A DNA stretch of 64,000 bases. It comes from Polyangiaceae bacterium. Its GTDB lineage: Bacteria > Myxococcota_A > Polyangia > Polyangiales > Polyangiaceae. Shown here piece after piece: positions 1 to 64,000 of this stretch. The notes under the pieces were generated by a model. The model had not been told where the DNA came from and ran no database searches. It saw nothing but the letters and a program-made list of their open reading frames with translations. Position 1 is the stretch's first letter; every line of letters starts with the position of its first letter. The DNA is taken from contig JANRKO010000043.1 in the NCBI GenBank assembly GCA_033763455.1, positions 64,001-128,000 of the forward strand, in the 5' to 3' direction. A program made the translations under genes and the position numbers.

Positions 1-103
1 ACGGCCCTTGTGGCAGATCTGCTTCGCTTCTGGATCAGCGACACCGCAGTTTCGCTCCGCCAACGCATGGGCGTGCTTTAACGTTCCAGAAAAACGAACT
101 GGC

Positions 104-340
104 TCAAGGGGCCCGATGGCTTCGATGCAGGCACCAGATAGGTGGTTGCCCAGCTGCGGCGACGAGCTCCCAACCCTTTTCAGCCGCGGCATTTGCGCGA
201 GCGGCAACCTTCTCGGGAGATGTTTCCTCGAAGCATAGGTATTCTGCGGCGCCTTCGTGTTTTGCGTCAGGCATGGTTCGATCGGTTACGCAAGCCGAAG
301 CCAGAAGGCCTACCACCATTCCAAGAGTTCCAACGCGCAT
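104..340 (-). CDS. small putative lipoprotein (DUF4177-like)
   Basis: Signal peptide with lipobox LASAC; C-terminal ANAAAEKGWELV resembles the DUF4177 motif. Confidence 0.45.
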   Translation of the reverse strand: MRVGTLGMVVGLLASACVTDRTMPDAKHEGAAEYLCFEETSPEKVAARANAAAEKGWELVAAAGQPPIWCLHRSHRAP

Positions 341-421
341 GCTCCAGCCTCTAACTCAGGTTGCGGTGTGAAATCCAGTCGGGTTGGCCAGCCGCCATTC
401 TGTCGGCGCGGCGGAACACGC

Positions 422-916
422 TCAGTGATGGTGGTGATCTCCAGGCCCATGAACATGACCGTGAGCTAACTCTTCCGGGAGCGGAGCTCGTATGCCCACA
501 ACTTCGACGCTGAAGTGAAGCGTCTTGCCAGCCAGAGGATGGTTGCGATCCACCACAACGCGGTCGCTTTTCACTTCTCGGATCCACACCGGCACTGTCT
601 GCCCGCGTTCGCCCTCTACCGCAAACTGCATTCCTACAGTCACGTTCTTTGGAAATGAGCTCTTCGGATAGGTCTTGGTGGAGTTCTGCTGGAGGTTGCC
701 GTACGCATCCGCTGGCGCCACCTTAACCTCAAATTTTTCGCCAACGCTCTTGCCCTCTAGCTCCACCTCGAGCCCGGGAACGATGCCACCGTGCCCGTGA
801 AGGTAAGCTAAAGGCTCATCACCGGAACGATCAATCTCCTTGCCGTCAGGAAGCCGAAGTACGTAGCGGAAGGAAACTACCTGGTTTGGTCTGACTCGTT
901 CAGCAATGTCGCCCAT
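422..916 (-). CDS. slyD: FKBP-type peptidyl-prolyl isomerase SlyD
   Basis: YLHGHGGIVPGLE, DRNHPLAGKTLHF and His-rich tail HGHVHGPGDHHHH; start taken at ATG 916 because the longer ORF runs through a tRNA. Confidence 0.93.
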   Translation of the reverse strand: MGDIAERVRPNQVVSFRYVLRLPDGKEIDRSGDEPLAYLHGHGGIVPGLEVELEGKSVGEKFEVKVAPADAYGNLQQNSTKTYPKSSFPKNVTVGMQFAVEGERGQTVPVWIREVKSDRVVVDRNHPLAGKTLHFSVEVVGIRAPLPEELAHGHVHGPGDHHHH

Positions 917-995
917 TGAATCCTCCCGGTAGCAAGGCCCCGAGCGCCTGCCAACTCCCAGAGCATCCTTCCGCTGGGCTCTCGCTCCAATCTTG

Positions 996-1079
<84 letters not shown>

Positions 1080-1199
1080 AAAGCCGGATCAGGCGTCCGG
1101 CCACGTTTCTAAACTGCCCAGTGCCCTGTGCCGCTCATCAACGCGGCCGCTACCTACAACGCGCGGCCAGGTTACACAAGCCCGTTTCGTCTGATTGGG

Positions 1200-2792
1200 C
1201 TAGCGCGCTTTCTTCAAAACCGACGCACTACCCCCCAAGGCACCCGGCCGTGGCAAAGGCGGGGGGGAACCCGACGCGCGACGGCCGTTATCGCCTTTAG
1301 GAGAACTCACCGGGAGGGGGGGGGGACTGGAAACTCGGCGCGCCGCAGCTGCAGGGGGAGCAGCGGCCGCGGCGGTTGCTTGCTCGTAGCGGAGGCGTTC
1401 CTCGAACACGACGACACTGATCAAAGAGTCTACGTCGGCATCGGAAATCACCGCGTCGCGGGTATCAATGTTGGGATCCAAGAGTTCAATGACGGCGAGC
1501 ATCGCCGTGCGCAGGATAGATTCGTTGGGAAACGAGTCGCGAATGATCTCCTCGCGCGCTTCGTCGGTCGAAGCGGCGACGAGTTCTGCATACATTGAGT
1601 CTACTGATAGGAGGACGGGCGTGGGGAGCGAGTTCCAATTGGGGGGGAGGCGGTCGATGCCTCGCAGGCGCTCGGCTGCTCGTTCGCGGCTCTGTTCTTC
1701 CTGAGGTGTGCGCGCGACCACTTCAGCTTCCGCTTGATCTGGCTCGCTTCGAGCCATCGAGCCCGACGCCGGAGCTGCCTCCTGTGCAGTGGCAGGCTCG
1801 TCTGAAGGTGTCACCTCGGAGCCGTTTTCGACCATTGCACCGGCGTGCATCTCATCATCCTCTCCGACCTCTTCGAAGAGCTCGTCAAAGCTCGGGGCCG
1901 CGGGCTCCGGTTCAGCAGCGTCCGGCAATGCGTTCGATGCTTCAGCTGTGGTGGCTGAGGCCGGTGCCTTCACCGCGTCGGCTGATGCCGCCGACGCGGT
2001 CGGAGTAGCCGGGCTCGGAGCCACGGCACCAGGAGCTTTCGCGCTCGTGGCCTTCCCGGCACCCTCTGGAGCTCTAACTTCATTCTTAGAGGTCGGTTCT
2101 GGGCTTGGCGTGGCTGGAGATGCCTCCACTAGCCCACATGGAACGGCCACGAGCTCCACGATGAGCTCTTGCCATAGGCGCTCTACCGACGAGAACCCGA
2201 AAAGCTTCTCCATCGAAAGGAGCTCCAGAATACCAAGCTCAGTGACGGCTTGGTTCTGCCTCCCAAGCTCCAATCCGAAACGCATTATCGTGCGCAGTTC
2301 AGCGGGCGGAAGTACATCCACGAGTGCGTCAATATTAAGGCTCTTGAGCACCTGCTCGAGTGTAAGCAGGCCCTCATCAACAGCCGTACTCACGACAAAA
2401 GTGACGCGCGAAACGGAGTCCGCCCTGCCGTCCGACCAGAAGGGCTGTTCAATTAGATAGCGCCAAGCCTGCGGGCGCGGAAGGTAGCGTGCCTGATCGT
2501 CTGCAGGGAACAATCCGACAATCATCTCAGCGCTAGCAACGCCCTCATCCAGCGCAATCTGGAGATCTTCAATTGCGGACTCAGGCGATTTTTTTGCCGC
2601 GATGCGCGCGTGCACACCGGCGGCCTCGACCAATAGTCGGGAGCGAACTTCAGGGGCGTCCGCTAGGGCGGTGATAAGCTGTGTGGGTCCAAAGTGGCGC
2701 AGGAAGTCTGCGGGAGTCCGCCATTGTTTTTCGAGCGAGCTCGCAAAAAATTGACCAAGAAAACTTTCTACACCGGGCTTCAGAGCAGTCAC
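1200..2792 (-). CDS. hypothetical protein; helical N- and C-terminal domains joined by an Ala/Pro/Glu-rich linker
   Basis: 530-aa ORF, GTG start preceded by AAGGAAGG-like RBS; no family recognised. Confidence 0.7.
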   Translation of the reverse strand: MTALKPGVESFLGQFFASSLEKQWRTPADFLRHFGPTQLITALADAPEVRSRLLVEAAGVHARIAAKKSPESAIEDLQIALDEGVASAEMIVGLFPADDQARYLPRPQAWRYLIEQPFWSDGRADSVSRVTFVVSTAVDEGLLTLEQVLKSLNIDALVDVLPPAELRTIMRFGLELGRQNQAVTELGILELLSMEKLFGFSSVERLWQELIVELVAVPCGLVEASPATPSPEPTSKNEVRAPEGAGKATSAKAPGAVAPSPATPTASAASADAVKAPASATTAEASNALPDAAEPEPAAPSFDELFEEVGEDDEMHAGAMVENGSEVTPSDEPATAQEAAPASGSMARSEPDQAEAEVVARTPQEEQSRERAAERLRGIDRLPPNWNSLPTPVLLSVDSMYAELVAASTDEAREEIIRDSFPNESILRTAMLAVIELLDPNIDTRDAVISDADVDSLISVVVFEERLRYEQATAAAAAPPAAAARRVSSPPPLPVSSPKGDNGRRASGSPPPLPRPGALGGSASVLKKAR

Positions 2793-2865
2793 GCCAGACC
2801 TTCCTTTTTAGAACAAACGGGCGGGGATGCTAGGTCGGGATGTCTCGGTGAGCTAGCGAAAGGTG

Positions 2866-3306
2866 CTACGTAGGTAGCCTCTTTTTCTTGGTGCTCCGAG
2901 CGCGGCTTTGCTCAGGCGGGATCTTTGCAGCTCCGTGGTTTTTGGGCGCCTGGCGCCCGTCGGCCCCGCGCCGTGCCAGGAGTTTTGCGCAGGCCTCAGC
3001 GGCAGCGTCGTCGAGTGCCGCGAATAGCTGCGTGGTTTCGGCATTTTTGAGAGGCGTTCCAACAAACAGCACGCCACTTAGCCCAGCTTCCCTAGAGAAA
3101 CGGCGGAGCACAGACAGCGGGATATTTGACGTCACATTCAGGAGCAGTTCCCCGGTAGAACTGAGTGCGATGATCGCCCCGAGAGCTTGCTTGGACATCC
3201 CTCGCCCAAAGCGAAGTTCGTGCCACCGACTAAGCGCGATCGCAGGCCCAAAGAAATAGCGTTTTCTTGGCTTTTCATGGGGCACCGATGTGCGGGTTCG
3301 GGACAC
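2866..3306 (-). CDS. hypothetical protein
   Basis: Only plausible ORF in the gap; globular-looking core and basic tail; start uncertain. Confidence 0.45.
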   Translation of the reverse strand: MSRTRTSVPHEKPRKRYFFGPAIALSRWHELRFGRGMSKQALGAIIALSSTGELLLNVTSNIPLSVLRRFSREAGLSGVLFVGTPLKNAETTQLFAALDDAAAEACAKLLARRGADGRQAPKNHGAAKIPPEQSRARSTKKKRLPT

Positions 3307-3380
3307 CGCGTCTCAGCGCAGGCCAATATTCTGGTACGCTGCCTCGCTTTGAGACTACGTTTGCGGGAACCGAGCGAGCT

Positions 3381-4664
3381 GTGGCTGCTGATTCTGGATC
3401 TGTAGAACCTGGCGTAAGAAATCGCTGGATCTTGCACGCCGATATGGATGCTTTCTATGCGTCGGTGGAGCAGCGCGAGCATCCTGAATATCGCGGAAAA
3501 CCTGTGATTGTGGGAGGCCGGGGGGGGCGCGGGGTGGTAGCGGCAGCTTCCTACGAGGCCCGCGTGTTTGGGGTGCGTTCTGCAATGCCCGGCTTTCGCG
3601 CCTTCGAGCTGTGTCCACATGCCATATTTGTTCCCCCCAACATGGACCTCTACGCCCAAGTGTCCCAAGAAATCGGGGCGATCTTTGCCGAGTTTACGCC
3701 CGACATTGAGCCTCTTTCTTTGGATGAGGCATTCCTGGATATTTCGGGGTCCGTCGGGCTCTTTGGCGGGCCCCTGACGCTGGCTCGTCGCCTCAAGCAG
3801 CGTGTTTTGGAGGCGACGTCACTCCGAATTTCGGTCGGCGTTGCCTCTAACAAGTTAGTCGCAAAGATCGCGTGCACTCTTTCGAAGCCTGACGGTTTGT
3901 TGTTGGTGCCGCCCAGCGCCGTGAAGTGGCTCCTCGATCCGTTGCCAGTGCGCCGCCTGTGGGGGGTAGGGCCGGCTCTCGCAGCGGAGCTCGAGCAGCT
4001 AGGGGTGAGAACCTTTGGTGAACTTGCGGAGTATGATGCTTACAAGCTGAAGAACGCTTTAGGTAGCCGGGGTCCGCTTCTGCAGCGCTTGGCCCGAGGC
4101 GACGATGTTCGCTCGGTGGAGCCGAACCGCGACGCACGCTCCATTGGTGAAGAAAACACATTCGGGGTTGATATTGTCGACCCCCAGGTCATCTTAGATA
4201 CCTTGACGCAGCACTCGCATGCGGTGGCTCAACGGCTGCGTCGCGCCGGCTATCGTTGCAAGACGATATCGGTGAAGCTCAAGCTCGCGCGTTCGCGCTC
4301 ACACCGCCCGAGTCGGTTCGCCGGGTTGTCGGAGCCGGTCTATCCGCTGCTGATACGGAGCCGTACGCTCGCCGCAGCTACGCTTGATGCTGCCGAGATA
4401 GCGCGGGCCGCCCACGAGCTCTGGAACCAGGCGAACATTCGTGGCGCGGTTCGGCTAGTCGGTGTTTCACTTTCCAATCTAACTCCAGTGGCCGAGGAGC
4501 AACTGGACCTATTCGGCCCGAATCCGGCAGAGGCGCTCGCGCACACACTCGATGCGATTGCAGCGCGTTACGGTAGTAAGATGATCGGCCCAGCAGTCGG
4601 AAGGATCGAGAAGTCAGGAGTCTCATCTCGCAAAGAGCCGATGAAACCGCTAGTTAAGGGCTAG
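3381..4664 (+). CDS. dinB: DNA polymerase IV (Y family)
   Basis: ILHADMDAFYASVE, AASYEAR, SLDEAFLD and NKLVAKIA motifs; start placed at GTG 3381 (approximate). Confidence 0.95.
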   Translation: MAADSGSVEPGVRNRWILHADMDAFYASVEQREHPEYRGKPVIVGGRGGRGVVAAASYEARVFGVRSAMPGFRAFELCPHAIFVPPNMDLYAQVSQEIGAIFAEFTPDIEPLSLDEAFLDISGSVGLFGGPLTLARRLKQRVLEATSLRISVGVASNKLVAKIACTLSKPDGLLLVPPSAVKWLLDPLPVRRLWGVGPALAAELEQLGVRTFGELAEYDAYKLKNALGSRGPLLQRLARGDDVRSVEPNRDARSIGEENTFGVDIVDPQVILDTLTQHSHAVAQRLRRAGYRCKTISVKLKLARSRSHRPSRFAGLSEPVYPLLIRSRTLAAATLDAAEIARAAHELWNQANIRGAVRLVGVSLSNLTPVAEEQLDLFGPNPAEALAHTLDAIAARYGSKMIGPAVGRIEKSGVSSRKEPMKPLVKG

Positions 4665-5022
4665 CCGCTCGGTCAGTACAGCTTGCTTTGCGGAAGTCGC
4701 AGTAAATCGAAATACCGACTTAGAATGGCACTAGATTGACTTTCGCGTAGGGTTGCGAGATTCGCCATCTTCGCGTAATGAATGAATTGTTACTTTTATC
4801 GTTGCGTCCGTGCATGTCATCCCAAAAGGGTGCGTCCATATGACACAACGATCCTGGTCCTCGGGTCCTCACCCTGGACACGAGCTCAGGGTAGCAGCAG
4901 TAAACCCCAACATTATTCCAATCCTTGACGCTCCACGCCCGCTAGGGCATGAAGCGTGCAGGTGGCGGCGGGGCAAGAAGCCCAAAGCTTAACTAACAGG
5001 GAATGGAGGAGCCTTAAATCCA

Positions 5023-5352
5023 ATGAAAAAAATCATCTCACTTTTGGCACTCGCGGCAATCGGCGCGGGTTCAATGGTAATCGGCTGTAGCGACGACGAG
5101 TCTGATCCAGTGGTTACACCCAAGACCGGCGGCGCAGGTCCCGGAGCTGGCGGCGCTAAGTCTGGTGGCGCAGGCCCAGCAATGGGCGGAGCTAAGTCTG
5201 GCGGCGCAGGCGGCATGACAGCCGCTGGCGGCACCGCCTCCGGTGGCACCGCCTCCGGCGGCGCACCGGCAGCAGGTGGCGGCGCAGGCGCACCGGCAAG
5301 CGGTGGCGGCGCAGGAGCACCTGGCGGCGGCGGCGCAGGCGGCGCAGGCTAA
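5023..5352 (+). CDS. small Gly/Ala-rich lipoprotein
   Basis: MKK signal peptide, lipobox VIGC, GGAGGAG RBS upstream; mature part is GGAG repeats. Confidence 0.75.
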   Translation: MKKIISLLALAAIGAGSMVIGCSDDESDPVVTPKTGGAGPGAGGAKSGGAGPAMGGAKSGGAGGMTAAGGTASGGTASGGAPAAGGGAGAPASGGGAGAPGGGGAGGAG

Positions 5353-5369
5353 GTCGTCATCAGCGTAAC

Positions 5370-5420
5370 CAGCGAAACGCCTTCGAACCTTTTGGTTCGG
5401 GGGCGTTTTGCTGTTTGTTG
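5370..5420 (+). terminator. intrinsic terminator-like hairpin
   Basis: CAGCGAAACGCCTTCGAACC-TTTT-GGTTCGGGGGCGTTTTGCTG stem followed by TTTGTTG, directly after the stop at 5352. Confidence 0.7.
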
Positions 5421-5542
5421 CGCCTGTTCGGGATGCGCTAAGCGAATTCGCTGATGGGTGCGCCCGTTCGGGCGGGTTAAGGAGCGCATTCTCTGACAAG
5501 GGGCCGTGCCGTGGCGGCAAAAACGGGTAGAGTCGCGGCCAA

Positions 5543-6208
5543 ATGAAACTGCTCTTGGTGCGGCATGGGGAAAGCGTTGGGAACGCCGAGGAGCGCCTTC
5601 AGGGGCAGCGGGATTATCCGTTAACTGAGCGTGGTGACGCCCAGGCGAGCGAACTCGGGCGTGCATTGGCGCGGTTGGATCTGAGCTTTGATGCGGCGTA
5701 TGTATCGCCGCTTAGCCGTGCCAGGCTCACGGCTGAACGCATAGCTCGAGAAGTGGCGCTTCCAGAATTCAGCGTTCTGGAAGATCTGCACGAGATCGCG
5801 TTTGGTCGGCTCGAAGGGCTGAAGCGTTCCGAGATCGAGGCGAAGGCGCCGGAATTTTTGCGGCGGGGTGTGGAAACGCTGGCGGACTACGGAGAGTTTG
5901 GCGGGGAATCCTACGAGGCCGTGCAAGCCCGCGTGGATCGCGTGCTCACTACGCTCATTTCGCGCCACCGTGACACGGAGCACACCGTGTTAGTAGTTGG
6001 GCATGGAGGCTTCAACTTTCAGCTGGCCAAGAGCTTGGTGTGTGTGCCCGTGCCGCGCGTTTGCTTGTTGAAGATAGGCAACTGCACGTCAACGCTTATT
6101 CGAATGACGGAGCGCAGGGGCACGTACATGGGCGAGCTCTTGTGGCACGTGCCTCTGGAATTGTGGGCGGGTAAAGCGGTGAGCCAGAGCGTTTCGGTGG
6201 GCATTTAG
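5543..6208 (+). CDS. histidine phosphatase (phosphoglycerate mutase family)
   Basis: LVRHGES, SPLSRA, GGES and VVGHGG motifs. Confidence 0.9.
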   Translation: MKLLLVRHGESVGNAEERLQGQRDYPLTERGDAQASELGRALARLDLSFDAAYVSPLSRARLTAERIAREVALPEFSVLEDLHEIAFGRLEGLKRSEIEAKAPEFLRRGVETLADYGEFGGESYEAVQARVDRVLTTLISRHRDTEHTVLVVGHGGFNFQLAKSLVCVPVPRVCLLKIGNCTSTLIRMTERRGTYMGELLWHVPLELWAGKAVSQSVSVGI

Positions 6209-6214
6209 GCAAAG

Positions 6215-7594
6215 GTGATGGCTCGGCTCCGTTTCGATGCAGGTACGCTCCTCTTGGGCGGGTTAACGGAGGCCGAAGGCCAAGAGCTAGGTTTACCGTT
6301 CAGCTGCCAGTGGGACCGCCGGACGGAGTGTTTTCGAGCCCCCGCGCAGGCCTATGCTGATCTGGTACTAACTTTCACCAAGCTGAAACGGCCACTTGAA
6401 GATGAAGCTCGAGCGTACGCAAAGCTTGAGCTCGCTCCCCAGGTTGAGCGTGAGCCCCGGCCGTTTCAAGTTGAAGCGCTGAGTGCCTGGAAACGTGCAC
6501 AGGGCAGAGGTGTGGTGGTGCTTCCCACGGGTTCGGGCAAAAGCCACATGGGATGCATGGCCATCTTGGACAAGCAAAGGAGTGCTATGGTGGTGGCCCC
6601 GACGCTGGATCTGGTGCGTCAGTGGTACGATAGCTTGCGCGTCACGTTCGGAGTCCCAGTTGGCGTGCTCGGCGGCGGGGAGCATGACATTCAGAATTTG
6701 ACCGTAGCCACCTACGATTCGGCCGCGATCCACATGGATCACCTGGGTGCGCGCTTCGGGCTCATTATTTTTGACGAATGCCACCATTTGCCGGGGCCCA
6801 CCTATTCGCTCGCCGCGAAGCTTTGCTTGGCCCCTTATCGGTTGGGGCTCACCGCCACGCCTGAACGCCAGGACGGAAAAGAGTCCCTCCTTACCCAGCT
6901 AGTGGGCCCGATTGTATACGAAAAAGCGATCACTGAGCTCTCGGGGAGTTACCTTGCAGATTACGATACCGAACGGGTACAGCTGCTTCTGAGCGAAAGC
7001 GAACGCGCTGAATACGAGGCGGAGCGGCGCATCTATACGCAATTTCTCCGTACCGCTGGCGTTACTCTGAGGCAACCCAGCGACTGGAATGATTTTATTA
7101 TCCGTTCTTCGCGTAGCCCCGAGGGTAGGCGGGCTATGCAGGCGTACCGTCGACAAAAAGAGCTCGCAACCGCGGCGCCAGCCAAGCTCCAATATTTGCA
7201 GCACTTGTTGCGCATCCATTCAGGGGATCAGATCTTGATTTTTACGCATGATAATCGCACGGCTTACAAGATATCTCGGGATTTTTTAATTCCTGTGATC
7301 ACCCACCAAACAAAAACGAAAGAAAGAAGCCGCGTGCTGGAGCTTTTTTCCAACGGCACCTATGACGCTATTGTTACGTCTAAGGTGCTCAACGAGGGGG
7401 TAGATGTGCCAGATGCGAGCGTGGCCGTCGTGATGAGCGGGAGCGGTTCGGTGCGCGAACACGTGCAGCGCTTGGGGCGAATTTTGCGCAAAAAGGCTGG
7501 AAAGCGGGCAATCTTGTACGAGCTGGTTACCCAAAATACGGGCGAAGGGTTCACGAGCGAACGCCGTCGCGACCACCTAGCGTACGGCGACTAA
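6215..7594 (+). CDS. SF2 DExH helicase, XPB/Rad25-like
   Basis: Walker A LPTGSGKS, DECHH, LGLTATPER, NEGVDVP and QRLGRILR. Confidence 0.9.
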   Translation: MMARLRFDAGTLLLGGLTEAEGQELGLPFSCQWDRRTECFRAPAQAYADLVLTFTKLKRPLEDEARAYAKLELAPQVEREPRPFQVEALSAWKRAQGRGVVVLPTGSGKSHMGCMAILDKQRSAMVVAPTLDLVRQWYDSLRVTFGVPVGVLGGGEHDIQNLTVATYDSAAIHMDHLGARFGLIIFDECHHLPGPTYSLAAKLCLAPYRLGLTATPERQDGKESLLTQLVGPIVYEKAITELSGSYLADYDTERVQLLLSESERAEYEAERRIYTQFLRTAGVTLRQPSDWNDFIIRSSRSPEGRRAMQAYRRQKELATAAPAKLQYLQHLLRIHSGDQILIFTHDNRTAYKISRDFLIPVITHQTKTKERSRVLELFSNGTYDAIVTSKVLNEGVDVPDASVAVVMSGSGSVREHVQRLGRILRKKAGKRAILYELVTQNTGEGFTSERRRDHLAYGD

Positions 7595-7598
7595 GGCT

Positions 7599-8933
7599 AT
7601 GTTGACGGTAGATTTGGTACGAGCTCGGCGAAAGAACGGTGAGCTCCAGCTCCTAAAAGTATCACCCGCTCAAGCGGCGGAGGCCACAAGCCTCGTGCAG
7701 AGGCTTATCGCGGTTGCTCAAGAAAGCGTTGGTGATTCCAGGGAGGACGTTGCTCTGCGCTGGCGGGAGCTAACAGCGGGCTTTCAAGATCGCAAGCTCG
7801 GCGATGGTGTCCTCAAGCTTGTGGAAGATCGTTGTGAGTTTTCCTCGGAGAATGCCGAACAAAGCGAAACATTGCGAGGCGAAGTGTTTGCTTTGGCCAC
7901 CGAGCGCCGGCGTTTGTCGAGCTTCGAGCGAGACGATATCTTGCGCACAGTCGGGGAGAAGTATGAGCTTTCTTCCGAGCAAGTAGATGCGGCTCTTTTC
8001 GCCGATCTGCGTGGCGCAGATCGTTTAACACGAGCTCCCAACATCAAGCCTGAGCTCATTTTGGGCAGCTATGTGTTTGCGCAACAGCAGGCGGTGCTGC
8101 TGCGTGCAGTGAGCCTTGAAGCGAGGCTGCACTGCAAGGACCCAGCGCGTTACAGGTTGATCTTTCAGAAGCTTAAGTTCCGCCGCCTGCTGTTTGAGGT
8201 GGAGGCACTGGATGGGGCGTTCCGTGTCCGCATTGACGGGCCATACAGCTTATTCGAGTCCGTTACGAAATACGGCTTGGCACTGGCTCTCAGCCTGCCA
8301 GTATTTTTGGCCTGTGATGAGCTTGAGCTAGTGGCCGATGTGCGTTGGGGGGCAGCTAGGGAAGCGCTCAAGTTCTTCATCCGCAAAGGGGACATCGCCG
8401 CGGTCAGCCTCGATGAAAAGGCGGGGGCGGGCTCAGACACGAGTGCTGAGGCTGACTCTCCGAGCAGCGAACTCGATAGGCTGGTCGATGCGTTCAATCA
8501 CTTAGGCTCGGCGTGGAAAATAGAGCGGGCACCGCAGATCCTCAATTTGCCCGGAGTTGGCGTGTGCGTTCCGGATCTGCTGTTTCGCCACTCTGTTTCT
8601 GGCGAGCGCATCTTTTTCGAATTGATGGGCTACTGGAGCCGCGATGCCGTGTTTCGACGGGTGGAGCTCGTGGAGCGTGGGCTTGGCGTGAAGCTCCTCT
8701 TTGCGGTGAATCAAAAGCTGCGAGTGAGCGAAGGGGTCGCGAACTTGGAAGAAGGAGCCGCTCTCTATGTTTTCAAGCGCACCCTCAATGCTCGTGCGAT
8801 ATTCGAGAAGCTCGAGGCATTGGCGGGAGCTGCCAGCCAGGCCCCGGGTCTCAGCCCTGGGGTGAGTTCGCAGGGGAGCGCCATTGCATCGAAGAAGGCC
8901 ACCACTCCTTCGCGGTGGCCCAGAAGTACTTAG
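7599..8933 (+). CDS. DUF790 family (Bax1-like) PD-(D/E)xK nuclease
   Basis: LFADL, IDGPYSLF..TKYG and VPDLLF...FFELMGYW motifs; starts 5 bp after the helicase. Confidence 0.8.
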   Translation: MLTVDLVRARRKNGELQLLKVSPAQAAEATSLVQRLIAVAQESVGDSREDVALRWRELTAGFQDRKLGDGVLKLVEDRCEFSSENAEQSETLRGEVFALATERRRLSSFERDDILRTVGEKYELSSEQVDAALFADLRGADRLTRAPNIKPELILGSYVFAQQQAVLLRAVSLEARLHCKDPARYRLIFQKLKFRRLLFEVEALDGAFRVRIDGPYSLFESVTKYGLALALSLPVFLACDELELVADVRWGAAREALKFFIRKGDIAAVSLDEKAGAGSDTSAEADSPSSELDRLVDAFNHLGSAWKIERAPQILNLPGVGVCVPDLLFRHSVSGERIFFELMGYWSRDAVFRRVELVERGLGVKLLFAVNQKLRVSEGVANLEEGAALYVFKRTLNARAIFEKLEALAGAASQAPGLSPGVSSQGSAIASKKATTPSRWPRST

Positions 8934-9086
8934 CATGCTTAGCATCTTGAAGGTCTCTACAGGTGGCGCGCTGCACCTCTGGTCGCAAGCCGTGCCGTAG
9001 CCTCTACCAGGAGCGAAGTCCTGACGAAATCGTGCACTAGAGACATGGCACAAACTGTTCTAAAGAGGCGCTGAAGGAGAAAGAAA

Positions 9087-9863
9087 ATGGCATTTTCGGG
9101 CTTGAGTCTTGTTGGGCGAACAGCAGTAGTAATTGGTGGAACGAGCGGGATAGGGCGCGTTATTTCGCTCGCCTACGCGGACGCGGGCGCCAACGTGGTG
9201 GCCACTTCTCGCCGGAGCGAGCAGGTGGCTGAAGTTGCCAAGGAGCTCGGAGCCCGGGGCGCGAAAACACTGCAGATCTCGAGTGACGTGACGAATCGGC
9301 CAAGCCTTGAAACCTTGCTCACTGAAACGGTGAAAGCTTTCGGTAAGGTAGACATCTTGGTCAATTGCGCCGGCAAAACTCAAAAAGTGCCCACCGTAGA
9401 AATGGACGAAAAGATCTGGGCAGACATCATGGATACCAACCTCACGGGCACGCTTCGAGCCTGTCAGGTATTCGGACGCCACATGTTGGAGAAGGGTTAC
9501 GGGCGCATTATCAACATTGCGTCACTTTCAAGTTTTGTGGCGCTTTACCAGGTAGCCGCCTATTCAGCGAGCAAGGCCGCCGTGGCTTCTCTCACTAAGT
9601 CTCTTGCTGTTGAGTGGGGTAGAAAAGGCGTCTGCGTGAACGCTATTGCTCCGGGTGTGTTCCGAACCCCGCTGAACGCCGCCTTGTTGGATGGCACCGA
9701 TAGGGGCGCTGAGTTCAAGCTTCGCACTCCACTCGGGCGCTTCGGGCAACTCGAAGAGCTCGGGGGCGCGGCCATTTTTCTGGCGTCTGAATCGGCGAGC
9801 TACGTGAACGGCGAAGTGCTCGCCGTTGATGGCGGGTTTTTGGCGAGTGGTGTGAATCAATGA
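9087..9863 (+). CDS. short-chain dehydrogenase (KduD/gluconate 5-dehydrogenase-like)
   Basis: GGTSGIG, YSASK, NAIAPG and VDGG; overlaps the eda start. Confidence 0.88.
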   Translation: MAFSGLSLVGRTAVVIGGTSGIGRVISLAYADAGANVVATSRRSEQVAEVAKELGARGAKTLQISSDVTNRPSLETLLTETVKAFGKVDILVNCAGKTQKVPTVEMDEKIWADIMDTNLTGTLRACQVFGRHMLEKGYGRIINIASLSSFVALYQVAAYSASKAAVASLTKSLAVEWGRKGVCVNAIAPGVFRTPLNAALLDGTDRGAEFKLRTPLGRFGQLEELGGAAIFLASESASYVNGEVLAVDGGFLASGVNQ

Positions 9864-10522
9864 AGGCAGAGCCGAAAGTGAGCACCCGGGCCCAGGTCAC
9901 GGCGGCGGTTGAGAAGAGCGGCATCGTTGCCATTGTGCGTATGAGCGATGCCAGTAAGGTCGAAGCCGTCGTGGAAGCCTTGCTCAAGGGCGGCGTCACC
10001 AGCCTGGAGGTGACGATGTCGGTCCCGGGTGCCGTCGAAATCATCTCTGAACTTTCCCCGAAGATGCCGAAGGAAGTGATGTTCGGTGCTGGCACCGTGT
10101 GTGACGTGAAGACGGCCAAGCGCGTTGTAAAAGCGGGCGCTGCGTTCATTGTGTCGCCGATCTTCAAGGAGGGGATCGTGAAGTACTGCGTCGAGCAAGA
10201 TGTGGCATCGATGCCCGGATGCTTCACCCCCACCGAGATTTACGCCGCTTGGGAAGCCGGGGCGGACGTGGTCAAAGTGTTCCCAGCCACTTCACTTGGC
10301 CCGGATTTTTTCCGAGATATCAAGGGCCCGCTCCCTCACATCAAGCTCATGCCCACTGGCGGCGTACAGCTCGACAACGTGCGCGATTGGATCCGCGCGG
10401 GTGCCGTGGCTGTGGGCGTTGGCAGTGCCCTCATGGATCCCGCCGCCATCGCCTCGGGCCGCTACGAAGTACTCACAGAGAAGGCAAAAGCGTTCGTCGA
10501 TGCGGTGGGATCTGCACGCTAG
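9860..10522 (+). CDS. eda: KDPG/KHG aldolase
   Basis: EVT, GAGTV, FIVSP, TPTEI, KVFPA and MPTGGV. Confidence 0.92.
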   Translation: MKAEPKVSTRAQVTAAVEKSGIVAIVRMSDASKVEAVVEALLKGGVTSLEVTMSVPGAVEIISELSPKMPKEVMFGAGTVCDVKTAKRVVKAGAAFIVSPIFKEGIVKYCVEQDVASMPGCFTPTEIYAAWEAGADVVKVFPATSLGPDFFRDIKGPLPHIKLMPTGGVQLDNVRDWIRAGAVAVGVGSALMDPAAIASGRYEVLTEKAKAFVDAVGSAR

Positions 10523-10558
10523 CTAACGGCACTTAGAATGCGGGGGCGGTGGCTCGTG

Positions 10559-10822
10559 CTAGGCGTACCGACGCTTAAGCTCCGCCACGAAGTCTACGTA
10601 GCCCTGCATACAGGCGTCTTTCGATTGCCCCTTCTTTTGCTCCCAAGCGTCGAATTTGGCGCGGCCTTTGAAATCAAGCATGCCAGGTCGGGCTCCACTC
10701 ACATCCCCTACAGTCGCCTGCTTGAAGAAGGCGTAGAGGGTCAGAAGCTCGTTGGGGGCGGGGGTTGCCTTCAGTTGCTTCACCTCTGTCTGGGCTAACT
10801 CAAAATCGTCGATCAAAGCCAT
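10559..10822 (-). CDS. acyl-CoA-binding protein (ACBP)
   Basis: LLTLYAFFKQATVGD..RPGMLDFKGRAKFDAW signature; start at ATG 10822. Confidence 0.92.
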   Translation of the reverse strand: MALIDDFELAQTEVKQLKATPAPNELLTLYAFFKQATVGDVSGARPGMLDFKGRAKFDAWEQKKGQSKDACMQGYVDFVAELKRRYA

Positions 10823-10989
10823 CTTCTGCGGTCCTTTTGGTTGGGTTAAAAATGGGCCGGCGGATGCTCCAGCCGGCACGCGGGCGAGTCAAGTCATCGG
10901 GTGGACTTGAGAATGGTCGTGGCGTCCGGAGGCAGCCGTTCCGAACCCACCTGTTCACGCCGATGCCGGAGTGAGTACGCTCGCCCCAG

Positions 10990-11802
10990 ATGAGCGCCCC
11001 CCAGATTTCGAACGGCTTGAATGTTGAGGTTCTTGGGCAAGGCCCCGCAACTACGGTGCTCCTGCACGGGTTCCTAGGCTCGGGCAAGAACTTGCGTCCG
11101 CTTGCGCGCCTCTGGGCTGAGCGGGATCCTGCGCGAACGATGGTTGTGGTCGATTTGCCCGGCCACGGAGAATCCATGCCTCTTTCGGCTGGAGCCACCC
11201 TGGATTCTATGGCTCGCTCAGTGCTCGACGGTGTGCGTGAGCTAGAGCTTCCCGAACCATTTCAATTGCTCGGCCACTCTCTCGGAGGGCGTGTCGCCCT
11301 TGCTGCGCTCGGCATAGAGCCAACGCTCATTGGTACAGCGACCCTTTTGGATATTGGCCCAGGTCCAATCGATCCGAAGATGTCCGAAAGTCGCCGGGTA
11401 CTCGATATTTTGCTCGATGCGCCTGAAGTTGTGAGCGACAGAATTGAGATGCGAAATTTCCTCATGGGGCGCGGCCTTTCTAAGCCACTCTCGGATTGGA
11501 TTATCATGAACCTCAAGCTGAGATCTTCGGAGGGCCCAGCCGAATTTACGTGGCGCATTGATCGACGCGCGTTAGGGGAATTGCACGGCACGTTCAATCG
11601 CGCCGATCTTTGGCCAACAGTCGAGCGTTTTGGTTCAAAAATCGCCTGTGTGCGTGGCGAACATTCGGCGTATGTGAGCACCGAGGAATTGCGGCGAATG
11701 GCGCAGCTCGGAGTGAGAACCCACACCTTGGCTGGCGCTGGGCACTACGTGCATGTGGACGCTCTGGCGGAGCTCGTGGAGTGGTTGCTCGAGTTCAAGT
11801 GA
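10990..11802 (+). CDS. alpha/beta hydrolase (YbfF-like esterase)
   Basis: LHGFLGS, DLPGHG, GHSLGG and AGHYVH. Confidence 0.9.
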   Translation: MSAPQISNGLNVEVLGQGPATTVLLHGFLGSGKNLRPLARLWAERDPARTMVVVDLPGHGESMPLSAGATLDSMARSVLDGVRELELPEPFQLLGHSLGGRVALAALGIEPTLIGTATLLDIGPGPIDPKMSESRRVLDILLDAPEVVSDRIEMRNFLMGRGLSKPLSDWIIMNLKLRSSEGPAEFTWRIDRRALGELHGTFNRADLWPTVERFGSKIACVRGEHSAYVSTEELRRMAQLGVRTHTLAGAGHYVHVDALAELVEWLLEFK

Positions 11803-12163
11803 GTTGCAGAAGTTTTCGCGGGGAGGCCGTGAGCTTCGGCCCCCACTTCGCCTCTCGTTGAGAATTGCTCCGAGTCCTTTTGGCGGGCTTAGGCACACGG
11901 ACACCCTTTTCGTTGCGACTCAGATACTTCGCATGACAAGTACCTGTCGCGGTCCGAAAACCCTCGCTGGTTGCTTCACTGATAGCTCCAGAAGCCCTTT
12001 CGCGCGTCATCGGTAGTGAGAGCTTGCCTCCATTCAAAGTCATCGATCGCCTCCATCAAGGAATGGAGCTGCGACGGCTTAGTTTCGTCACTTGCGTCGA
12101 ACGACTCTTCCTCCCCACCACCGGGCGAGAAGAACCCGAAGAACCCTCTCCACTCGGGAATTC

Positions 12164-12211
12164 TGGTGTCCAGGGACGGAATTGAACCGCCGACACGAGG
12201 ATTTTCAATCC
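12164..12211 (-). other. 3' half of tRNA-Phe(GAA); probable att core of the island
   Basis: Minus strand GGATTGAAAATCCTCGTGTCGGCGGTTCAATTCCGTCCCTGGACACCA gives anticodon loop, T arm, acceptor 3' strand and CCA; no D arm or 5' half adjacent. Confidence 0.88.
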
Positions 12212-12342
12212 CAGAGCCACGCGGGGTAACTCCGCGAAAGGATGTGGGGTTTGGGCGTAAGCTTCGGGCGGTGTAGCGGATTTGTAGCGGGCGGATGGCG
12301 TCGCGGCAGCGTGGAGGCCCCAGCCTTTCAGCAAGCGAAGCG

Positions 12343-12771
12343 TCAGCGCGGCAAACCCCGCATGGCCTCAATGTAGGCTCGAAGGCGTGCCTCCCTAAAT
12401 TCACGATCCCGAAGGAGGCCGGTGAGGTCAGCCGGTTTAGTCTCCGAGCTCAACCTGGCCTGCCGGATAACTCCATCAAGAACCTCAATGGCCCGGCGAT
12501 CACCTTCAGTCATGGCTCGGAAGTACTCCTTGGCCTGTTCAGGACGGCCAAATTGGGGGATCTCAAAACCCGGCGATCGGCGATGTGTGTCCGCCGCCGT
12601 AAGTTGTACTGGCTCTGCTGCTGAACAGGCGTGCGCTGCGAAGAGGCTCGCCGCTGCAGCGAGGCCCGCTCCGATGAGCACTTTGGGAGCGCGCGTAGTC
12701 GTAGCGCGCCCGCGGAAGGTCCTTGCCATAGGCGTGCTCGCTTCAGTCGTCATCGCCGCGTTTCTTATCAC
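12343..12771 (-). CDS. hypothetical exported protein
   Basis: Basic then hydrophobic signal-like N-terminus; overlaps the 3' end of the CLCA-like gene. Confidence 0.45.
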   Translation of the reverse strand: MIRNAAMTTEASTPMARTFRGRATTTRAPKVLIGAGLAAAASLFAAHACSAAEPVQLTAADTHRRSPGFEIPQFGRPEQAKEYFRAMTEGDRRAIEVLDGVIRQARLSSETKPADLTGLLRDREFREARLRAYIEAMRGLPR

Positions 12772-15700
12772 TCAGAGAACATTCTTTTGAATCGTCGTTA
12801 TCACCATGTTCACCTCCGTCTTCATGGCTGCCGTCGTCGTCGTCGTGTTCGTCGTCACGCTCTCGGCAAAGGCGAATGACTGTTCTCCGAGGTAGGGGAT
12901 GCTCCCGGTCGGGTTTTGTGAGTTGGCCTTTGCCAAGAAGCCCGCGTGCCCGATCCCCGTCCAGCGGATGGTCATCATCGTGGTCGCCTCGGTCACTGTC
13001 GCCTTTGTTGGAGCACTTTGACGCCTCGCCGGGGCGCCTAGAGCTCACGCTCACCCTCTGCTTCTTAACAGTTTCATTGCCAAATCGGTCTATTGCGCGC
13101 CAAGTGACAACATGGTCGCCAGCAGTGAATTGAGCCGGGGCATCATTTACGACGGTGACTTCACCGCCACAGGCATCAAAGGCTTTGGCTTCACCAAGAT
13201 CAACACAATTTTCGCATGGTCCAAGGATGATCGACGGGGGAACGTTCAGCACGGGAGGCGTCGTGTCGCGAACAGTAACGACCGATGTATCACTCTTGCT
13301 GCTCGACCCCACGCTGACGACAAGCGACGCAAGCGTGCTTCCGATAGGAAAACTCCCCGTGGCTATGACTGCCGTCGAGTTTGTGAGCTTCACCCTGCCC
13401 GCGGACCACAAGTAGGATGCGTTACCCTGCGGTCCGGAGTTGGAACCATTCAGCGTCACCAACGCCTTGCCGTGGGCTTGGCATTCGACCACCTGATCGG
13501 GTCCCGCATTGGCGATGAGCGCGACCGCCGGATCGATCCTGTCCGGGACATCATTGTTGTTGGCGTCAGCATCTCTAACGTTGGGAATTCCATCGTTATC
13601 GAGGTCCCCCGGAAGCTCTTCGGCATTGGGGATACCGTCTCCGTCGGCGTCACCGAGGAAAGGTACATTCGGTGCGAACTTTGGACCCAAGCCGCGCGCT
13701 AGCAGCAGAGAGGGGTCTTGCGTGGTTTCGCCCGGCAAGGGAGCTTCTTTGGTCGAGTTCAAGTAGAACGACGTGTCCGAGTCCCGCTGGAAAGCTTTAG
13801 CCACTTTCACTGCGGGATTGCTCGCCGATCTTGTCCCCGAATGGTCGACGTTCTCGCCTCGAATCAATGTCGCACCGTCGCGAACGTCACAAGTAACGTT
13901 GACAAAATACTGCCCTCGACCAACGAGGTCAGCGGGCTGGACTTCGGCCTCGTATTCTCCGCTCACCGAATTGCGAACAAAGTTTAGCGCCACAAGGATT
14001 TTGTCGGGGCGGAGCAGTGTCCCGGTGTAGCTCGCACCTTCGACGATATCGCGCTCAAAAGCGGCCTTTGCCGTAACGATGACTTTCTCTCCGTCTCGGT
14101 AAACGCGCTGTTTGGCGAAGCTGGTGCACTCTGGTGTTGTTGAGCTGTCTACGGCAGCACTCACGTAATATCCGGGTTGACGGACCTCCACAGGGTCACC
14201 GCCAGCTTCCCGCACGCGCCACGTGCCAGCTTGTGGGGTCGGTACGGTGAGCACGGCGTAGGCCCCGTCTACAGTCACGGGAACATTGGGGTTGAAATTG
14301 GGTACGAAGCGGTATGCCTGCTCACTCGGAGACAACAGAATAGCCCTCCCGACGTCGACAGAAAACGTCTGGCGGGTGGAATCGTAGTCCGAAACCGAAA
14401 CGGTCAGGGCCTTAGCGCCTTCCTCCACCTTGAACGTGTAATCAATGGGCGTGCTGTAACTGTCGCCATTCATCTCGGGGAGCCGGAGGTGGCTTCGGGC
14501 TTGCGCTTGACCTTTAAGCTCCGCGGCCCCCGCGAAGAAAAGTGGCACCATGTCGTCGCCCGCGGGACGTTGACCTGGGAAGATACGGGCGGGAGTTGGC
14601 TGGCTTTGGGCGGCACCAGAAAACCCATCGTAGTAGACTGGAAATTCCCAGTACTGGACCTCCGGATGGCTGGCAATCGCGTCATTAACTTGAGCTTGCG
14701 CATCAGAGCATATGCCGCCACAATTCACCTGAGTACAGTTTACACCGTCGTCAGGCTTGCCGGGATTGAGGCAGGTTCCTGTGTTTGGAATGTTGGCCAA
14801 GCCGTCGCTCAAGTGAATCACCACCAGGGTGTCTTTTTGCCCTGGAACGGGCGGGCCGATGCGGCCATCGAACACATCCGCGGCCAGAGCAAGGGCCCTT
14901 CCGGTTTCAGTCCCACCGTTTGCAATGGGATCTTCCCCAAACGGATCATCAGTCGGCCGTAACAAACCATTGAACTGCTCTTGCGAGATGCCAGTTACTC
15001 CGCCACTGAGCGGCACGGCGAATCGCAACGGATCTTTGCATCCTCCATTTTAGCAGACGCCGACAAACGGGGGAGATCCGCAGTCTGTGGCCTCTGTCGC
15101 CGTTGAGCAGGACGGCCCGCTTACCTGCGGAAACTTCAAGAACGTCCCAGCGCTGTAGAAAGAGAGGCCAATCCGGGGGCCAAGCGAGGGCTTAGCAATC
15201 GTAGTGAAGAAGTTCCGGGCTGCGAACTTGGCAAAATCCAGGCGTTTACGCCCCGCCGGGTTTAGCGTAGTGGCGTCAGTCGTGTTCATGCTTCCGGACT
15301 TGTCCATCACGAACACGACTTGGGTGTCACTGTCGAAATTGGGGGTCCGCTCGGCAATGAAATCATCATTGAAGCTGACGTTGCCGCAATCGGCAGGTGG
15401 ATCTGGATTGATGTTTTGCACGAAAAACGGGCGACGTATTGTACCCTGGGTTACGTCAATACCGAACCGATCACAGAGGGTCGCCTGGAGATTATCCCAG
15501 TCTGACTGCACAGCAGCGGCGCCGCCCCCGAGGGCCTGGCGAATCGTACCTTCGGAGGAGTCGTAACGCTTCAGCGTATCGTTGAACGAAACGGCGTGAA
15601 GCCTAGCAGCCGCTTCCGCTGGATTGGGTGCCTTACGATTAACGTAAGTGAGGCTTGGGTATTGTGGTGCTTCGTACTCCTGCGCCGACCCCGGCAGGGT

Positions 15701-18195
15701 GAACAAATCGTTGCGTGCGTACATCTGAACGATGCCAGGCGAGGCCGCTACGCTTGGCCCTCTGCCTAGCAGGTCGCAATTAGGAGTGCCAAACGTAGGC
15801 ACCGCAAGCGGCGGGGGTGAACCCGCCCAAGCCTTGGAACAATTCCAATCACCACGCCGTGCAACCGCAAGCCCCCTAAGATCCACGCGCAGCTGAAAGG
15901 GCTCGACGATGCCGGACGTGGTGGCTCGATCTTTGAGTGGTCCTGTGGGCACTTGGGTGCCCCAGGCGTCACTGAGGGCCGTTCCCAAGTTATCTCCGAC
16001 GTTTAGAACTGGCCAGCTTCCTGGATCAAAAGCCTGCCCATTCACCTTGATGAGCGTGCTTGTGTTGTTTCGATAATCCATCGCAAATTCTAGCGTGAAG
16101 CTCCGCACCTCGTGCAAGACTCCGGAGAAGTGTTGTTCGCCGGCGGCGCTTGCGAACTCGGCATCGTCCATTGCGAAGGTAACACCCCACACTTCGCTAT
16201 AAGAAAGGTTTCCCGGCGCAGTGCCCACAGGCCACCCTTCGGGGTGATACCTGGAAAGGCGCTGGATGAACGCAAACATCCCGTGGTTGGAAGGGCCCAT
16301 CTCGGCTAAATTGAGTCCACGGCCATTGCTAGCTCCAGGGGCCGGAGAAAGGGCGTCGAGTGCGCCCGTCTGAACGTTGGGCCGCTTTTCAACGCTACCG
16401 CGTTTGTCGAATACCTCAGCGAAGAGCGTCGTAGCGCTCTGCTTGTGAGCTTCCCACAGCTGCACCACACCATCCGGCTGCGCTGGAGTAGTAGCGCCCC
16501 CGGAATCGGTGAAGCCCTGTGTTCGAAATGGCAGAACACACTGCGAGAGATCGAACAGGCAGTTAGGGCGGCAGCGTACCACGCCGCCTGTAAGCTTACG
16601 ACCTGGAGTCGCTTGTTCGCGGGTTTGACCAAGTGCTTTGATTCGGAACTGGCTGTATACACGGTCGCAAGTCAACGGTGTGATCCCGTCGTCATCGAAC
16701 ACGGCGCCCCCGGCGGCTCCCACGTCACATTGCTCGAAGAGCGCGTCTGCTCCCGTCGTGAAATCGACAACACCGTTGCCGCAGCCAGGAACCGCGGGAT
16801 TAGTACTCACTCCCAGCGCGGGGCTACACGCCGACGTTTCCGCGAGCACCGCTGAATCGCATGAGGTCAAATACGGAGCCGCGTGGTTGGGATGGCCCAG
16901 CGCGTCCGACCCCGGGCACTTAAAACCTGAAGCCTGCCCTCCTTGAAAACAAGCGAATTCCACGCCTGGACTGTTAGATAGCGTGGGCACTTCGCCGTCG
17001 CCGACTCTGCCCGAGGTCCCCTGCGGGTCGGGCTTGGGGATCTCACGACCCGACGGCGAAAAGCCGTTGGGCTGGTCGTCGGTTGAAGGGTATAAGAAGC
17101 CTGCCAGAACCAGTTGATTGCCCGGAAATTGATACGTGTCCGGGCGGGCTGGCTCCGCAGATACATCGCCTCGGGTTCGGTCAAAACGATCCACATCGTG
17201 ATTCGGTGAGACGGAGTACTCGCTGTTGTTGGGGATACCAGCGGTCAGGCAGAGTTGGAAATCTCCCGCTTGAGGCGTTCGCGCGCCGGAAGTACCGCCG
17301 GTGTAGTAGGTGGCACAATCCGCATCCGTCATGCATGCCTTATCGGTCCACGTGGGATCCACCTCGCTCGGCGCCAAACGGTCCGTATCGGATCGGCAAG
17401 CTGCCCGCTGGCTTGTTGCATCAGCGAGTTGTTCTGCGCCCACCAGGGCGCGCCAAAGCCCTCATACAGAGGGGATCCATCCAACTTGAGCGCAGGATCC
17501 GGAGGCAGCGAAGCTTCAGAAAATGGGTAACCATAGCGAGGATTCACAAAGAGCGACAAGCCACCAATGGTGCGGCTAGGACGCCCAGTGAACCCCGTTG
17601 AGCGAAAGTGCGGGTTATCATCGCCACGTTGATCTGAGTAGTAATCTTCAAGGCCGAACAGCAAATGCCCCAGCTCGTGCGCCATCAGCTGAGCCTCGTG
17701 CCCGTGGCTCCCCGCAAGGCCAGTAACAGTGAGCCTGCCAACGTTACTGAGTGCTTGCTGCACGTTCCTGCAGGTCATTGGGCTTCCTTCGCCGAAGCTT
17801 CCTGAGGAGAACGCGCGCTCGTCTTGGCCGCGCCATAGAATATCCGCATTCTTCTTCTCTGAAGGATGATTGACGAATTCGACACGCTCGATGCTGACCA
17901 GGCCGTCGGTGGTGTCGCAAATGGTCTTCGAAGCGCCTGCCATCTGCTGCTTGAATTCGCTAAAGTCAGAAGCTGTGCGCGGAGAATCCACGAACACTTT
18001 GAGTGCCACGTTGACGCGTGCAAGAGACCCATCTGCTCCAAAAACCGGTGTCATCGTGCCCTTGCCGGGGAGCGTGGACGCGCCACCAGGCATTGCCTGC
18101 CCGGAAGCTGGCGTTCTCTGACTGCAAACCGCCCCAATACCGATGCCCAAAGCGCAAGCTGCGCCAACCCAAGTTCGTTTCCGTGTCCCGCTCAT
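12743..18195 (-). pseudogene. CLCA-like secreted protein (HExxH metalloprotease, Cys-rich repeats, VWA, beta-sandwich, TSP3-like, PKD/HYR); one frameshift (~17400) and one in-frame TAA (15050-15052)
   Basis: ORFs 17329-18195, 15050-17443 and 12743-15028 read as one gene: HELGHLLFGLEDYY, VFVMDKSGSM (MIDAS), CGNGVVD..EQCD, DADGDGIP and DTTPPVLNVP. Confidence 0.75.
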
Positions 18196-18360
18196 GAGCT
18201 CCAGCTAGCGCGAAAGCGATAGAGCTTGCAACCCTTGGCCGTGTTACAAAAGTGTTGCGAATCGCCGAGCACAGCTGGAGTGGAATGGGGCAAGAATAGG
18301 CAGCATCAAGTTGACGCCTTTTGCGGCTCGTGGGACCATACCGCCTAAGGTGGCACCAAC

Positions 18361-19503
18361 GTGAACCAGGCGAAACGAAGGCTAGGTTTCTGGATGGCGG
18401 CGGGGCTGCTCGCACTGGGTGGAGTGAGCACTGCTGGGTGCCGGGGCGGGACGAGCGCGGCACCTTCAACGTCTCCAAGCACAGGTGGAGGAGGTGATGG
18501 TGCGGCTGGGGCGCCTGTCGGTGCCGTCGGTGGAGCTCTGGTGCCGGGCACCGGGCTACCGTGGCCGCCGCCGAACCTGCTTCTGTTCATTGGTTATCAC
18601 AATTCTTTGGGCATCCAGGTAGACGACAAGTACCTGTATTGGTCTGACGCAGCGGGTTCGTCGTTCATGCGAGCCGACAAGACTGGCGCTGGCGAGCCCC
18701 AAGAAATTGTGCGATGCGCATGTCACCCCCTGCGGTTCGTTGCTGACAAGGCGACGGCCAGCCTTTACGTTCTCAATAGGGATCGTGTGCTGCAAGTGGA
18801 CAGGGAGACATTCGTTCAAACAGCGTTGCCCCTGGACTGGGACCACACTAGTGGCGACCTCTTCGCCGATGACCAGTACATTTACACCGCCATGCACGGT
18901 TGCGCAGCTATTACGCGCTTCGACAAGCTCTCGCACGCAAAGGAGGTAATGGGCATCTCTGGGGTCAAATACCCAGCGCGCGCAGGTTATACAACGCTTG
19001 GCAAGGCAGGCGGAAAGCTCGTCTGTAGTTCCCCCACCGAAGTTTATGTGATCGACACCTGGGGCCAGGGCGGCCGGCGTGTTTACGATCAGGGCAACAG
19101 CTTGTGGGGCATTACTGGGGTATCCGACAGCGCATACTGGGTTGACTCGGATGTGGTCACAAGAGTGGGATGGACGACGGTGGGCCCAGAAAGTGTTAAT
19201 CTGATTTCAAAGGAAGCCAGGGGTCGACCCAGCCGGTTGCTCTACCTGCCAACCCTTGAGAAACTGGCTTTCGCCTCCGGCTTTGGCATCCAGAGCTTCA
19301 GCCCCGCGACGAACCAGTTTGACGGTTTCGCAGCGGTTGGCGTCTTGGCTCAGTTTGGAAGTTCGGCTATCATTGATTTCGCTGTGGACTCCGAGTTCGC
19401 GTATGCCACCATGTCAGGCGGCAGAACTCATATCGTTAACGGAGTATTGCAAGGCGACGTTGCCTCATGGATTGCGCGCGTTCCGTTGGATGCGTTGAAG
19501 TAG
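18361..19503 (+). CDS. lipoprotein with probable beta-propeller repeats
   Basis: Lipobox TAGC, Gly/Ser linker, repeated VDDKYLYW / ADDQYIY / VDSEFAY units. Confidence 0.75.
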   Translation: MNQAKRRLGFWMAAGLLALGGVSTAGCRGGTSAAPSTSPSTGGGGDGAAGAPVGAVGGALVPGTGLPWPPPNLLLFIGYHNSLGIQVDDKYLYWSDAAGSSFMRADKTGAGEPQEIVRCACHPLRFVADKATASLYVLNRDRVLQVDRETFVQTALPLDWDHTSGDLFADDQYIYTAMHGCAAITRFDKLSHAKEVMGISGVKYPARAGYTTLGKAGGKLVCSSPTEVYVIDTWGQGGRRVYDQGNSLWGITGVSDSAYWVDSDVVTRVGWTTVGPESVNLISKEARGRPSRLLYLPTLEKLAFASGFGIQSFSPATNQFDGFAAVGVLAQFGSSAIIDFAVDSEFAYATMSGGRTHIVNGVLQGDVASWIARVPLDALK

Positions 19504-19556
19504 AGCCACCATCGCGGGACGAGCCTAGCCAACCCGCGTGCCAGAGAAGATATGCA

Positions 19557-19700
19557 GGTTATCATCGCCACGTTGATCTTGATCTGAGTAGTAATCTTCT
19601 AGACCGAACAGAAAATGCCCGAGTTCGTGCGCCATCAGCTGGGCATCGTGCCCGTGCCTCCCTGCAAGTCCGGCTTCATTGGTGAGCGCCTGCGGCACCT
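19557..19700 (-). pseudogene. fragment of a second CLCA-like gene (HExxH segment)
   Basis: Similar to 17613-17721; encodes AQLMAHELGHFLFGLEDYYSDQDQRGDDN. Confidence 0.75.
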
Positions 19701-19740
19701 GCGAAACTTGTGGTGCCCGCTGAACCGCCAGCCCCAACCC

Positions 19741-20262
19741 TTAAGGATACAACGGGGAACATACTAGTTGCTCAGTCTCCAGCCGATCGCACTTCTTGCC
19801 AAACCGCCCACTCACGCTTCCCAGTTGGCACGGAGCGAATAGGGTGGATTGGACGCCGACCAGCTGAAGTTGCGCATCAAAGTGATAGCCGGTGCCACGC
19901 TCCGCAACTACTGAGATGCCACCACACGAATTCTTATAGCGGTAAATGTCACCATAGATGCGGTTAAACACTTGGTCGCAGACTGAAAGAGCCTCGTCAG
20001 GGCTTTTCGGACAGTTCTGCCCGGGGCCTCCGCACACACAACTGAGAACCCTCGCTGAACATTCGTCAGAACAATCGCTACTCAGGCTCTCTGTGGCTCC
20101 ACCCACTCCGACAGATCCACCACTTCCCGTGGCTCCGCCGATCCCCGTCGGCAAGCTACCGGCGAGCGCTGGGTTCACACCGTCGTCAATCGCGGTGCCA
20201 CCACAGCTGGCAACGGCGACGCCCGTTGCGAATATAAAACTCTGCATCATCTTCATGGGCAC
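19741..20262 (-). CDS. Cys-rich lipoprotein
   Basis: Lipobox VASC, Gly/Ser linker, Cys-rich C-terminal domain. Confidence 0.65.
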   Translation of the reverse strand: MPMKMMQSFIFATGVAVASCGGTAIDDGVNPALAGSLPTGIGGATGSGGSVGVGGATESLSSDCSDECSARVLSCVCGGPGQNCPKSPDEALSVCDQVFNRIYGDIYRYKNSCGGISVVAERGTGYHFDAQLQLVGVQSTLFAPCQLGSVSGRFGKKCDRLETEQLVCSPLYP

Positions 20263-20353
20263 GTTGCCTGGTCAGCTTCCGGTAAACGCGTACTCTGCGT
20301 GGATTCCATGAGAGCACAACAAGAGAGGAAGCCTCGCCCAAAAGTAACGACGT

Positions 20354-20880
20354 TCCCGCTCATGACCTCCAGCTAGCGCGAGAAGCGATGAGCTTGCAAC
20401 CCTTGCTTGCGTTACAAAAGTGTTGCGAATCGCACAGCACAGCTGGAGTGGAATGGGGCAAGAATACGCGGCATCAAGTTGACGCCTTTGGCCGCGTGTG
20501 GGACCGTACCTCCTCAGGTGACACCAACGTGAACCAGGCAAAACGAAGGCTAAGTTTCTGGATGACGGCGGGGCTGCTCGCACTGGGTGGAGTGAGCACT
20601 GCTGGGTGCCGGGCTGGGACGAGCACGGCACCTCGGGCGCCTGTCGGTGCCGTCGGTGGAGCCCTGGTGCCGGGCACCGGCCTACCGTGGCCGCCGCCCA
20701 ACCTGCTTCTGTTCATTGGTTATCACAATTCTTTGGGCATTGAGGATTTCGCCGCGGACTCGGAGTTCGTGTATGCGACCATGTCAGGCGGAAGAACTCA
20801 TATTGTTAATGGAGTGTTGCAAGGCGATGTTGCCTCATGGATTGCCCGCATTCCTTTGGATGCGTTGAAGTGAAAGCCAC
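20354..20880 (+). repeat. diverged direct duplicate of 18186-18613 joined to a duplicate of ~19375-19509
   Basis: Visible nucleotide similarity across the divergent intergenic region, the lipoprotein N-terminus and the lipoprotein C-terminus. Confidence 0.9.
20529..20873 (+). CDS. internally deleted, in-frame paralogue of the 18361 lipoprotein (114 aa; possibly a pseudogene)
   Basis: ...GYHNSLGI joined directly to EDFAADSEFVYATMSGGR...LDALK. Confidence 0.6.
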   Translation: MNQAKRRLSFWMTAGLLALGGVSTAGCRAGTSTAPRAPVGAVGGALVPGTGLPWPPPNLLLFIGYHNSLGIEDFAADSEFVYATMSGGRTHIVNGVLQGDVASWIARIPLDALK

Positions 20881-21697
20881 ATTGAATCCCGCCACACCGG
20901 CGCCGTGGGTGGTTGCGGTACTTGTCCCCGCATTCAATGAGGCGGACGCCATCGCGGGAGTAATTCGGGAATATCTGGCCCTCTCCCGGGACTTTGCTGG
21001 GCATAACCTCCGCTTTGAACTGCATATTATCGACAACGGTTCGACGGATGGAACGGCCAAAGTTGCTGCATCTGAATTGCATCTGGCACGGGACTGCCAC
21101 GTGCACCGCGTCGCTGTTCGCGGCAAAGGTAACGCCGTTCGATGGGCGTTTTCGAATATTCAGGGTGACTTCTACGTACTCGTGGACGCCGATCTGAGCT
21201 ACTCCATGACCGATATCCCGGCGCTTGTCGCGATTGTGGCCAACGGCATCTGTGAGATGGCAGTAGGCGATCGGCTTATCGGCGGCGCATACCGCAAGGC
21301 GCACGGTCCGGATTTTCGATGGGCTGCAAACGAATTTGTATCTTGGGTCATCGGGTGGAGCCTTCAGCAATCCCGCGTCGATGCGCTGAGCGGGCTGCGC
21401 GTCCTCCATGGACCGCTAGCACGTTCCATGGACCTTCGTGAAGGTGGCTTTGCCCTTGAAACTGAGCTGATGTTCGAAGCTGCGCGGTTGCGTGCGCGAA
21501 TTCATTCGTTGCCTGCTGTCTATCGGGGGCGGCCAGCTGGGCAGAAGTCGAAGCTCGTCACCTCGAAAGATGGCCCGATTATCCTTTGGACTCTTGTTCG
21601 ACGACTACTCGCCCACCACACTAAGTCCAAACGCGCGTCGGTTGCCCGCAGCGCAGTAGTCCGTCACCGGGGCTCCGATTCCAGCATGGAGCGGTAG
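20870..21697 (+). CDS. GT2 glycosyltransferase (polyprenol-phosphate sugar synthase-like)
   Basis: VPAFNEA, IDNGSTDGT, RGKGNAV, VDADLSY and DALSGLR; GTG start overlaps the upstream TGA. Confidence 0.85.
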   Translation: MKATLNPATPAPWVVAVLVPAFNEADAIAGVIREYLALSRDFAGHNLRFELHIIDNGSTDGTAKVAASELHLARDCHVHRVAVRGKGNAVRWAFSNIQGDFYVLVDADLSYSMTDIPALVAIVANGICEMAVGDRLIGGAYRKAHGPDFRWAANEFVSWVIGWSLQQSRVDALSGLRVLHGPLARSMDLREGGFALETELMFEAARLRARIHSLPAVYRGRPAGQKSKLVTSKDGPIILWTLVRRLLAHHTKSKRASVARSAVVRHRGSDSSMER

Positions 21698-23361
21698 TAG
21701 CTGAGCGCGCGGGCAGTACTGGGTTGCGTTGGGTCCAGTTGTTGGGCGCGCTCTAGAGTCTCCACGGCCTTTCGGTAGTGCCCCGTTGCGCCGTAGGCCT
21801 CGCCTAGGTTGTGGTGTATTTTCCAGTCACCAGGGCGCCCCGATGCCGCCCGTTCATAGAATGGCAATGAGGCGTGATGCTCACCATCGCGAAAGTACTG
21901 GTTGCCCAACAGGTAAAAAAACGAGGCCTCTTGGAGCCTATACGCGGGAGACCAAGAGACTAAGGACAGTGATGTTGCGACCCCGCCTAACGCCCACCGG
22001 AGCGGAGAAGCGCTCCGAGTAATGGCGGCACGCAAACCGTGCGCGGACATAATGCACAGCACTGGAACGGCCGGTACTCTGTAGCGGCTAGAGAAAAAGA
22101 AAATCAAGACTGACACAAGGTTTGTGAGCACTATGCACCCGAGGAGCGCGGATTTTCCAAACAAGAAACGCCTCCTCATTCCGAGCATCGCGAAACCTAA
22201 AAGCGCTCCAAACGGGAGCGGCATCAACCAAAGGCTGGGGTGAATCGAGCGTTCCGCAGAGAGTACGTATTCCATCGAGATTTCGTCGCTCCCGAACCAG
22301 CCCCGGAGTTTCTTTGCCCAGAGGATCGCCGCGTCTCCGAGGTTCGCACGCAAGTAGCTCAGCCCTTGTTGATACCAGTAGGCGTCCACTTCCTGGGTGG
22401 TAGCTCTCCTTCCAAGAGCTTTCTGTGCGACTTTAGTCGCTTCGTCCGCCTGCGTTATCGGATCCCCTGAGAGCCCAGCTAGCTGAGCGTAGGCACCTTC
22501 CGAGTTAGGGTTGTTGCCTTGAGCGAACGTAACGCCGCCTTGTGCGGAAATGAGGACCCACTCGCCCGAAACAGCACGGTTGCGAAATGTGGCAGGGGCG
22601 ATACCGACGCCAATGCCTGCTAGCAGAATGATCACGGGCCCCGAGCGTTTCCCTATTTGTCGGGCGCGCCAGGTACCTCGCGTCAGAAGCCACAGGCCAG
22701 CGAAGGGGGCCAAGAGTAACGTATTCGGTCGGGCAAGGCAAGCCAAGCCCAAGGCGAGCCCACCGAGTAAAGGCCATCTTAGGTTTCTTCCACGCGACGG
22801 AAGCATTAGGTACACGCCTAAGAGCGTCAGGAAAGTTCCGAGAGTTGTTTCAACGACGGTGAGCTCCAGCACTCCCGCAGCCCCATATAGGCACCAAAGA
22901 AGGGCTGCAATGGTCGCAGTGTGGTGGCCGAATGTGGCCAACCCGAGCTTGTATACGAGCCAGACCGTCAGCGCCGAGAGCCCTACCTGCGAAAGATAGA
23001 CAGCCCAGATGTTACCGCCCACAAGTTGGATCGCCCCTAGGTAATACGCATACAAGGGCGCAAACGAAAATGGCTGCGATCCCAAGAGAGTAGATCCCTT
23101 GGCGATCGATGTAGCCGCTTCCCAATATCGCTGCGAATCTAATGGTAGGAAATGCTGCTCGGTCGGGCTTGATGTCGCAAGATCCCACAAATAGGCGCCA
23201 CGCGTTAATGCGAACAACAGCACCACGGCATGCCACTGTTGCCACTTGGTCCGGCCTCCGATGGGCGGCGTTGCCGGGGACCTGACGTCCAGGGACTGGG
23301 ATGCGTCCGGCAACCTTTTCTTTGCACCTCCGCGCTTGGGGCGGGCCCGAGTGCGGATCAC
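21664..23361 (-). CDS. GT-C (ArnT/PMT-like) multi-pass membrane glycosyltransferase with C-terminal TPRs
   Basis: DS..Y loop, APLY, LARPN, GNNP and RYRVP motifs, many TM segments, TPR-like HHNLGEAY. Confidence 0.8.
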   Translation of the reverse strand: MIRTRARPKRGGAKKRLPDASQSLDVRSPATPPIGGRTKWQQWHAVVLLFALTRGAYLWDLATSSPTEQHFLPLDSQRYWEAATSIAKGSTLLGSQPFSFAPLYAYYLGAIQLVGGNIWAVYLSQVGLSALTVWLVYKLGLATFGHHTATIAALLWCLYGAAGVLELTVVETTLGTFLTLLGVYLMLPSRGRNLRWPLLGGLALGLACLARPNTLLLAPFAGLWLLTRGTWRARQIGKRSGPVIILLAGIGVGIAPATFRNRAVSGEWVLISAQGGVTFAQGNNPNSEGAYAQLAGLSGDPITQADEATKVAQKALGRRATTQEVDAYWYQQGLSYLRANLGDAAILWAKKLRGWFGSDEISMEYVLSAERSIHPSLWLMPLPFGALLGFAMLGMRRRFLFGKSALLGCIVLTNLVSVLIFFFSSRYRVPAVPVLCIMSAHGLRAAITRSASPLRWALGGVATSLSLVSWSPAYRLQEASFFYLLGNQYFRDGEHHASLPFYERAASGRPGDWKIHHNLGEAYGATGHYRKAVETLERAQQLDPTQPSTARALSYYRSMLESEPR

Positions 23362-23702
23362 AACGTCGCATTCCCGTGCTCGGCAATGTGCCTAGCCATA
23401 TGCAGGGGTGGTTACACCAGTGCCGTCAGGTACTCAATGGGAACGAGCCCGTTCCGAACGGTTCCCGCTCTTCGTCAACCTCGGCAAGTGGTTTGCCTCA
23501 GTTGACGGGCCCGCAGAAAATGCTTTTAAATTCTGGCTTTTTGGGCATCTACAGTCATGAGCAGGGTGTAGCGGAGCTCTGCCAGCCCGGTCGTTCAAGT
23601 CATATCGGCCTGGCGACGGAAGGTCACAGCGGTGGATTCATGGTCTGGCAGCGGGTGACTCCACCGCGTGAACGTGCTGGGTCGGCCAGTCGCCACTAAC
23701 GT

Positions 23703-24587
23703 CTATCGATACGCTAGAGCCGACGAGGAGATCCTCGGCCCATGACAAGATTTCTTGCAAAGCCATTTCGCAGACCACACATTTTCTGGAGATAGCTTCG
23801 GTCCGAGGATCAGCTCAACGAGCGACACGCCATCTCGAAAAGCGAGCGGCACGTACGGCGCGATTCCAAAACGGTTGTTACCGATTTCATACAGGCCCAC
23901 CGACTCCACGACGGTTCGGGCGATGATCCGCCACTCGCGTTCCTCGTAGTAGGGTTCTCGCTTCACCGTCGGGTTAAGCTGATGCATGAGCGCGATGAGA
24001 GTATTCTCTACCTCCGTGGGGCTCCGGAAGCTTGGGAGATACTTTTTGAGCAAGGCTGACACCAGCGGCCGCAGGTTGCTTGAAGCGTGGTCCTCCTTCG
24101 CGCCATCGTAGCGTACGCGAACCAGCTCGGTTGCCGTGCGCCATGGCTTGCTTGACGCACCTGGAAGTTTGTCCCCTTGAATTCTAAATCCAAGCGCGAC
24201 GCCTGATCCATTGTCACCATAGCGAGACCATTGACTCAGTGAGTCGCGAAGTTCGGTGAGGCTAAACAAGAAGGTCGGCGGTAGCTCCGGACGGCTGAAA
24301 TCAAAGTATGAAAGAGCCCCCGTGGCTTTGCCAAGGTGCAAAAGATCGATCGTCTCGTGGCGCGGTGAGGCGGCAACTGCGTTCGCCCAACACTCGGAAA
24401 CCAGTTGGGGGGCGACGATGCTATCAGCCGGGTCATTCATAAATGCGTGGCAGCCTAGGTGGAGCGAAGATGTTGAGAGAATCGCTATGGCAGCTGGGAT
24501 CGTTGTGTAGTGCCACAAGACGTCCGGTGGCGTGACGTCTACCAAACCATCGGCAAGATCTTTCAGCAGCCGAACGTCGAGCAACAT
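23703..24587 (-). CDS. DUF2971 domain protein
   Basis: WHYTT, MNDP, FSLTE..DSLSQWSRYG...GVALGF and K...YYEEREWR. Confidence 0.85.
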   Translation of the reverse strand: MLLDVRLLKDLADGLVDVTPPDVLWHYTTIPAAIAILSTSSLHLGCHAFMNDPADSIVAPQLVSECWANAVAASPRHETIDLLHLGKATGALSYFDFSRPELPPTFLFSLTELRDSLSQWSRYGDNGSGVALGFRIQGDKLPGASSKPWRTATELVRVRYDGAKEDHASSNLRPLVSALLKKYLPSFRSPTEVENTLIALMHQLNPTVKREPYYEEREWRIIARTVVESVGLYEIGNNRFGIAPYVPLAFRDGVSLVELILGPKLSPENVWSAKWLCKKSCHGPRISSSALAYR

Positions 24588-24801
24588 GATCCAAATGCTA
24601 ATGGCGTTCGGTTGCGTGCGCTAGCGCAAGGTGAAGAACGACAGAGCGTTTGGATTGCCAGTAAGTTCGTGGCCGCCGCGTGCACGCGCCTCGTCGCGGA
24701 TACCAACATGGCCAAGGCTCTATTTCGGTGCATCGTCAATCATGGCAAGGGGGTTGACAACGTTTGACTGTCGTCGCTAGGTCCGCAGCTTTTGTGCGGG
24801 T

Positions 24802-25788
24802 TCACTGTCGTTGAGAGCTGCCGCGCGGGAAGGCCTCGCCACGGAATTCAGGTGTTGGTGGTTGCTGTGTTCGGCCCTCGGCTCCGGCCTCACTCCCCGG
24901 CTCCAAGAAGAATGTCACGCGCGCGACGCTACCTGGGGTTTCCCCGGGGAATTCGAACTTGGAACCCACACAGAGGCTGGTGCGTTTGAGGCCGCCCGCA
25001 TGCCGTGCGTGGAAGGAGGCCAAGACTGGGCCTCCCCCGCTGCCTTCCCGGAACTCAAGATCGAGTCCAGTGCTCACTAGATCGGCGCCCACGACACGAA
25101 GAAAAGCGAGGGTTCGTGCATCGTGCTGGCAGGCGTCCTCCTGCGACAAACATACTCCCTCAGCGGCAAGACTACTGCGCGCGCACATCCACAGGTTTCT
25201 CGACTCTGTGCACGGGTTGTTTGCGCCACGCAAGTAGATTGCGGAGAGATGAAGATGCCACGCCTCGTCATCCTGAAGCTGAACGCCACACACACCGGGA
25301 ATGCACAGTGCTCCGGATGTACACGGATTGCAGTGGGTGCTCCCAGCTTCGCACCCGCCTTGGCCAGCATTATCGGTCGTTACTGGGCACGACGCACCGC
25401 CGCAGCAAGGCACGTCACAGGAGGCCGAGGTTAACGCGCCGGTCCAGCCGTTTTGCGATGAGGCTGCAGGTGGTGGTGCCGTTGCGCTCGCAGGAAATGT
25501 TGTCACGGTTGACGGCGCCGCGGGTGCTTGCACAGTCTTGCTTGAGCCGGAGCACATCCTTACCGCAACGACGGATAGCACAGCAGCCCCAGCGACCAGA
25601 CCAAGCAAGGGCCAACCAGGTCGCTGTCCGTTGGAAGAGGTAAGCAAGTCACGGTTCGATGGGGTGATGCGGGCCTTGCCAGTCTCGGCACGGAGCGCCG
25701 AGCGAGAAGTCTTTTGCTCCGCCGCCGCCGCCGGCGCATCAAGGACCAGAGGCGCCAAGCGTTTGCGTCCAGTTTTGGGCTCGGTCAC
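24802..25788 (-). CDS. single-pass membrane protein with Cys-rich extracytoplasmic domain
   Basis: One TM segment, Pro/Ala/Thr linker, many Cys; GTGA overlap with the upstream gene. Confidence 0.65.
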   Translation of the reverse strand: MTEPKTGRKRLAPLVLDAPAAAAEQKTSRSALRAETGKARITPSNRDLLTSSNGQRPGWPLLGLVAGAAVLSVVAVRMCSGSSKTVQAPAAPSTVTTFPASATAPPPAASSQNGWTGALTSASCDVPCCGGASCPVTTDNAGQGGCEAGSTHCNPCTSGALCIPGVCGVQLQDDEAWHLHLSAIYLRGANNPCTESRNLWMCARSSLAAEGVCLSQEDACQHDARTLAFLRVVGADLVSTGLDLEFREGSGGGPVLASFHARHAGGLKRTSLCVGSKFEFPGETPGSVARVTFFLEPGSEAGAEGRTQQPPTPEFRGEAFPRGSSQRQ

Positions 25789-27509
25789 TCCGTTGCTCCC
25801 TGGGTGCGGATCGCAAGCACGGGGGGCGAGCCTGTGACGGAAACTTGGAGGTGGGAAAGCTTCAGATCGAGGCCGCCATAGGTAAGCTCGGGGAGCGCCT
25901 TCAGAACTTGGCTTCCGTTAAACGAGTAGGCCGCGCCTTTCCGTTGAGCAAACTGTGCGGCGATGGGCAGCAAATCCCCAAGGCAAGGGGACAACACTTG
26001 AGTCTCGCCCACCTTGCTCGCGCAATTTACGTGAAGGTCCGAGACCTTGCCCGTCAATTCAAGAATGTCCGCTTTCTGATTTACGTCCATGTTTAGTTTG
26101 GCGTGCCCCCAAACCGTTCGCGTGTCCATGCTCCCGAGCTTTACGGCGCCCAGGGCCATGCTAAGCGGACTGCCAGCAGAACTCGACGCCGCTAGGGTCG
26201 GAGGAAGCATGGGATCCACCCCATCGAAGGTGAAGGCCGCAATCTTGAGTCGATCACTGAGTGCGTCGAATACGAACGCGGATTTTCCCCACTCGCTGAG
26301 GAACCCCGTGTCCCACACATAATGAAGGATCTGGCTTGTGGCGTTAGCGTTGAGGGATAGAGTGATAGCGGCGTCTCCCGTGGTCACTGTTTCTGCGGGA
26401 GCGAGGCCTGGAAAATAACTTGAGCTCGGGCTACCGGCACCGTGCGTTCTCGCCGCTGGCGCAATTCGGAGGCACATTGGGAACGAGAGCCCGGTCGGAG
26501 AAACTTTCGGAGCATCTGACAGACGGATCTCAAATGCGTCGTTGGGGCGTGCTTGCAGTGGGTAAATCGGGCGGGTCATGCCACTAAGCGTTCGGGATAG
26601 GTCCGCCAGGGCCCCGTATAACGTATCGTTCACCTTCTTCTGCGTTTCGAGCGGGATCTTCTGAGTGGCTGTGCCGGAGCCAGCGTTCGCGCCCAAGTCT
26701 GCTCCGGCGAGGCCCCCTAAAGCCGCGCCGACCGGGCCCATTAGCGCACCAACAGCCAATCCCCAAAATCCGCCCTGTCCCGCCCCGCACTGTTCAGCTT
26801 GGGCAAGGATCTGGTTTTTGAAGTCACCGTCGAACAAGTGTACCACCGGCACTTCACCAGGTCTCAGATGGATCTGAATCGCCCCTTCACGCTCCTCCAT
26901 TTCTAAAGCGGCGGAGAGCCAGAGCCAGGGGGTCCCTCCAGACCAGATGGTAATGCCTACTCGCGCAAAGCCCTCCTCGAAATCGATTGTTGTGCTAACG
27001 CGCTCTACCTCGGGGTAAGGCACATCAATGATGCATCCAGATTCTTCGGTTTGAAGCCTGCCGTGAATCTTCGACTTCACCATCCGTTCCACGGCGTTCG
27101 CTATTCCGCTCCCTGCTCCCGCCGTCTCAAAAAGCCCCGCACCCATGCTCACCGAGTAGCCGCAAACGAAATCATCCGCCTTGTAGGAGGGGCCAACCAG
27201 CACCGGCCAGGTGACTTCACGTTGATAAGTGGGCCCGTAGTTCATTTGCCATGTTGTCAGGGAAAGGCCAGTGTTCATCAATCCTAGGAACTTTTGGTCC
27301 TGGGTCGCGCCATGGGGATATAGACTAACACCCAATCCAGATGGCTCTATTTGGGTGAGTGATCCCGCGGTGCCAAAAGGAAGCGAAGCTGGAACTGTAA
27401 CTTGGAGATCCTTCTGACCAGAGGTAGCCCCCAGAAGGGCTGGCAAGCTGATCCCCAACGCGAGGAGAACTCCAAGCCCCACTTGTGTCGATGTCTCCAT
27501 TGCTCTCAT
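25785..27509 (-). CDS. exported or membrane-anchored protein with glycine zipper; possible TULIP/BPI-like fold
   Basis: N-terminal hydrophobic segment, GLAVGALMGPVGAALGGLAG and LSLNANATSQILHYVWDTG; ATGA overlap with the ABC gene. Confidence 0.65.
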   Translation of the reverse strand: MRAMETSTQVGLGVLLALGISLPALLGATSGQKDLQVTVPASLPFGTAGSLTQIEPSGLGVSLYPHGATQDQKFLGLMNTGLSLTTWQMNYGPTYQREVTWPVLVGPSYKADDFVCGYSVSMGAGLFETAGAGSGIANAVERMVKSKIHGRLQTEESGCIIDVPYPEVERVSTTIDFEEGFARVGITIWSGGTPWLWLSAALEMEEREGAIQIHLRPGEVPVVHLFDGDFKNQILAQAEQCGAGQGGFWGLAVGALMGPVGAALGGLAGADLGANAGSGTATQKIPLETQKKVNDTLYGALADLSRTLSGMTRPIYPLQARPNDAFEIRLSDAPKVSPTGLSFPMCLRIAPAARTHGAGSPSSSYFPGLAPAETVTTGDAAITLSLNANATSQILHYVWDTGFLSEWGKSAFVFDALSDRLKIAAFTFDGVDPMLPPTLAASSSAGSPLSMALGAVKLGSMDTRTVWGHAKLNMDVNQKADILELTGKVSDLHVNCASKVGETQVLSPCLGDLLPIAAQFAQRKGAAYSFNGSQVLKALPELTYGGLDLKLSHLQVSVTGSPPVLAIRTQGATE

Positions 27510-29035
27510 CCTCCAAACATCTGGAGCAACATGATCGTAAAGAGCTCGGTGATCACGACAAAAAGAGTCGCGCGCATGACCGACGAAGTCATGGCTGCAG
27601 TAACCTGATCGGAGCGCGACTTTGGCTCAGCGCCCTTGGCGACAACGACCGATGCAAGCGCGAGCTTGTAGGCAATTACCGACCAAAGAGCACGAATGAG
27701 GTAAGGACGCCGTTCTGGCGGTCGAGCGACGAAGTCTGTGAGCAGGACTTCCATCGCATGTTCAACACCGTGTGATTCGTACAAGACGTAGCCGCCAACG
27801 GCCATGGCAATGGTGAAGATCGCAAAGGTTGCCAGATAGGAAAGAGAAAGCCCGAGCCACGCCGGTGACCATAAATACCGACGCGCTGGCACGCCCAAAC
27901 CCTCCAGCGCCGCTACCTGACCATTCACGCGCAAGCCGCCAAGCCAAGCACTGATAGCCGAGCCGCTGGTGGCGACGAAGATGATCGCCGAAAGCGGTGG
28001 TGCTAGCGACAGGATGTACGTGCCTTTTATCAAGGTGAAGACGGCCCGGGGTTCCAGGTCCTTGCTGATATTCGCTATGACATAGGGAACGGTGAACCCG
28101 AGCAACATACCGACGACTGCGTAGAACAGCGCCGGACGAACAAGGCTTTGGATCAGCGTTCGCCGCAATACAACCATGGACTCGCGGAAGAGGTGCGGCT
28201 CTCCAATGCCACGGATCGCTTCACCCGCGATGCGAAATGGAGCCAGAAAGTCGCCAAAATTGGGAGCTTTGGCTTTGCCGCTAGCACTTGGTTCTCGCTC
28301 CCGGAGCAGTAACTCTTCCACCGTGGCGTCGAGTTGAACCTGCCGTTGCTGTCGAACTTCGGGGTCATCCAGTTCGGTTGGGCCAGACCAAGGCTCAATC
28401 CGGGTGAGCGAGTGATCGTTGGGCTCAAGAAAGTAGATCTCGTCAGCAGCGCCACCCGCCAGTGAAATATCATGGGTAATGACAATGACACCCAGCTTGT
28501 GCTTCCGCGCTTGGGTTACCAGGAGCCGAGCGAGCATTCGGACGCCCACCGGATCGAGCCCGACGGAGGGTTCGTCCATCACCACAAGCTTCTTGCCAGC
28601 CGCTAGAACCCTCGCCACGGCGAGGCGCTGGGCCTGTCCGCCACTGAGCGTATCTACGCCCCGTCCGGCGCTCCCAATCGCGCCATCCAAGTCGACAGCT
28701 TCAAGCCATGCGGTAGCGTCAAGCTCAGCGCCGCAGGCAGCTTGGGCAAGCTTGATATTGTCCGCGGCATCCAAGTGGTCTAGCAGCGCACCTCGCTGCG
28801 GGACGTAAGCCGGCTCACCGGTGACGATCCGCTCCACCCAGTCCACCGTGTAGCCCAACCGTTGCAGCTCATCTGGCGCAAAAATAGCCTTTAGAAGGGT
28901 ACTTTTGCCAGCGCCAGACGGGCCGAGGAGAACCACCACCTTGCCCTCGTGGAGGCTGAGCGCCACGCGCTCAAGCGCCAGCGATCCGTTGGGAAACTGG
29001 ACCGTTAATCCTTGGACGTCAGCAAGTGTGCCCAT
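27506..29035 (-). CDS. fused ABC ATPase (MlaF-like) and MlaE-family permease
   Basis: GPSGAGKS, YVPQ, LSGGQ, VVMDE and ITHD; C-terminal LAPPLSAII..SGSAISAWLG..RVNGQVAALEGLG.P.RYL..P follows the MlaE consensus. Confidence 0.82.
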   Translation of the reverse strand: MGTLADVQGLTVQFPNGSLALERVALSLHEGKVVVLLGPSGAGKSTLLKAIFAPDELQRLGYTVDWVERIVTGEPAYVPQRGALLDHLDAADNIKLAQAACGAELDATAWLEAVDLDGAIGSAGRGVDTLSGGQAQRLAVARVLAAGKKLVVMDEPSVGLDPVGVRMLARLLVTQARKHKLGVIVITHDISLAGGAADEIYFLEPNDHSLTRIEPWSGPTELDDPEVRQQRQVQLDATVEELLLREREPSASGKAKAPNFGDFLAPFRIAGEAIRGIGEPHLFRESMVVLRRTLIQSLVRPALFYAVVGMLLGFTVPYVIANISKDLEPRAVFTLIKGTYILSLAPPLSAIIFVATSGSAISAWLGGLRVNGQVAALEGLGVPARRYLWSPAWLGLSLSYLATFAIFTIAMAVGGYVLYESHGVEHAMEVLLTDFVARPPERRPYLIRALWSVIAYKLALASVVVAKGAEPKSRSDQVTAAMTSSVMRATLFVVITELFTIMLLQMFGG

Positions 29036-29152
29036 CTGGAAATTCTCTCTCAGGTCTTTGATTATCTAATCTGTGGGTCCAAGCGGCCGCACAACTTCGG
29101 GCGTGTGCGTCCCATCACAGTCAAAATCGTAAGATCCATTGATGGCGGTGCG

Positions 29153-30136
29153 TTAGCGACAGGCCGCGGGCGCAAGGGCTTGCGGGAAGCACCCGACTCC
29201 GGGCACGGCGTAGCAACTGGCCACCGCTCCGCCACAGTACGCATTCCCACCTGGAGGCAGCTGACGGCTTGTTGCAGTCACACCTCCACCGGCACAATTG
29301 GTGCCGCCCGTTGACACGCAAGAAGAAACCGGTGTGAGTTGGTCTGCGAGGTCCTCAACGCCATCACAGTTAACGTCAAAGCTACCGTTAACCGGAACGC
29401 GCGTGCTGCCGAGAGAGTTTGGATGCCACAGGTAGTCATCGTCGTTGCAATCTCCCGAGACGTCGACCCAATTCGTCACATCAATCGGCGGCCGCTCGCA
29501 AGAATCAACAAATTCGACGCCTCCGTATTCATCGAAGTCTTCGTCTTTGTACCATCGCTTCGTAACGCATGTCCCACCGGCGCCCGCTGATCCGCTGGTC
29601 GAGCCACCAAGGCTTGACGTTCCCCCCGGGGCCGAGCGTCCGCCAGTAGGCGATGAAGATTCGCCTCCCGAGGATGGGAACCCGCCGCTGGATGAGCCCC
29701 CTTGATCGAACCCCCCGCCACCAATTTGGGCCGCACCCCCAAGTGAGATGAGAATCCCACCAAAACTTCCTGTAGCAAGGCTCCCCCCCGAGCTCGACGG
29801 ACCTCCGTTGCCCCCGAGCCCTGACGACGCTGCGCCCCCTACGGAGTGATTGCCTCCGAGCGCAGATGCAGTCGCGCCTGAAGCGACAGGTGTTCCCGGC
29901 GTTCCGCCGCTCGGGCTCCCACCCGCGGCATTGGCCGCGTTGAACGCGCTGTCATTACCGCAGCCCGCGGCATGCCAGGCGCTGAAGCAGGCGAGCGCGA
30001 GCAGACGAAACCTTCGGCCGCCACTTCCGAGCCTAAGGGCAGCCAGGACAGATCTGTGGGCATTGCGCGGAAGAGCGCAGAGCGGCTTACTTTTGTTTCT
30101 CACGGTGACCCTCTCTGAGTACCTTGAGGGAATCAC
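29153..30136 (-). CDS. lipoprotein with Gly/Ser linker and putative metal-binding (MopE-related) Cys/Asp motif
   Basis: Lipobox AAGC; WYKDEDFDEYG...GDCNDDD...HP...DVNCDG; start uncertain. Confidence 0.7.
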   Translation of the reverse strand: MIPSRYSERVTVRNKSKPLCALPRNAHRSVLAALRLGSGGRRFRLLALACFSAWHAAGCGNDSAFNAANAAGGSPSGGTPGTPVASGATASALGGNHSVGGAASSGLGGNGGPSSSGGSLATGSFGGILISLGGAAQIGGGGFDQGGSSSGGFPSSGGESSSPTGGRSAPGGTSSLGGSTSGSAGAGGTCVTKRWYKDEDFDEYGGVEFVDSCERPPIDVTNWVDVSGDCNDDDYLWHPNSLGSTRVPVNGSFDVNCDGVEDLADQLTPVSSCVSTGGTNCAGGGVTATSRQLPPGGNAYCGGAVASCYAVPGVGCFPQALAPAACR

Positions 30137-30139
30137 ATA

Positions 30140-30179
30140 TTTTACTGCCAGGCAACGTCCTAATTGTCTGTCAGTAAAA
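30140..30179. promoter_or_regulatory. inverted pair of 16-bp boxes (putative operator)
   Basis: TTTTACTGCCAGGCAA-N8-TTGTCTGTCAGTAAAA, 14/16 inverted match. Confidence 0.55.
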
Positions 30180-30193
30180 GTTACAGCACTGGC

Positions 30194-30589
30194 CTACCTG
30201 CGCGGTTTCTTGTTCGAGCCGCGGCGGGGCTTCGTGGGTGGGGAGGCGACATGTGGGCGATGACTGGCTGCCGCTCGCAGAAAGTCGTGCACCAAGGGGC
30301 GGATTTCGTCAGGAATACTCTCAGCAAGCTGGGAAACCTGCTCGGACCAGGCATTGGTTGAGGGGGCGGGCTTCTCCAGAAGCCTACCCAAGGATACGCC
30401 AAGCGCTCGGCCAAAGGCCGCTACAGTTTTCAACGTTGGGAGCTTTCTGGCGGTCTCGATCAGCGCGACGTAATGAGGGCTGATCGACGCTCGCTCGGCT
30501 AGCTCGGCTTGTGTGTACCCGCGACTCTGTCGGAGTTCCTTCAGGTTTTCCGAGAGTTGCACGGCTAGGGCGGCCTCAACCTTGTCCAT
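30194..30589 (-). CDS. XRE-family HTH transcriptional regulator
   Basis: NLKELRQSRGYTQAELAERASISPHYVALIETARKLPTL. Confidence 0.9.
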   Translation of the reverse strand: MDKVEAALAVQLSENLKELRQSRGYTQAELAERASISPHYVALIETARKLPTLKTVAAFGRALGVSLGRLLEKPAPSTNAWSEQVSQLAESIPDEIRPLVHDFLRAAASHRPHVASPPTKPRRGSNKKPRR

Positions 30590-30650
30590 TGGGCACAGGA
30601 AAGCCCGCTTGGGTGGGGTCTGACGATGCACCACGGGGGCACAATCAATG

Positions 30651-30666
30651 TTGCCTGTCAGTAAAA
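30651..30666. promoter_or_regulatory. third copy of the 16-bp box, upstream of the XRE gene
   Basis: TTGCCTGTCAGTAAAA. Confidence 0.5.
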
Positions 30667-30772
30667 CTCGTATGATTGGATCGGTCCCACTGCGAGCCCT
30701 TCTTGGCCCGTGACCTCTTCGGGCGTGCTCCTATGACTTGGCGGAGGTAGCATCGCTTCTTAATCGCCACCC

Positions 30773-31549
30773 ATGAGACCCGACGTTGCAAGCCTTGCCG
30801 AGTTACACTCCTACCAAGAAGCGCACGTCCGCTGGCTGGGGGCGCATGGCATTCGCCTTCATTGCGACGTCGAAACATTGACGGCTGTTTCCAGCATTCC
30901 AGATCTCGATCTCAGTGCCGCGGACAGTTCCCAATCGGCGCTTTTGGGCGCAGTGCTAGGGAGCCTCCAACGGCTTGCGGCCATGAGATCGCTGATTCAA
31001 GGCCCGCGCTCTGCGCTCCGAGCCTACGAGGCGGCAGTCACAACTGCTACGGAAGATCACGCAGCCTACCTAAGAAAGCACCGCGTGAGCATTGAAGCTG
31101 CCCACGACGATTCGGGCGTCGAAGCCTTGCGACCGCAACTGATGGAGGCAGGCAAACGCTTACGTACGCTCACCAAGGGGCTGTCGATGTATCAATCTGC
31201 ACAGGTGGCAAAACATGCGAAGTTCTCGGCTACTTTTCGAAAAGAAGTGCACCAGTTAGATCGATATCTGGCGCTGTCAGAATGGATCAAGGTTCAGGTC
31301 AGTACGCTTGAAGCGGTCTTAACCGAGTTCGAGGCAAGTATCTCGGGAACCGCAGAGGCCATGGCTAGTGTAGTTGATCTGCCTGAAGCGCGTGTTTGGG
31401 GTGCTTCGATGGGGAAGTTGAAGGCTGCAATCAAGGACGCCGGTGGCACCAATGCCGACATCGCGCAATTGTTTCCTTCAAAGTCCGCTCCCGAATCGCA
31501 ACGTGAAGTGAATCGGCAACAGATCCGCCGCGCGAAATCCCGCCGCTGA
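30773..31549 (+). CDS. hypothetical helical protein
   Basis: 258-aa ORF divergent from XRE, with GGAGG upstream. Confidence 0.55.
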   Translation: MRPDVASLAELHSYQEAHVRWLGAHGIRLHCDVETLTAVSSIPDLDLSAADSSQSALLGAVLGSLQRLAAMRSLIQGPRSALRAYEAAVTTATEDHAAYLRKHRVSIEAAHDDSGVEALRPQLMEAGKRLRTLTKGLSMYQSAQVAKHAKFSATFRKEVHQLDRYLALSEWIKVQVSTLEAVLTEFEASISGTAEAMASVVDLPEARVWGASMGKLKAAIKDAGGTNADIAQLFPSKSAPESQREVNRQQIRRAKSRR

Positions 31550-31732
31550 CGGGCTTTGCGGAACGAGCTGCATCAATTCTTGGGGCGCGAGTAGGTAGTT
31601 GGGCAGTGTCCAGTGAAGGACGCTTGGGCCAAATTTTGTCCACTTCCGCGGCTGCACTGTTGCTGAGACCCTCTCGGTACGTAAGAAGCCCCCACCACTC
31701 GGGGGTTCATGCTCAGAGCACTCAGACCCCCG

Positions 31733-32107
31733 ATGCCCGCTCCTCGCTACTTGACCGCACGCGACATTGCCGCAGAGCTCAGCGTGTCGCGGGCCCACGC
31801 CTACCGAATGATGCGGGAAATGTTGCACTTTCGGCGTGGGCGCCTTCTTCGGGTCCCACGAGCAGCGTTCGAAGTGTACATTCACCAGCGAGAGAAAATC
31901 GGATGGGCCAGCGCCTCTTCAAGCGAAATGGAACTTGGTACGGGTGGGTCTTCGACTGCGAAGGCAAACGCATCCAGCGCTCCACAAAGTGCCGCGACAA
32001 ACGCGCCGCCGAAATTGTACTCCGTGAATGGGAGCGACGTGCCGCCGATCCGACCTACGCAGCCTCGCACGCGACCTCGATCGAACAAGCCCTCAAACAG
32101 TTTTTGA
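31733..32107 (+). CDS. excisionase-like HTH protein
   Basis: YLTARDIAAELSVSRAHAYRMM...GRLLRVPRAAF, immediately upstream of and overlapping the integrase. Confidence 0.7.
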   Translation: MPAPRYLTARDIAAELSVSRAHAYRMMREMLHFRRGRLLRVPRAAFEVYIHQREKIGWASASSSEMELGTGGSSTAKANASSAPQSAATNAPPKLYSVNGSDVPPIRPTQPRTRPRSNKPSNSF

Positions 32108-33024
32108 CAGATCGCCTTTTTAAGGGGAGAGCAGCGGGCACCCTTTCGAGCTATCGGGTGAAGGCGGGGCATGTGGTGCGGTTGTTCGGCGGCGACACCT
32201 CGCTGGCGAAGGTAGACGCGCGGGCAGTGGATCGATTTATCGAGACTCGCTTGGGCGAGGGCGCTTCGAGGAACACGGTGCACAAGGAACTCACAGTGCT
32301 GCGTGCGACACTTAAGGTAGCTAAGCGGCGAGGGGAGTTCCCCCGCGACATCGATGCGGTGATGCCTGATGGATTTTCTGCGGCTTACACGCCCCGCACG
32401 CGCTTTCTCACCGCGCTCGACGCGCAAAAGCTTTTCGCTGAGCTCAGCCCCGATCGGGCGGCGCTCGTGGCGTTCATCCTCGCCACGGGGGCCAGGTGGG
32501 GCGAGGCGGTGGCAGCTCGGTTTGAAGACGTCGATCAGGCGAGGGGGCTCGTATTTCTTAGAGGTACCAAGACGGAAGGCTCTTTGCGTACTGTTCCGAT
32601 CGTCGGCGCAGGAGTTCCGCTGTTGGATCACGCGCTCCGCCACGCGGAGGGCCAAGATGGGTTCTTGTTCACCGCCTGGGGCAACGTGCGCCGTGACTTG
32701 GCGGTAGCTTGCAAGCACGCGGGCATTGCGAGCGTGACACCTAATGATCTCCGCCGCACCTGTGCGACATGGCTGCGCCAGCGCGATATTGAGCCGCACT
32801 TGATCGCCGCGGTGCTCGGCCATCGCGACTCCCGCATGGTGGAGCGCGTGTATGGCCGCCTCCCCACCGCATCCCTCAAGTATTCGCTGGAAACTAGGCT
32901 CGGCGAACCCGCGGAACCCTGTAGCGCATTTGTAGCAAACACGAGCAGCCCCGAGCGTTCCCAGAGACACAAGAGACACCCCCAACCCCCGATCCACTGG
33001 CTCTTGTCGCTAGAAGGTGGGTAG
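31903..33024 (+). CDS. tyrosine recombinase/integrase
   Basis: TGARWGE, GTKT, PNDLRRT, LGH and RVYG catalytic motifs; the last codons and the stop come from the IS end. Confidence 0.92.
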   Translation: MGQRLFKRNGTWYGWVFDCEGKRIQRSTKCRDKRAAEIVLREWERRAADPTYAASHATSIEQALKQFLTDRLFKGRAAGTLSSYRVKAGHVVRLFGGDTSLAKVDARAVDRFIETRLGEGASRNTVHKELTVLRATLKVAKRRGEFPRDIDAVMPDGFSAAYTPRTRFLTALDAQKLFAELSPDRAALVAFILATGARWGEAVAARFEDVDQARGLVFLRGTKTEGSLRTVPIVGAGVPLLDHALRHAEGQDGFLFTAWGNVRRDLAVACKHAGIASVTPNDLRRTCATWLRQRDIEPHLIAAVLGHRDSRMVERVYGRLPTASLKYSLETRLGEPAEPCSAFVANTSSPERSQRHKRHPQPPIHWLLSLEGG

Positions 33025-34327
33025 TCGGAAAATTGGGCAGGGCTGGGAGATTTCTGGGACGGGTTGGGTGCGAACCAACAACCCCGAGCCAGAGGTCCAG
33101 CCATGCCCGACGAAAGTTTAATCCAGACTTTGCTTTTGCCCGAACTTTCTCTGATTTCTTTTAGGAGGCTGCGTGACAGCCGAGTCATCGAGGTGGTGGC
33201 GAAAAAGGAGCCCCAGATGGAGTACTGCCCCAAGTGCGCGACGCCGTCAGCGTCGACGTACGATACGCGGCGGGTGAGGCTCAAAGATGAGCCTTTCCGA
33301 ACCTTTAGGGTATTTCTGACGGTGGTGAAGCGCCGGCTGTGGTGCAAGCCATGCGGCAAAGCGTTTACGGAGCCACTCGGTTGGGTCCGAAAGGGACACC
33401 GCCATACGGAGCGCTACGGGCGCGCGGTCATGGGTGCCTGCGAGCGCTACGTCGATTTGAAGCAGGTACGGCAGGACTTCAAGTGCTCAGGCGGGTGGCT
33501 GTACCGCACGTTGTATCGGCACCTCGAACTGCAGCGCCGCAAGCGCCTGTACCCGTGGCCAAGCAGACTTGGCATCGACGAGCACTTCTTCCGCCGCGGA
33601 AAAAATGGCTTCCGCGAATTTGTCACAGTGTTTGTCGACCAGAAAAACCATCGCCTCATGGAGGTGGCCGAAGGGCGCACCGGGCCGGAGCTCGAAGCCG
33701 CGCTTGACTACATTCCAGGGCGAGAAAACGTGCGCGTCGTGGCCATCGACATGAGCGACTCGTACAAGGCCTTTGTGCGACGGTTTTTTCCCCAGGCCAT
33801 CATTGTGGCCGACAAGTTCCATGTGCTGCGTTTGCTTAGCCCGGCCATCAACAAGCAACGTAAGGCCATTACGGGCGACAAGCGCTCGCTGCCAGTGCGT
33901 CGCTTGCTGCTGCGTAACGGCCACAGTTTGGAGCCCCAAACGCGCCGAACGCTCAGTGCCTGGCTCACTCAGCACCCAGCGCTCCGCGAGCTATACGAAG
34001 CCAAGGAAGCTCTGGTGCGCTTCTACCGCATTCGGAGCTTCAAGCAGGCTTCTCGTTTCCTCACAGGCATCACCGACCGTCTCGCCGACTCAGCGCTCCC
34101 CGAGCTTCAAACCCTGCGCAACACCCTCATGCGCTGGCGACATCAGGTCCTCGCATACTTCCGAACCCGCCTCACCAACGGCATGACCGAAGGCTTCAAC
34201 TGCAAGGCCAAGCTCGTCAAACGCCGTGCCTACGGCTATAGGAGCTTCACCAACTACCGCCTCAGACTTCTAAACGCTTGTGCTTAATCAGCTTTCCGGT
34301 CCCACCCACCATCGAGCGAGAAGACCC
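32999..34327 (+). mobile_element. ISL3-family insertion sequence
   Basis: Terminal IRs GGCTCTTGTCGCTAGAAGGTGGGT and (reverse complement) GGGTCTTCTCGCTCGATGGTGGGT match 20/24 and enclose the transposase. Confidence 0.88.
33103..34287 (+). CDS. ISL3 transposase
   Basis: Zn finger CPKC..CKPC, LGIDEH, AIDMS, ADKFHV and TNGMTEGFN.K.K..KRRAYGYR. Confidence 0.95.
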   Translation: MPDESLIQTLLLPELSLISFRRLRDSRVIEVVAKKEPQMEYCPKCATPSASTYDTRRVRLKDEPFRTFRVFLTVVKRRLWCKPCGKAFTEPLGWVRKGHRHTERYGRAVMGACERYVDLKQVRQDFKCSGGWLYRTLYRHLELQRRKRLYPWPSRLGIDEHFFRRGKNGFREFVTVFVDQKNHRLMEVAEGRTGPELEAALDYIPGRENVRVVAIDMSDSYKAFVRRFFPQAIIVADKFHVLRLLSPAINKQRKAITGDKRSLPVRRLLLRNGHSLEPQTRRTLSAWLTQHPALRELYEAKEALVRFYRIRSFKQASRFLTGITDRLADSALPELQTLRNTLMRWRHQVLAYFRTRLTNGMTEGFNCKAKLVKRRAYGYRSFTNYRLRLLNACA

Positions 34328-34348
34328 CTAAGAAGAACCCGGATTTCT

Positions 34349-34423
34349 TGGAGGTGAGGACCGGATTCGAACCGGCGTATAACGGTTTTGCAAACCGTTG
34401 CCTAACCGCTTGGCTACCTCACC
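34349..34423 (-). tRNA. tRNA-Cys(GCA)
   Basis: Reverse complement GGTGAGGTAGCCAAGCGGTTAGGCAACGGTTTGCAAAACCGTTATACGCCGGTTCGAATCCGGTCCTCACCTCCA. Confidence 0.96.
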
Positions 34424-34539
34424 GTAGACCCGCCACAAGGGCAGGCCCGCTTATGTCCCACTCGTTCCTTTGGCTGTCAAGCGCCCGCACCGTGCCGGCG
34501 CGCCCCGGCGAGTGGGAGTGCGGCCAAAACAAAAAAGCT

Positions 34540-35187
34540 TCATGGATCTTCGGCGAGGTCCTCGGCGAGGTAGCCCAGGATCACTTCGTCGAGTGATCGC
34601 TCGCTCATCGGATCGTCACCGAAAATCGAGCGACTGCTCGCTCCTGGCATCCCACCGAAAGTGGCAGCTGGGCGCCTGCCTGGCTGCTTCGGCGCCGGCT
34701 CCCTGGGGGGTTGCGGGCCGCGAGAGGCGGGCGTGGGCGGATGCGTGGGCACAGGCGGACGCACAGGTGCGGGTGCGCGGGAAGGTGCGGCCATGGGTGT
34801 CGGGTCAGCCGTGGGGCTCGCGTCAGCCACGTACCTTTTGGAGTTGGGAACCGTTTCTGATTCGGGTTCAGGGTAGGGACCACAAACCGAAATCACCGCT
34901 TCATCAAATTCTCCCGCGCGAAGAGCGATGAACATGGAGCGGTGCTGCTCTTTCATCAACCCGCGAACGGTTGGCACAAACTCTCGCGTCCCGATATGTT
35001 CGCTGTAGTCGATACGAGCGCTTTTGATGACGCGCCCACCGTCCGCGAACAAGTGGCTCATGATACGTGCGTGGCGAACACCCGAGTCTTCAGTCTGGAT
35101 GTGAAAAAGCCGGCCTTTGTGGCGGATATTGTTGTTGAAGCCTAGGAGCGGCGGAGGATCCACCTTGGCAATAGACTCGTTCTTCAC
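34540..35187 (-). CDS. conserved hypothetical protein (myxobacterial type)
   Basis: GFNNNIRHKGRLFHIQTEDSG N-terminal domain, Pro-rich linker, SLDEVILGYL tail. Confidence 0.75.
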   Translation of the reverse strand: MKNESIAKVDPPPLLGFNNNIRHKGRLFHIQTEDSGVRHARIMSHLFADGGRVIKSARIDYSEHIGTREFVPTVRGLMKEQHRSMFIALRAGEFDEAVISVCGPYPEPESETVPNSKRYVADASPTADPTPMAAPSRAPAPVRPPVPTHPPTPASRGPQPPREPAPKQPGRRPAATFGGMPGASSRSIFGDDPMSERSLDEVILGYLAEDLAEDP

Positions 35188-35294
35188 CAGACCCCTAGAG
35201 TATCACGGTCGAGCAATTGCCACAGCCCTGTGTTTCGGCAGTGAACAGGCGTCCACGATGTCGGATAGTTAAGGAGGTTCAGCGACCACCGGGC

Positions 35295-37244
35295 CTAACG
35301 CGCACCTTCGTCGAGACGGCGCATCCCTTCGAGGAGCAGCGCTTCGGGGCTTTCCTTGATCACTTGCTGGGGTGCGCGGAAGCTCGGTTCCAGCGAAAAT
35401 TCGCCTTCATTCAGTGAAATCATCGCGTAAAATGCATCGGCGCCCCGCACCTTAGCCCACATGGCGTTATAGATGGCGCCATCCACGAAATGGATTTCTC
35501 CGCGCTCGCCGGTCGCCTGGATCTTGAGGGACCCCGTTTTCCGGCCGTGCCACAAAACTTGAACGATGTCTGGCAGGCTCATTTCTTGGAGTGAACCACT
35601 CACGCCCCGGGAGCCCGCAGCTCCTGCGGCTGATTGTTCAATCAACTGTTTCATCTTCGCCACCAGAAGTTCAGCACTCACGGGCTTGGCGACCACGTCG
35701 CTCGCGCCCAATTCAAACGCGCGCTGTGCGTCAGCGGACACCGCTCGCCCCGACATGATGATCCACGGCAACTTCTGGCCCCAGCGTTGCTTGCGGCCGT
35801 GCTCGAGGAGCTGCAAGCCGTCTTGAGGCTTGATATCAAGCTCGCTACATACGATCTCAACGCCTCCCGCTTCCAGGATCTTGAGCGCCTGCTCTGAGGT
35901 AGAGGCAAGCTTTACCTCGAAGCCGCGTTCCACCAAACGCAGCTCCAACACTGTTGTCTCTTCCGGATCGGGATCGATGATCAAGGCGAGGCGTCTGTCG
36001 GCGAGGAGGCGCGCTTTTAGATCTTCGCCAGTAACGGTTAGCTTGAACAGATCCACGAGGTTCGGATCGAAGATTTTGCCTTTGTTGGTGGCTAAGACTT
36101 CGCAAGCTTGTGCGGGGCGTAGCGTCTTTCTGTACGGATTCTTTGGGTTTTGGGTGAGATCCGCGTAGGTATCCGCGATGGCTAAAATGCGCGCGCCGAG
36201 CGGGATCTCTTTGCCGCCGATGCCGCGCGGTAAGCCTTGAGCGTCATACCGCTCGTACATGTTTTCCACGGCCATCAACACTTCGTTGGGTAGCTGAATG
36301 GATTCCACCAAACGCGAGGGTGCTTTGTATTGCTTACTGGCAGAAGCCCGGTGGCCCTCGTAGTCGGCGACGTTAAGAGCCGTGAGGTGGTAGGCGCCCA
36401 TCTTCCCCAGGTCGTGAACATACGCAGCAATCATCGCGCTGGTGCGTTCGGCATCGCTCAAGCGGAGGCGTTCGCAGAGCTTCTTTACCAGGCGTGCTAC
36501 CTGCGCTGAATGTCCGCGCAAATCAGGGCGTGAGTTCTCAACCAAGCTGATAAGAACGTTGAGTGTTTCGAGGTACGCTGTTCCTTCCACCCCACCTGCG
36601 CTGCCGGTGACGGCGCGGCCTTGCGCGGAACGATTCATATCTTCGGCAGAAAATGTGCGTTCCCTCGACGTGCCCTCATGGGCGAGCGAGGTCACGATGC
36701 TCTCCTCTGAGAGCAACCTGCGCTCAAAAACGTCCATCATGGTGCTGAACTGCTGGCGTGCGGCTCGATCCAACTTCGCAAACGCGTGGATATCGCCACC
36801 GTAGGTTTTGGCGATGGCAGCGGCGATGGCTTTGGGGCGCCCCACGAAGGCCTGAACTTGCTTCACGCCGGACACCGCTCGCACGTTGTCCAGCACGGCT
36901 ATGTCGTCCGGATCCGGAGTCACCACACTCAAGGTTCCTGTGGCTTCCGCGTAGAGCACCGGAAACACCAAGCTTCTTTCGGCCACTTTGCGAGGGAGCT
37001 TATCGAGCACGCTGCGGTCGATTTCCGCCTTTGCAAGCTTCTCCGTGGAGACAAAGCGCGTTTTATGCTGGGCCGCCAAGTAGCGGAGGAGGTCCGCCTC
37101 CTCGATGGCTTCGGTTTCAAGCAGCGCTTCTTCCACCCGGTCCCCCGTGCGCGCCATCCAGTTGAGCGAGGCCTCGCGCTGCTCCGGGCGAATGATTTCC
37201 TCAGAGACGAGCTTGTCGAGTAGGGGCGAGGCTCCGGCGCTCAT
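35295..37244 (-). CDS. T2SSE_N/MshEN-like, HD-GYP-like, receiver and DUF4388 signalling protein
   Basis: RGHS..V, HDLGK, GKEIPLGARILAIAD, REC-like region and GSLQEMSLPDIVQ...LLLEGMRRLDE. Confidence 0.82.
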   Translation of the reverse strand: MSAGASPLLDKLVSEEIIRPEQREASLNWMARTGDRVEEALLETEAIEEADLLRYLAAQHKTRFVSTEKLAKAEIDRSVLDKLPRKVAERSLVFPVLYAEATGTLSVVTPDPDDIAVLDNVRAVSGVKQVQAFVGRPKAIAAAIAKTYGGDIHAFAKLDRAARQQFSTMMDVFERRLLSEESIVTSLAHEGTSRERTFSAEDMNRSAQGRAVTGSAGGVEGTAYLETLNVLISLVENSRPDLRGHSAQVARLVKKLCERLRLSDAERTSAMIAAYVHDLGKMGAYHLTALNVADYEGHRASASKQYKAPSRLVESIQLPNEVLMAVENMYERYDAQGLPRGIGGKEIPLGARILAIADTYADLTQNPKNPYRKTLRPAQACEVLATNKGKIFDPNLVDLFKLTVTGEDLKARLLADRRLALIIDPDPEETTVLELRLVERGFEVKLASTSEQALKILEAGGVEIVCSELDIKPQDGLQLLEHGRKQRWGQKLPWIIMSGRAVSADAQRAFELGASDVVAKPVSAELLVAKMKQLIEQSAAGAAGSRGVSGSLQEMSLPDIVQVLWHGRKTGSLKIQATGERGEIHFVDGAIYNAMWAKVRGADAFYAMISLNEGEFSLEPSFRAPQQVIKESPEALLLEGMRRLDEGAR

Positions 37245-37519
37245 GGTGGGTCGAGCTAGTATACTGGGCGGAAGGCGTGGGCAGAGGGCCTGCCTGTCCA
37301 CCGGGCCCTCACCTTAACAAGCCCCGGCATTTCAGGCGATCGGCCGGGCTCCAGCCGAGCTATTTGAATGGACTGGCGCCGGGCAGGCGATTGGGTTATG
37401 CCCCGCCTCCCTCGGGCCGACCCCCGCCGCTGGGGAAGCCTTCTCCTAAGGTCTTGACCACGGGGCGGTAGCCCGGTAGGGAGCTCCTCCCTTTTTTTCA
37501 GCATTGATAGGCCCCTGAA

Positions 37520-37963
37520 ATGACGACGTACGTTGCTAATGCCGCCGAAGCCCTCGCCGCCCGCAAATGGTGGGTGGTAGATGCCACTGGTTTGCCGCTT
37601 GGGCGCCTTGCTAGCCGGGTGGCCACCATTTTGCGTGGCAAGAACAAGGCGATCTTCAGCCCCTTCATGGACACGGGGGATTTCGTGATCGTCGTGAACG
37701 CCAACAAGGTGAAGCTCACGGGCCGCAAGGCGGAGCAGAAGATTTACTACCGCCACTCGCGGTATCCCGGGTCGCTGAAGCAGGAGCCCTTCGAGTCGCT
37801 CGTGCAGCACGCCCCCGAAGTACCGATCCAGCAAGCCGTGAAGCGCATGCTGCCCAAGAACGTGCTCGGGCGTACTCTTCTCGGCAAGCTCAAGATTTAC
37901 CCAACTGCGGATCATCCGCATTCTGCCCAACAGCCACAGCAGCTCCAACTCAAGACCGCCTAA
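37520..37963 (+). CDS. rplM: 50S ribosomal protein L13
   Basis: [31 protein letters not shown] and HPHSAQQP. Confidence 0.98.
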
Positions 37964-37973
37964 GGCAACGACG

Positions 37974-38369
37974 ATGACCACCGCTCAGACATTTTACGCT
38001 ACCGGAAAGCGCAAGACAGCCGTTGCTCGCGTTTGGATCTCCAAGGGCGAAGGCAAAATCAGTGTAAACAGCCGCACGATTGAAGACTTCTTTCAGCGTG
38101 AGTCTTCGTGCATGGTGGTGCGCCAGTCCCTTGAGTTGCTAGAAATTGGCGACAAGTACGATGTGCGAGCCACGGTTGCCGGTGGCGGTAACAGCGCTCA
38201 GGCCGAAGCGATGCGCCACGGAATTTCTCGCGCACTTCTTCTGGAAGATGCCGAACGTCGTCGCGCCCTCAAGCGCGCCGGCTACCTGACGCGCGACAGC
38301 CGTCAAAAGGAACGCAAGAAGTACGGTCGCCCCGCGGCTCGTAAGCGTTTCCAGTTTTCCAAGCGCTAA
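37974..38369 (+). CDS. rpsI: 30S ribosomal protein S9
   Basis: [12 protein letters not shown] and [24 protein letters not shown]. Confidence 0.98.
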
Positions 38370-38426
38370 GCCCACGTGCTGCTTGGATGGGCAGCTCTTT
38401 TGCCCTAGTGTTTGGCGTTTTTCGCC

Positions 38427-40607
38427 ATGCACCGTCCATTCAAGATCCGCAGCGATTTTAGGCCTAAGGGAGATCAACCTCGGGCGATTGCTGCCTTGTG
38501 CGCAGGGCTGGATAGGGGCGAGCCCTTTCAGACGCTCCTCGGTATCACGGGGAGCGGCAAGACGTTCACCGTGGCGAACGTCATCCAGCACGTCCAGCGC
38601 CCGACGCTGATTATTGCGCCCAACAAGACGTTGGCCGCTCAGCTCTACGGGGAAATGCGCGATCTTTTCCCGGACAATGCGGTCGCCTTTTTTGTTTCTT
38701 ATTACGACTATTACCAGCCCGAAGCGTACCTGCCGACGACAGACACGTTCATCGATAAGGACGCGATCATCAACGATCAGATCGATCGGATGCGCCACGC
38801 CGCCACGCACGCGCTCCTTTCCCGCAGTGATTGCATCATTGTTGCGAGCGTTAGTTGCATTTATGGCATCGGATCTTCGGAGAGCTATCAGGGCCTTGCG
38901 ATTGAAATCGTAAAGGGTGAAGCCTGCCGCCGCGATGAGCTACTCAGACGATTGGTAGATATTCAATATTCGAGAAACGACGTGGATTTTCACCGCGGCA
39001 CCTTCCGTGTGCGCGGAGACGTGGTGGAGATTTTTCCGGCCTACGAAGAGTCGATGGCGATTCGCATCGAGTTCTTTGGGGACGAAGTGGAGGCGATTAA
39101 AGAGGTCGATCCCATTCGCGGCAAAGTGTTGGGAGAGTTGCCGCGGTACTCCGTTTATCCAGGGTCCCACTACGTTACACCGCGCCAACAGCTGAACCGC
39201 GCGATTGAGGCTATTCGCGTCGAACTGCAAGAGCGTCTCGAGTTTTTTGACAAAGCTGGGCGCTTCTTGGAGAAGCAACGCCTTCTGCAACGGACCTCAT
39301 ACGACCTTGAGATGCTCGAACAGATGGGCTTTGTGCAGGGAATAGAGAACTATTCGCGGCACCTTTCCAACCGAAAGGCGGGCGAGCCTGGCCCCACGCT
39401 CATTGATTACTTTCCCGATGATTTTTTGCTGATCATCGACGAATCGCACCAAACGGTGCCCCAAATTGGGTCCATGTATAAGGGAGATCGGTCGCGTAAG
39501 GAGACGCTCGTAGAGTACGGCTTCCGCCTCCCAAGTGCGCTCGACAATCGTCCGTTGCAGTTCGATGAGTTCGAAAAGTACATGAAGCGGACCATCTTTG
39601 TGTCCGCAACGCCAGGAACGTGGGAGCTGGAGCACTCCAAAGATCAAATTGTGGAGCAATTGATCCGCCCAACCGGGTTGATTGATCCTGAGATTATCCT
39701 CAAGCCCATTGAGGGCCAGGTGGATAATCTCCTGATTGAGATCCGAAAGCGTGTGGCGGCTTCCGAGCGCGTGCTGGTGACCACCTTAACCAAGCGCATG
39801 GCCGAAGATCTCACTGAATATTACACCGAGCTTGGCGTGCGCGTGCGCTACCTGCACTCAGACATCGAGACCTTGGAGCGCATTGAGATCTTGAAGAGCC
39901 TACGAGCGGGGGAGTTCGACGTACTCGTTGGTATTAACTTACTGCGCGAAGGGTTGGATTTGCCTGAGGTGAGCCTGGTGGCGATTCTGGACGCGGATAA
40001 AGAGGGCTTCTTGCGCAGCCCACGTTCGCTCATCCAAACTATCGGGCGCGCCGCTCGCAACCTTCACGGCCAGGTCATCATGTTTGCGGATCGCGTTACC
40101 GATGCCATGGCCTATGCCATCAGCGAGACGGAGCGTCGGCGCGGCATACAAACCGCGTACAACTTGGAGCACAACATTACGCCTGCGTCGGTGAGGCGAG
40201 CGATCCTTGATGTGAGCCCAGCGAGCGGGCAAACTGACTATTATGCGGTGCCACGAGGTGCGGCTTCTGAGGGTGGCGGGCCAGCCAAGGCCCCACCCAA
40301 GCGCAAGGCCGGCGCTGCTGGCGCTGTACCCGCGAGCGAACCCAGTGCCGATGAGCTAGCCGTCATCAAGGAACGGCTCGAAGTGCTCCGCCAGGAGATG
40401 TTTCTCGCGGCTGAGAACCTGCAATTTGAGACGGCCGCGCGCTTGCGCGATGACATTCGCAAGCTTCAAACGTCTGCAGGAGAGGGCACGCCAGGAGTTA
40501 TTCCGCCGCCACCCACTCCTTCGACACCGGCCAAGCGCGGCTCGGCCAAAGGCTCTTCATCGAAGCCCGGCGGTCGGGCTTCTGGCGGGTGGGGGCGGCG
40601 CCGCTAA
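38427..40607 (+). CDS. uvrB: excinuclease ABC subunit B
   Basis: [39 protein letters not shown] and C-terminal UVR domain. Confidence 0.98.
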
Positions 40608-41173
40608 AGAGCCAGTGCGAGCTCTGCGGCGAGCTCTTGTTCGGTCATAACGCGGGTGCCGAAGAATTTCACGACCCCTTCGCGGTTGATGATTACCAGC
40701 GTGGGCAAAGTGGCAACGCCGTAGCTATTGGCAACCATGCCTCCCTCGTCCTCAATGGACATGTAGCGCAAGTTGAGTGTTTGGAGCAACCCGACCGCCT
40801 TTTCCCGCTCGTCGCCGGTGTTGATCCCCACCACCACCAGCTCTTTGCTATACTTCTGCGCAATCAAGTTAACTGCAGGCATCTGTTCTCGGCAAGGCCC
40901 ACACCAGCTCGCCCAGAAATCCAAGAGCACGGCCCGGCCACGCAGGTCAGAGAGCTTCAGCTTGGATTTTTCGCCGCCACCGTAGATGACTGGGAGCATG
41001 AAATCTGGTGCTAGCTTCTGCTTTAGGCTTCGGGCACGGTCGAGCTGGGGTAGCGCGACAAAGCCAAAAAAGGCGCTCACTGTGACAACAAGGAGCACGA
41101 GCGATCCGAAGGAAGCACGCTTCTTAGGGATGCCCGTGGGCGGAGTAGAAAGGTTGCGGGGATGGGACATCAA
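40604..41173 (-). CDS. TlpA-family thiol:disulfide oxidoreductase
   Basis: TM anchor and [11 protein letters not shown]. Confidence 0.9.
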
Positions 41174-42942
41174 CTGAAGCCTGCCGTTTTATCGAAGGGG
41201 GTGTCGGTTACCTGGGGATGGGAAGGGGCTGAGGGGGATTTTCTGCTGGAGAGAAACGAAAGTTGTGCATGGGTACCTTCAGCTGGCAACCAAACCAAAA
41301 CCTTAGCCCCGCCGAGTGAACTTGTGCCTGCGGCAATTCTCCCGCCGTGGTCAATCACGATCTTCTTCACGATAGCCAGCCCGAGCCCCACACCGTAGGA
41401 TTTGGTGGTGACGTAAGGATCGAACAAGCTCACTCGAAGTGCTTCGGGGATGCCGGGCCCGTTGTCTTCCACGGAAAGCAGCCAGAAATCAGCATCCCTT
41501 TGTAGGCGCACCTTCAACTTGCGAGGTGCGGCGCTTTGGCGAAGCGCATGCGTTGCATTCTCGATCAAGTTCAAGAAGGCTCGGCGAAACATTTGTCGAT
41601 CGAGCCACAGAGGAGCCGGATCGTTGGGGAGCTCGAAGCTCATATCGACGTCCGTGGGAGGCAAGGAGCCCGCAATTTCGCCCCCAGAAGCCCGCTCCAG
41701 GGTGAGCTTTTGCTCTTGTTCCTGCAAAAAGCCGCGTAGATCAGCGGGTTCGAGCTCGGCCTGAGGGAGGCGGGCAAAGTTTGAAAATTCGCTGACCAAA
41801 CGGCGTAAGGTACCCACCTCGTCTTCGACGATTTCCAGTGTCGTGTCGAGCAACTGCTTGTAGCCGGCATCGCCACCATCGTAGCGGCGGTGGATCTCCT
41901 GGGCGGCAAGCTGAATAGGGGTGAGTGGATTTTTGATTTCGTGGGCCAGGCGCCGTGCCATCTCTTGCCAGGCTTCCATGCGTTGGAGGTATTCAATTCG
42001 CGCGCGGCTGGTTTCGATTTCCGCCAGCATGCGATTGAAAGCTTTGGCAAGGTCCGTAATTTCATCCTGGCCTGTCTCGCGAACGCGAACGCTCAAATCT
42101 CCCCCCGCTGCTGCTGAAGTTGCCGCTGCGAGGGCCGAGACTCTGCCGGTAACCCCTCGCGCCAATAAGACACCCACGCCGACCGCCGCTACAATCGTGA
42201 GCCCCAATAGGGTTGCAAATGCATACACGTAACTCTGGTCATCCAACCCGCGGCGGCGCTCGATCTTGTGGTAGGTTTCCACGAAGCGCCCCATGTTCTG
42301 AAAGGCGTCGAATTGCGCCTTATCGGCTGAAAATACGGCGACAAGCCGCAGGCCTTCGTTGCGCGATTCAGTGACCGCGTCGTCGCCGCTCGGCTCTTCC
42401 TCGGTGAGTGCGTCGTCGTCTGGAGAGGCGGCCGTGGGCGAGCCGTTTCCGGGCGTTGCGACTGGCGGGTTATCGCCCGCAATTCCACTGGTCCGCGCGA
42501 GCGAGCGTACCACAGTGAGGGCGTTTTCGCGGAGCGGATCGAGCGGCGTGGGGCGTGCAACGTGCCCGAGAACGTGGGATTCCGCGTCTAGGATCGAGAG
42601 CTCAACCAGGCGCGGGAACGCGCCAAACTCAGCTTTGAGTACGTTGCGAACGAGGGGCGCGTCTTTCTTCTGTGCTGCTTCACGCAGCTCATGGTTAGCG
42701 GCAATAGCCGTCGCGGCGTTCTGCATGCTTTCCTTGATCGACCGCGCGAGTTCTTGGTACACGCTGAGCGATTGATCGAGGTGTTCTCCCACCTCTGGCA
42801 CGAAGAAGCGTGCCGAGGTTTGGCGGACAGTTGTTTCCACTAAACCAATTGCCACCAGTACTGGCAAAAGGGCCGCCAGCACGAGCGCTAGCGCGAGCCG
42901 ATAGCGGATGCGAGCGATGTGGCCGACGAACTTAAGTTTCAC
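41170..42942 (-). CDS. membrane sensor histidine kinase (HAMP-HisKA-HATPase, NtrY-like)
   Basis: Two TM segments, HAMP, AHEIKNPLTPI, NLIENA, DNGPG and GLGL. Confidence 0.92.
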   Translation of the reverse strand: MKLKFVGHIARIRYRLALALVLAALLPVLVAIGLVETTVRQTSARFFVPEVGEHLDQSLSVYQELARSIKESMQNAATAIAANHELREAAQKKDAPLVRNVLKAEFGAFPRLVELSILDAESHVLGHVARPTPLDPLRENALTVVRSLARTSGIAGDNPPVATPGNGSPTAASPDDDALTEEEPSGDDAVTESRNEGLRLVAVFSADKAQFDAFQNMGRFVETYHKIERRRGLDDQSYVYAFATLLGLTIVAAVGVGVLLARGVTGRVSALAAATSAAAGGDLSVRVRETGQDEITDLAKAFNRMLAEIETSRARIEYLQRMEAWQEMARRLAHEIKNPLTPIQLAAQEIHRRYDGGDAGYKQLLDTTLEIVEDEVGTLRRLVSEFSNFARLPQAELEPADLRGFLQEQEQKLTLERASGGEIAGSLPPTDVDMSFELPNDPAPLWLDRQMFRRAFLNLIENATHALRQSAAPRKLKVRLQRDADFWLLSVEDNGPGIPEALRVSLFDPYVTTKSYGVGLGLAIVKKIVIDHGGRIAAGTSSLGGAKVLVWLPAEGTHAQLSFLSSRKSPSAPSHPQVTDTPFDKTAGFS

Positions 42943-43993
42943 GAGACGTTTCGGCCGCCGTGCTGGTGCCGTCCGTAGGAGAATGGGGCGAGTGCGGATT
43001 GATAAGGGCCCTCAGAAAAGCGATAGGATCGAAGCCGAATAGGGAGCTTAACCCGAGTTGCGAGGACGCAAAATCGCTCACGCTGTGGAGCGTTGGGGTC
43101 AATTGGGAATGCATGCCAAACCAGTCTCGTTTTTCGAGTTGGCTCGCCAGAACACGCACGAATGAAATGGCCGCGCGGCCCACATCCAGGCCAAGGGGGA
43201 GCGCAATGGCTGGAGCCAGCGGTGAGACGATAATATCGCGTGCGGCGACCGCCGTTGCCCATGCGCCCGGAGCCGGGTGATGGATCAATGCTCTTAGAGT
43301 TCGTGCTTCGCCAAAGCAGCCCACGCCGAGTGGGCCCAGCTTGTTCTCGATGGCTCCTACAAGGTGCAGATAATCGCGGCGGAAGTCACCGGAAAGCAGC
43401 CCCATTTGTTGGCGCAGTTCGTCGGGCCCTACCACCCAGTCGAAGCCAGCTGTTCCACGACGCAAAGCGATGCACGTCTGAAGCTCGCCGTCGTCAAACA
43501 CGCCAACGGCTACCACTTTGCCGGGGCTTGCGAGGGCATTCATGCCCTTCTGCACTACGGACGCTGTGGGGACGGGCCATTCTGCAACGCGCTTGGGCCA
43601 CAGCTCAAGAGCGCCTTCAGCTTCCAACTCCTTGAGGACAGAAACCAAGAGCAGCACTTGATCCAGGAGGTAGTGTTCCCGCTTGAGTGCGTTCGCCCAG
43701 CGATCGGTGAGCTCCGAGAGCACGCCGCCGTGGAGAGCCAGCACCCACTTCGCGTGGTGGAGCGTGGCGAGGCCTTCGAGATCCCCGCGCCAAACGGAGC
43801 CTACCAGAGGAAGGCGCCCGCGCTCGGTGTGCAAGAGCTTGATGACTCGGCTCCCCTGAGTCACGGCGACGACGCCCCCGCTCACGCGCTTTTGGCCGTC
43901 CGAATTGCTGCCTGCGCTGGCCTGAAATAGCGCGCCCAACTGCAACCAGTCTTTGGCCGTGAAGCCCTCGAAGCGAACGTTGGGTGCAAACAT
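42932..43993 (-). CDS. hypothetical protein
   Basis: Long ORF overlapping the kinase start; start at ATG 43993. Confidence 0.65.
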   Translation of the reverse strand: MFAPNVRFEGFTAKDWLQLGALFQASAGSNSDGQKRVSGGVVAVTQGSRVIKLLHTERGRLPLVGSVWRGDLEGLATLHHAKWVLALHGGVLSELTDRWANALKREHYLLDQVLLLVSVLKELEAEGALELWPKRVAEWPVPTASVVQKGMNALASPGKVVAVGVFDDGELQTCIALRRGTAGFDWVVGPDELRQQMGLLSGDFRRDYLHLVGAIENKLGPLGVGCFGEARTLRALIHHPAPGAWATAVAARDIIVSPLAPAIALPLGLDVGRAAISFVRVLASQLEKRDWFGMHSQLTPTLHSVSDFASSQLGLSSLFGFDPIAFLRALINPHSPHSPTDGTSTAAETSRET

Positions 43994-44024
43994 CCTTGAG
44001 CTTCGGAGTATAGTGCCAGGCCAT

Positions 44025-45362
44025 ATGCCGCAAGCCATAGACGCCAAAGTCGCGGACCTGCTCGCCTTCATCAACGCCGCTCCTTCTCCCTACCACGTGG
44101 TTCGCCAGGTGGAGGCTCGCCTGCTACAGGCGGGTTTTTCGGAGTTCGACTTGCGTCAGCCTTGGAAAGTGACCCCTTCGGCGCGTGGTTTCACAGTGTG
44201 CGCGGGGGGAACGATCCTCGCGTTTCAAGCGGGCACCCGTCCTCCAGCCGAAGGTGGCTTTCTGATTGTGGGCGCACACACGGATTCGCCGAACCTTCGC
44301 ATCAAGCCGAAGGCGGATCTTGTGAGCTTGGGCATGGGGCAGTTCAACGTGGAAGTGTACGGCGGGGTGCTGTTGCACACCTGGTTCGATCGGGACCTAT
44401 CTGTGGCCGGGCGGGTGAGCTTGCGCGGCGGGCGGAATGTATTGGTTGATTTTGCACGGCCGCTTTGCCGTATTCCCAACCTTGCGATCCACCTGGATCG
44501 CGAAGTGAACACGCGCGGGTTCATTCCTAATGCTCAAACCCACTTACCTCCGCTCTGCTTTTTGGAGCCCCTCGGAAAGAACGAGCAGAAGCTTGGCCTT
44601 TCACAAATACTGATCAACGAATGTTCTTCGGAGCTACAAACCGAAGACCCGAGCCACATCTTAAGCTGGGATCTGTGTTTGTACGATACCCAGCCTGCAA
44701 CACTCGGTGGAGCCAATAACGACTTCATTTGGGCTTCGCGCTTGGATAATTTGGCCTCGTGCCATGCGGCACTTTCGGCATTTGTTGCCGATAGTTCGCC
44801 GAGTGAGGCTACCAAAGTGATGGTGTTGTACGATCATGAAGAAGTTGGCAGCCAAAGTGCTGCAGGGGCTCGGTCCTTCTTCCTCCCGGGTGTGCTCGAA
44901 CGTCTGGCGGAGGAGTACGAGGGGCAGAGGCCCGGTGGGGTGCGCCGAGCGCTGGCTCAATCTTTATTGATTTCGGCGGACATGGCGCACGCCGTTCACC
45001 CCAATTACGCCGAGCGCCATGATAAGCAGCACCAGCCACGTTTGGGTCAAGGCCCTGTGCTGAAGAGCAACGTGAATCAATCTTACGCCACCGATTCGGT
45101 GGGCGCGGCCACATTCATCGAAGCGTGCCAGAGCGTTGGCGCCAACGTACAGCATTTTACAAGCCGCAATGATATGCCCTGTGGCAGCACCGTGGGCCCC
45201 ATCTCTGCTGCACGCACGGGCATTCGATCGCTGGATGTGGGCAGCCCAATGTTAAGCATGCACTCCTGTCGCGAGCTTGCGGCGGCAGCGGATGTAGTTC
45301 CTATGATTTCGGCGCTCACGACGCTATTTCAGAACCCGCCGCGGGTGGATCCTGGGAGTTGA
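44025..45362 (+). CDS. M18-family aspartyl aminopeptidase
   Basis: AHTDSP, TWFDRDL, RLDN, DHEEVGS, SADMAHAVHPNY, PCGST.GP and SMHS.RE. Confidence 0.93.
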   Translation: MPQAIDAKVADLLAFINAAPSPYHVVRQVEARLLQAGFSEFDLRQPWKVTPSARGFTVCAGGTILAFQAGTRPPAEGGFLIVGAHTDSPNLRIKPKADLVSLGMGQFNVEVYGGVLLHTWFDRDLSVAGRVSLRGGRNVLVDFARPLCRIPNLAIHLDREVNTRGFIPNAQTHLPPLCFLEPLGKNEQKLGLSQILINECSSELQTEDPSHILSWDLCLYDTQPATLGGANNDFIWASRLDNLASCHAALSAFVADSSPSEATKVMVLYDHEEVGSQSAAGARSFFLPGVLERLAEEYEGQRPGGVRRALAQSLLISADMAHAVHPNYAERHDKQHQPRLGQGPVLKSNVNQSYATDSVGAATFIEACQSVGANVQHFTSRNDMPCGSTVGPISAARTGIRSLDVGSPMLSMHSCRELAAAADVVPMISALTTLFQNPPRVDPGS

Positions 45363-45410
45363 CTCGAGTTGGCAACCGTGCGCCTTCGCGCGGTCTAAGG
45401 GTCGGTTAGC

Positions 45411-46760
45411 CTAACGTTCGACCCAAGCGAAGGCCGCCAATAATGCGAACCCTAGGGCAGCAAGAATGACGCCCACCGCGGCCCACCAAGCTGGTTTTCT
45501 GAACGCTTGGGCGTGGTCCTCCGAGGGTACCTCCCCAAGGCTCTCCAAGCCTCGATCAAGTGCTGACGATCTGGATTGCCTGTAGACATGGATGAGCAGC
45601 ACCGTGGAAGCACTGAGCCCGAGCAGGGCCACCAACACCGCCACCAGGCGTGCATGTTGATTACGTTTTTTTTCCAGCGCCAGGGCGACGGCGAGCCCAT
45701 CGGCGAGTGGCAGATCGGGAATGTCGCGTGTGGTGCGATCGTTGGTTGTTGGCCAGAGCGGCCAGCCCACGGTGGCGTAGCTCCTGAGATCGAAGTCTTC
45801 AGAAGCTACGAGCCAATGCGGCGCAGCATGGAGGACGGGCAACTCTATCCTACCCACCGCAGTTCCATCGGGGAGAACCTTCAGTGGAACGCTCCCTCCG
45901 AACAAGCGCAGATTCTCATTTACCACACTAAAGTAGGCTCGCTCCCGGGGTACAGGCGAACGGAGCTCGATTTCCTGCGTCGTTCCGTGAGTCTTCGCGA
46001 GAGCCTGAATTGCGCCGGGTACGACGGGTAAACTGGCGTGGAAGTGTGCCGATAGGCCCGGTGCTTGAGTTGCTTCCACCGAGAGATCCGCTTGATGAAA
46101 CGTTGGACGCACAGCGACGCTCGTGCGTCCTTGAGAATTTGTGATGAACGTCTGCCCGCGGGGAAAGATGAGCCCTTCGCCTGTCACTACTAGTTTCACT
46201 CCGGAGATTGCTGAAGTGCCTTTCTGCACTAGCAGCTCAAGCTCGTCATCGAACGGCACCGCTAAGACCCCATGCGACGGTGTTACTGTGATGCGGAAGT
46301 CACCATTCTCTTGTGAGGTGGAACCCCCGCGCCGTCGCTGATAGCGGCTCCAGATTTCCGGAGTGAGGTGAATGGGAGCGTGCAGCAGCGTGCGCGGGCC
46401 ATCCACGCTTTCCCACGTGACCTTGAGGGTGAGCTTTTCTTCTGGTTCGAGTTGGCCCACGTTGAGTGCGACGTCCGCGAGGCCATCGGCGGCCGTCTTG
46501 CCGCTCCAGCCCACTACGCGACCCGCCTCAAGCTCTACCTCTACACGCAATTGCGCATCGGCGAGTACCCGCTCAACTCCAGTCAATCGCTCGAACGCGA
46601 GCACCCGCCAACTCAGCGTCTCCGTGTTCTGGGTGGGGCCCCCAAAAACTCGGGCCGCGCACACAGGAGCCTCCTGCCCGAGCAATAGGAGCGCCAATGC
46701 GACACAGCTCACGGTGACCGTAGGGAGTGCAATCAACAGGCTTTTTGGAGAAAGGGCCAC
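45411..46760 (-). CDS. hypothetical membrane protein with beta-rich extracytoplasmic region
   Basis: N-terminal TM and two C-terminal TM segments; start uncertain. Confidence 0.65.
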   Translation of the reverse strand: MALSPKSLLIALPTVTVSCVALALLLLGQEAPVCAARVFGGPTQNTETLSWRVLAFERLTGVERVLADAQLRVEVELEAGRVVGWSGKTAADGLADVALNVGQLEPEEKLTLKVTWESVDGPRTLLHAPIHLTPEIWSRYQRRRGGSTSQENGDFRITVTPSHGVLAVPFDDELELLVQKGTSAISGVKLVVTGEGLIFPRGQTFITNSQGRTSVAVRPTFHQADLSVEATQAPGLSAHFHASLPVVPGAIQALAKTHGTTQEIELRSPVPRERAYFSVVNENLRLFGGSVPLKVLPDGTAVGRIELPVLHAAPHWLVASEDFDLRSYATVGWPLWPTTNDRTTRDIPDLPLADGLAVALALEKKRNQHARLVAVLVALLGLSASTVLLIHVYRQSRSSALDRGLESLGEVPSEDHAQAFRKPAWWAAVGVILAALGFALLAAFAWVER

Positions 46761-46819
46761 GTGGGGGAAAGCATAACCCGTAGCTCGGACCCCCGAAGGC
46801 CTGCTAGCGTTCCGGCCCC

Positions 46820-47530
46820 ATGTCGGATGCCAAAAAGAAGTCCAAAAAGAAGGGCGCGAGCAAGAGTGGGCGGACCGAACTTAGGTTCGTCCCGGGCCAA
46901 ATGCACATGTCGATGTTGGCCTGGTTGGTGGGCATGCCGGGCGGCATCGCCTTGGGAACAGGCGTTTATGGCATGTGGGTGAGCAAGAGCCCTCCGGCCT
47001 ACGCCCCTTACCTCCTCGCGGTTGGCCTGATGTTGCTGGTAGGCGCTTTGGCCTTTGGAGACGCGGATGCGGCTCCGGTGCGTGTGGGTGATGCAGGGGT
47101 GGGCGTTGAAAAGGGCAGTGAATTTTTGCGCGTGGCGTGGTGCGACATCAAGCGTCTGTTCGCCGAAAAGGATGAGTTGGTCGTCCAAGGCATTGAGCAA
47201 ACGCTGCGTATCCCAATCCCGGTGCACCTTGAGGCGTGCTCGTGGATTTTGGTGGAAGCCACACGGCGAGTTCCGGATGCGGTCGACGTAAAGCGCGAAG
47301 TTTCTGACCGCTTGCCGAAGCCCGAGGAGGGGCAGGGCGAGAAGGTTGCTCTTCAACCTGTGCAGCTAGCGGGTCGCCGTTGCGCCAAGAGCGACAAAGC
47401 CATTGCATTCGAGCGGGACGCCCGGGTGTGCCCTAATTGCGGCCAGGTTTATCACCGAGAACATGTTCCGGCTGAATGCGTTACCTGCAAGGAGAAGCTC
47501 GGCGAGCGAGCGTTCGCCATTTCCGCCTAG
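46820..47530 (+). CDS. two-TM protein with C-terminal Zn finger
   Basis: Two TM segments; CPNCGQVYH...CVTC. Confidence 0.7.
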   Translation: MSDAKKKSKKKGASKSGRTELRFVPGQMHMSMLAWLVGMPGGIALGTGVYGMWVSKSPPAYAPYLLAVGLMLLVGALAFGDADAAPVRVGDAGVGVEKGSEFLRVAWCDIKRLFAEKDELVVQGIEQTLRIPIPVHLEACSWILVEATRRVPDAVDVKREVSDRLPKPEEGQGEKVALQPVQLAGRRCAKSDKAIAFERDARVCPNCGQVYHREHVPAECVTCKEKLGERAFAISA

Positions 47531-47608
47531 GCTAGGCGCCAGCCGCAGCGTGCGATAATTACCTGTTAGTTCACTTCTGTTAAAGGTCACTTAGAAAGGA
47601 AATCATCA

Positions 47609-48208
47609 ATGCCACAGTTTCCCGCTATTTCGGTCGAAGGGCAGGGCCAGCTGTACGCCCGCCTGCACACCACTCAAGGTGCGATCGTTATTCGCCTCGA
47701 AGAGCAGCGTGCTCCGCAAACCGTCGCCAATTTCGTTGGTCTCGCCACTGGCAACATCGACTGGAAGGATCCCCTCACGGGCAAAGGCATGAAGGGCACG
47801 CCTATGTACGACGGCGTCCGCTTTCACCGTGTGATCCCTGGCTTCATGGTGCAGGTGGGCGATCCACTCAGCCGCAGCACAGAGCCGAGCGCCAAGAGCC
47901 GTTGGGGCACCGGAGGCCCGGGCTACAATTTCGCAGACGAGATCCACCCGGAGTTGAAGCACGATCGCCCCGGCATCCTCTCGATGGCGAATGCTGGCCC
48001 TGGAACGAACGGCTCGCAGTTTTTCATCACGGAGGGTCCCACTCCGCACTTGAACGGTCGGCATGCGGTGTTTGGTTCGGTGGTCGCGGGGCTCGGTGTG
48101 GTGGGCAAGCTCGCCAACGTACCGCGTGGCCCACGTGACGATCCGAAGGAAGATCAGTTGATCGAGCGTGTAGAGCTGTTCCGCAGCGAAGCACAGCCCA
48201 CGGCCTGA
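47609..48208 (+). CDS. cyclophilin-type peptidyl-prolyl isomerase
   Basis: FHRVIPGFMVQ.GDP, SMANAGPGTNGSQFFIT and HAVFG. Confidence 0.95.
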   Translation: MPQFPAISVEGQGQLYARLHTTQGAIVIRLEEQRAPQTVANFVGLATGNIDWKDPLTGKGMKGTPMYDGVRFHRVIPGFMVQVGDPLSRSTEPSAKSRWGTGGPGYNFADEIHPELKHDRPGILSMANAGPGTNGSQFFITEGPTPHLNGRHAVFGSVVAGLGVVGKLANVPRGPRDDPKEDQLIERVELFRSEAQPTA

Positions 48209-48221
48209 AAAGGTTTATCAG

Positions 48222-48253
48222 GTTGGGGATGGCAAAAAGGGCCCATCCCCAAC
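48222..48253. terminator. hairpin between convergent genes
   Basis: GTTGGGGATGG...CCATCCCCAAC perfect 11-bp inverted repeat. Confidence 0.6.
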
Positions 48254-48261
48254 GAAAACGT

Positions 48262-49923
48262 TCAGTCACGAAGGGAGAGCACGTGAACTTGAACTTCGGG
48301 GCGGTAGCCGCTGATTTGTGTGAGCGAGTTGCGGGCTGCTTTTCGCACTACTTCTTCCAATTCTGACGGGGCTTTGTAAGACGGCTTCAGCTTCTGAGCG
48401 ATGTCGCGAGCTACTGAGCGCAGAGACGCGGCGTCGTTGTCAACGAGGGGAATGCCAAGACTGGTGACGTGTGGGGGGGACACAACTCTTCCGTTCGCAT
48501 CCAGGGCGATAGCCACAGAGGCCACGCCCGCGCGCCCCAACTCTTCGCGGCGCTCAAGCACTTCCGGCAGGAGCACATCCCCCCGGTGCGAGACAGCGAC
48601 CTTCCCAAACGAGACCTGGGGTTCGCGCCGAAAGCCATCTTTTTGAAGTAAAACTGGGCTGCCGTTTTCAACAACAACCACACTGGGTACGCCGAGATCC
48701 TGCGCCAATTCTGCATGGCGGTTCATGTGGCGCAAGGTGCCGTGGAGCGGCAGAAAGTGCTCAGGCTCGATGAGCTCAATCATGTGTGCCTGCTCAGAGC
48801 GGCTGGCGTGCCCACTTGTGTGCACGTCTGGATGGGTAATGGGCGTCTTTAGCGTGGCACCGAGCCGCGTGAGGTCATTCATTAGAACGCTGACAGCGCG
48901 TTCATTGCCCGGTATCACTCGACTTGAAAAGACGATTGTGTCGCCTTCTGCGACCTTGATGGTTGGATGCAGCCCCTTGGAAAGGCGTTGCAGTGCGGAA
49001 TGCCGTTCTGCCTGGGTGCCGCCGGCCAACACCAACAGCTTTTCGCGGGGCCAGTTGGCGGCATCTTCCGGAGATAAAACCAGATCGCTCGGCCAGGCTA
49101 ACACTCCGAGCTTACGGGCAAGCTCGGCCTGGGTGCTGAGGCTTCGCCCCATGAGAAACAGGCGCCGGCCTGTTTTCAGGGCGATGTCGCCCAACATCAG
49201 TAAGCGGTGAATGTTGCTCGCAAAAAGCGCCACGAACACGCGCCCTGGGGCCTTTTCGATGATTTGAGCGAGGGCTTCTCCGACCATCTTCTCGGAACCG
49301 CGCCGCTCTTCCACGTCCACGTTCGTGCTGTCGCTGAGGAGCAGGCTCACTCCGTCGCGACCAATTGCTCGCATGCGATCCGCATTCGAAGGTGGGCCCG
49401 CAGGTGGTGCTTCATCAAAGCTGAAATCACCCGTGTGAAAGATAGTGCCCTGCGAAGAATGGATGGCGAGCGCACACGCGTCCACAATGGAATGTGCTAC
49501 GTCCACCGGCTCAATCGAAAACGGACCGACGTCGTACAGCTTGCCCGTGTGGGCTTCGATGAGGTCAACATCCCCTTCAGAAAAATCAAACTCCTGGAGC
49601 CTCTTTCGAACCAGCCCGAGTGTGTGAGGCAAGCCCCAAACTGGCACATCGAGTTCATCTAAGAGGTACGGTAGCGCGCCAATATGATCTTCGTGGCCGT
49701 GGGTGAGAAAGACGCCCGAGATGCGATCAGCCCGTTCCAGCAGCCAACGAAAATCGGGCCGAAACAAATCGATCCCGTGATCGTCAGCCGGGAAGGTGCA
49801 GCCACAATCCACCACGAGGATGCCCCGCTCGTGCTCAACCGCGAGGCAATTCATGCCAATTTCGCCCAAGCCCCCAAGGGGCACAATCCGTATGGATCCC
49901 GAGTCAAGCAATGAACGAGGCAT
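48262..49923 (-). CDS. rnj: ribonuclease J
   Basis: PLGGLGEIGMN, THGHEDHIG, HTGDF, DSTN, IPGNE and HTSGHA. Confidence 0.95.
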   Translation of the reverse strand: MPRSLLDSGSIRIVPLGGLGEIGMNCLAVEHERGILVVDCGCTFPADDHGIDLFRPDFRWLLERADRISGVFLTHGHEDHIGALPYLLDELDVPVWGLPHTLGLVRKRLQEFDFSEGDVDLIEAHTGKLYDVGPFSIEPVDVAHSIVDACALAIHSSQGTIFHTGDFSFDEAPPAGPPSNADRMRAIGRDGVSLLLSDSTNVDVEERRGSEKMVGEALAQIIEKAPGRVFVALFASNIHRLLMLGDIALKTGRRLFLMGRSLSTQAELARKLGVLAWPSDLVLSPEDAANWPREKLLVLAGGTQAERHSALQRLSKGLHPTIKVAEGDTIVFSSRVIPGNERAVSVLMNDLTRLGATLKTPITHPDVHTSGHASRSEQAHMIELIEPEHFLPLHGTLRHMNRHAELAQDLGVPSVVVVENGSPVLLQKDGFRREPQVSFGKVAVSHRGDVLLPEVLERREELGRAGVASVAIALDANGRVVSPPHVTSLGIPLVDNDAASLRSVARDIAQKLKPSYKAPSELEEVVRKAARNSLTQISGYRPEVQVHVLSLRD

Positions 49924-50076
49924 CTACTGGGTCAACTCTTAGCGGCTCGACCGAACGAGGGGCGCAAAATAATGGGGCCAAGGTAAGGGAGACAAGCGGC
50001 GTAGCCTTAGCAGAGTTCGCCCCCCACGAGTATACTTGCCGTGCCTTTACCGTAATGCACCGCAAGGAGCCATTCA

Positions 50077-50478
50077 TTGAGCGTATCGCTTTCGCCCCAA
50101 GCTGCAGCTGAGCTCATGGCACAAGGCCATAAGTATCTTGACGTGCGTTCTCGGGCAGAATTCGTGCTCGGTCACGTGCCGGGGTCACTCCACGTCCCGC
50201 TGCTCTTGCCGGAGCACGAGGGCGGGGGGGTAGATCCATCGTTTGTCGACGCGGTTTTGCGCCTGGCTGAAAAAGATAGGGCGATGATTGTTGGATGTGA
50301 ATCGGGGCAGCGCTCGAAGGTTGCGCTCGCCTTGTTGGTCAGCGCAGGTTTTGAAAAGCTACACGAGTTGGGTCCAGGCTTCGGCGGCACGCGGGATGCG
50401 TTCGGTCGCCGTATTCCGGGGTGGGCCCAGTGTGGCTTGCCGGTGGAATTGGGTTCGGCGGATGCCTCCGTAGACTAA
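50077..50478 (+). CDS. rhodanese-like domain protein
   Basis: LDVRS..EF..GHVPGS and CESGQRS. Confidence 0.85.
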   Translation: MSVSLSPQAAAELMAQGHKYLDVRSRAEFVLGHVPGSLHVPLLLPEHEGGGVDPSFVDAVLRLAEKDRAMIVGCESGQRSKVALALLVSAGFEKLHELGPGFGGTRDAFGRRIPGWAQCGLPVELGSADASVD

Positions 50479-50500
50479 CTGCTGATGCCCCGAGAGGCGC

Positions 50501-51097
50501 TTAGGGCTTCTTTGTTGCCGAAACCCGTGCATAATCTTCTGCCGCACGTTCGAGCATGATGGAATCGCGGGCGGCGCGTTCAGCTTCGGCCACAAGCTTT
50601 GCGGTGAAGAGGGTGAGCCCCCAGATGCCGTTTTCAGGGCGCACACGAAACGGGTAGCGGGTACCCCTGGCTGTTTCAACACTTGCGCGGTCAGCAGTTT
50701 GCTCAACGCGCGCTACTCCGGAAAGATCTCGCCGGAGGCGGTTCAACCAACCTTCCTGCCTAGCGTAGATCGCAAAAACGTCAGCCCCGTCTGGAGCGTT
50801 CGCGATGGATGCGTATTCGGCAGCGAGCCGGCTGCGCTCAGGTTCGGGAAAAGTAGCGAGAATGCGCGCGAGCGAGCGTTTTCTGTAGTCACGAATGCTA
50901 TAGCACGCGTGCTGCGCTGGGGTTTCGAGGTACGCAAAGAAGTCCTCTGGCCGTCCGGTGTTGACGGCCTTCACGATGCGCAAATACGCGCCAGTTGGCG
51001 TCTTGTCGCTCGGGTAAGTGAGAACTTCGACGAGTGCAACTGCGCCCACGGAGAGCACCAAAATCCCCGCCACGAGCCAGCCGATCTTGCGATTCAC
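50501..51097 (-). CDS. hypothetical membrane-anchored protein
   Basis: N-terminal TM segment; 198 aa. Confidence 0.65.
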   Translation of the reverse strand: MNRKIGWLVAGILVLSVGAVALVEVLTYPSDKTPTGAYLRIVKAVNTGRPEDFFAYLETPAQHACYSIRDYRKRSLARILATFPEPERSRLAAEYASIANAPDGADVFAIYARQEGWLNRLRRDLSGVARVEQTADRASVETARGTRYPFRVRPENGIWGLTLFTAKLVAEAERAARDSIMLERAAEDYARVSATKKP

Positions 51098-51246
51098 CGC
51101 GCAAAGCTACCACTCGCAGTGCCGGGCCACAACGCGCTGATGCGCGCCTTTTGGCGTTCGAAAGCTTCGCTTTGGGTACGCCGCGTGGGCGAGGTCAGCC
51201 TTTGCTTGCGCTTCTGCCGCGCCGGGGAGTATCAGTGGCGCCAACG

Positions 51247-52035
51247 ATGCGAAACGCCGCCAAAATCGCCGTGATTGTGCCGGCTTTCAACGAGGAGCGC
51301 CTCATCCGGCGGACGCTTTCTGGGATGCCTCCGTGGGTGGACGCGATTATTGTCGTAGACGATGCGAGTCAGGATCAGACGCGGCATCAGGTAGCCAAAG
51401 TCACTGACCGACGCGTGCAATTGGTAGTGCACGAACGCAACTTGGGCGTGGGGGCAGCAATCGCCACAGGGTACCGGCGAGCACTGCGGGAGAGCATGGA
51501 TGTGATGGTTGTCATGGCGGGCGACAACCAAATGGATCCGGATGACCTGGGGCTCGTAGTGGGGCCCATTTTGGATAAGCAAGCCGATTACGTGAAAGGT
51601 AATCGCTTCGTTCACCCCGAGGTTCGCCGTATGCCTTGGTTAAGGCGTCTGGGCGGGCGGTATTTGTCTGCGCTCACACGCCTCACCACTGGCCTTCCAG
51701 TTCATGATGCGCAGTGTGGCTACACGGCGCTTGGGCGGAGCATGTTGGAGCGTTTGCCGCTTGAAAGCCTATGGCCCAGCTTCGGGTACCCGAATGATCT
51801 TCTCGCGCTCTTGGCGGGGGCTGGGGCCAAGGTGGCGGAAGTGCCCGTGCGCCCGGTCTACGCTGAAGAACGGAGTGGGATCCGCGCTTGGCATGTTTTG
51901 ACAATCACGCGTGTGATTTTGAGCCGTTGGTTTGCAGCCCGTCGCCGCTCTTCACTTCACCGAAACGTGAACGTGCGTGCTCTCGTAATAAACCCAGTCG
52001 AAACCTGCGGTGACAGCGAGCCCCGCCAGGCGTGA
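51247..52035 (+). CDS. GT2 glycosyltransferase
   Basis: VPAFNEE, VDDASQD, NLGVGAAI, GDNQMDP, KGNRF and DAQCGY. Confidence 0.9.
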   Translation: MRNAAKIAVIVPAFNEERLIRRTLSGMPPWVDAIIVVDDASQDQTRHQVAKVTDRRVQLVVHERNLGVGAAIATGYRRALRESMDVMVVMAGDNQMDPDDLGLVVGPILDKQADYVKGNRFVHPEVRRMPWLRRLGGRYLSALTRLTTGLPVHDAQCGYTALGRSMLERLPLESLWPSFGYPNDLLALLAGAGAKVAEVPVRPVYAEERSGIRAWHVLTITRVILSRWFAARRRSSLHRNVNVRALVINPVETCGDSEPRQA

Positions 52036-52542
52036 AAGTTTGCTGTTGGAGACGTCGGAAGTGGTCACATCGGCGGCGCGTCCTGCATAGTGCAGGCTCC
52101 CCGTGCCGTGTTCCAATTGCTCGTCCCATGCCTCGGTGATACGCAGTTTGGTACCGGGCCACTCCTCGGCGACCTTCTCAGAAAGAAGGGCCAACTTCTC
52201 GCGCAAGCGCGGAGACATCACCAGATCGGCCCCCGTTCTTTCCTCGTCCTTGAAAACCCATGCCTCTCGATCGCCTCGCACCAAGCGCTTGAAGGATTCG
52301 GAACCGCGCTCGACTCGCTCCAGCAACGGCCCTGAGGCTTCTCTCTCGGACGTGGCTGGGAAAAATTGCCCAGGGAGCAAGCGGCGCTGCTGATCGCGAC
52401 GGGCCGAGAGGCTCGGACCATCACCCGAATCACAGCCGGCAGCACTCAGCCCAAAACTGGCCACAGACAGCGCAAGCAATCCCCATCCGCACAAAAGTTT
52501 CGGGCGTGGAATTGCTGGAAATACTCGCCAAAGAACGGGCAT
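51952..52542 (-). CDS. Hedgehog N-terminal signalling-domain (HH_signal) lipoprotein
   Basis: FKDEERTGAD, WPGTKLRITEAWDE, SLHYAGRAADVTTSD and LAVTAGFDWVYYESTHVHVSVK match Shh-N motifs; lipobox-like AAGC; start at ATG 52542 (alternative TTG 52584). Confidence 0.92.
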   Translation of the reverse strand: MPVLWRVFPAIPRPKLLCGWGLLALSVASFGLSAAGCDSGDGPSLSARRDQQRRLLPGQFFPATSEREASGPLLERVERGSESFKRLVRGDREAWVFKDEERTGADLVMSPRLREKLALLSEKVAEEWPGTKLRITEAWDEQLEHGTGSLHYAGRAADVTTSDVSNSKLSRLAGLAVTAGFDWVYYESTHVHVSVK

Positions 52543-52612
52543 GGGTGCCAGACATCCTAGGCAGAGTGGGCCCAAGAGCGCCAAGTTTTTGGGCCAAATT
52601 CTCAGCCGTTAC

Positions 52613-53887
52613 TTATCTGTTGGTTTGGGTCGCGGCCCCACCTTGACTCGGCGCCTCGGGTTCGCTGCCGATGTCAACGGGGCCGAGAGATTCAGGTGCC
52701 GCGGACTCTTGCCCTTCCTTGGCTCGGTTGGCCGAAGGGGCCTCTTGCACGTCGCGAGAATCCTCAGCGCGCAGTTGGTCCCAGCCATCGGCCGTCTGTG
52801 AGTCACATGCCACCTGTGCGTGGGGATTGTACTTTAGCAAATCAAAGACAATGGGACCAAAGCGACTCTCAGCTGAGATGCGCACAGGCACGTGGCGTGG
52901 ATCGTCCGAGAACCAAATCTGAAACTTGCGACGCTCCCGTGAGGGATCGGCACCCTGACCGACACGCACAGCATCCCCGTCCACACGTACCGCGGGGCGA
53001 GGGGCCCCATCTATCACCACCACATCCATGCCTCGAAAGACCATGTTTGCGCGCAGCAAGAATCTCCCAGAAACGACGTAAAAATAGCCCTGCTCACCCA
53101 CCTTCGGACGCCAGGAACGTAAGAGCAGTATAGCGCTCTGCAAGTCGTGCGCGGCGGCGCCGTCCGGAACGTCGATTGTGTCCTCACGGACTTCTGAGGT
53201 GTGCTTCTTGTTAACGTAGTGGAAAGCGCCTGGAGAAAAATCGAGATTATAAGATACCTCGGAGCCGCTGTCAGTCACGGCGAGCAAGCTCTTCTTGGGG
53301 GTCGCACTCTCCGCATCAACCGTGGTGCTGGCTTCGGCTTTGATGCTCTTTACCAATCGCAACAAGCCGCTCGTGCGCATACTAGTGGTGAGCTTCAAGC
53401 TGCCTTCACCGCTTGGGCAGTTGCCGACGTTGAACGCCTCAAGTTGCCCGACCGTCATGCCGAGCAAATCGAACCTCGCCAAGAGACGCTCCGAGCGCGT
53501 CAGCCGCAGGGTGTTTTGGTCGAACTGGATGAGCGTACTTTTGGGGTTTTGGACTGGCGCCGTGCTCTCCCAAGTCTGGCCAGCGCACCCGCACACTAGC
53601 GCCGCAAGGCCCAACACGTTGGCAAAAAGTCCCCGACGCACGATGGCCGAAGGGTGAGGCTTTTCGGGTGATTTGGCAATCTCGGGGTCGAGCCACGGCA
53701 GCCGGTCTGGAATCACGCTCGGTCCGCCCACGTCGGAATCGCCTTGTGGGCGCATAAGAGCTACACTGCAATTTGTGCTCGCTAAGCTGTTGGCCGGGGC
53801 TTTCGGCCTCATTTTCGTTGGCAAGATGTTTTTCAAGCCACAGCTGAAAGCCGTGGGGCGCTGGTTAGAGGCTGCTGTAAACGCCAT
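52613..53887 (-). CDS. DUF3108-like exported protein
   Basis: DLQSAILLLRS and IWFSDDPRHVPVRI...FGPI motifs; lipobox-like VCGC; true start probably downstream of 53887. Confidence 0.7.
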   Translation of the reverse strand: MAFTAASNQRPTAFSCGLKNILPTKMRPKAPANSLASTNCSVALMRPQGDSDVGGPSVIPDRLPWLDPEIAKSPEKPHPSAIVRRGLFANVLGLAALVCGCAGQTWESTAPVQNPKSTLIQFDQNTLRLTRSERLLARFDLLGMTVGQLEAFNVGNCPSGEGSLKLTTSMRTSGLLRLVKSIKAEASTTVDAESATPKKSLLAVTDSGSEVSYNLDFSPGAFHYVNKKHTSEVREDTIDVPDGAAAHDLQSAILLLRSWRPKVGEQGYFYVVSGRFLLRANMVFRGMDVVVIDGAPRPAVRVDGDAVRVGQGADPSRERRKFQIWFSDDPRHVPVRISAESRFGPIVFDLLKYNPHAQVACDSQTADGWDQLRAEDSRDVQEAPSANRAKEGQESAAPESLGPVDIGSEPEAPSQGGAATQTNR

Positions 53888-54010
53888 GTTGATCGCGATC
53901 GCCCTCGTTTGGACGGTTCAACTGTTGCTCTACTTTTTGCGCAGCTAAATTCCCCCCTAGGGCTCGCTCGGCGCCCGTTCACGGGGTTTTCTCGCCTTGG
54001 GTAATGCGGC

Positions 54011-57000
54011 GTGCTGGCCGTCCGTAAGGATCTTGAGAGATCCATGGACGACCGCGGGAAATCCAAGAGCACGGGTCAGCCCGGCGAAGTCCCCAAGCTG
54101 AGTCGTGTGGAACCGCCAGCGCCCAAGACCAATCTTGGTCTGGGTCTGCCCCCCAAACTCGCCGCCGCATCCCTTTCGGGAGCCAAGGCGACGCCGACTT
54201 CGGCAGCTGGTGCCCCCCCGAAGCTGAGTGACTTGCTCAAGGGAAGTCCAAAGCCAGGTTCACCGCAGATGCAGAAGGCGAGTCGGGTCACCAGGCCTGT
54301 CGCTGAGCCGAAGCCAGTCGCGGAGGCGCCTAAGGTTACGGTCGGGCAAGCGAAGGTAATCGCGGAGGCGCCTAAGGTTGTGGTTGAAGCGCCTAAGAGA
54401 CATACTCAGGCTAACGCCTCACGCCCAGCCGCTTCCGTGTTTGGCAAACCGATCCCACCGCGTGCGCACTCCGTGCCCCCTAGGCCACAGACAGAGCCAG
54501 CCGTCCTCGCAGTGGGAAGCGATGACGCCATCTTGGTGGCGTTAAAAGCAGCTCTGGCACGTCACGGCGTGTTTGTCGAATCGGCCGAAGCGGGATCGGT
54601 GGTGGAAACGGTGATTGCTGCCGCACCTGACCTCATCCTGTTGCTTGGGGATGCCGCCAAAGACTGCGGGCGTGCAACGCTAGAGAAGCTCAGTGCTTCC
54701 CCGCAGAGTTCGGTCGTACCAGTGGCGATCATGGACGACAACATGGCGCTGGACGCCAGGCTGCAGGCGTTCCGTTACGGGGTTACGGCGGTAATACCCA
54801 GATCTGCAAGCATTGACGCGATCGCCGAGAAAGTTGCGCGCTTAGCCAAGGAGATCCCTTACCGCGGGACGGATAGCCCCGAGATGGTTGGTGAATCCAC
54901 GCTTGAAGAGTTCGTTGCTGCCCTGAGCTCGGAGCTCCGGACAGGGATCTTGAGCGTCGGCGGAGCGGAGACGCCCCCCGACCAGGCGATCCGTTTGGTA
55001 CTTGGCGGCGGTAAGCTTCTTGCGGAGTTTGTGGACGATTTTGTGAAGCGCGTTCGCACGCATGTGGTCTCGGCCGAGCCGCTTACGTACGAGTTCGACG
55101 AACGCGCTGGGGGAACGCTCGGACTGCTTGGGAGCGATTCGAAGGCTAAGCTGCCCGTGAGTGTCAAAGGCCTACGTCTGGCTTTGGCCGATAACGATGC
55201 GGCCCGCGCAGACACGGTGGCGCAGGAGTTGCGAAGCCACGGTGCGCAAGTTTTCGTTATCGATCTTTCTCCCAGCGAAGCGAGGCTTTCCAAGCTCAGG
55301 CAGCTAGATCCAGCGGTGCTTCTGATCGGAGAAAACCATCTAACGGGTGAAGGCCATGAGCTTGTCCGACGTATGCGCCGGGACGCGAGGTTGCGCTGGG
55401 CGTCATTGTTGGTGCTGCGTTGGGACGAGCTATTTGCCGATCCCCATGAAATGCCCATCGTAGAGAGGCTTTCGAGTTCCCTCGCGACGCTGGTGGAGCC
55501 GGAGCGGTCCTTGCTTGAACGTGCCAACAGCGGGTTGGGTTTTGATACGCGGTTGGAGACCACTGGCCCCGCTCGCTTGTTGCGTGGGCTGAAGGGTTGC
55601 TCGCAACTCCTGCGGCTAAATATTAACAATCCCCGTATCAACGTGGCGTTGGATGTTGCCGAGGGGCTCATCGTTGGAGCAAGCGCCGTCGTCATGAGTC
55701 CGGTTCCAGCTCAGCTTTCGGGGCCATTAGCCCTGGCCGCGTACTTAGTGCTGGGCTCGGGTCGGGTGCACGTAGAGCGAGCTGCTGCCGCCGCCGACGC
55801 AAACATCATGGCCACCATTGATGTGGCGTTGGACTTGGCGGAGGCGGAAACTCCGCCAATCTCGCCTTCGATTCCGGCGCCCGCGCGAGCCGTCGAACCG
55901 GTTGCAACCCCTTCGGTGCCCCCTCTGGGGAAGCTGCCGGTATTCGACGTCCCCGATCCGCCGCCCATGCCGGTATCTATGGCCGCGCCCGTGCGCGAAC
56001 GTCCACCACCGCCGAGTGCGCAGGCACAGGTTCCTTCCGTCATCGTGGCGAGCGCGGTCAACGTCGATCCTTCCCTCGACCAGGAATTTCGGCGCGAGAG
56101 TCCTGGTCGCAATCAGCGGAAACCGGAGGCGCGCATTGGCTGGCAAATGGGGGTTCTCTGGTCAGTTTTGGGGGTGGTGCAGTTAGCCTTGGCCGCGGGG
56201 GTCGTATTGGCAGTGGTGCGAGTAATGCGCGGTTCATCGCCTGCCGCCGCCGCGAGCGTCGCTGTCGTCGAAAAGGCCACCGTAGGTGCTGCTGTGCAAC
56301 CCCCGAAGGGTCCCGAGCCCACCGAAGTACAACCACAGCCCTCCGTCGCGTCGGCTGCGCTTGGGCAACCCCCGTCAAAGCAAGATCCCGAACCTCCTCC
56401 GCCCGCGCAAGTGGCGGAAGCGAAGTCGGAGCTCATGTTCCCAAGGGCCGTACAGGCTCCCACCTGCGAGTTTTTGCTTGAGCACGCCGAGGCGCCACGA
56501 GGCGGCTTTTCTAAGGATTCCAGTGTCGCGTTGGGTGAGGGGCACAAGGCGCTCGTGAAGGGCAATGTCGACGCGGCGCAGACGGCGTTCTGCCGGGCAG
56601 CCATGTTGGACGCCGCCAACCCCAGAGTGCAGCTTGCTCTTGCACAGCTGCTGATTCTGCGCGGCGACGGAACGCAAGGTGAGGCAGTAGCGAGTCGAGC
56701 GTTGGCGCTGCACGGCGAAACGGCCCGCGCCAAGGGGCTCCTCGGAGACGCTCTTATAATCCGCGGAGATCTTGATGGCGCACGCGCTGCCTGGTTGGAT
56801 GCTGCCGGCCTGACAGCAAGTGACGCGGCGGCCATTCAGAAGCTTACGGAGCGAGCGCTGTGGGAAGGGGAGGCATCCGTGCGCAACAAGGACTACGCTC
56901 GCTCGGAGCGCTTTTTCTGGCGTATGTTGGCCTTTTTTCGCGACGATCCAGATGCCAATCTTGGCATGGCCCGAACCTACCTCTACCGCGGCGACCTAGA

Positions 57001-57196
57001 GCGAGCCCTCAGCTGGGCACGGCGCAGCGTGCGGCTGAGCCCCGATGCCCCACGCGCCCGAGTTGTGCTCGGTGACGTACTTTTGCGTTCGGGCGACGCA
57101 AAAGCTGCAATCTTGGAGTGGCAAGCGGCACAAAGGATAGACCCCAAGAGCCTCGAAGCGAAGGCTCGCTTGGAGTCCGCAAACAAACTGAAGTAA
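54011..57196 (+). CDS. large membrane protein: Pro-rich region, receiver-like domains, TM segment and TPRs
   Basis: AAAPDLILL and LDPAVLLI receiver-like segments, one TM, multiple TPR-like helices. Confidence 0.75.
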   Translation: MLAVRKDLERSMDDRGKSKSTGQPGEVPKLSRVEPPAPKTNLGLGLPPKLAAASLSGAKATPTSAAGAPPKLSDLLKGSPKPGSPQMQKASRVTRPVAEPKPVAEAPKVTVGQAKVIAEAPKVVVEAPKRHTQANASRPAASVFGKPIPPRAHSVPPRPQTEPAVLAVGSDDAILVALKAALARHGVFVESAEAGSVVETVIAAAPDLILLLGDAAKDCGRATLEKLSASPQSSVVPVAIMDDNMALDARLQAFRYGVTAVIPRSASIDAIAEKVARLAKEIPYRGTDSPEMVGESTLEEFVAALSSELRTGILSVGGAETPPDQAIRLVLGGGKLLAEFVDDFVKRVRTHVVSAEPLTYEFDERAGGTLGLLGSDSKAKLPVSVKGLRLALADNDAARADTVAQELRSHGAQVFVIDLSPSEARLSKLRQLDPAVLLIGENHLTGEGHELVRRMRRDARLRWASLLVLRWDELFADPHEMPIVERLSSSLATLVEPERSLLERANSGLGFDTRLETTGPARLLRGLKGCSQLLRLNINNPRINVALDVAEGLIVGASAVVMSPVPAQLSGPLALAAYLVLGSGRVHVERAAAAADANIMATIDVALDLAEAETPPISPSIPAPARAVEPVATPSVPPLGKLPVFDVPDPPPMPVSMAAPVRERPPPPSAQAQVPSVIVASAVNVDPSLDQEFRRESPGRNQRKPEARIGWQMGVLWSVLGVVQLALAAGVVLAVVRVMRGSSPAAAASVAVVEKATVGAAVQPPKGPEPTEVQPQPSVASAALGQPPSKQDPEPPPPAQVAEAKSELMFPRAVQAPTCEFLLEHAEAPRGGFSKDSSVALGEGHKALVKGNVDAAQTAFCRAAMLDAANPRVQLALAQLLILRGDGTQGEAVASRALALHGETARAKGLLGDALIIRGDLDGARAAWLDAAGLTASDAAAIQKLTERALWEGEASVRNKDYARSERFFWRMLAFFRDDPDANLGMARTYLYRGDLERALSWARRSVRLSPDAPRARVVLGDVLLRSGDAKAAILEWQAAQRIDPKSLEAKARLESANKLK

Positions 57197-57206
57197 GACC
57201 CGTGGC

Positions 57207-59729
57207 ATGAGCCACGAAAGTGTTGAGCGCATTACCTCCAAGGAGCGTTCTGGCGCAGGTGTTGAGGCAAAGATCTCCGAGCTTATCTCCAAGCTAACGC
57301 TGGAAGAGAAGCTCGGCTTAGTCCACGCCAACTCCAAGTTTACGATCGCCCCGATCCCGAGGTTCGGTATCCCAGAATTCACAATGTCCGACGGGCCTCA
57401 CGGGGTGCGCCGCGAGGTCGCCAGAGATAGCTGGGCTTTTGTGGAGGGGTGGGACGACCTTTGCACCTATCTGCCCACCGGCACTGCGCAAGCTGCTACC
57501 TGGAACCGGGAATGTTCGAAGAAGGCCGGAAGGGTGCTGGGTGCCGAGTCGCGTGCACGCGGCAAGGATGTCATCTTGGGGCCGGGATTCAACATGATCC
57601 GCTATCCTCTGTGTGGCCGAAATTTCGAGTATTACACTGAGGACCCGTATTTGGCAGCCGAGCTTGCGGTGCCAGCTGTGCAAGCTATTCAAGCGGAAGA
57701 TACAGCCGCTTGTGTTAAGCACTACGCCTGCAATAGCCAGGAGCTGAATCGCATGAAGGTGAACGCTCGCTTGGACGAGCGTGCGCTGCGAGAACTCTAT
57801 TTGCCAGCTTTTGAAGCTGCTACGAGCGTTGGTGGCAGCCTCACGGTGATGGGCGCCTACAATCAAGTACGCGGTCAGCAGGCGTGCCATCATAAGTACT
57901 TGGTGTGCGATGTGCTCAAGCGCGAATGGGGCTTTTCAGGCGCCTACATCTCCGATTGGGCGGGTGCTACCAATACCCATGAATCGGTGCACTGTGGGCT
58001 TGATATCGAAATGGGCACCTGGGCGGATTTCGAGGACTACTACCTAGCGAAGCCGTACCGGGACGGCATTGTTCGGGGCATCTATGGAACCTTGGAGCTT
58101 GACGACAAAGTGGCACGCGTGCTGCGCGTCATGTTTGCGGTGGGGCTGTTCGATCCTGCTCGCAAACCCGGCTCCAGAAATACGGAAGAGCATCAGCGCG
58201 TTGCGTACGAGATTGCGGCCGAAGCGGTAGTTCTGCTGAAGAACGAAGGAGAGCTTCTGCCATTTCCCAAGTCAATTCGAACGCTCGCAGTGATTGGCGA
58301 CAATGCTGACCGCCTGCACGCCGAAGGAGGTAATAGCTCCGGGGTCCGACCCGTTTATGAGGTGACGCCACTTGAAGGCCTAAGAAATCGCCTCGGGGAA
58401 TCGGTTGAGATCGTTCACTTGCGTGGCTATCCGGATGCGGGGTTTGCGTTTGAAAGTATTCCTTCGACGGCTCTTGTCTCGGCACATGCCGGCTCGGGTG
58501 TGAAGGGCTGGGAAAAGCTCGGCTATGCGAATGCGTCCCTCGAAGGCGCCCCCGTCTTGCAGGGCTTCGTGGATGACGTGCATGCCGTCTTCAGGGATGA
58601 AGAGCTACCGCAAGGTATGTTGGCGAGCCACATGAGCATGGCCTACACGGCTGAGATCCAAGTGTCGGAAGCCGGGGCTTATACGTTCGCTGCGTTAACC
58701 GACGGAGCTGTTCGTTTCTATGTGAACGATGCCTTGCTGTTCGAAACCGAGCAGGAAGAAAAGGAGCGTTCGCTTTCGGCACCCATCGAGCTTTTGGCCC
58801 AGGTTCCCTATAAGCTAAGGCTCGAATATCGTGCATTTGAGGCGGCCAGGAAGGTCCAGCTCGGGTGGCAGCCACCGGGGCAGAGCGCACGCCCGGTCGA
58901 CGGCGGGCTGGAAGCAGCAGTTGCTCTCGCCAAACGAGCTGATGCCGTCGTTATTTTTGGTGGCCTGAATCACTTTCATGACACGGAGGGCAAAGATCGC
59001 AGCGACTACGGCTTGCCCGGTGGGCAAGATCAGCTCATCTCGAAGGTTCTCGCGAGCAATCCCAACACTGCGGTCGTCTTGATCGCGGGCTCACCCGTGG
59101 CCATGCCGTGGCTGGCCGAGGCTCGGAGTGTGTTGTGGGGCTGGTACGGAGGGATGGAGATAGGTAACGTGCTAGCCGACATATTGTTCGGGGATGTGAA
59201 CCCCTCCGGCAAGCTTCCTTTCTCGATTCCGAAACGGCTGGCTGATAATCCGGTCACGGCACTCAATGATTACCGCGAAGACGCGTGCGACTATCCGGAA
59301 GGCGTGCTCATGGGTTACCGTTGGTACGACGCGCAAGGCATAGAACCCCTCTTCGCGTTCGGTCATGGCGAGAGCTTCACGACATTCGCTCTGAGTGATC
59401 TCAAGGTCTCCAAGCGTGGCGCGCACCAGGCCAAAGTAAGCGTATCGGTGACCAATTCGGGCAAGCGTGCGGGCGCTGAGGTGGTACAGCTCTACGTGGA
59501 AGACGTGGTGTCGACCGTGCGCAGGCCACCCCGAGAGCTGAAGGGCTTTCAGAAAGTTTGGCTGCAGCCGGGGGAAGTTAAAACGGTCGAATTTGAGCTC
59601 AATCATCGAGCTTTCGCGTTCTGGGACGATGCCGTGCCTGGCTGGAAGGTCGAGCCGGGCGAGTTTCGGGTCCACGTGGGCCAGAGCAGTCGAAAGCTGC
59701 CGCTCGTGGGCAGCCTAGTGTTGGACTAA
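57207..59729 (+). CDS. GH3 beta-glucosidase with PA14 and Fn3 domains
   Basis: SDGPHGVR, GRNFEYYTEDP, KHYACN, ISDW, VLLKNE and GAEVVQLYV. Confidence 0.95.
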   Translation: MSHESVERITSKERSGAGVEAKISELISKLTLEEKLGLVHANSKFTIAPIPRFGIPEFTMSDGPHGVRREVARDSWAFVEGWDDLCTYLPTGTAQAATWNRECSKKAGRVLGAESRARGKDVILGPGFNMIRYPLCGRNFEYYTEDPYLAAELAVPAVQAIQAEDTAACVKHYACNSQELNRMKVNARLDERALRELYLPAFEAATSVGGSLTVMGAYNQVRGQQACHHKYLVCDVLKREWGFSGAYISDWAGATNTHESVHCGLDIEMGTWADFEDYYLAKPYRDGIVRGIYGTLELDDKVARVLRVMFAVGLFDPARKPGSRNTEEHQRVAYEIAAEAVVLLKNEGELLPFPKSIRTLAVIGDNADRLHAEGGNSSGVRPVYEVTPLEGLRNRLGESVEIVHLRGYPDAGFAFESIPSTALVSAHAGSGVKGWEKLGYANASLEGAPVLQGFVDDVHAVFRDEELPQGMLASHMSMAYTAEIQVSEAGAYTFAALTDGAVRFYVNDALLFETEQEEKERSLSAPIELLAQVPYKLRLEYRAFEAARKVQLGWQPPGQSARPVDGGLEAAVALAKRADAVVIFGGLNHFHDTEGKDRSDYGLPGGQDQLISKVLASNPNTAVVLIAGSPVAMPWLAEARSVLWGWYGGMEIGNVLADILFGDVNPSGKLPFSIPKRLADNPVTALNDYREDACDYPEGVLMGYRWYDAQGIEPLFAFGHGESFTTFALSDLKVSKRGAHQAKVSVSVTNSGKRAGAEVVQLYVEDVVSTVRRPPRELKGFQKVWLQPGEVKTVEFELNHRAFAFWDDAVPGWKVEPGEFRVHVGQSSRKLPLVGSLVLD

Positions 59730-59747
59730 CCGTCGCCTGGGGGGGCC

Positions 59748-60236
59748 TTGCCAAGCTCTGGGTCTGGGCAGGTCGTGGGAAAGTGTTACCTTCTCCCGGT
59801 GTCCGCCGCCGAACCCCCTAGTGAGCCTTCACTCTTTGAGCAGCTAGGGGGAGAGCCCGAGCTGCGGCGGATCGTTACGCGCTTTGTGGATCGCGTGATG
59901 GGCGATGTGATGATTGGGTTTTTCTTTGCGCGGGTCGATCGCTCACGCCTTATCCAAAGGGAGCTTGAATTTTCAGCGCGTCACTTGGGAGCGGATATTC
60001 CCTACACTGGCCGTACCATGCCGGCCGCCCACGCGCCGCATCACATCATGGGGGCGCACTTCATGCGTCGACTACAGATCCTCAAGGAAACGCTGAAAGA
60101 GTTACAGGTTTCACCGCACATCGCTCAGCACTGGATCGATCACACCATGAAGCTTCTTCCTCAGATCACTACCCATCCTGCGTCCGAGTGCGCGGCACCG
60201 CTTCCGGCGGGTGAAGTTTCGGAGAAGGTGTTGTGA
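59748..60236 (+). CDS. group I truncated hemoglobin
   Basis: SLFEQLGG, FVDRV..D..IGFFF and YTGRTM..AH; start uncertain. Confidence 0.82.
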   Translation: MPSSGSGQVVGKCYLLPVSAAEPPSEPSLFEQLGGEPELRRIVTRFVDRVMGDVMIGFFFARVDRSRLIQRELEFSARHLGADIPYTGRTMPAAHAPHHIMGAHFMRRLQILKETLKELQVSPHIAQHWIDHTMKLLPQITTHPASECAAPLPAGEVSEKVL

Positions 60237-61141
60237 AATTAGTTGAATTTGCACCTATTTCTGCAAGCGTTGGGGCGTGCCTACTCTGGCTTTCCGCCTG
60301 TCACACCGGGGGCTCGTCCTGGACTCAGGAGCCGCTCACTTCTGCGGCCTATTCTGACGAGAGTGCTGGCCTGCCGAGTGCGTCCGATGCGCCACTCAGC
60401 CTTACGGACCAGCACCGTCGGTATGTCGGAGAGCAATATCGAGTCCGCACCATCGGCGGTGAGCTCGAAAACGAGGGGGGCGTGGTTGAACGAAGGGGGC
60501 TCTCGGAGGCTAAAGCCCGTCGTCTGGAGGGGCGCGTCCTCGGAACATTTCGCAACACGTATTACGACTTCCCCAGTGAACGGGACTTCGACGTGCCTGC
60601 CTCGCGCCGCGTCGCGCTTAAAGATACAGAATGTAAGACCATCAGCGACGTGCCCCAGGGCTTTCATGATGCGCTGTGTGTACAAGGCAGCGGTCGTCTG
60701 AGCTCCGGCCTCACCGTGAGCTTCGCCAAGCGGGATTGCGCATGTGCTGGGGTTTGCCCGAGGACCAACCAGCGGATTTGCTATGAAGCGTTGCGGCCAG
60801 AGGCTTTCCCTTGGGGCCGAGGAGCCACCGGTCGCCCCATCACACCCCTGCTCACCGTTGCCGTGGATTCAAGCGTTATCCCGCTAGGAACACCCATTTA
60901 TATCCCTGAATTTGAGGGAGCCCCCCGGGCGTTGGAGGGCAACGCGAAACACGACGGATGCTTCATCGCACAAGACCGTGGTGTGCGAGTGATTGGCAAT
61001 CACGTCGATGTGTTCACCGGGGAACCCGCGCTCACGAAGCTCTACAACGCACTCGTTCCAAGTAATCAAGGCGTTACCATGGTGCTAGATAGTCCTCGTT
61101 GTGGGCGGGTCGAGAACCTTTCCGTGTCACCTGCGCCGTAG
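60233..61141 (+). CDS. 3D-domain lipoprotein
   Basis: Lipobox LSAC; VAVDSSVIPLGT, AQDRG and HVDVFTG. Confidence 0.85.
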   Translation: MKLVEFAPISASVGACLLWLSACHTGGSSWTQEPLTSAAYSDESAGLPSASDAPLSLTDQHRRYVGEQYRVRTIGGELENEGGVVERRGLSEAKARRLEGRVLGTFRNTYYDFPSERDFDVPASRRVALKDTECKTISDVPQGFHDALCVQGSGRLSSGLTVSFAKRDCACAGVCPRTNQRICYEALRPEAFPWGRGATGRPITPLLTVAVDSSVIPLGTPIYIPEFEGAPRALEGNAKHDGCFIAQDRGVRVIGNHVDVFTGEPALTKLYNALVPSNQGVTMVLDSPRCGRVENLSVSPAP

Positions 61142-61242
61142 TCTTTCGTACGGAAGCAAGGTTTGCTGCGCTAGGTTCGAGAACTTGAGCTCGCAAGGCT
61201 TGGGTTTGCGAATCGGGCGTGAGGGGGCGCCGTGCTAACCTT

Positions 61243-62277
61243 CTAAAGAATGCGCGCACCTCTAAGAAAATCTTCCATCGCGCTAAATCCCTCGGCACGG
61301 CCGACCTGCAGCAGGTGTCCGCCGGGAACGCTGTGGAGCGGGGCCTGGAAATGCCGCGCCAAGCGTTGGGCATGCGTGATAGGCGTGATGCGATCCGCGC
61401 GGGCCCCCACAACCAGTGTTTTGCCTTTGGCAATGCAAGGAGTGCGCTCCAGCGGGGAAACTTTGGCATACACGCGTTCGAGCGTTTGGTGTGCTCGCGC
61501 CCTTGCCTCTAGATCTTCGCCGAGCTGGTGTTGCTCCAGCGCAAAGTCCGCGAAAGAAGCCAGCGGCACCCAGGTCACCAGAAAGTCCAATTCAGCCGTG
61601 GTGGTTGCCAAAAGAGAGCTCACGTAAGAGCCCAGGCTCATGCCCGCGACGCCCACTTTCGAGCACCCAGCCTGGCGTAGCCATCTTACAAGATTTCCCA
61701 GGTCAAACACCGCCTGACGGAGCCCTTCAATATTTTCGCGTGGGTGCTTGGTGGGAAAGCCGCGTCGTTCGCCCTTGCCCAAGCGAACCCCGTGAAACGG
61801 GAGAGTGAAAAGCACCACATTGAGCCCGAGCTCGTTCAGTCTTTCGATCGGCCAAATGCGTTGCTCAAGAGCGTATTGGCCGGCAAGATACCCGTGCACG
61901 ATCACAACGGTGGGGCGTGCCGGGGTCAACGTGACTACGCGAGCGGACGCGGTTTGGTTCGCGCTCGAACTCGCCCACATCGCGCTGTGTTGCGGGAAGA
62001 ATGCCGTGTAGTCGCTGTTCCAGCGTAGATCTTTCTGGCCACCACGCACTTCGGTCAAAAGTGGGGAGAGAGCCACGGGTTGAGCGAAGTCAAAATTGTC
62101 CTTTAGCTCCGCCCATTCGTCAGCGAAATCAAAGATCGCCCGCAGGCGTTCGCCGGTGGAATGCCGGGCCCGAAATTTGAGCGTATCCCGGCTTACTGCG
62201 ATGGTAGCGGCGTCGTCTACGGCTCGTGCCGCAGCTCCCAGCAAACGCTGAGTAACGCCCTTCAGTAGCCCCCTCAT
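61243..62277 (-). CDS. alpha/beta hydrolase
   Basis: VHGY, LPFHG.R, GMSLG, DRITP and GGH. Confidence 0.82.
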   Translation of the reverse strand: MRGLLKGVTQRLLGAAARAVDDAATIAVSRDTLKFRARHSTGERLRAIFDFADEWAELKDNFDFAQPVALSPLLTEVRGGQKDLRWNSDYTAFFPQHSAMWASSSANQTASARVVTLTPARPTVVIVHGYLAGQYALEQRIWPIERLNELGLNVVLFTLPFHGVRLGKGERRGFPTKHPRENIEGLRQAVFDLGNLVRWLRQAGCSKVGVAGMSLGSYVSSLLATTTAELDFLVTWVPLASFADFALEQHQLGEDLEARARAHQTLERVYAKVSPLERTPCIAKGKTLVVGARADRITPITHAQRLARHFQAPLHSVPGGHLLQVGRAEGFSAMEDFLRGARIL

Positions 62278-63128
62278 GACACCACCGAATCTGGCGTATT
62301 TTGCCGCAGCAAGCCCACACCACTCGCGACGAAGAGGGCTCCCACCACCAGGATTGGCCACTCAATCGTTCCGTCTTCGGTTGGCGCTTGGTCGCCAAAA
62401 AATGCAAGGGTCAGCACCAGGGCATTGTTCAGGATATGCGCAGCCATGCAGGGGAAGATGGATCCCGTGCTGAGGCGGGCGAAGCCAAAAGCCAAGCCCA
62501 AAATCGCGGTGCCCGCCGCTTGCGCCGGTTCGATGTGCGCCATACCGAACAGCACGCTTGGCAAGATGAGAGCTTCAAGTTTCGAGTAGGTCTGAAGCTT
62601 GTTGGTAATGACACCGCGAAACAGGATCTCTTCGGCGATTCCAGGCAGCACTGCGATACAGAGGAGGAGGCCGAAAAGCTCCGATGGTGAGCTTTGGTGG
62701 GCTACCTTGGCGATAAAGAGCCCATTGGTTATGCTCTGTCCGAGTGCCCGGCGCACCAACTCCTCGAGTGCTCCCCCGATCGGGAGTGCTCCGAGCGACA
62801 ACAGAAAAGTTCCCGCCCACTGTTTGGGAGAGACACGCCGAAGCGGCAAGGATTCCCGAAGGCCGAAACGCCACAGCCAGAGCCCCGCACAGGCTAGCAA
62901 CGTTAACTGAACGGCGGCGGCATTCAGAATCAGCCATTTAGGCTCCAGCGCGAGCGGCGAGCGCGAGAGGTCCTTAAAGGCTTCCGCTGTGACCCCCCTT
63001 TTTGCCAAGAACTGCTGCTCCCAAGCAACCACCAGCCCCGATACACGCACGTTAACGAAGATGGCTGTGAACCAAACCACGATGGCCCACGCACGGGGTG
63101 AGAGCGAGCGGTCGAGCGGTAGGGTCAT
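62274..63128 (-). CDS. CPBP (CAAX protease-like) intramembrane metalloprotease
   Basis: AEEILFRG, FGMAH and AHILNN. Confidence 0.9.
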   Translation of the reverse strand: MTLPLDRSLSPRAWAIVVWFTAIFVNVRVSGLVVAWEQQFLAKRGVTAEAFKDLSRSPLALEPKWLILNAAAVQLTLLACAGLWLWRFGLRESLPLRRVSPKQWAGTFLLSLGALPIGGALEELVRRALGQSITNGLFIAKVAHQSSPSELFGLLLCIAVLPGIAEEILFRGVITNKLQTYSKLEALILPSVLFGMAHIEPAQAAGTAILGLAFGFARLSTGSIFPCMAAHILNNALVLTLAFFGDQAPTEDGTIEWPILVVGALFVASGVGLLRQNTPDSVVS

Positions 63129-63299
63129 GGGTCTTGTTGGAAGGCAGCTGGGCCGCTCCTAGCCAAGAATGTACCCGAGTGCGAGCGGCATTCAGCTGAG
63201 ATTGGAGAAAACACGCTCAATCGCAAAGTTCTGGGTGTTTGCTCGGTCGCGCAAAGCCGTATTGGTTGATCTCTGTCCCGATCACGGCATGATGCGTAC

Positions 63300-64000
63300 G
63301 TGAGGCGGATAAGCTGGCTGTTGGTTGTAAGTGCGGGCTGGTTGCTGGGGTGCGACGAGAAAGCTGCCCCCAAGCCCGAGGCGAATTTGGCAAAAGCTCC
63401 CGTGGCGGAGGAAGTGCCGCAACCTGTGGCCAAGCCCAAAGAGGCACCGGAACTTGCGCTCGACGACATTAGCCCGCGGGTTGGGTATTCGCGTGTGGTG
63501 ATCAAAGAGGATCGCGACCGAGCCAATCTTCGCGCCGAGCTCGAACCCTACCGCGAGTTTTTGGCCGGCAAAGAAGTGCCCCTCACGGTAGATCGAAAGT
63601 CGAGCATCAAGCTCGTAGGGCTCTACCTGGACGAGCTTGGCGAATTGGGAGTTACGGCGGTGCGTTTGCGCACAGAAACGCGCAAAGAGTACCCTGCGGA
63701 TTTGCGGTTTGTTCCACGCAAGCGTGCGCAGGCTCCGACCGCGTGCGCTACGGTTGCTGTCATTTTGGAAGATCGCGGCACGGCGGTTTGGAAAGTTTCC
63801 GGAGGCACAGCCACCAAACACGCGCATGGCCTCGGTGGGCCCGACCTCAGTACCACCAGTGCCTCGCTGGAACGCTTCCTCAAAGGCTGCAAACAAGATC
63901 GGCGCTTGTATGTAGCGGCGCCTGAGGTGATAGGGTGGGGGCTGCTGTTTGATTTGGCGGCTTCGGCCCAGGTAATTCCAGATGCTCGGCCCGAAGCAAC
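63300..64000 (+). CDS. lipoprotein, partial (runs off the window)
   Basis: GTG 63300 opens VRRISWLLVVSAGWLLGCDEK... with lipobox LLGC and no stop to the window end; not in the ORF track. Confidence 0.65.
   Translation, partial: MRRISWLLVVSAGWLLGCDEKAAPKPEANLAKAPVAEEVPQPVAKPKEAPELALDDISPRVGYSRVVIKEDRDRANLRAELEPYREFLAGKEVPLTVDRKSSIKLVGLYLDELGELGVTAVRLRTETRKEYPADLRFVPRKRAQAPTACATVAVILEDRGTAVWKVSGGTATKHAHGLGGPDLSTTSASLERFLKGCKQDRRLYVAAPEVIGWGLLFDLAASAQVIPDARPEA

Follow-up and report, generated by a model that had tools for sequence, protein, structure and literature searches.

The 64,000-nucleotide stretch of Polyangiaceae DNA analysed here (the window) carries a complete, stand-alone bacterial Hedgehog-N gene. 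The gene is native to its host and vertically inherited within the genus, and the protein it encodes has, as judged from its predicted model, the Hedgehog-N (HhN) fold. It is fairly likely that the protein is a Zn peptidase of the LAS/M15 type, belonging to the branch of bacterial Hedgehog proteins (BacHh), which would be anchored in the cell envelope as a lipoprotein and would cut the peptides of peptidoglycan. The features on which this reading is built are as follows:

51952..52542, minus strand: stand-alone bacterial Hedgehog-N gene, complete, 196 residues, with ATG at 52540-52542 and TGA at 51952-51954
52435..52542, minus strand: predicted lipoprotein signal peptide, residues 1-36 (from the sequence, the lipobox pattern and the model helix)
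52432..52434, minus strand: Cys37 (TGT), predicted +1 lipidated Cys (from alignment invariance and spacing to the core)
52381..52431, minus strand: tether, residues 38-54, DSGDGPSLSARRDQQRR (from the alignment and the predicted model)
51955..52380, minus strand: predicted Hedgehog-N/LAS-type Zn peptidase core, residues 55-196 (from Pfam, AF2 and Foldseek)
51967..52110, minus strand: Zn and catalytic residues H145 (52108-52110), H151 (52090-52092), D158 (52069-52071), E187 (51982-51984), H190 (51973-51975) and H192 (51967-51969)
52117..52245, minus strand: Ca-site residues E100 and E101 (52240-52245), D106 (52225-52227), E137 (52132-52134), D140 (52123-52125) and Q142 (52117-52119, replacing Asp)
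52613..53887, minus strand: DUF3108 gene, upstream on the same strand (Pfam DUF3108, 64.1 bits)
51247..52035, plus strand: family-2 glycosyltransferase gene, convergent (Pfam Glycos_transf_2, 80.3 bits)

The longest Hedgehog-N frame spans 51952-52584 on the minus strand and opens with an in-frame TTG at 52584, giving 210 residues, 14 more than from the ATG. The ATG start agrees with the database gene call (P0001, 196 residues), and is fitted by the same-genus orthologues, which are 197 residues long and have their Cys at position 37. Residue numbers refer to the 196-residue form and were mapped to human SHH by the alignment to PDB sequences; codons were checked singly.

Fold and metal sites

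An earlier reading of this DNA made without database searches (the sequence-only reading) had recognized a stand-alone Hedgehog-N domain about half identical to Shh, and profile and structure searches agree with it on both points. The coordinates it gave, 51952..52542, coincide with the ATG-started frame. Pfam HH_signal (PF01085) matches the protein with 157.5 bits (E 3e-46, profile positions 5-161 of 161, cut-off 22.1), as against 217-300 bits for animal proteins. Peptidase_M15_3 reaches 20.8 bits, under its Pfam cut-off of 23.2. All 25 matches at E <= 0.01 in a search of PDB sequences are Hedgehog proteins, with Shh at the top (1.2e-42). Identity to the N-domains of Shh, Dhh and Ihh is 46-53% (49-53% to their structures), and to all solved HhN structures 42-53% over 146-168 columns; the four motifs quoted earlier are present in the translation, and the Shh strings quoted beside them are found in the PDB alignments.

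The AF2 model has an overall pLDDT of 88 (89-98 in the core). Foldseek superposes it on Shh, Dhh and Ihh with an rmsd of ~1.0 Å over 146 columns and a target-normalised TM of 0.85-0.94. The top 38 Foldseek matches in the PDB are all HhN chains, most of them at an rmsd of 0.9-1.4 Å, and no bacterial structure is among these 38. The next matches are LAS peptidases: LdcB/VanY, MepA and endolysin. Members of this LAS/MEROPS M15 group (LdcB/VanY, 4jid and 4ox3; MepA, 1u10; Ply500, 2vo9) share the H-x6-D...H-x-H motifs and the central sheet, but are remote (14-18% identity, TM 0.3-0.5, Foldseek E about 1e-2) and lack the Hh-type Ca site. Animal ShhN, DhhN and IhhN (1vhh, 3n1g, 3ho5) have the fold and both the Zn and Ca sites in common with the protein.

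The Zn site and the catalytic Glu are intact, as the sequence-only reading had stated. All three Zn ligands are kept (H151, D158 and H192), with E187 as the catalytic Glu and H145 as the other catalytic His; the M15-type motifs are H151-x6-D158 and H190-x-H192, plus E187. The equivalents in human SHH are H134 (H145), H140 (H151), D147 (D158), E176 (E187), H180 (H190) and H182 (H192). Across 121 short relatives, 120-121 retain each of these Zn and catalytic positions, and the M15-type motifs with E187 are found in all 121. The Ca site is nearly intact, again as had been described, with five of the six ligands present (E100, E101, D106, E137 and D140) and Q142 in place of the sixth, an Asp (D131) in human SHH. 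Of the 121 short relatives, 118-121 retain the first five, while the sixth position varies in the same set (D in 52, N in 24, Q in 16, R in 13, E in 5).

Bacterial proteins of this kind are not new. BacHh were described in 2018, and proteins more than 50% identical to ShhN have been published (Roelink, 2018; PMC6027127); a core sequence from a 'Myxococcales bacterium' stands in the supplement of a later paper (Jagers and Roelink, 2021; PMC8052667). The novelty implied by the sequence-only reading was therefore overstated. Examples include proteins of Mesorhizobium, Bradyrhizobium, Rhizobium, Bacillus and Micromonospora (Roelink, 2018; Jagers and Roelink, 2021). Like them, the present protein has a domain of ~145 residues that is ~50% identical to ShhN, with the same Zn ligands and catalytic Glu (the E177 equivalent), the Ca site and the ...SVK/R end; its identity to Rhizobiaceae BacHh is 53-56% over the domain. 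In other respects it differs. All Ca residues are identical in the BacHh of Roelink (2018) as against five of six here, Q142 being a minor departure common to many members of the clade; the domain there is C-terminal in a larger protein, whereas here it is preceded by no more than a signal peptide and a tether of 17 residues; and, unlike the Rhizobiales genes, this one has no surrounding wall-enzyme operon.

Predicted lipoprotein leader and the animal Hedgehogs

The sequence-only reading overlooked a predicted lipoprotein signal peptide. Its n-region contains R6, R13 and K15, and is followed by a hydrophobic stretch ending in S-A-A-G before Cys37; in the AF2 model residues 20-35 form a helix (pLDDT about 60-66), and the tether has a pLDDT of 66-69. 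A PROSITE-type lipobox pattern was run on the protein and 120 short relatives, and fits the protein and, at the equivalent Cys, 87 of the 120. The lipobox has Ala at -3 instead of Leu, and its Cys lies as far in as position 37. Cys37 is invariant in a 60-sequence alignment (A1) and stands 25 residues from the conserved core Pro62; of 120 short relatives, 116 have a Cys at most 45 residues upstream of this anchor Pro, the modal spacing being 25-28. Lgt and LspA are both encoded in the host genome. Judged from these sequence features, the protein is probably made as a lipoprotein, with Cys37 lipidated. The tether bears a clade-conserved P-S-L-S-[KR] and a basic cluster, and its L45 is nearly invariant.

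Animal HhN likewise has a signal peptide and then a Cys 25 residues ahead of the conserved Pro (82 of 85 animal Hh have a Cys at most 45 residues upstream of it, with a modal spacing of 25). The predicted lipids differ, being bacterial diacylglyceryl/N-acyl in the one and the product of Hhat palmitoylation in the other. The two also differ at the C-terminus: the frame ends ...HVHVSVK and then TGA, where animal proteins run on into a Hint domain. The absence of a Hint/Hog domain had been noted before, and Hint (PF01079) has no match in the host genome, which is 93.7% complete. Animal Hh undergo Hint/Hog autoprocessing and receive a cholesterol adduct; with no such domain, no cholesterol adduct is expected here.

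The PDB alignment had raised the suspicion that the tether is homologous to the Patched-binding, or Cardin-Weintraub, peptide of animals; this was not accepted as shown, the gain over composition-preserving shuffles being too small. Relative to truncation the tether contributes 2.8 bits, but relative to such shuffles a mean of 0.75 bits; 14 of 108 relatives beat all 20 of their shuffles, and the present protein is not among them. Relatedness among the sequences inflates the Wilcoxon p of this test. Homology of the N-terminal peptides of animal Hh and this protein is thus not demonstrable by shuffling.

These comparisons bear on the suggestion, made in the sequence-only reading, that the protein could be a signal between cells. 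Such a Hedgehog-like, lipid-anchored protein would be passed from cell to cell, for example by outer-membrane exchange, and sensed by a receptor. Its layout would be that of mature animal Hh (signal peptide, lipidated N-terminal Cys, 25 residues, core), and exchange of outer-membrane lipoproteins is known in myxobacteria (PMC3325183). The analysis found no support for such a role, which is very improbable: there is no Hint/cholesterol module, no receptor or other partner gene is conserved nearby at 80 loci, the tether has hardly any position-specific similarity to the Patched-binding peptide (173.7 bits with the real tether, 172.8 +/- 1.8 with shuffled ones), and in other bacteria the same domain is joined to wall hydrolases and other lytic enzymes.

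The sequence-only reading also held that the protein bears on the origin of Hedgehog, and this bearing is modest. Trees and AU tests used 60 rows, a random subsample of 128 representatives with P0121 left out, under fast LG+G4; over 145 columns support was weak throughout, and no root was inferred. Animal Hh form one clade apart from the short bacterial clade, and in the best trees they group with multi-domain bacterial forms, not with the short lipoproteins; a tree that joins animals and the short lipoprotein clade is not rejected (AU p = 0.37). It could be supposed that the lipidated Cys of animal Hh was inherited from a stand-alone lipoprotein BacHh, its +1 Cys being later taken over by Hhat palmitoylation. 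The ancestor would have had, ahead of the core, a signal peptide, a lipobox Cys and 25 residues that include a basic cluster. The equal spacing from Cys to core (modes 25-28 and 25) and the AU result are compatible with this descent, which we nonetheless consider improbable. Since the best trees place animal Hh with multi-domain forms, and similarity of the tethers is nearly absent, convergence, open to any secreted domain with a short leader, is the simpler account.

Genome context and distribution

The composition of the Hedgehog-N gene (GC 0.601, GC3 0.645, CAI-like 0.708) is inside the range of its neighbours in every measure. Three further genomes of the genus have the same gene order, with neighbours 60-75% and Hh proteins 59-64% identical, and contigs from public metagenome runs span both junctions of the gene. 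Sediment and soil are the habitats in which this DNA occurs. The closest genomic relatives of the host, an uncultured myxobacterium, are Polyangiaceae or Polyangiales MAGs, in keeping with the myxobacterial host proposed earlier. An identity of ~50% to vertebrate Hh might raise the thought of mis-binned animal DNA, or of a very recent transfer from an animal to a bacterium. Both are refuted by the neighbour-like composition, the genus-wide synteny, the independent contigs across both junctions and the trees that part the short bacterial clade from the single animal clade; introns and a Hint domain are absent as well, and the probability left to an artefact is negligible. The eukaryotic contamination that the sequence-only reading had weighed is excluded on the same grounds.

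The DUF3108 stop codon lies 70 nt before the Hedgehog-N ATG. A scan of this gap found no promoter- or terminator-like site; the single promoter-like match of the scan is inside the DUF3108 ORF. DUF3108 adjoins the Hedgehog-N gene at three loci (L005, L007, L008) and is absent from this position in four other genera. From this arrangement the two genes may be co-transcribed, in this genus only. On the other side, the glycosyltransferase gene runs with its last 84 nt into the 3' end of the Hedgehog-N gene; the probable start of the glycosyltransferase, from orthologues of 262 residues, is M72 of the long ORF. In this genus the Hedgehog-N gene has no wall-related neighbour, and clustering of flanking ORFs at 80 loci gave no conserved partner, immunity, secretion or receptor gene. 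The clusters consisted of shadow ORFs of the Hedgehog-N gene and a lineage-specific neighbour, the largest real cluster, at 10 of the 80 loci. VanY was not found in the host genome, and Rfam had no match in 49000-56000.

At least 461 short relatives of the protein exist, mostly in Polyangiaceae MAGs. The distribution covers 7 of 24 further genomes in the family and 2 of 29 in a second sample, a patchiness that suggests an accessory, not essential, role in wall remodelling or wall scavenging. One match that begins at residue 20 (L078) is a three-transmembrane Rhodobacterales form and not a lipoprotein.

A candidate envelope peptidase and its alternatives

The link to the cell wall comes from longer relatives. 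Among 30 of these without Hint, 14 bear a domain that hydrolyses or binds the wall (Amidase_3, Phage_lysozyme, GH25, VanY, Pesticin, or Amidase_2 together with Glucosaminidase and PG_binding_1), and further fusions with YkuD_2, PG_binding_1, lysozyme and Amidase_3 occur among 97 representatives. One such wall-domain fusion, from a Polyangiaceae MAG (P0122), contains two HhN domains, 54% and 44% identical to the present protein. Elsewhere in bacteria HhN forms the C-terminal end of very long proteins, or is joined to Pesticin or WXG100. The search for longer relatives found fused forms only in other organisms. Rhizobiales BacHh genes are described in operons with lysozyme, amidase and M23 genes (Jagers and Roelink, 2021). 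It is from the domain fusions of relatives and from the literature that we infer, by analogy, peptidoglycan peptidase activity. According to Roelink (2018), enzymatic activity had been shown for no BacHh, nor conclusively for ShhN.

The Zn peptidase role, one of two offered by the sequence-only reading, is the best-supported function, on the evidence of the fold, the catalytic residues and the wall-enzyme fusions of relatives. The precursor would be exported by Sec; Lgt would then put a diacylglycerol on Cys37 and LspA would remove the signal peptide. The acylated Cys37 would hold the 142-residue catalytic domain in the envelope through the tether of ~17 residues. There, a water molecule activated by Zn would cut a peptidoglycan peptide bond, in the stem peptide or the cross-link; E187 would act as general base, H145 would stabilise the transition state, and Ca at the acidic site would stabilise or tune the enzyme. 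Several observations count against an envelope peptidase: no wall neighbour, no partner in 80 loci, Gln as sixth Ca ligand, an atypical lipobox, M15_3 under its cut-off, and no functional name from NCBIfam or PHROGs.

The outer membrane is the likely site, because the residue at +2 is Asp and not the Lys of inner-membrane retention in Myxococcus xanthus. Lys at +2 is found in just 1 of 108 relatives; acidic or small residues prevail at +2/+3 among them, and the +7 residue of the protein is Pro. This placement leans on the sorting rules of a distant myxobacterium; the E. coli rule, by which Asp at +2 leads to inner-membrane retention, would give the inner membrane. The M. xanthus work ties Lys at +2 to retention in the inner membrane, and Ala at +7 to export to the matrix (Bhat, 2011).

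The same Zn peptidase could instead face outward, on the cell surface or on outer-membrane vesicles, and lyse the walls of prey or competitors or scavenge debris. The position of HhN at the end of very long proteins or beside Pesticin and WXG100, as in toxin modules, would suit such a use, as would the patchy, accessory spread, the acidic or small residues dominant at +2/+3, and the feeding or scavenging suggested for Rhizobiales BacHh (Jagers and Roelink, 2021). We regard it as possible but unlikely, given that no immunity-like or secretion gene is kept nearby in the 80 loci (largest cluster 10/80) and that +7 is Pro, not the Ala tied to matrix export in M. xanthus.

It is less probable still that the HhN fold has some target here other than peptidoglycan (a protein of the envelope or matrix, or a glycoconjugate), or that it is a non-catalytic module whose binding depends on metal. 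For ShhN, which functions as a ligand, no substrate has been demonstrated; M15 chemistry requires neither the Ca site nor the P-S-L-S-[KR] of the tether; and a Shh/BacHh chimera could not take the place of Shh in associating with the matrix, a sign that the specificities differ (Jagers and Roelink, 2021). Strict conservation of all catalytic residues, and domain partners in other bacteria that are nearly all wall enzymes, argue instead for a peptidase of the wall.

What the present gene adds to the known BacHh is a stand-alone lipoprotein form, as predicted from its leader, the animal-like spacing of 25 residues from the Cys, the lack of a conserved partner, and the fusions to wall enzymes and VanY in relatives elsewhere. 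The main text of Jagers and Roelink (2021) never uses the word 'lipoprotein'.

To the host, the protein would probably be one more accessory cell-wall enzyme. Its interest for the family is wider. To our knowledge no BacHh has been assayed or solved, and debate continues over whether the Hedgehog ligand is an active peptidase or descends from one. A small, single-domain, partner-free form with hundreds of natural variants is a convenient object on which to attempt the first activity assay and the first crystal structure, and a predicted lipobox Cys at the distance of the palmitoylated Cys offers a concrete, testable idea on the origin of N-terminal lipidation in Hedgehog.

Identity and active site of the Hedgehog-N protein

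The Hedgehog-N (Hh) gene lies in an interval across which the ORF list has one minus-strand ORF:

51952-52584, minus strand, Hh open reading frame

Its likely start is the ATG at 52540-52542, in agreement with the coordinates of the sequence-only reading, the 196-aa database gene call (P0001) and the 197-aa orthologues within the genus. The protein matches Pfam HH_signal at E 3e-46 (157.5 bits vs a cut-off of 22.1, profile positions 5-161 of 161), and the generic Peptidase_M15_3 profile stays below its cut-off (20.8 vs 23.2 bits). At E <= 0.01 the PDB search hit 25 sequences, every one a Hedgehog protein. AlphaFold2, run with 60 relatives, gave a predicted structure (pLDDT 88, core 89-98), and Foldseek superposes it on the N-domains of Shh, Dhh and Ihh at ~1.0 A (146 columns, 49-53% identity). 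Foldseek matches 1-38 are animal HhN chains throughout, and the next are LAS peptidases of the LdcB/VanY, MepA and endolysin types, at E ~1e-2.

Codons were checked against the DNA, and residues, numbered on the 196-aa protein, were mapped onto human SHH via the PDB sequence alignment. This alignment places the Zn ligands at H151, D158 and H192, the catalytic Glu at E187 and the second catalytic His at H145. Five Ca ligands are retained (E100, E101, D106, E137 and D140), and the sixth position is Q142, where Asp is replaced. Some of these residue names and roles are general background on the family. Others follow passages of Roelink (2018; PMC6027127) and the mutant list of Jagers and Roelink (2021; PMC8052667). 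Among 121 short relatives the Zn and catalytic residues are conserved in 120-121 and the five Ca ligands in 118-121; the sixth Ca position is variable (D in 52, N in 24, Q in 16, R in 13, E in 5). The protein terminates at SVK, whereas its animal counterparts run on into a Hint domain, and a PF01079 profile search of the genome (93.7% complete) found no Hint match.

The sequence-only reading had recognized a stand-alone Hedgehog domain with an intact Zn site, a Ca site with one Asp changed to Gln, and no Hint domain after VSVK. The translation contains the four motifs it quoted, and the PDB alignments contain the Shh strings it set against them. Because family identity, active-site residues, the SVK end and the absence of Hint all check out, that observation is confirmed in all particulars.

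Native status and distribution of the gene

Eukaryotic contamination, which codon usage would reveal, had been raised as an alternative origin. The composition of Hh is near that of its neighbours in GC (0.601 vs 0.587-0.626), GC3 (0.645 vs 0.628-0.664) and a CAI-like index (0.708 vs 0.71-0.735). The order hypothetical-198, GT2, Hh, DUF3108 is conserved in the genus, with all four genes in two other genomes and Hh and DUF3108 only in a third, where a contig end truncates the locus; in four other genera Hh has different neighbours. Within the genus the neighbours are 60-75% and Hh 59-64% identical, which together with the kept order indicates vertical descent. The region is tiled by Logan contigs that come from coded runs on sediment and soil in three studies. 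Both the GT2-Hh junction (record 2 of contig set X1, record 12 of X2, record 18 of X3) and the Hh-DUF3108 junction (X1 record 4) are bridged. One of these runs may itself be the source of the assembly. Hh is native to the bacterium. Its nearest relatives among genomes are MAGs titled Polyangiaceae or Polyangiales (69% and 64% identity), and 51 of the 80 loci kept, all 51 from MAGs, bear myxobacterial or deltaproteobacterial titles.

The gene is accessory and its distribution patchy. Of 3759 candidates in a word-indexed search, 461 proteins (115-368 aa) passed E <= 1e-5; the 120 matches listed are mostly ~180 aa long. An exhaustive search of 1.84 billion representatives gave 703 matches at E <= 1e-3, 456 at <= 1e-10 and 100 at <= 1e-30. 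The domain is found in 8 of 41 genomes of relatives, source genome included; among the other genomes it occurs in 3/3 of the genus, 7/24 of the family and 0/16 single genomes from other families of the order. Of 401 genomes sampled across the phylum, 16 match, and full-length matches of at least 150 bits are confined to the source family (2/29 others). Some ten genomes of another family, f45 (G075, G102, G127, G221, G266, G296, G325, G329 and G344), have weak partial HH_signal matches (57-74 bits, profile ~58-161) within ORFs of 554-656 aa; these seem to represent a LAS-type domain family at a greater distance.

Relation to animal Hedgehog

The main tree was a quick search on 128 representatives of 332 clustered domain sequences over 145 columns. 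The short lipoprotein forms fall into one 41-row cluster with the window protein (SH-aLRT 88), and the animal proteins into one 24-row cluster (SH-aLRT 89), nested in a 72-row cluster with multi-domain bacterial forms (SH-aLRT 89). A 60-row subsample, from which P0121 was left out, agreed with this tree (SH-aLRT 94.2 for the split). Forcing the animals together with the short clade cost 13.8 log-likelihood units and was not rejected (AU p = 0.367). In these unrooted, weakly supported domain trees the animals form a single clade and the window protein belongs to a separate one. The trees give no firm indication of the bacterial form nearest to animals or of the direction of transfer, and the suggested bearing on the origin of Hedgehog is modest. 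Transfer from a bacterium to a cnidarian is proposed in passages of Roelink (2018; PMC6027127).

Three database proteins (P0261, P0264 and P0271) have HH_signal followed by LDL-receptor class A repeats, P0271 also with Hint. They score a bacterial-like 174-196 bits, and the two in the tree, P0261 and P0264, branch off basally in the animal clade; all three may be divergent invertebrate Hedgehog relatives. P0121, a 783-aa metaclust record with ten stretches matched to the domain model, nests among vertebrate sequences; it could be a concatenate, either artificial or produced by mis-assembly.

Predicted lipoprotein architecture, partners and proposed function

Of the 120 short relatives listed, 116 have a Cys no more than 45 residues upstream of a conserved Pro (P62 in the window protein), at a modal spacing of 25-28. 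A PROSITE-type lipobox pattern fits at this Cys in 87 of the 120, most misses being truncated starts or a second Cys. In the window protein the residue is Cys37, which is invariant in the 60-sequence alignment A1 and also at position 37 of the 197-aa orthologues. Its spacing to P62 is exactly 25; in animal Hh a Cys is present in 82/85, with modal spacing 25 to Pro. Homology of the tether to the animal N-terminal peptide was not demonstrable, at a mean of +0.75 bits over shuffles (window protein with tether 173.7 vs 172.8 +/- 1.8).

The fold (from a predicted model) and the native status are established, as is the presence of the metal-binding and catalytic residues and of a lipobox-type leader. 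The source genome encodes Lgt and LspA. The precursor would be exported by Sec and processed by Lgt and LspA at Cys37, leaving the domain anchored via a tether of ~17 residues; by analogy with LAS peptidases, it would act on a peptidoglycan peptide bond. In Myxococcus xanthus, according to passages of Bhat (2011), +2 Lys directs lipoproteins to the inner membrane and +7 Ala to the matrix. The window protein has +2 Asp and +7 Pro (+2 Lys occurs in 1/108 of the clade), so under the rules of this distant relative it more likely resides in the outer membrane. By the E. coli rule, +2 Asp would instead mean retention in the inner membrane.

Fourteen of 30 long relatives without Hint carry Amidase_3, Phage_lysozyme, GH25, VanY, Pesticin, or Amidase_2/Glucosaminidase/PG_binding_1. 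Some of these accession-to-name links are presumed; the names Amidase_3, Phage_lysozyme, Pesticin, PG_binding_1 and VanY are those given in the scans. Scans of 97 representatives added fusions to YkuD_2, PG_binding_1, WXG100 and a three-transmembrane YLATT module, and in a 1127-aa Polyangiaceae protein (P0122) two HhN domains occur alongside wall hydrolases. Four proteins of other bacteria (P0232, P0154, P0220, P0124) show fusion to WXG100 or Pesticin or, in Bacillus pseudomycoides, have the domain at the end of 1092 aa, and for this reason it also seems to act as a secreted wall-degrading toxin module. The idea of a cell-cell signal is without any support.

Across 80 loci no conserved partner gene was found; the only recurrent ORFs were shadows of Hh itself and, in 10 loci, a lineage-specific neighbour. 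Within the genus, co-transcription of DUF3108 and Hh is possible, since the DUF3108 stop is 70 nt upstream and a site scan found no terminator-like site between. Within the DUF3108 ORF, ~700 nt upstream of the Hh start, an 11/12 sigma-70-like match (window 53246-53274 (-); CTGACA, 17-nt spacer, TATAAT) could be an internal promoter or chance. The convergent GT2 and Hh genes overlap 3'-to-3' by 84 nt (window 51952-52035), and by 78 nt in two sister species (L005:1495-1572, L007:1870-1947), so that the last ~27 GT2 residues are encoded opposite the catalytic E...H-x-H segment; the overlap may reflect no more than a late stop in the antisense frame. A rhodanese domain within 2 kb of Hh in three genera, stand-alone in the window (50077-50478) and fused to cytochrome c at two other loci (L010:6677-7882, L011:6720-8198), could be an old synteny remnant or chance. 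In one genome of another genus (G010), Hh is divergent from an Lgt gene and 1.5 kb from a LysM and Peptidase_M74 (MepA-like murein endopeptidase) gene, a suggestive context (L009:4150-5448 (-) and L009:7817-10237 (-)).

Passages of Roelink (2018; PMC6027127) describe about a dozen 'bacHh' proteins. Those of Jagers and Roelink (2021; PMC8052667) present BacHh as predicted peptidoglycan peptidases of M15A, with wall-enzyme operons in Mesorhizobium and Bradyrhizobium, and with conservation that leaves out the N-terminal Patched/heparan-binding part. A 'Myxococcales bacterium' core sequence (residues 109-212) is in the 2021 supplement (PMC8052667); the 2018 supplement lists no Myxococcales sequence. 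The searched literature yielded no description of a lipoprotein BacHh form (the word 'lipoprotein' is absent from the 2021 main text, PMC8052667), and passages of two papers that contain both 'Hedgehog' and 'lipobox' concern the Hint domain and SuFu. The finding is real and correctly described, yet of a kind already published. Its additions, modest but worth noting, are the stand-alone architecture as a lipoprotein and a Cys spacing that matches animal Hh.

Follow-up and report, generated by a model that had tools for sequence, protein, structure and literature searches.

The closest described relatives of the protein presented here are the BacHh (Hh-DD-peptidase) proteins of Roelink 2018 (PMC6027127) and Jagers and Roelink 2021 (PMC8052667). 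In the portions of these two papers considered here, the BacHh domain forms the C-terminal part of larger proteins or, in Rhizobium and Bradyrhizobium, lies behind three transmembrane helices. Conservation is said there to exclude the N-terminal Ptch1/heparan-sulfate region of Shh, and the role of BacHh as a peptidoglycan peptidase is a proposal by Roelink. The words lipoprotein and lipobox have no occurrences in either text. The gene studied here lies in a 64,000-nucleotide stretch of DNA from a Polyangiaceae bacterium (the window, i.e. the whole stretch that was analysed). Its product resembles BacHh, as described in those portions, in its strong similarity to ShhN, its zinc motif, most of its calcium ligands, its end at ...SVK, its patchy distribution as an accessory gene and its presumed activity as a peptidoglycan peptidase. 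Unlike the printed BacHh, it stands alone at 196 aa (approximately 180–200 aa across its family), its domain preceded by no more than a signal peptide and a tether of 18 residues. Its own family also has a conserved lipobox Cys and a P-x-L-[SA]-[KR] tether motif, and is essentially limited to genomes labelled Polyangiaceae or Polyangiales. No description of a lipoprotein BacHh was found in the literature searched, though there might be some among the supplementary sequences of PMC8052667. The predicted lipoprotein architecture is a real and well-conserved variant of the known BacHh family that we did not find in print.

Two other systems are relevant. Animal Hedgehog (SHH, IHH and DHH; PDB 3ho5, 3n1g and 1vhh, among others) shares with the protein its fold, its zinc and catalytic residues, a signal peptide followed by Cys as residue 1, and a similar distance from that Cys to the domain. 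Unlike animal Hedgehog, the protein has no Hint/Hog autoprocessing domain, and hence no cholesterol, and its lipidation would be the work of Lgt and LspA (a thioether-linked diacylglycerol) rather than of the MBOAT enzyme Hhat. The LAS/M15 enzymes (MepA, 1u10; LdcB/VanY, 4jid and 4ox3; Ply500, 2vo9) are the next-best structural class and have the same H-x6-D...H-x-H zinc site, but they share only 13–18% identity with the protein at a TM-score of about 0.35–0.42, and are without the Hedgehog-type calcium site. What emerges is a large clade, mainly of Polyangiaceae, whose stand-alone domain shows the part order of mature ShhN, with an N-terminal Cys that is predicted to carry the lipid anchor. 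The origin of N-terminal lipidation in Hedgehog thereby gains a concrete and testable bacterial counterpart, be it by descent or by convergence.

The features of the gene are listed in Table 1. The reading frame opens with an ATG at 52540-52542 and closes with a stop codon at 51952-51954. An in-frame TTG upstream, at 52584, could add 14 residues; the ATG start agrees with the closest homologues among the matches listed, which are 197 aa long. The precursor begins with the signal peptide MPVLWRVFPAIPRPKLLCGWGLLALSVASFGLSAAG, followed by the mature start CDSGDGPSLSARRDQQRRLLPGQFFP. Basic residues R6, R13 and K15 mark the n-region, residues 16-33 form the hydrophobic core, and a helix is predicted at residues 19-34 in the AlphaFold model. 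The first-pass annotation, made from the sequence of positions 52360-52542 (M1 to F61), had quoted its residues correctly, as a check of the translation confirmed. The domain starts at a conserved L-x-x-G-Q-x-x-P and ends at ...HVHVSVK, directly after which stands the stop codon, and Pfam finds no Hint match in the protein. Among 52 longer homologues, Hint was present only in animal-named or unnamed rows.

Table 1. Features of the lipoprotein-type BacHh gene, in positions of the window.
Feature	Position	Strand	Basis
Whole gene, 196-aa lipoprotein-type BacHh (Hedgehog-N zinc peptidase) precursor, predicted	51952..52542	minus	ORF list, translation
Signal peptide, residues 1-36	52435..52542	minus	Translation; hydrophobic N-termini also in listed homologues
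Lipobox A34-A35-G36-C37	52432..52443	minus	PS51257-style rule and conservation
C37, predicted lipidated residue 1 of the mature protein	52432-52434	minus	Lipobox rule, conservation
Tether, residues 38-54 (DSGDGPSLSARRDQQRR), joining the predicted lipid anchor to the conserved domain	52381..52431	minus	Translation
Tether motif P-x-L-[SA]-[KR], here PSLSA then RR, residues 43-49	52396..52416	minus	Column counts
Hedgehog-N / LAS-type zinc peptidase domain, residues 55-196	51955..52380	minus	HMMER, AlphaFold, Foldseek
Span of zinc ligands and catalytic residue	51967..52092	minus	Alignment to human SHH
H151	52090-52092	minus	
D158	52069-52071	minus	
E187	51982-51984	minus	
H190 and H192	51967-51975	minus	

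The gene is a true Hedgehog-N homologue, which is what the first-pass annotation had proposed. Pfam HH_signal (PF01085) matches at 157.5 bits against a cut-off of 22.1 (E 3e-46) and over positions 5-161 of its 161, while Peptidase_M15_3 gives only a weak match below its cut-off (E 4.4e-4). The best matches among PDB sequences are human SHH, DHH and IHH, with E-values of about 1e-39 to 1e-43 (HMMER) and approximately 50% identity. An AlphaFold model built with 53 family members as input has a mean pLDDT of 90.4; the signal peptide and tether score approximately 65–86 (the tether about 75) and residue 51 onward at least 90. A Foldseek search with this model again places SHH, DHH and IHH at the top (rmsd 1.0 Å over 146 columns, approximately 51% identity), and the next fold class after Hedgehog comprises MepA, LdcB/VanY and endolysins. 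In the alignment to human SHH (7e2i_G), the zinc ligands H151, D158 and H192 pair with H140, D147 and H182, the catalytic E187 with E176, and H145 and H190 with H134 and H180. The zinc, catalytic and stacking-His residues are invariant in 53/53 rows of the family alignment (A1). Going by the six acidic ligands of the Hedgehog-type double calcium site listed in the portion of PMC8052667 considered here, five of six are kept (E100, E101, D106, E137 and D140); unlike in animal Hedgehog, the position of SHH D131 is occupied by Gln.

Four residues at the end of the signal peptide, A34-A35-G36-C37, match a lipobox rule in the style of PROSITE PS51257. This bears out the lipobox-like AAG-C after a hydrophobic signal that had been noticed in the sequence, as does conservation across the family. 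A search for homologues of near length returned 625, and the best 120 of these were used for the conservation counts. The same rule is satisfied by the protein itself and by 94/120 of these best 120 of 625, and 115 of the 120 carry a Cys 50–75 residues ahead of the FKDEE anchor. The residue preceding that Cys is Gly in 60 of the 115 rows, Ala in 44, Ser in 6 and another residue in 5 (G/A/S in 110/115), while the residues flanking the lipobox Cys vary freely among the listed homologues. The Cys itself is invariant in all 53 rows of alignment A1. A closer inspection of the five rows counted as Cys-less revealed that they have just 43–62 residues before FKDEE and that four of them appear to be cut short N-terminally; one (P0092) was so counted because its Cys is residue 3 and the scan demanded at least 5 preceding residues. 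In the lipobox of the present protein, position -3 is Ala; the canonical residue there is Leu.

The same feature was followed in genomes. From a collection with one genome per species, 80 loci were kept of 111 confirmed. A Cys behind a hydrophobic stretch was found at 47/51 loci labelled Myxococcota (Polyangiaceae, Polyangiales, Myxococcales, 'delta' and similar) and at 4/6 vaguely labelled loci, and at none of the 23 from other phyla or groups (Alphaproteobacteria, Paenibacillus, Flavobacteriia, Micromonospora, Pirellulales, Blastocatellia, Clostridia and Longimicrobium). The genome that holds the gene, which is 93.7% complete, encodes Lgt (two matches, 214.6 and 157.7 bits) and LspA (115.1 bits), all above their cut-offs. 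For Lnt it gives a partial match of 113.8 bits against a cut-off of 132.9, which corresponds to a 322-aa CN_hydrolase ORF adjoining a 212-aa ORF without a Pfam match. The first-pass annotation had allowed for coincidence should homologues lack the Cys and its spacing; both are present, the Cys in 115/120 of the best 120 of 625 and the distances clustering at 25–28 residues. The lipobox Cys is thus a family-wide trait beyond chance, as is its distance to the domain. On the strength of the conserved Cys, the match to the lipobox rule and the presence of lgt and lspA, the protein is taken as a predicted lipoprotein.

The N-terminus was set against that of human SHH from Cys24 onward, as found in the full-length sequence (PDB 7e2i_G; also P0210). 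The spacing of 22 residues from Cys to Gln that had been read from the sequence holds for both proteins, as checked on 7e2i_G. Counted from the Cys as far as the invariant Pro of Q-x-x-P, the spacing is 25 in the protein. Of 114 bacterial rows, 30 share this value, 19 have 26, 21 have 27 and 16 have 28 (range 17–36); among animals, 18/20 rows have 25 and Nematostella has 21. The bacterial mode therefore equals both the value of this protein and that of bilaterian Hedgehog. Including the Cys, the tether of 18 residues is likewise the bacterial mode (30/114; range 10–29). The best HMMER and MAFFT alignments place PSLSARR opposite RGFGKRR of SHH, which puts the Cys two residues upstream of Cys24; the Cys spacing comes out equal in that alignment because two gaps compensate.

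Beyond spacing, the parallels are fewer. The CxxGxG said to open both mature proteins does indeed start each of them, but is found in only 3/115 of the best listed bacterial relatives. It comes here from a frequent tether stretch, G-D-G-(A)-P-[SG]-L-S, and not from a motif tied to the Cys. The supposed counterpart of the heparan-binding basic patch of Shh did not survive comparison: in bacteria the tether carries no net charge (mean K+R 3.7 and D+E 3.7, against 6.0 and 0 in animals). The Cardin-Weintraub patterns for heparan sulfate are XBBXBX and XBBBXXBX, and R48 R49 D Q Q R53 R54, which reads BBXXXBB, fits neither by eye. A strict Cardin-Weintraub regular expression was discarded, as it matched 0/20 animal rows and hence offered no usable control. 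Asp or Glu is present within residues 2-7 in 114/114 bacterial rows as opposed to 0/20 animal rows, and Lys or Arg in 19/114 bacterial rows; in the protein itself the residues after the Cys are acidic, whereas those of animals are Gly, Pro or basic. Hhat requires of its substrates a Cys at the N-terminus and a basic residue among the first seven, according to the portion of PMC8061759 considered here; unlike animal Hedgehog, the mature start CDSGDGP holds no Lys or Arg and two Asp, and so does not have the makings of a Hhat substrate. The motif P-x-L-[SA]-[KR] is well kept over the 114 bacterial rows (P in 88, L in 109, S/A in 96 and K/R in 97) and is absent from the bilaterian rows, where the corresponding positions hold Y or S and G. 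Chance in this single sequence accounts for the CxxGxG opening and for the resemblance to a Cardin-Weintraub motif. At the level of the family, the likeness to Shh is real and consists of a Cys as first residue, predicted to bear lipid, and a tether of similar length.

Two shuffle-controlled profile tests addressed the order of residues in the tether. In the first, 58 distinct animal tethers were scored with an HMM of 114 bacterial tethers. The 1.0 bit obtained by Shh was also attained by 63/200 shuffles. The sole standout was Nematostella (CSSRPSLSRRGRRP, with PSLSRR) at 11.5 bits, which 1/200 shuffles reached, and it is one among 58 tests. The second went the other way, with an HMM of animal N-domains used to score bacterial rows that had either their real or a shuffled tether. 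The mean gain was 2.86 bits from the real bacterial tether and 2.10 from the shuffled one; for the present protein it was 5.4 bits against a shuffled mean of 3.8, with 17/100 shuffles reaching the real value. A slight excess of bacterial rows beat at least 95/100 shuffles (14/114, where roughly 6 are expected). Taken together, these tests are negative: there is no order-specific similarity of the tether to Shh beyond the Cys and composition. PSLS was also sought in further cnidarian-type Hedgehogs among 120 rows, mostly from fish and arthropods, and the sole two non-bilaterian-looking rows (P0316 and P0395) are both without it. The slight excess of rows and the Nematostella match lean towards real similarity with animal N-termini, and so does a weak signal from Pfam HH_signal, which is built from animal sequences and has the Hedgehog Cys as profile position 1. 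Its alignments start at a median of position 12 in 42 lipoprotein forms (at or before 13 in 28/42) and of 19 in 38 other bacterial forms (at or before 13 in 5/38), and in 4/42 lipoprotein forms it aligns the lipobox Cys with that of Hedgehog.

A quick IQ-TREE run on 135 rows, using 146 columns and leaving out the tether, gave a tree of the core domain. The 25 canonical animal rows make up one side of a branch with 98 SH-aLRT support and attach to a bacterial polytomy, where their neighbour is a Pesticin-fused form rather than the lipoprotein group; the 43 lipoprotein rows sit within a group of 59 with support of 84. Forcing the animal and lipoprotein rows together cost 19.8 log-likelihood units and was not rejected (AU p 0.348), so that the tree speaks neither for nor against such a grouping. 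Two rows of the 59-row group, P0225 and P0229, carry LDL-receptor class A domains and fall there rather than with canonical Hedgehog; they are probably eukaryotic despite their bacterial label. Some rows that were left unplaced show other kinds of anchor. By eye, P0246, P0250 and P0255 have a lipobox-like Cys on a shorter tether, 50–56 residues before FKDEE, which the lipobox rule as scripted did not call, and P0191, P0282 and P0298 have membrane anchors without a Cys. N-terminal anchoring of the domain therefore seems to be readily evolved. Clusters at 50% identity that match the query with an E-value of 0.001 or better number 708. Within the phylum, PF01085 occurs in 16/401 sampled genomes, and in 2/29 genomes of the family Polyangiaceae, not counting the genome of this gene. 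The gene is accessory and patchily distributed.

Considered jointly, we judge it probable that the protein is a lipoprotein BacHh and a zinc peptidase of LAS/M15 type, likely acting on peptidoglycan, whose likeness to Shh arose by convergence. For the N-terminal Cys in particular, convergence is favoured over descent. A short lipid tether alone would give both a Cys-first start and a similar length, and, as short flexible tethers are generic for lipoproteins, similar spacing is expected under convergence too. Shared descent, in which animal Hedgehog would derive from a transferred lipoprotein-type BacHh with Cys and tether length homologous, appears unlikely to us. It would have ER signal peptidase I use the small residues at -3 and -1 of the lipobox as its cleavage site, exposing the same Cys, which a new enzyme, Hhat, would later have kept lipidated. 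The common part order (signal peptide, Cys, tether, L-x-x-[GK]-Q-x-x-P, domain) speaks for such a history, as do the Cys-to-Pro distance, with a mode of 25 in bacteria (30/114) and 25 in 18/20 animal rows, the reach of the Pfam profile to the Cys in 4/42 bacterial rows together with its earlier start in lipoprotein forms, the PSLSRR of Nematostella, and the constrained tree with animals and lipoprotein forms on one side of a branch (AU p 0.348, not rejected). Transfer of a BacHh into a cnidarian ancestor has moreover been argued by Jagers and Roelink 2021, in the portion considered here (PMC8052667). Set against this, the 25 canonical animal rows (98 SH-aLRT) adjoin the Pesticin-fused form and not the lipoprotein group, the order of the tether is unlike that of bilaterian Hedgehog beyond Cys and composition, and the Nematostella match is 1 of 58 sequences tested. 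Post-Cys residues are, moreover, acidic in 114/114 bacterial rows and in 0/20 animal rows, and anchoring seems to evolve easily, with a Cys (P0246, P0250, P0255) or without one (P0191, P0282, P0298). It is equally doubtful that the palmitoylated Cys of Hedgehog is a relic of a bacterial lipobox whose donor was a Polyangia-type lipoprotein BacHh ending at SVK; if it were, PSLS[KR] in the Nematostella Hedgehog would be a surviving trace of the donor tether. If the likeness is simply convergent, the protein would be a cell-wall peptidase of the ordinary lipid-tethered kind, from an accessory family.

Two further readings dispense with either the lipid or the bacterial origin of the gene. The Cys might neighbour a cleavage site of type I signal peptidase, or form part of a membrane anchor, and stay unlipidated, leaving a soluble periplasmic or secreted peptidase; the Ala at -3 and an lnt that is not clearly present in the genome would fit. 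This seems very improbable, given a Cys in 115/120 of the best 120 of 625 homologues, G/A/S at -1 in 110/115 with variable flanks, a rule of PS51257 style that is satisfied in 94/120 of the same best 120 of 625, and the lgt and lspA encoded in the genome. Still harder to credit is reverse transfer, whereby a myxobacterium captured an animal Hedgehog N-domain complete with signal peptide and Cys. Although identity to animal proteins of approximately 50% and the patchy occurrence of PF01085 (16/401 genomes of the phylum and 2/29 of the family besides its own) point that way, the query is matched by 708 clusters at 50% identity (E 0.001 or better), the loci span many bacterial phyla and bacterial forms come in many domain architectures. 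All 110 bacterial-labelled rows, including P0225 and P0229, also lie across the 98-supported branch from canonical Hedgehog.

Under the preferred reading of a convergent lipoprotein peptidase, the precursor would be exported by Sec, Lgt would attach diacylglycerol to Cys37 and LspA would cleave before it, leaving the lipidated Cys at the start of the mature protein. A final N-acylation step by Lnt is uncertain in this genome. The enzyme would then be tethered to the membrane through approximately 18 residues bearing P-x-L-[SA]-[KR]. Lys at +2, after the Cys, occurs in 0/114 bacterial rows; in Myxococcus xanthus a +2 Lys marks inner-membrane lipoproteins and their retention, according to the portion of PMC3222651 considered here. 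By extrapolation across classes, the outer membrane would be the more likely location of the enzyme.

Bacterial HH_signal domains are found fused with Amidase_2, Amidase_3, Glucosaminidase, GH25, Phage_lysozyme, Pesticin, VanY, YkuD_2 and PG_binding_1, of which YkuD_2 is an L,D-transpeptidase fold and PG_binding_1 a peptidoglycan-binding domain. In one Polyangiaceae protein, 1127 aa long, two HH_signal domains occur together with four modules of this kind. Given the intact zinc and catalytic residues and these fusions with cell-wall enzymes, the domain most likely cuts peptidoglycan peptides, which may be those of the cell's own wall or of its prey's. The protein is small and tractable for asking what the conserved Hedgehog zinc site cleaves.

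The neighbourhood of the gene gave no operon-level hint, with no neighbour conserved beyond the closest relatives across 52 loci. NCBIfam holds no family for the BacHh lipoprotein nor for its DUF3108 neighbour. The neighbouring DUF3108, GT2, 198-aa, rhodanese and 1061-aa TPR genes recur just in the closest loci (L002, L003 and L058). All-against-all clustering of the ORFs from the 52 loci, which also yielded many spurious overlapping ORFs, revealed synteny at the level of sub-clades, with a protein of approximately 1200 aa shared by 10 loci and a GT2-like gene shared by 8.

The genes around the Hedgehog-like gene are listed in the table below together with the lipoprotein maturation genes of the genome from which the window derives. 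The adjacency of the DUF3108 and Hedgehog-like genes is common to the three closest relatives only. The protein with TPR repeats likewise adjoins the Hedgehog-like locus, and this is conserved in the three closest loci (L002, L003 and L058). As called, the GT2 ORF overlaps 84 nt of the 3′ end of the Hedgehog-like gene; GT2-like genes flank the Hedgehog-like homologue in 8 of 52 loci, which are spread over two sub-clades.

Genes flanking the Hedgehog-like gene and lipoprotein maturation genes of the same genome
Feature	Location	Strand	Remarks
GT2 glycosyltransferase ORF	window 51034-52035	+	convergent with Hedgehog-like gene
DUF3108 protein, 424 aa	window 52613-53887	-	directly upstream of Hedgehog-like gene, same strand, gap ~70 nt
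1061-aa protein	window 54011-57196	+	N-terminal part Pro/Ala-rich, TPR repeats C-terminal
lgt and lspA	contig C47 118481-119977		adjoining, same strand
lnt best match (locus L082)	contig C6 529288-532809		322-aa CN_hydrolase ORF

In addition to the lgt gene beside lspA, a second copy was found on contig C11. The best match to lnt scored 113.8 bits, below the cut-off of 132.9, and its ORF is overlapped by a 212-aa ORF without a Pfam match. This locus may hold an lnt gene that is divergent, split or disrupted by a frameshift.

The tether motif of the bacterial proteins, P-x-L-[SA]-[KR], is matched at the mature N-terminus of Nematostella vectensis Hedgehog (P0159), where SSR-PSLS-RR follows the Cys (11.5 bits, a score reached by 1 of 200 shuffles). 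The motif was not seen in P0285, P0316 and P0395, three further rows of probable non-bilaterian origin.

HH_signal also occurs in other architectures. In three probably eukaryotic proteins (P0225, P0229 and P0236) it is fused to LDL-receptor class A domains, with Hint additionally present in P0236. P0225 and P0229 are placed among the bacterial rows of the core-domain tree and not with canonical Hedgehog. At locus L052, from a Polyangiaceae MAG, the 1127-aa protein P0174 contains two HH_signal domains together with Amidase_2, Glucosaminidase, PG_binding_1 and DUF2272/CHAP domains, and is a multi-enzyme cell-wall hydrolase with a Hedgehog-like domain at its core.
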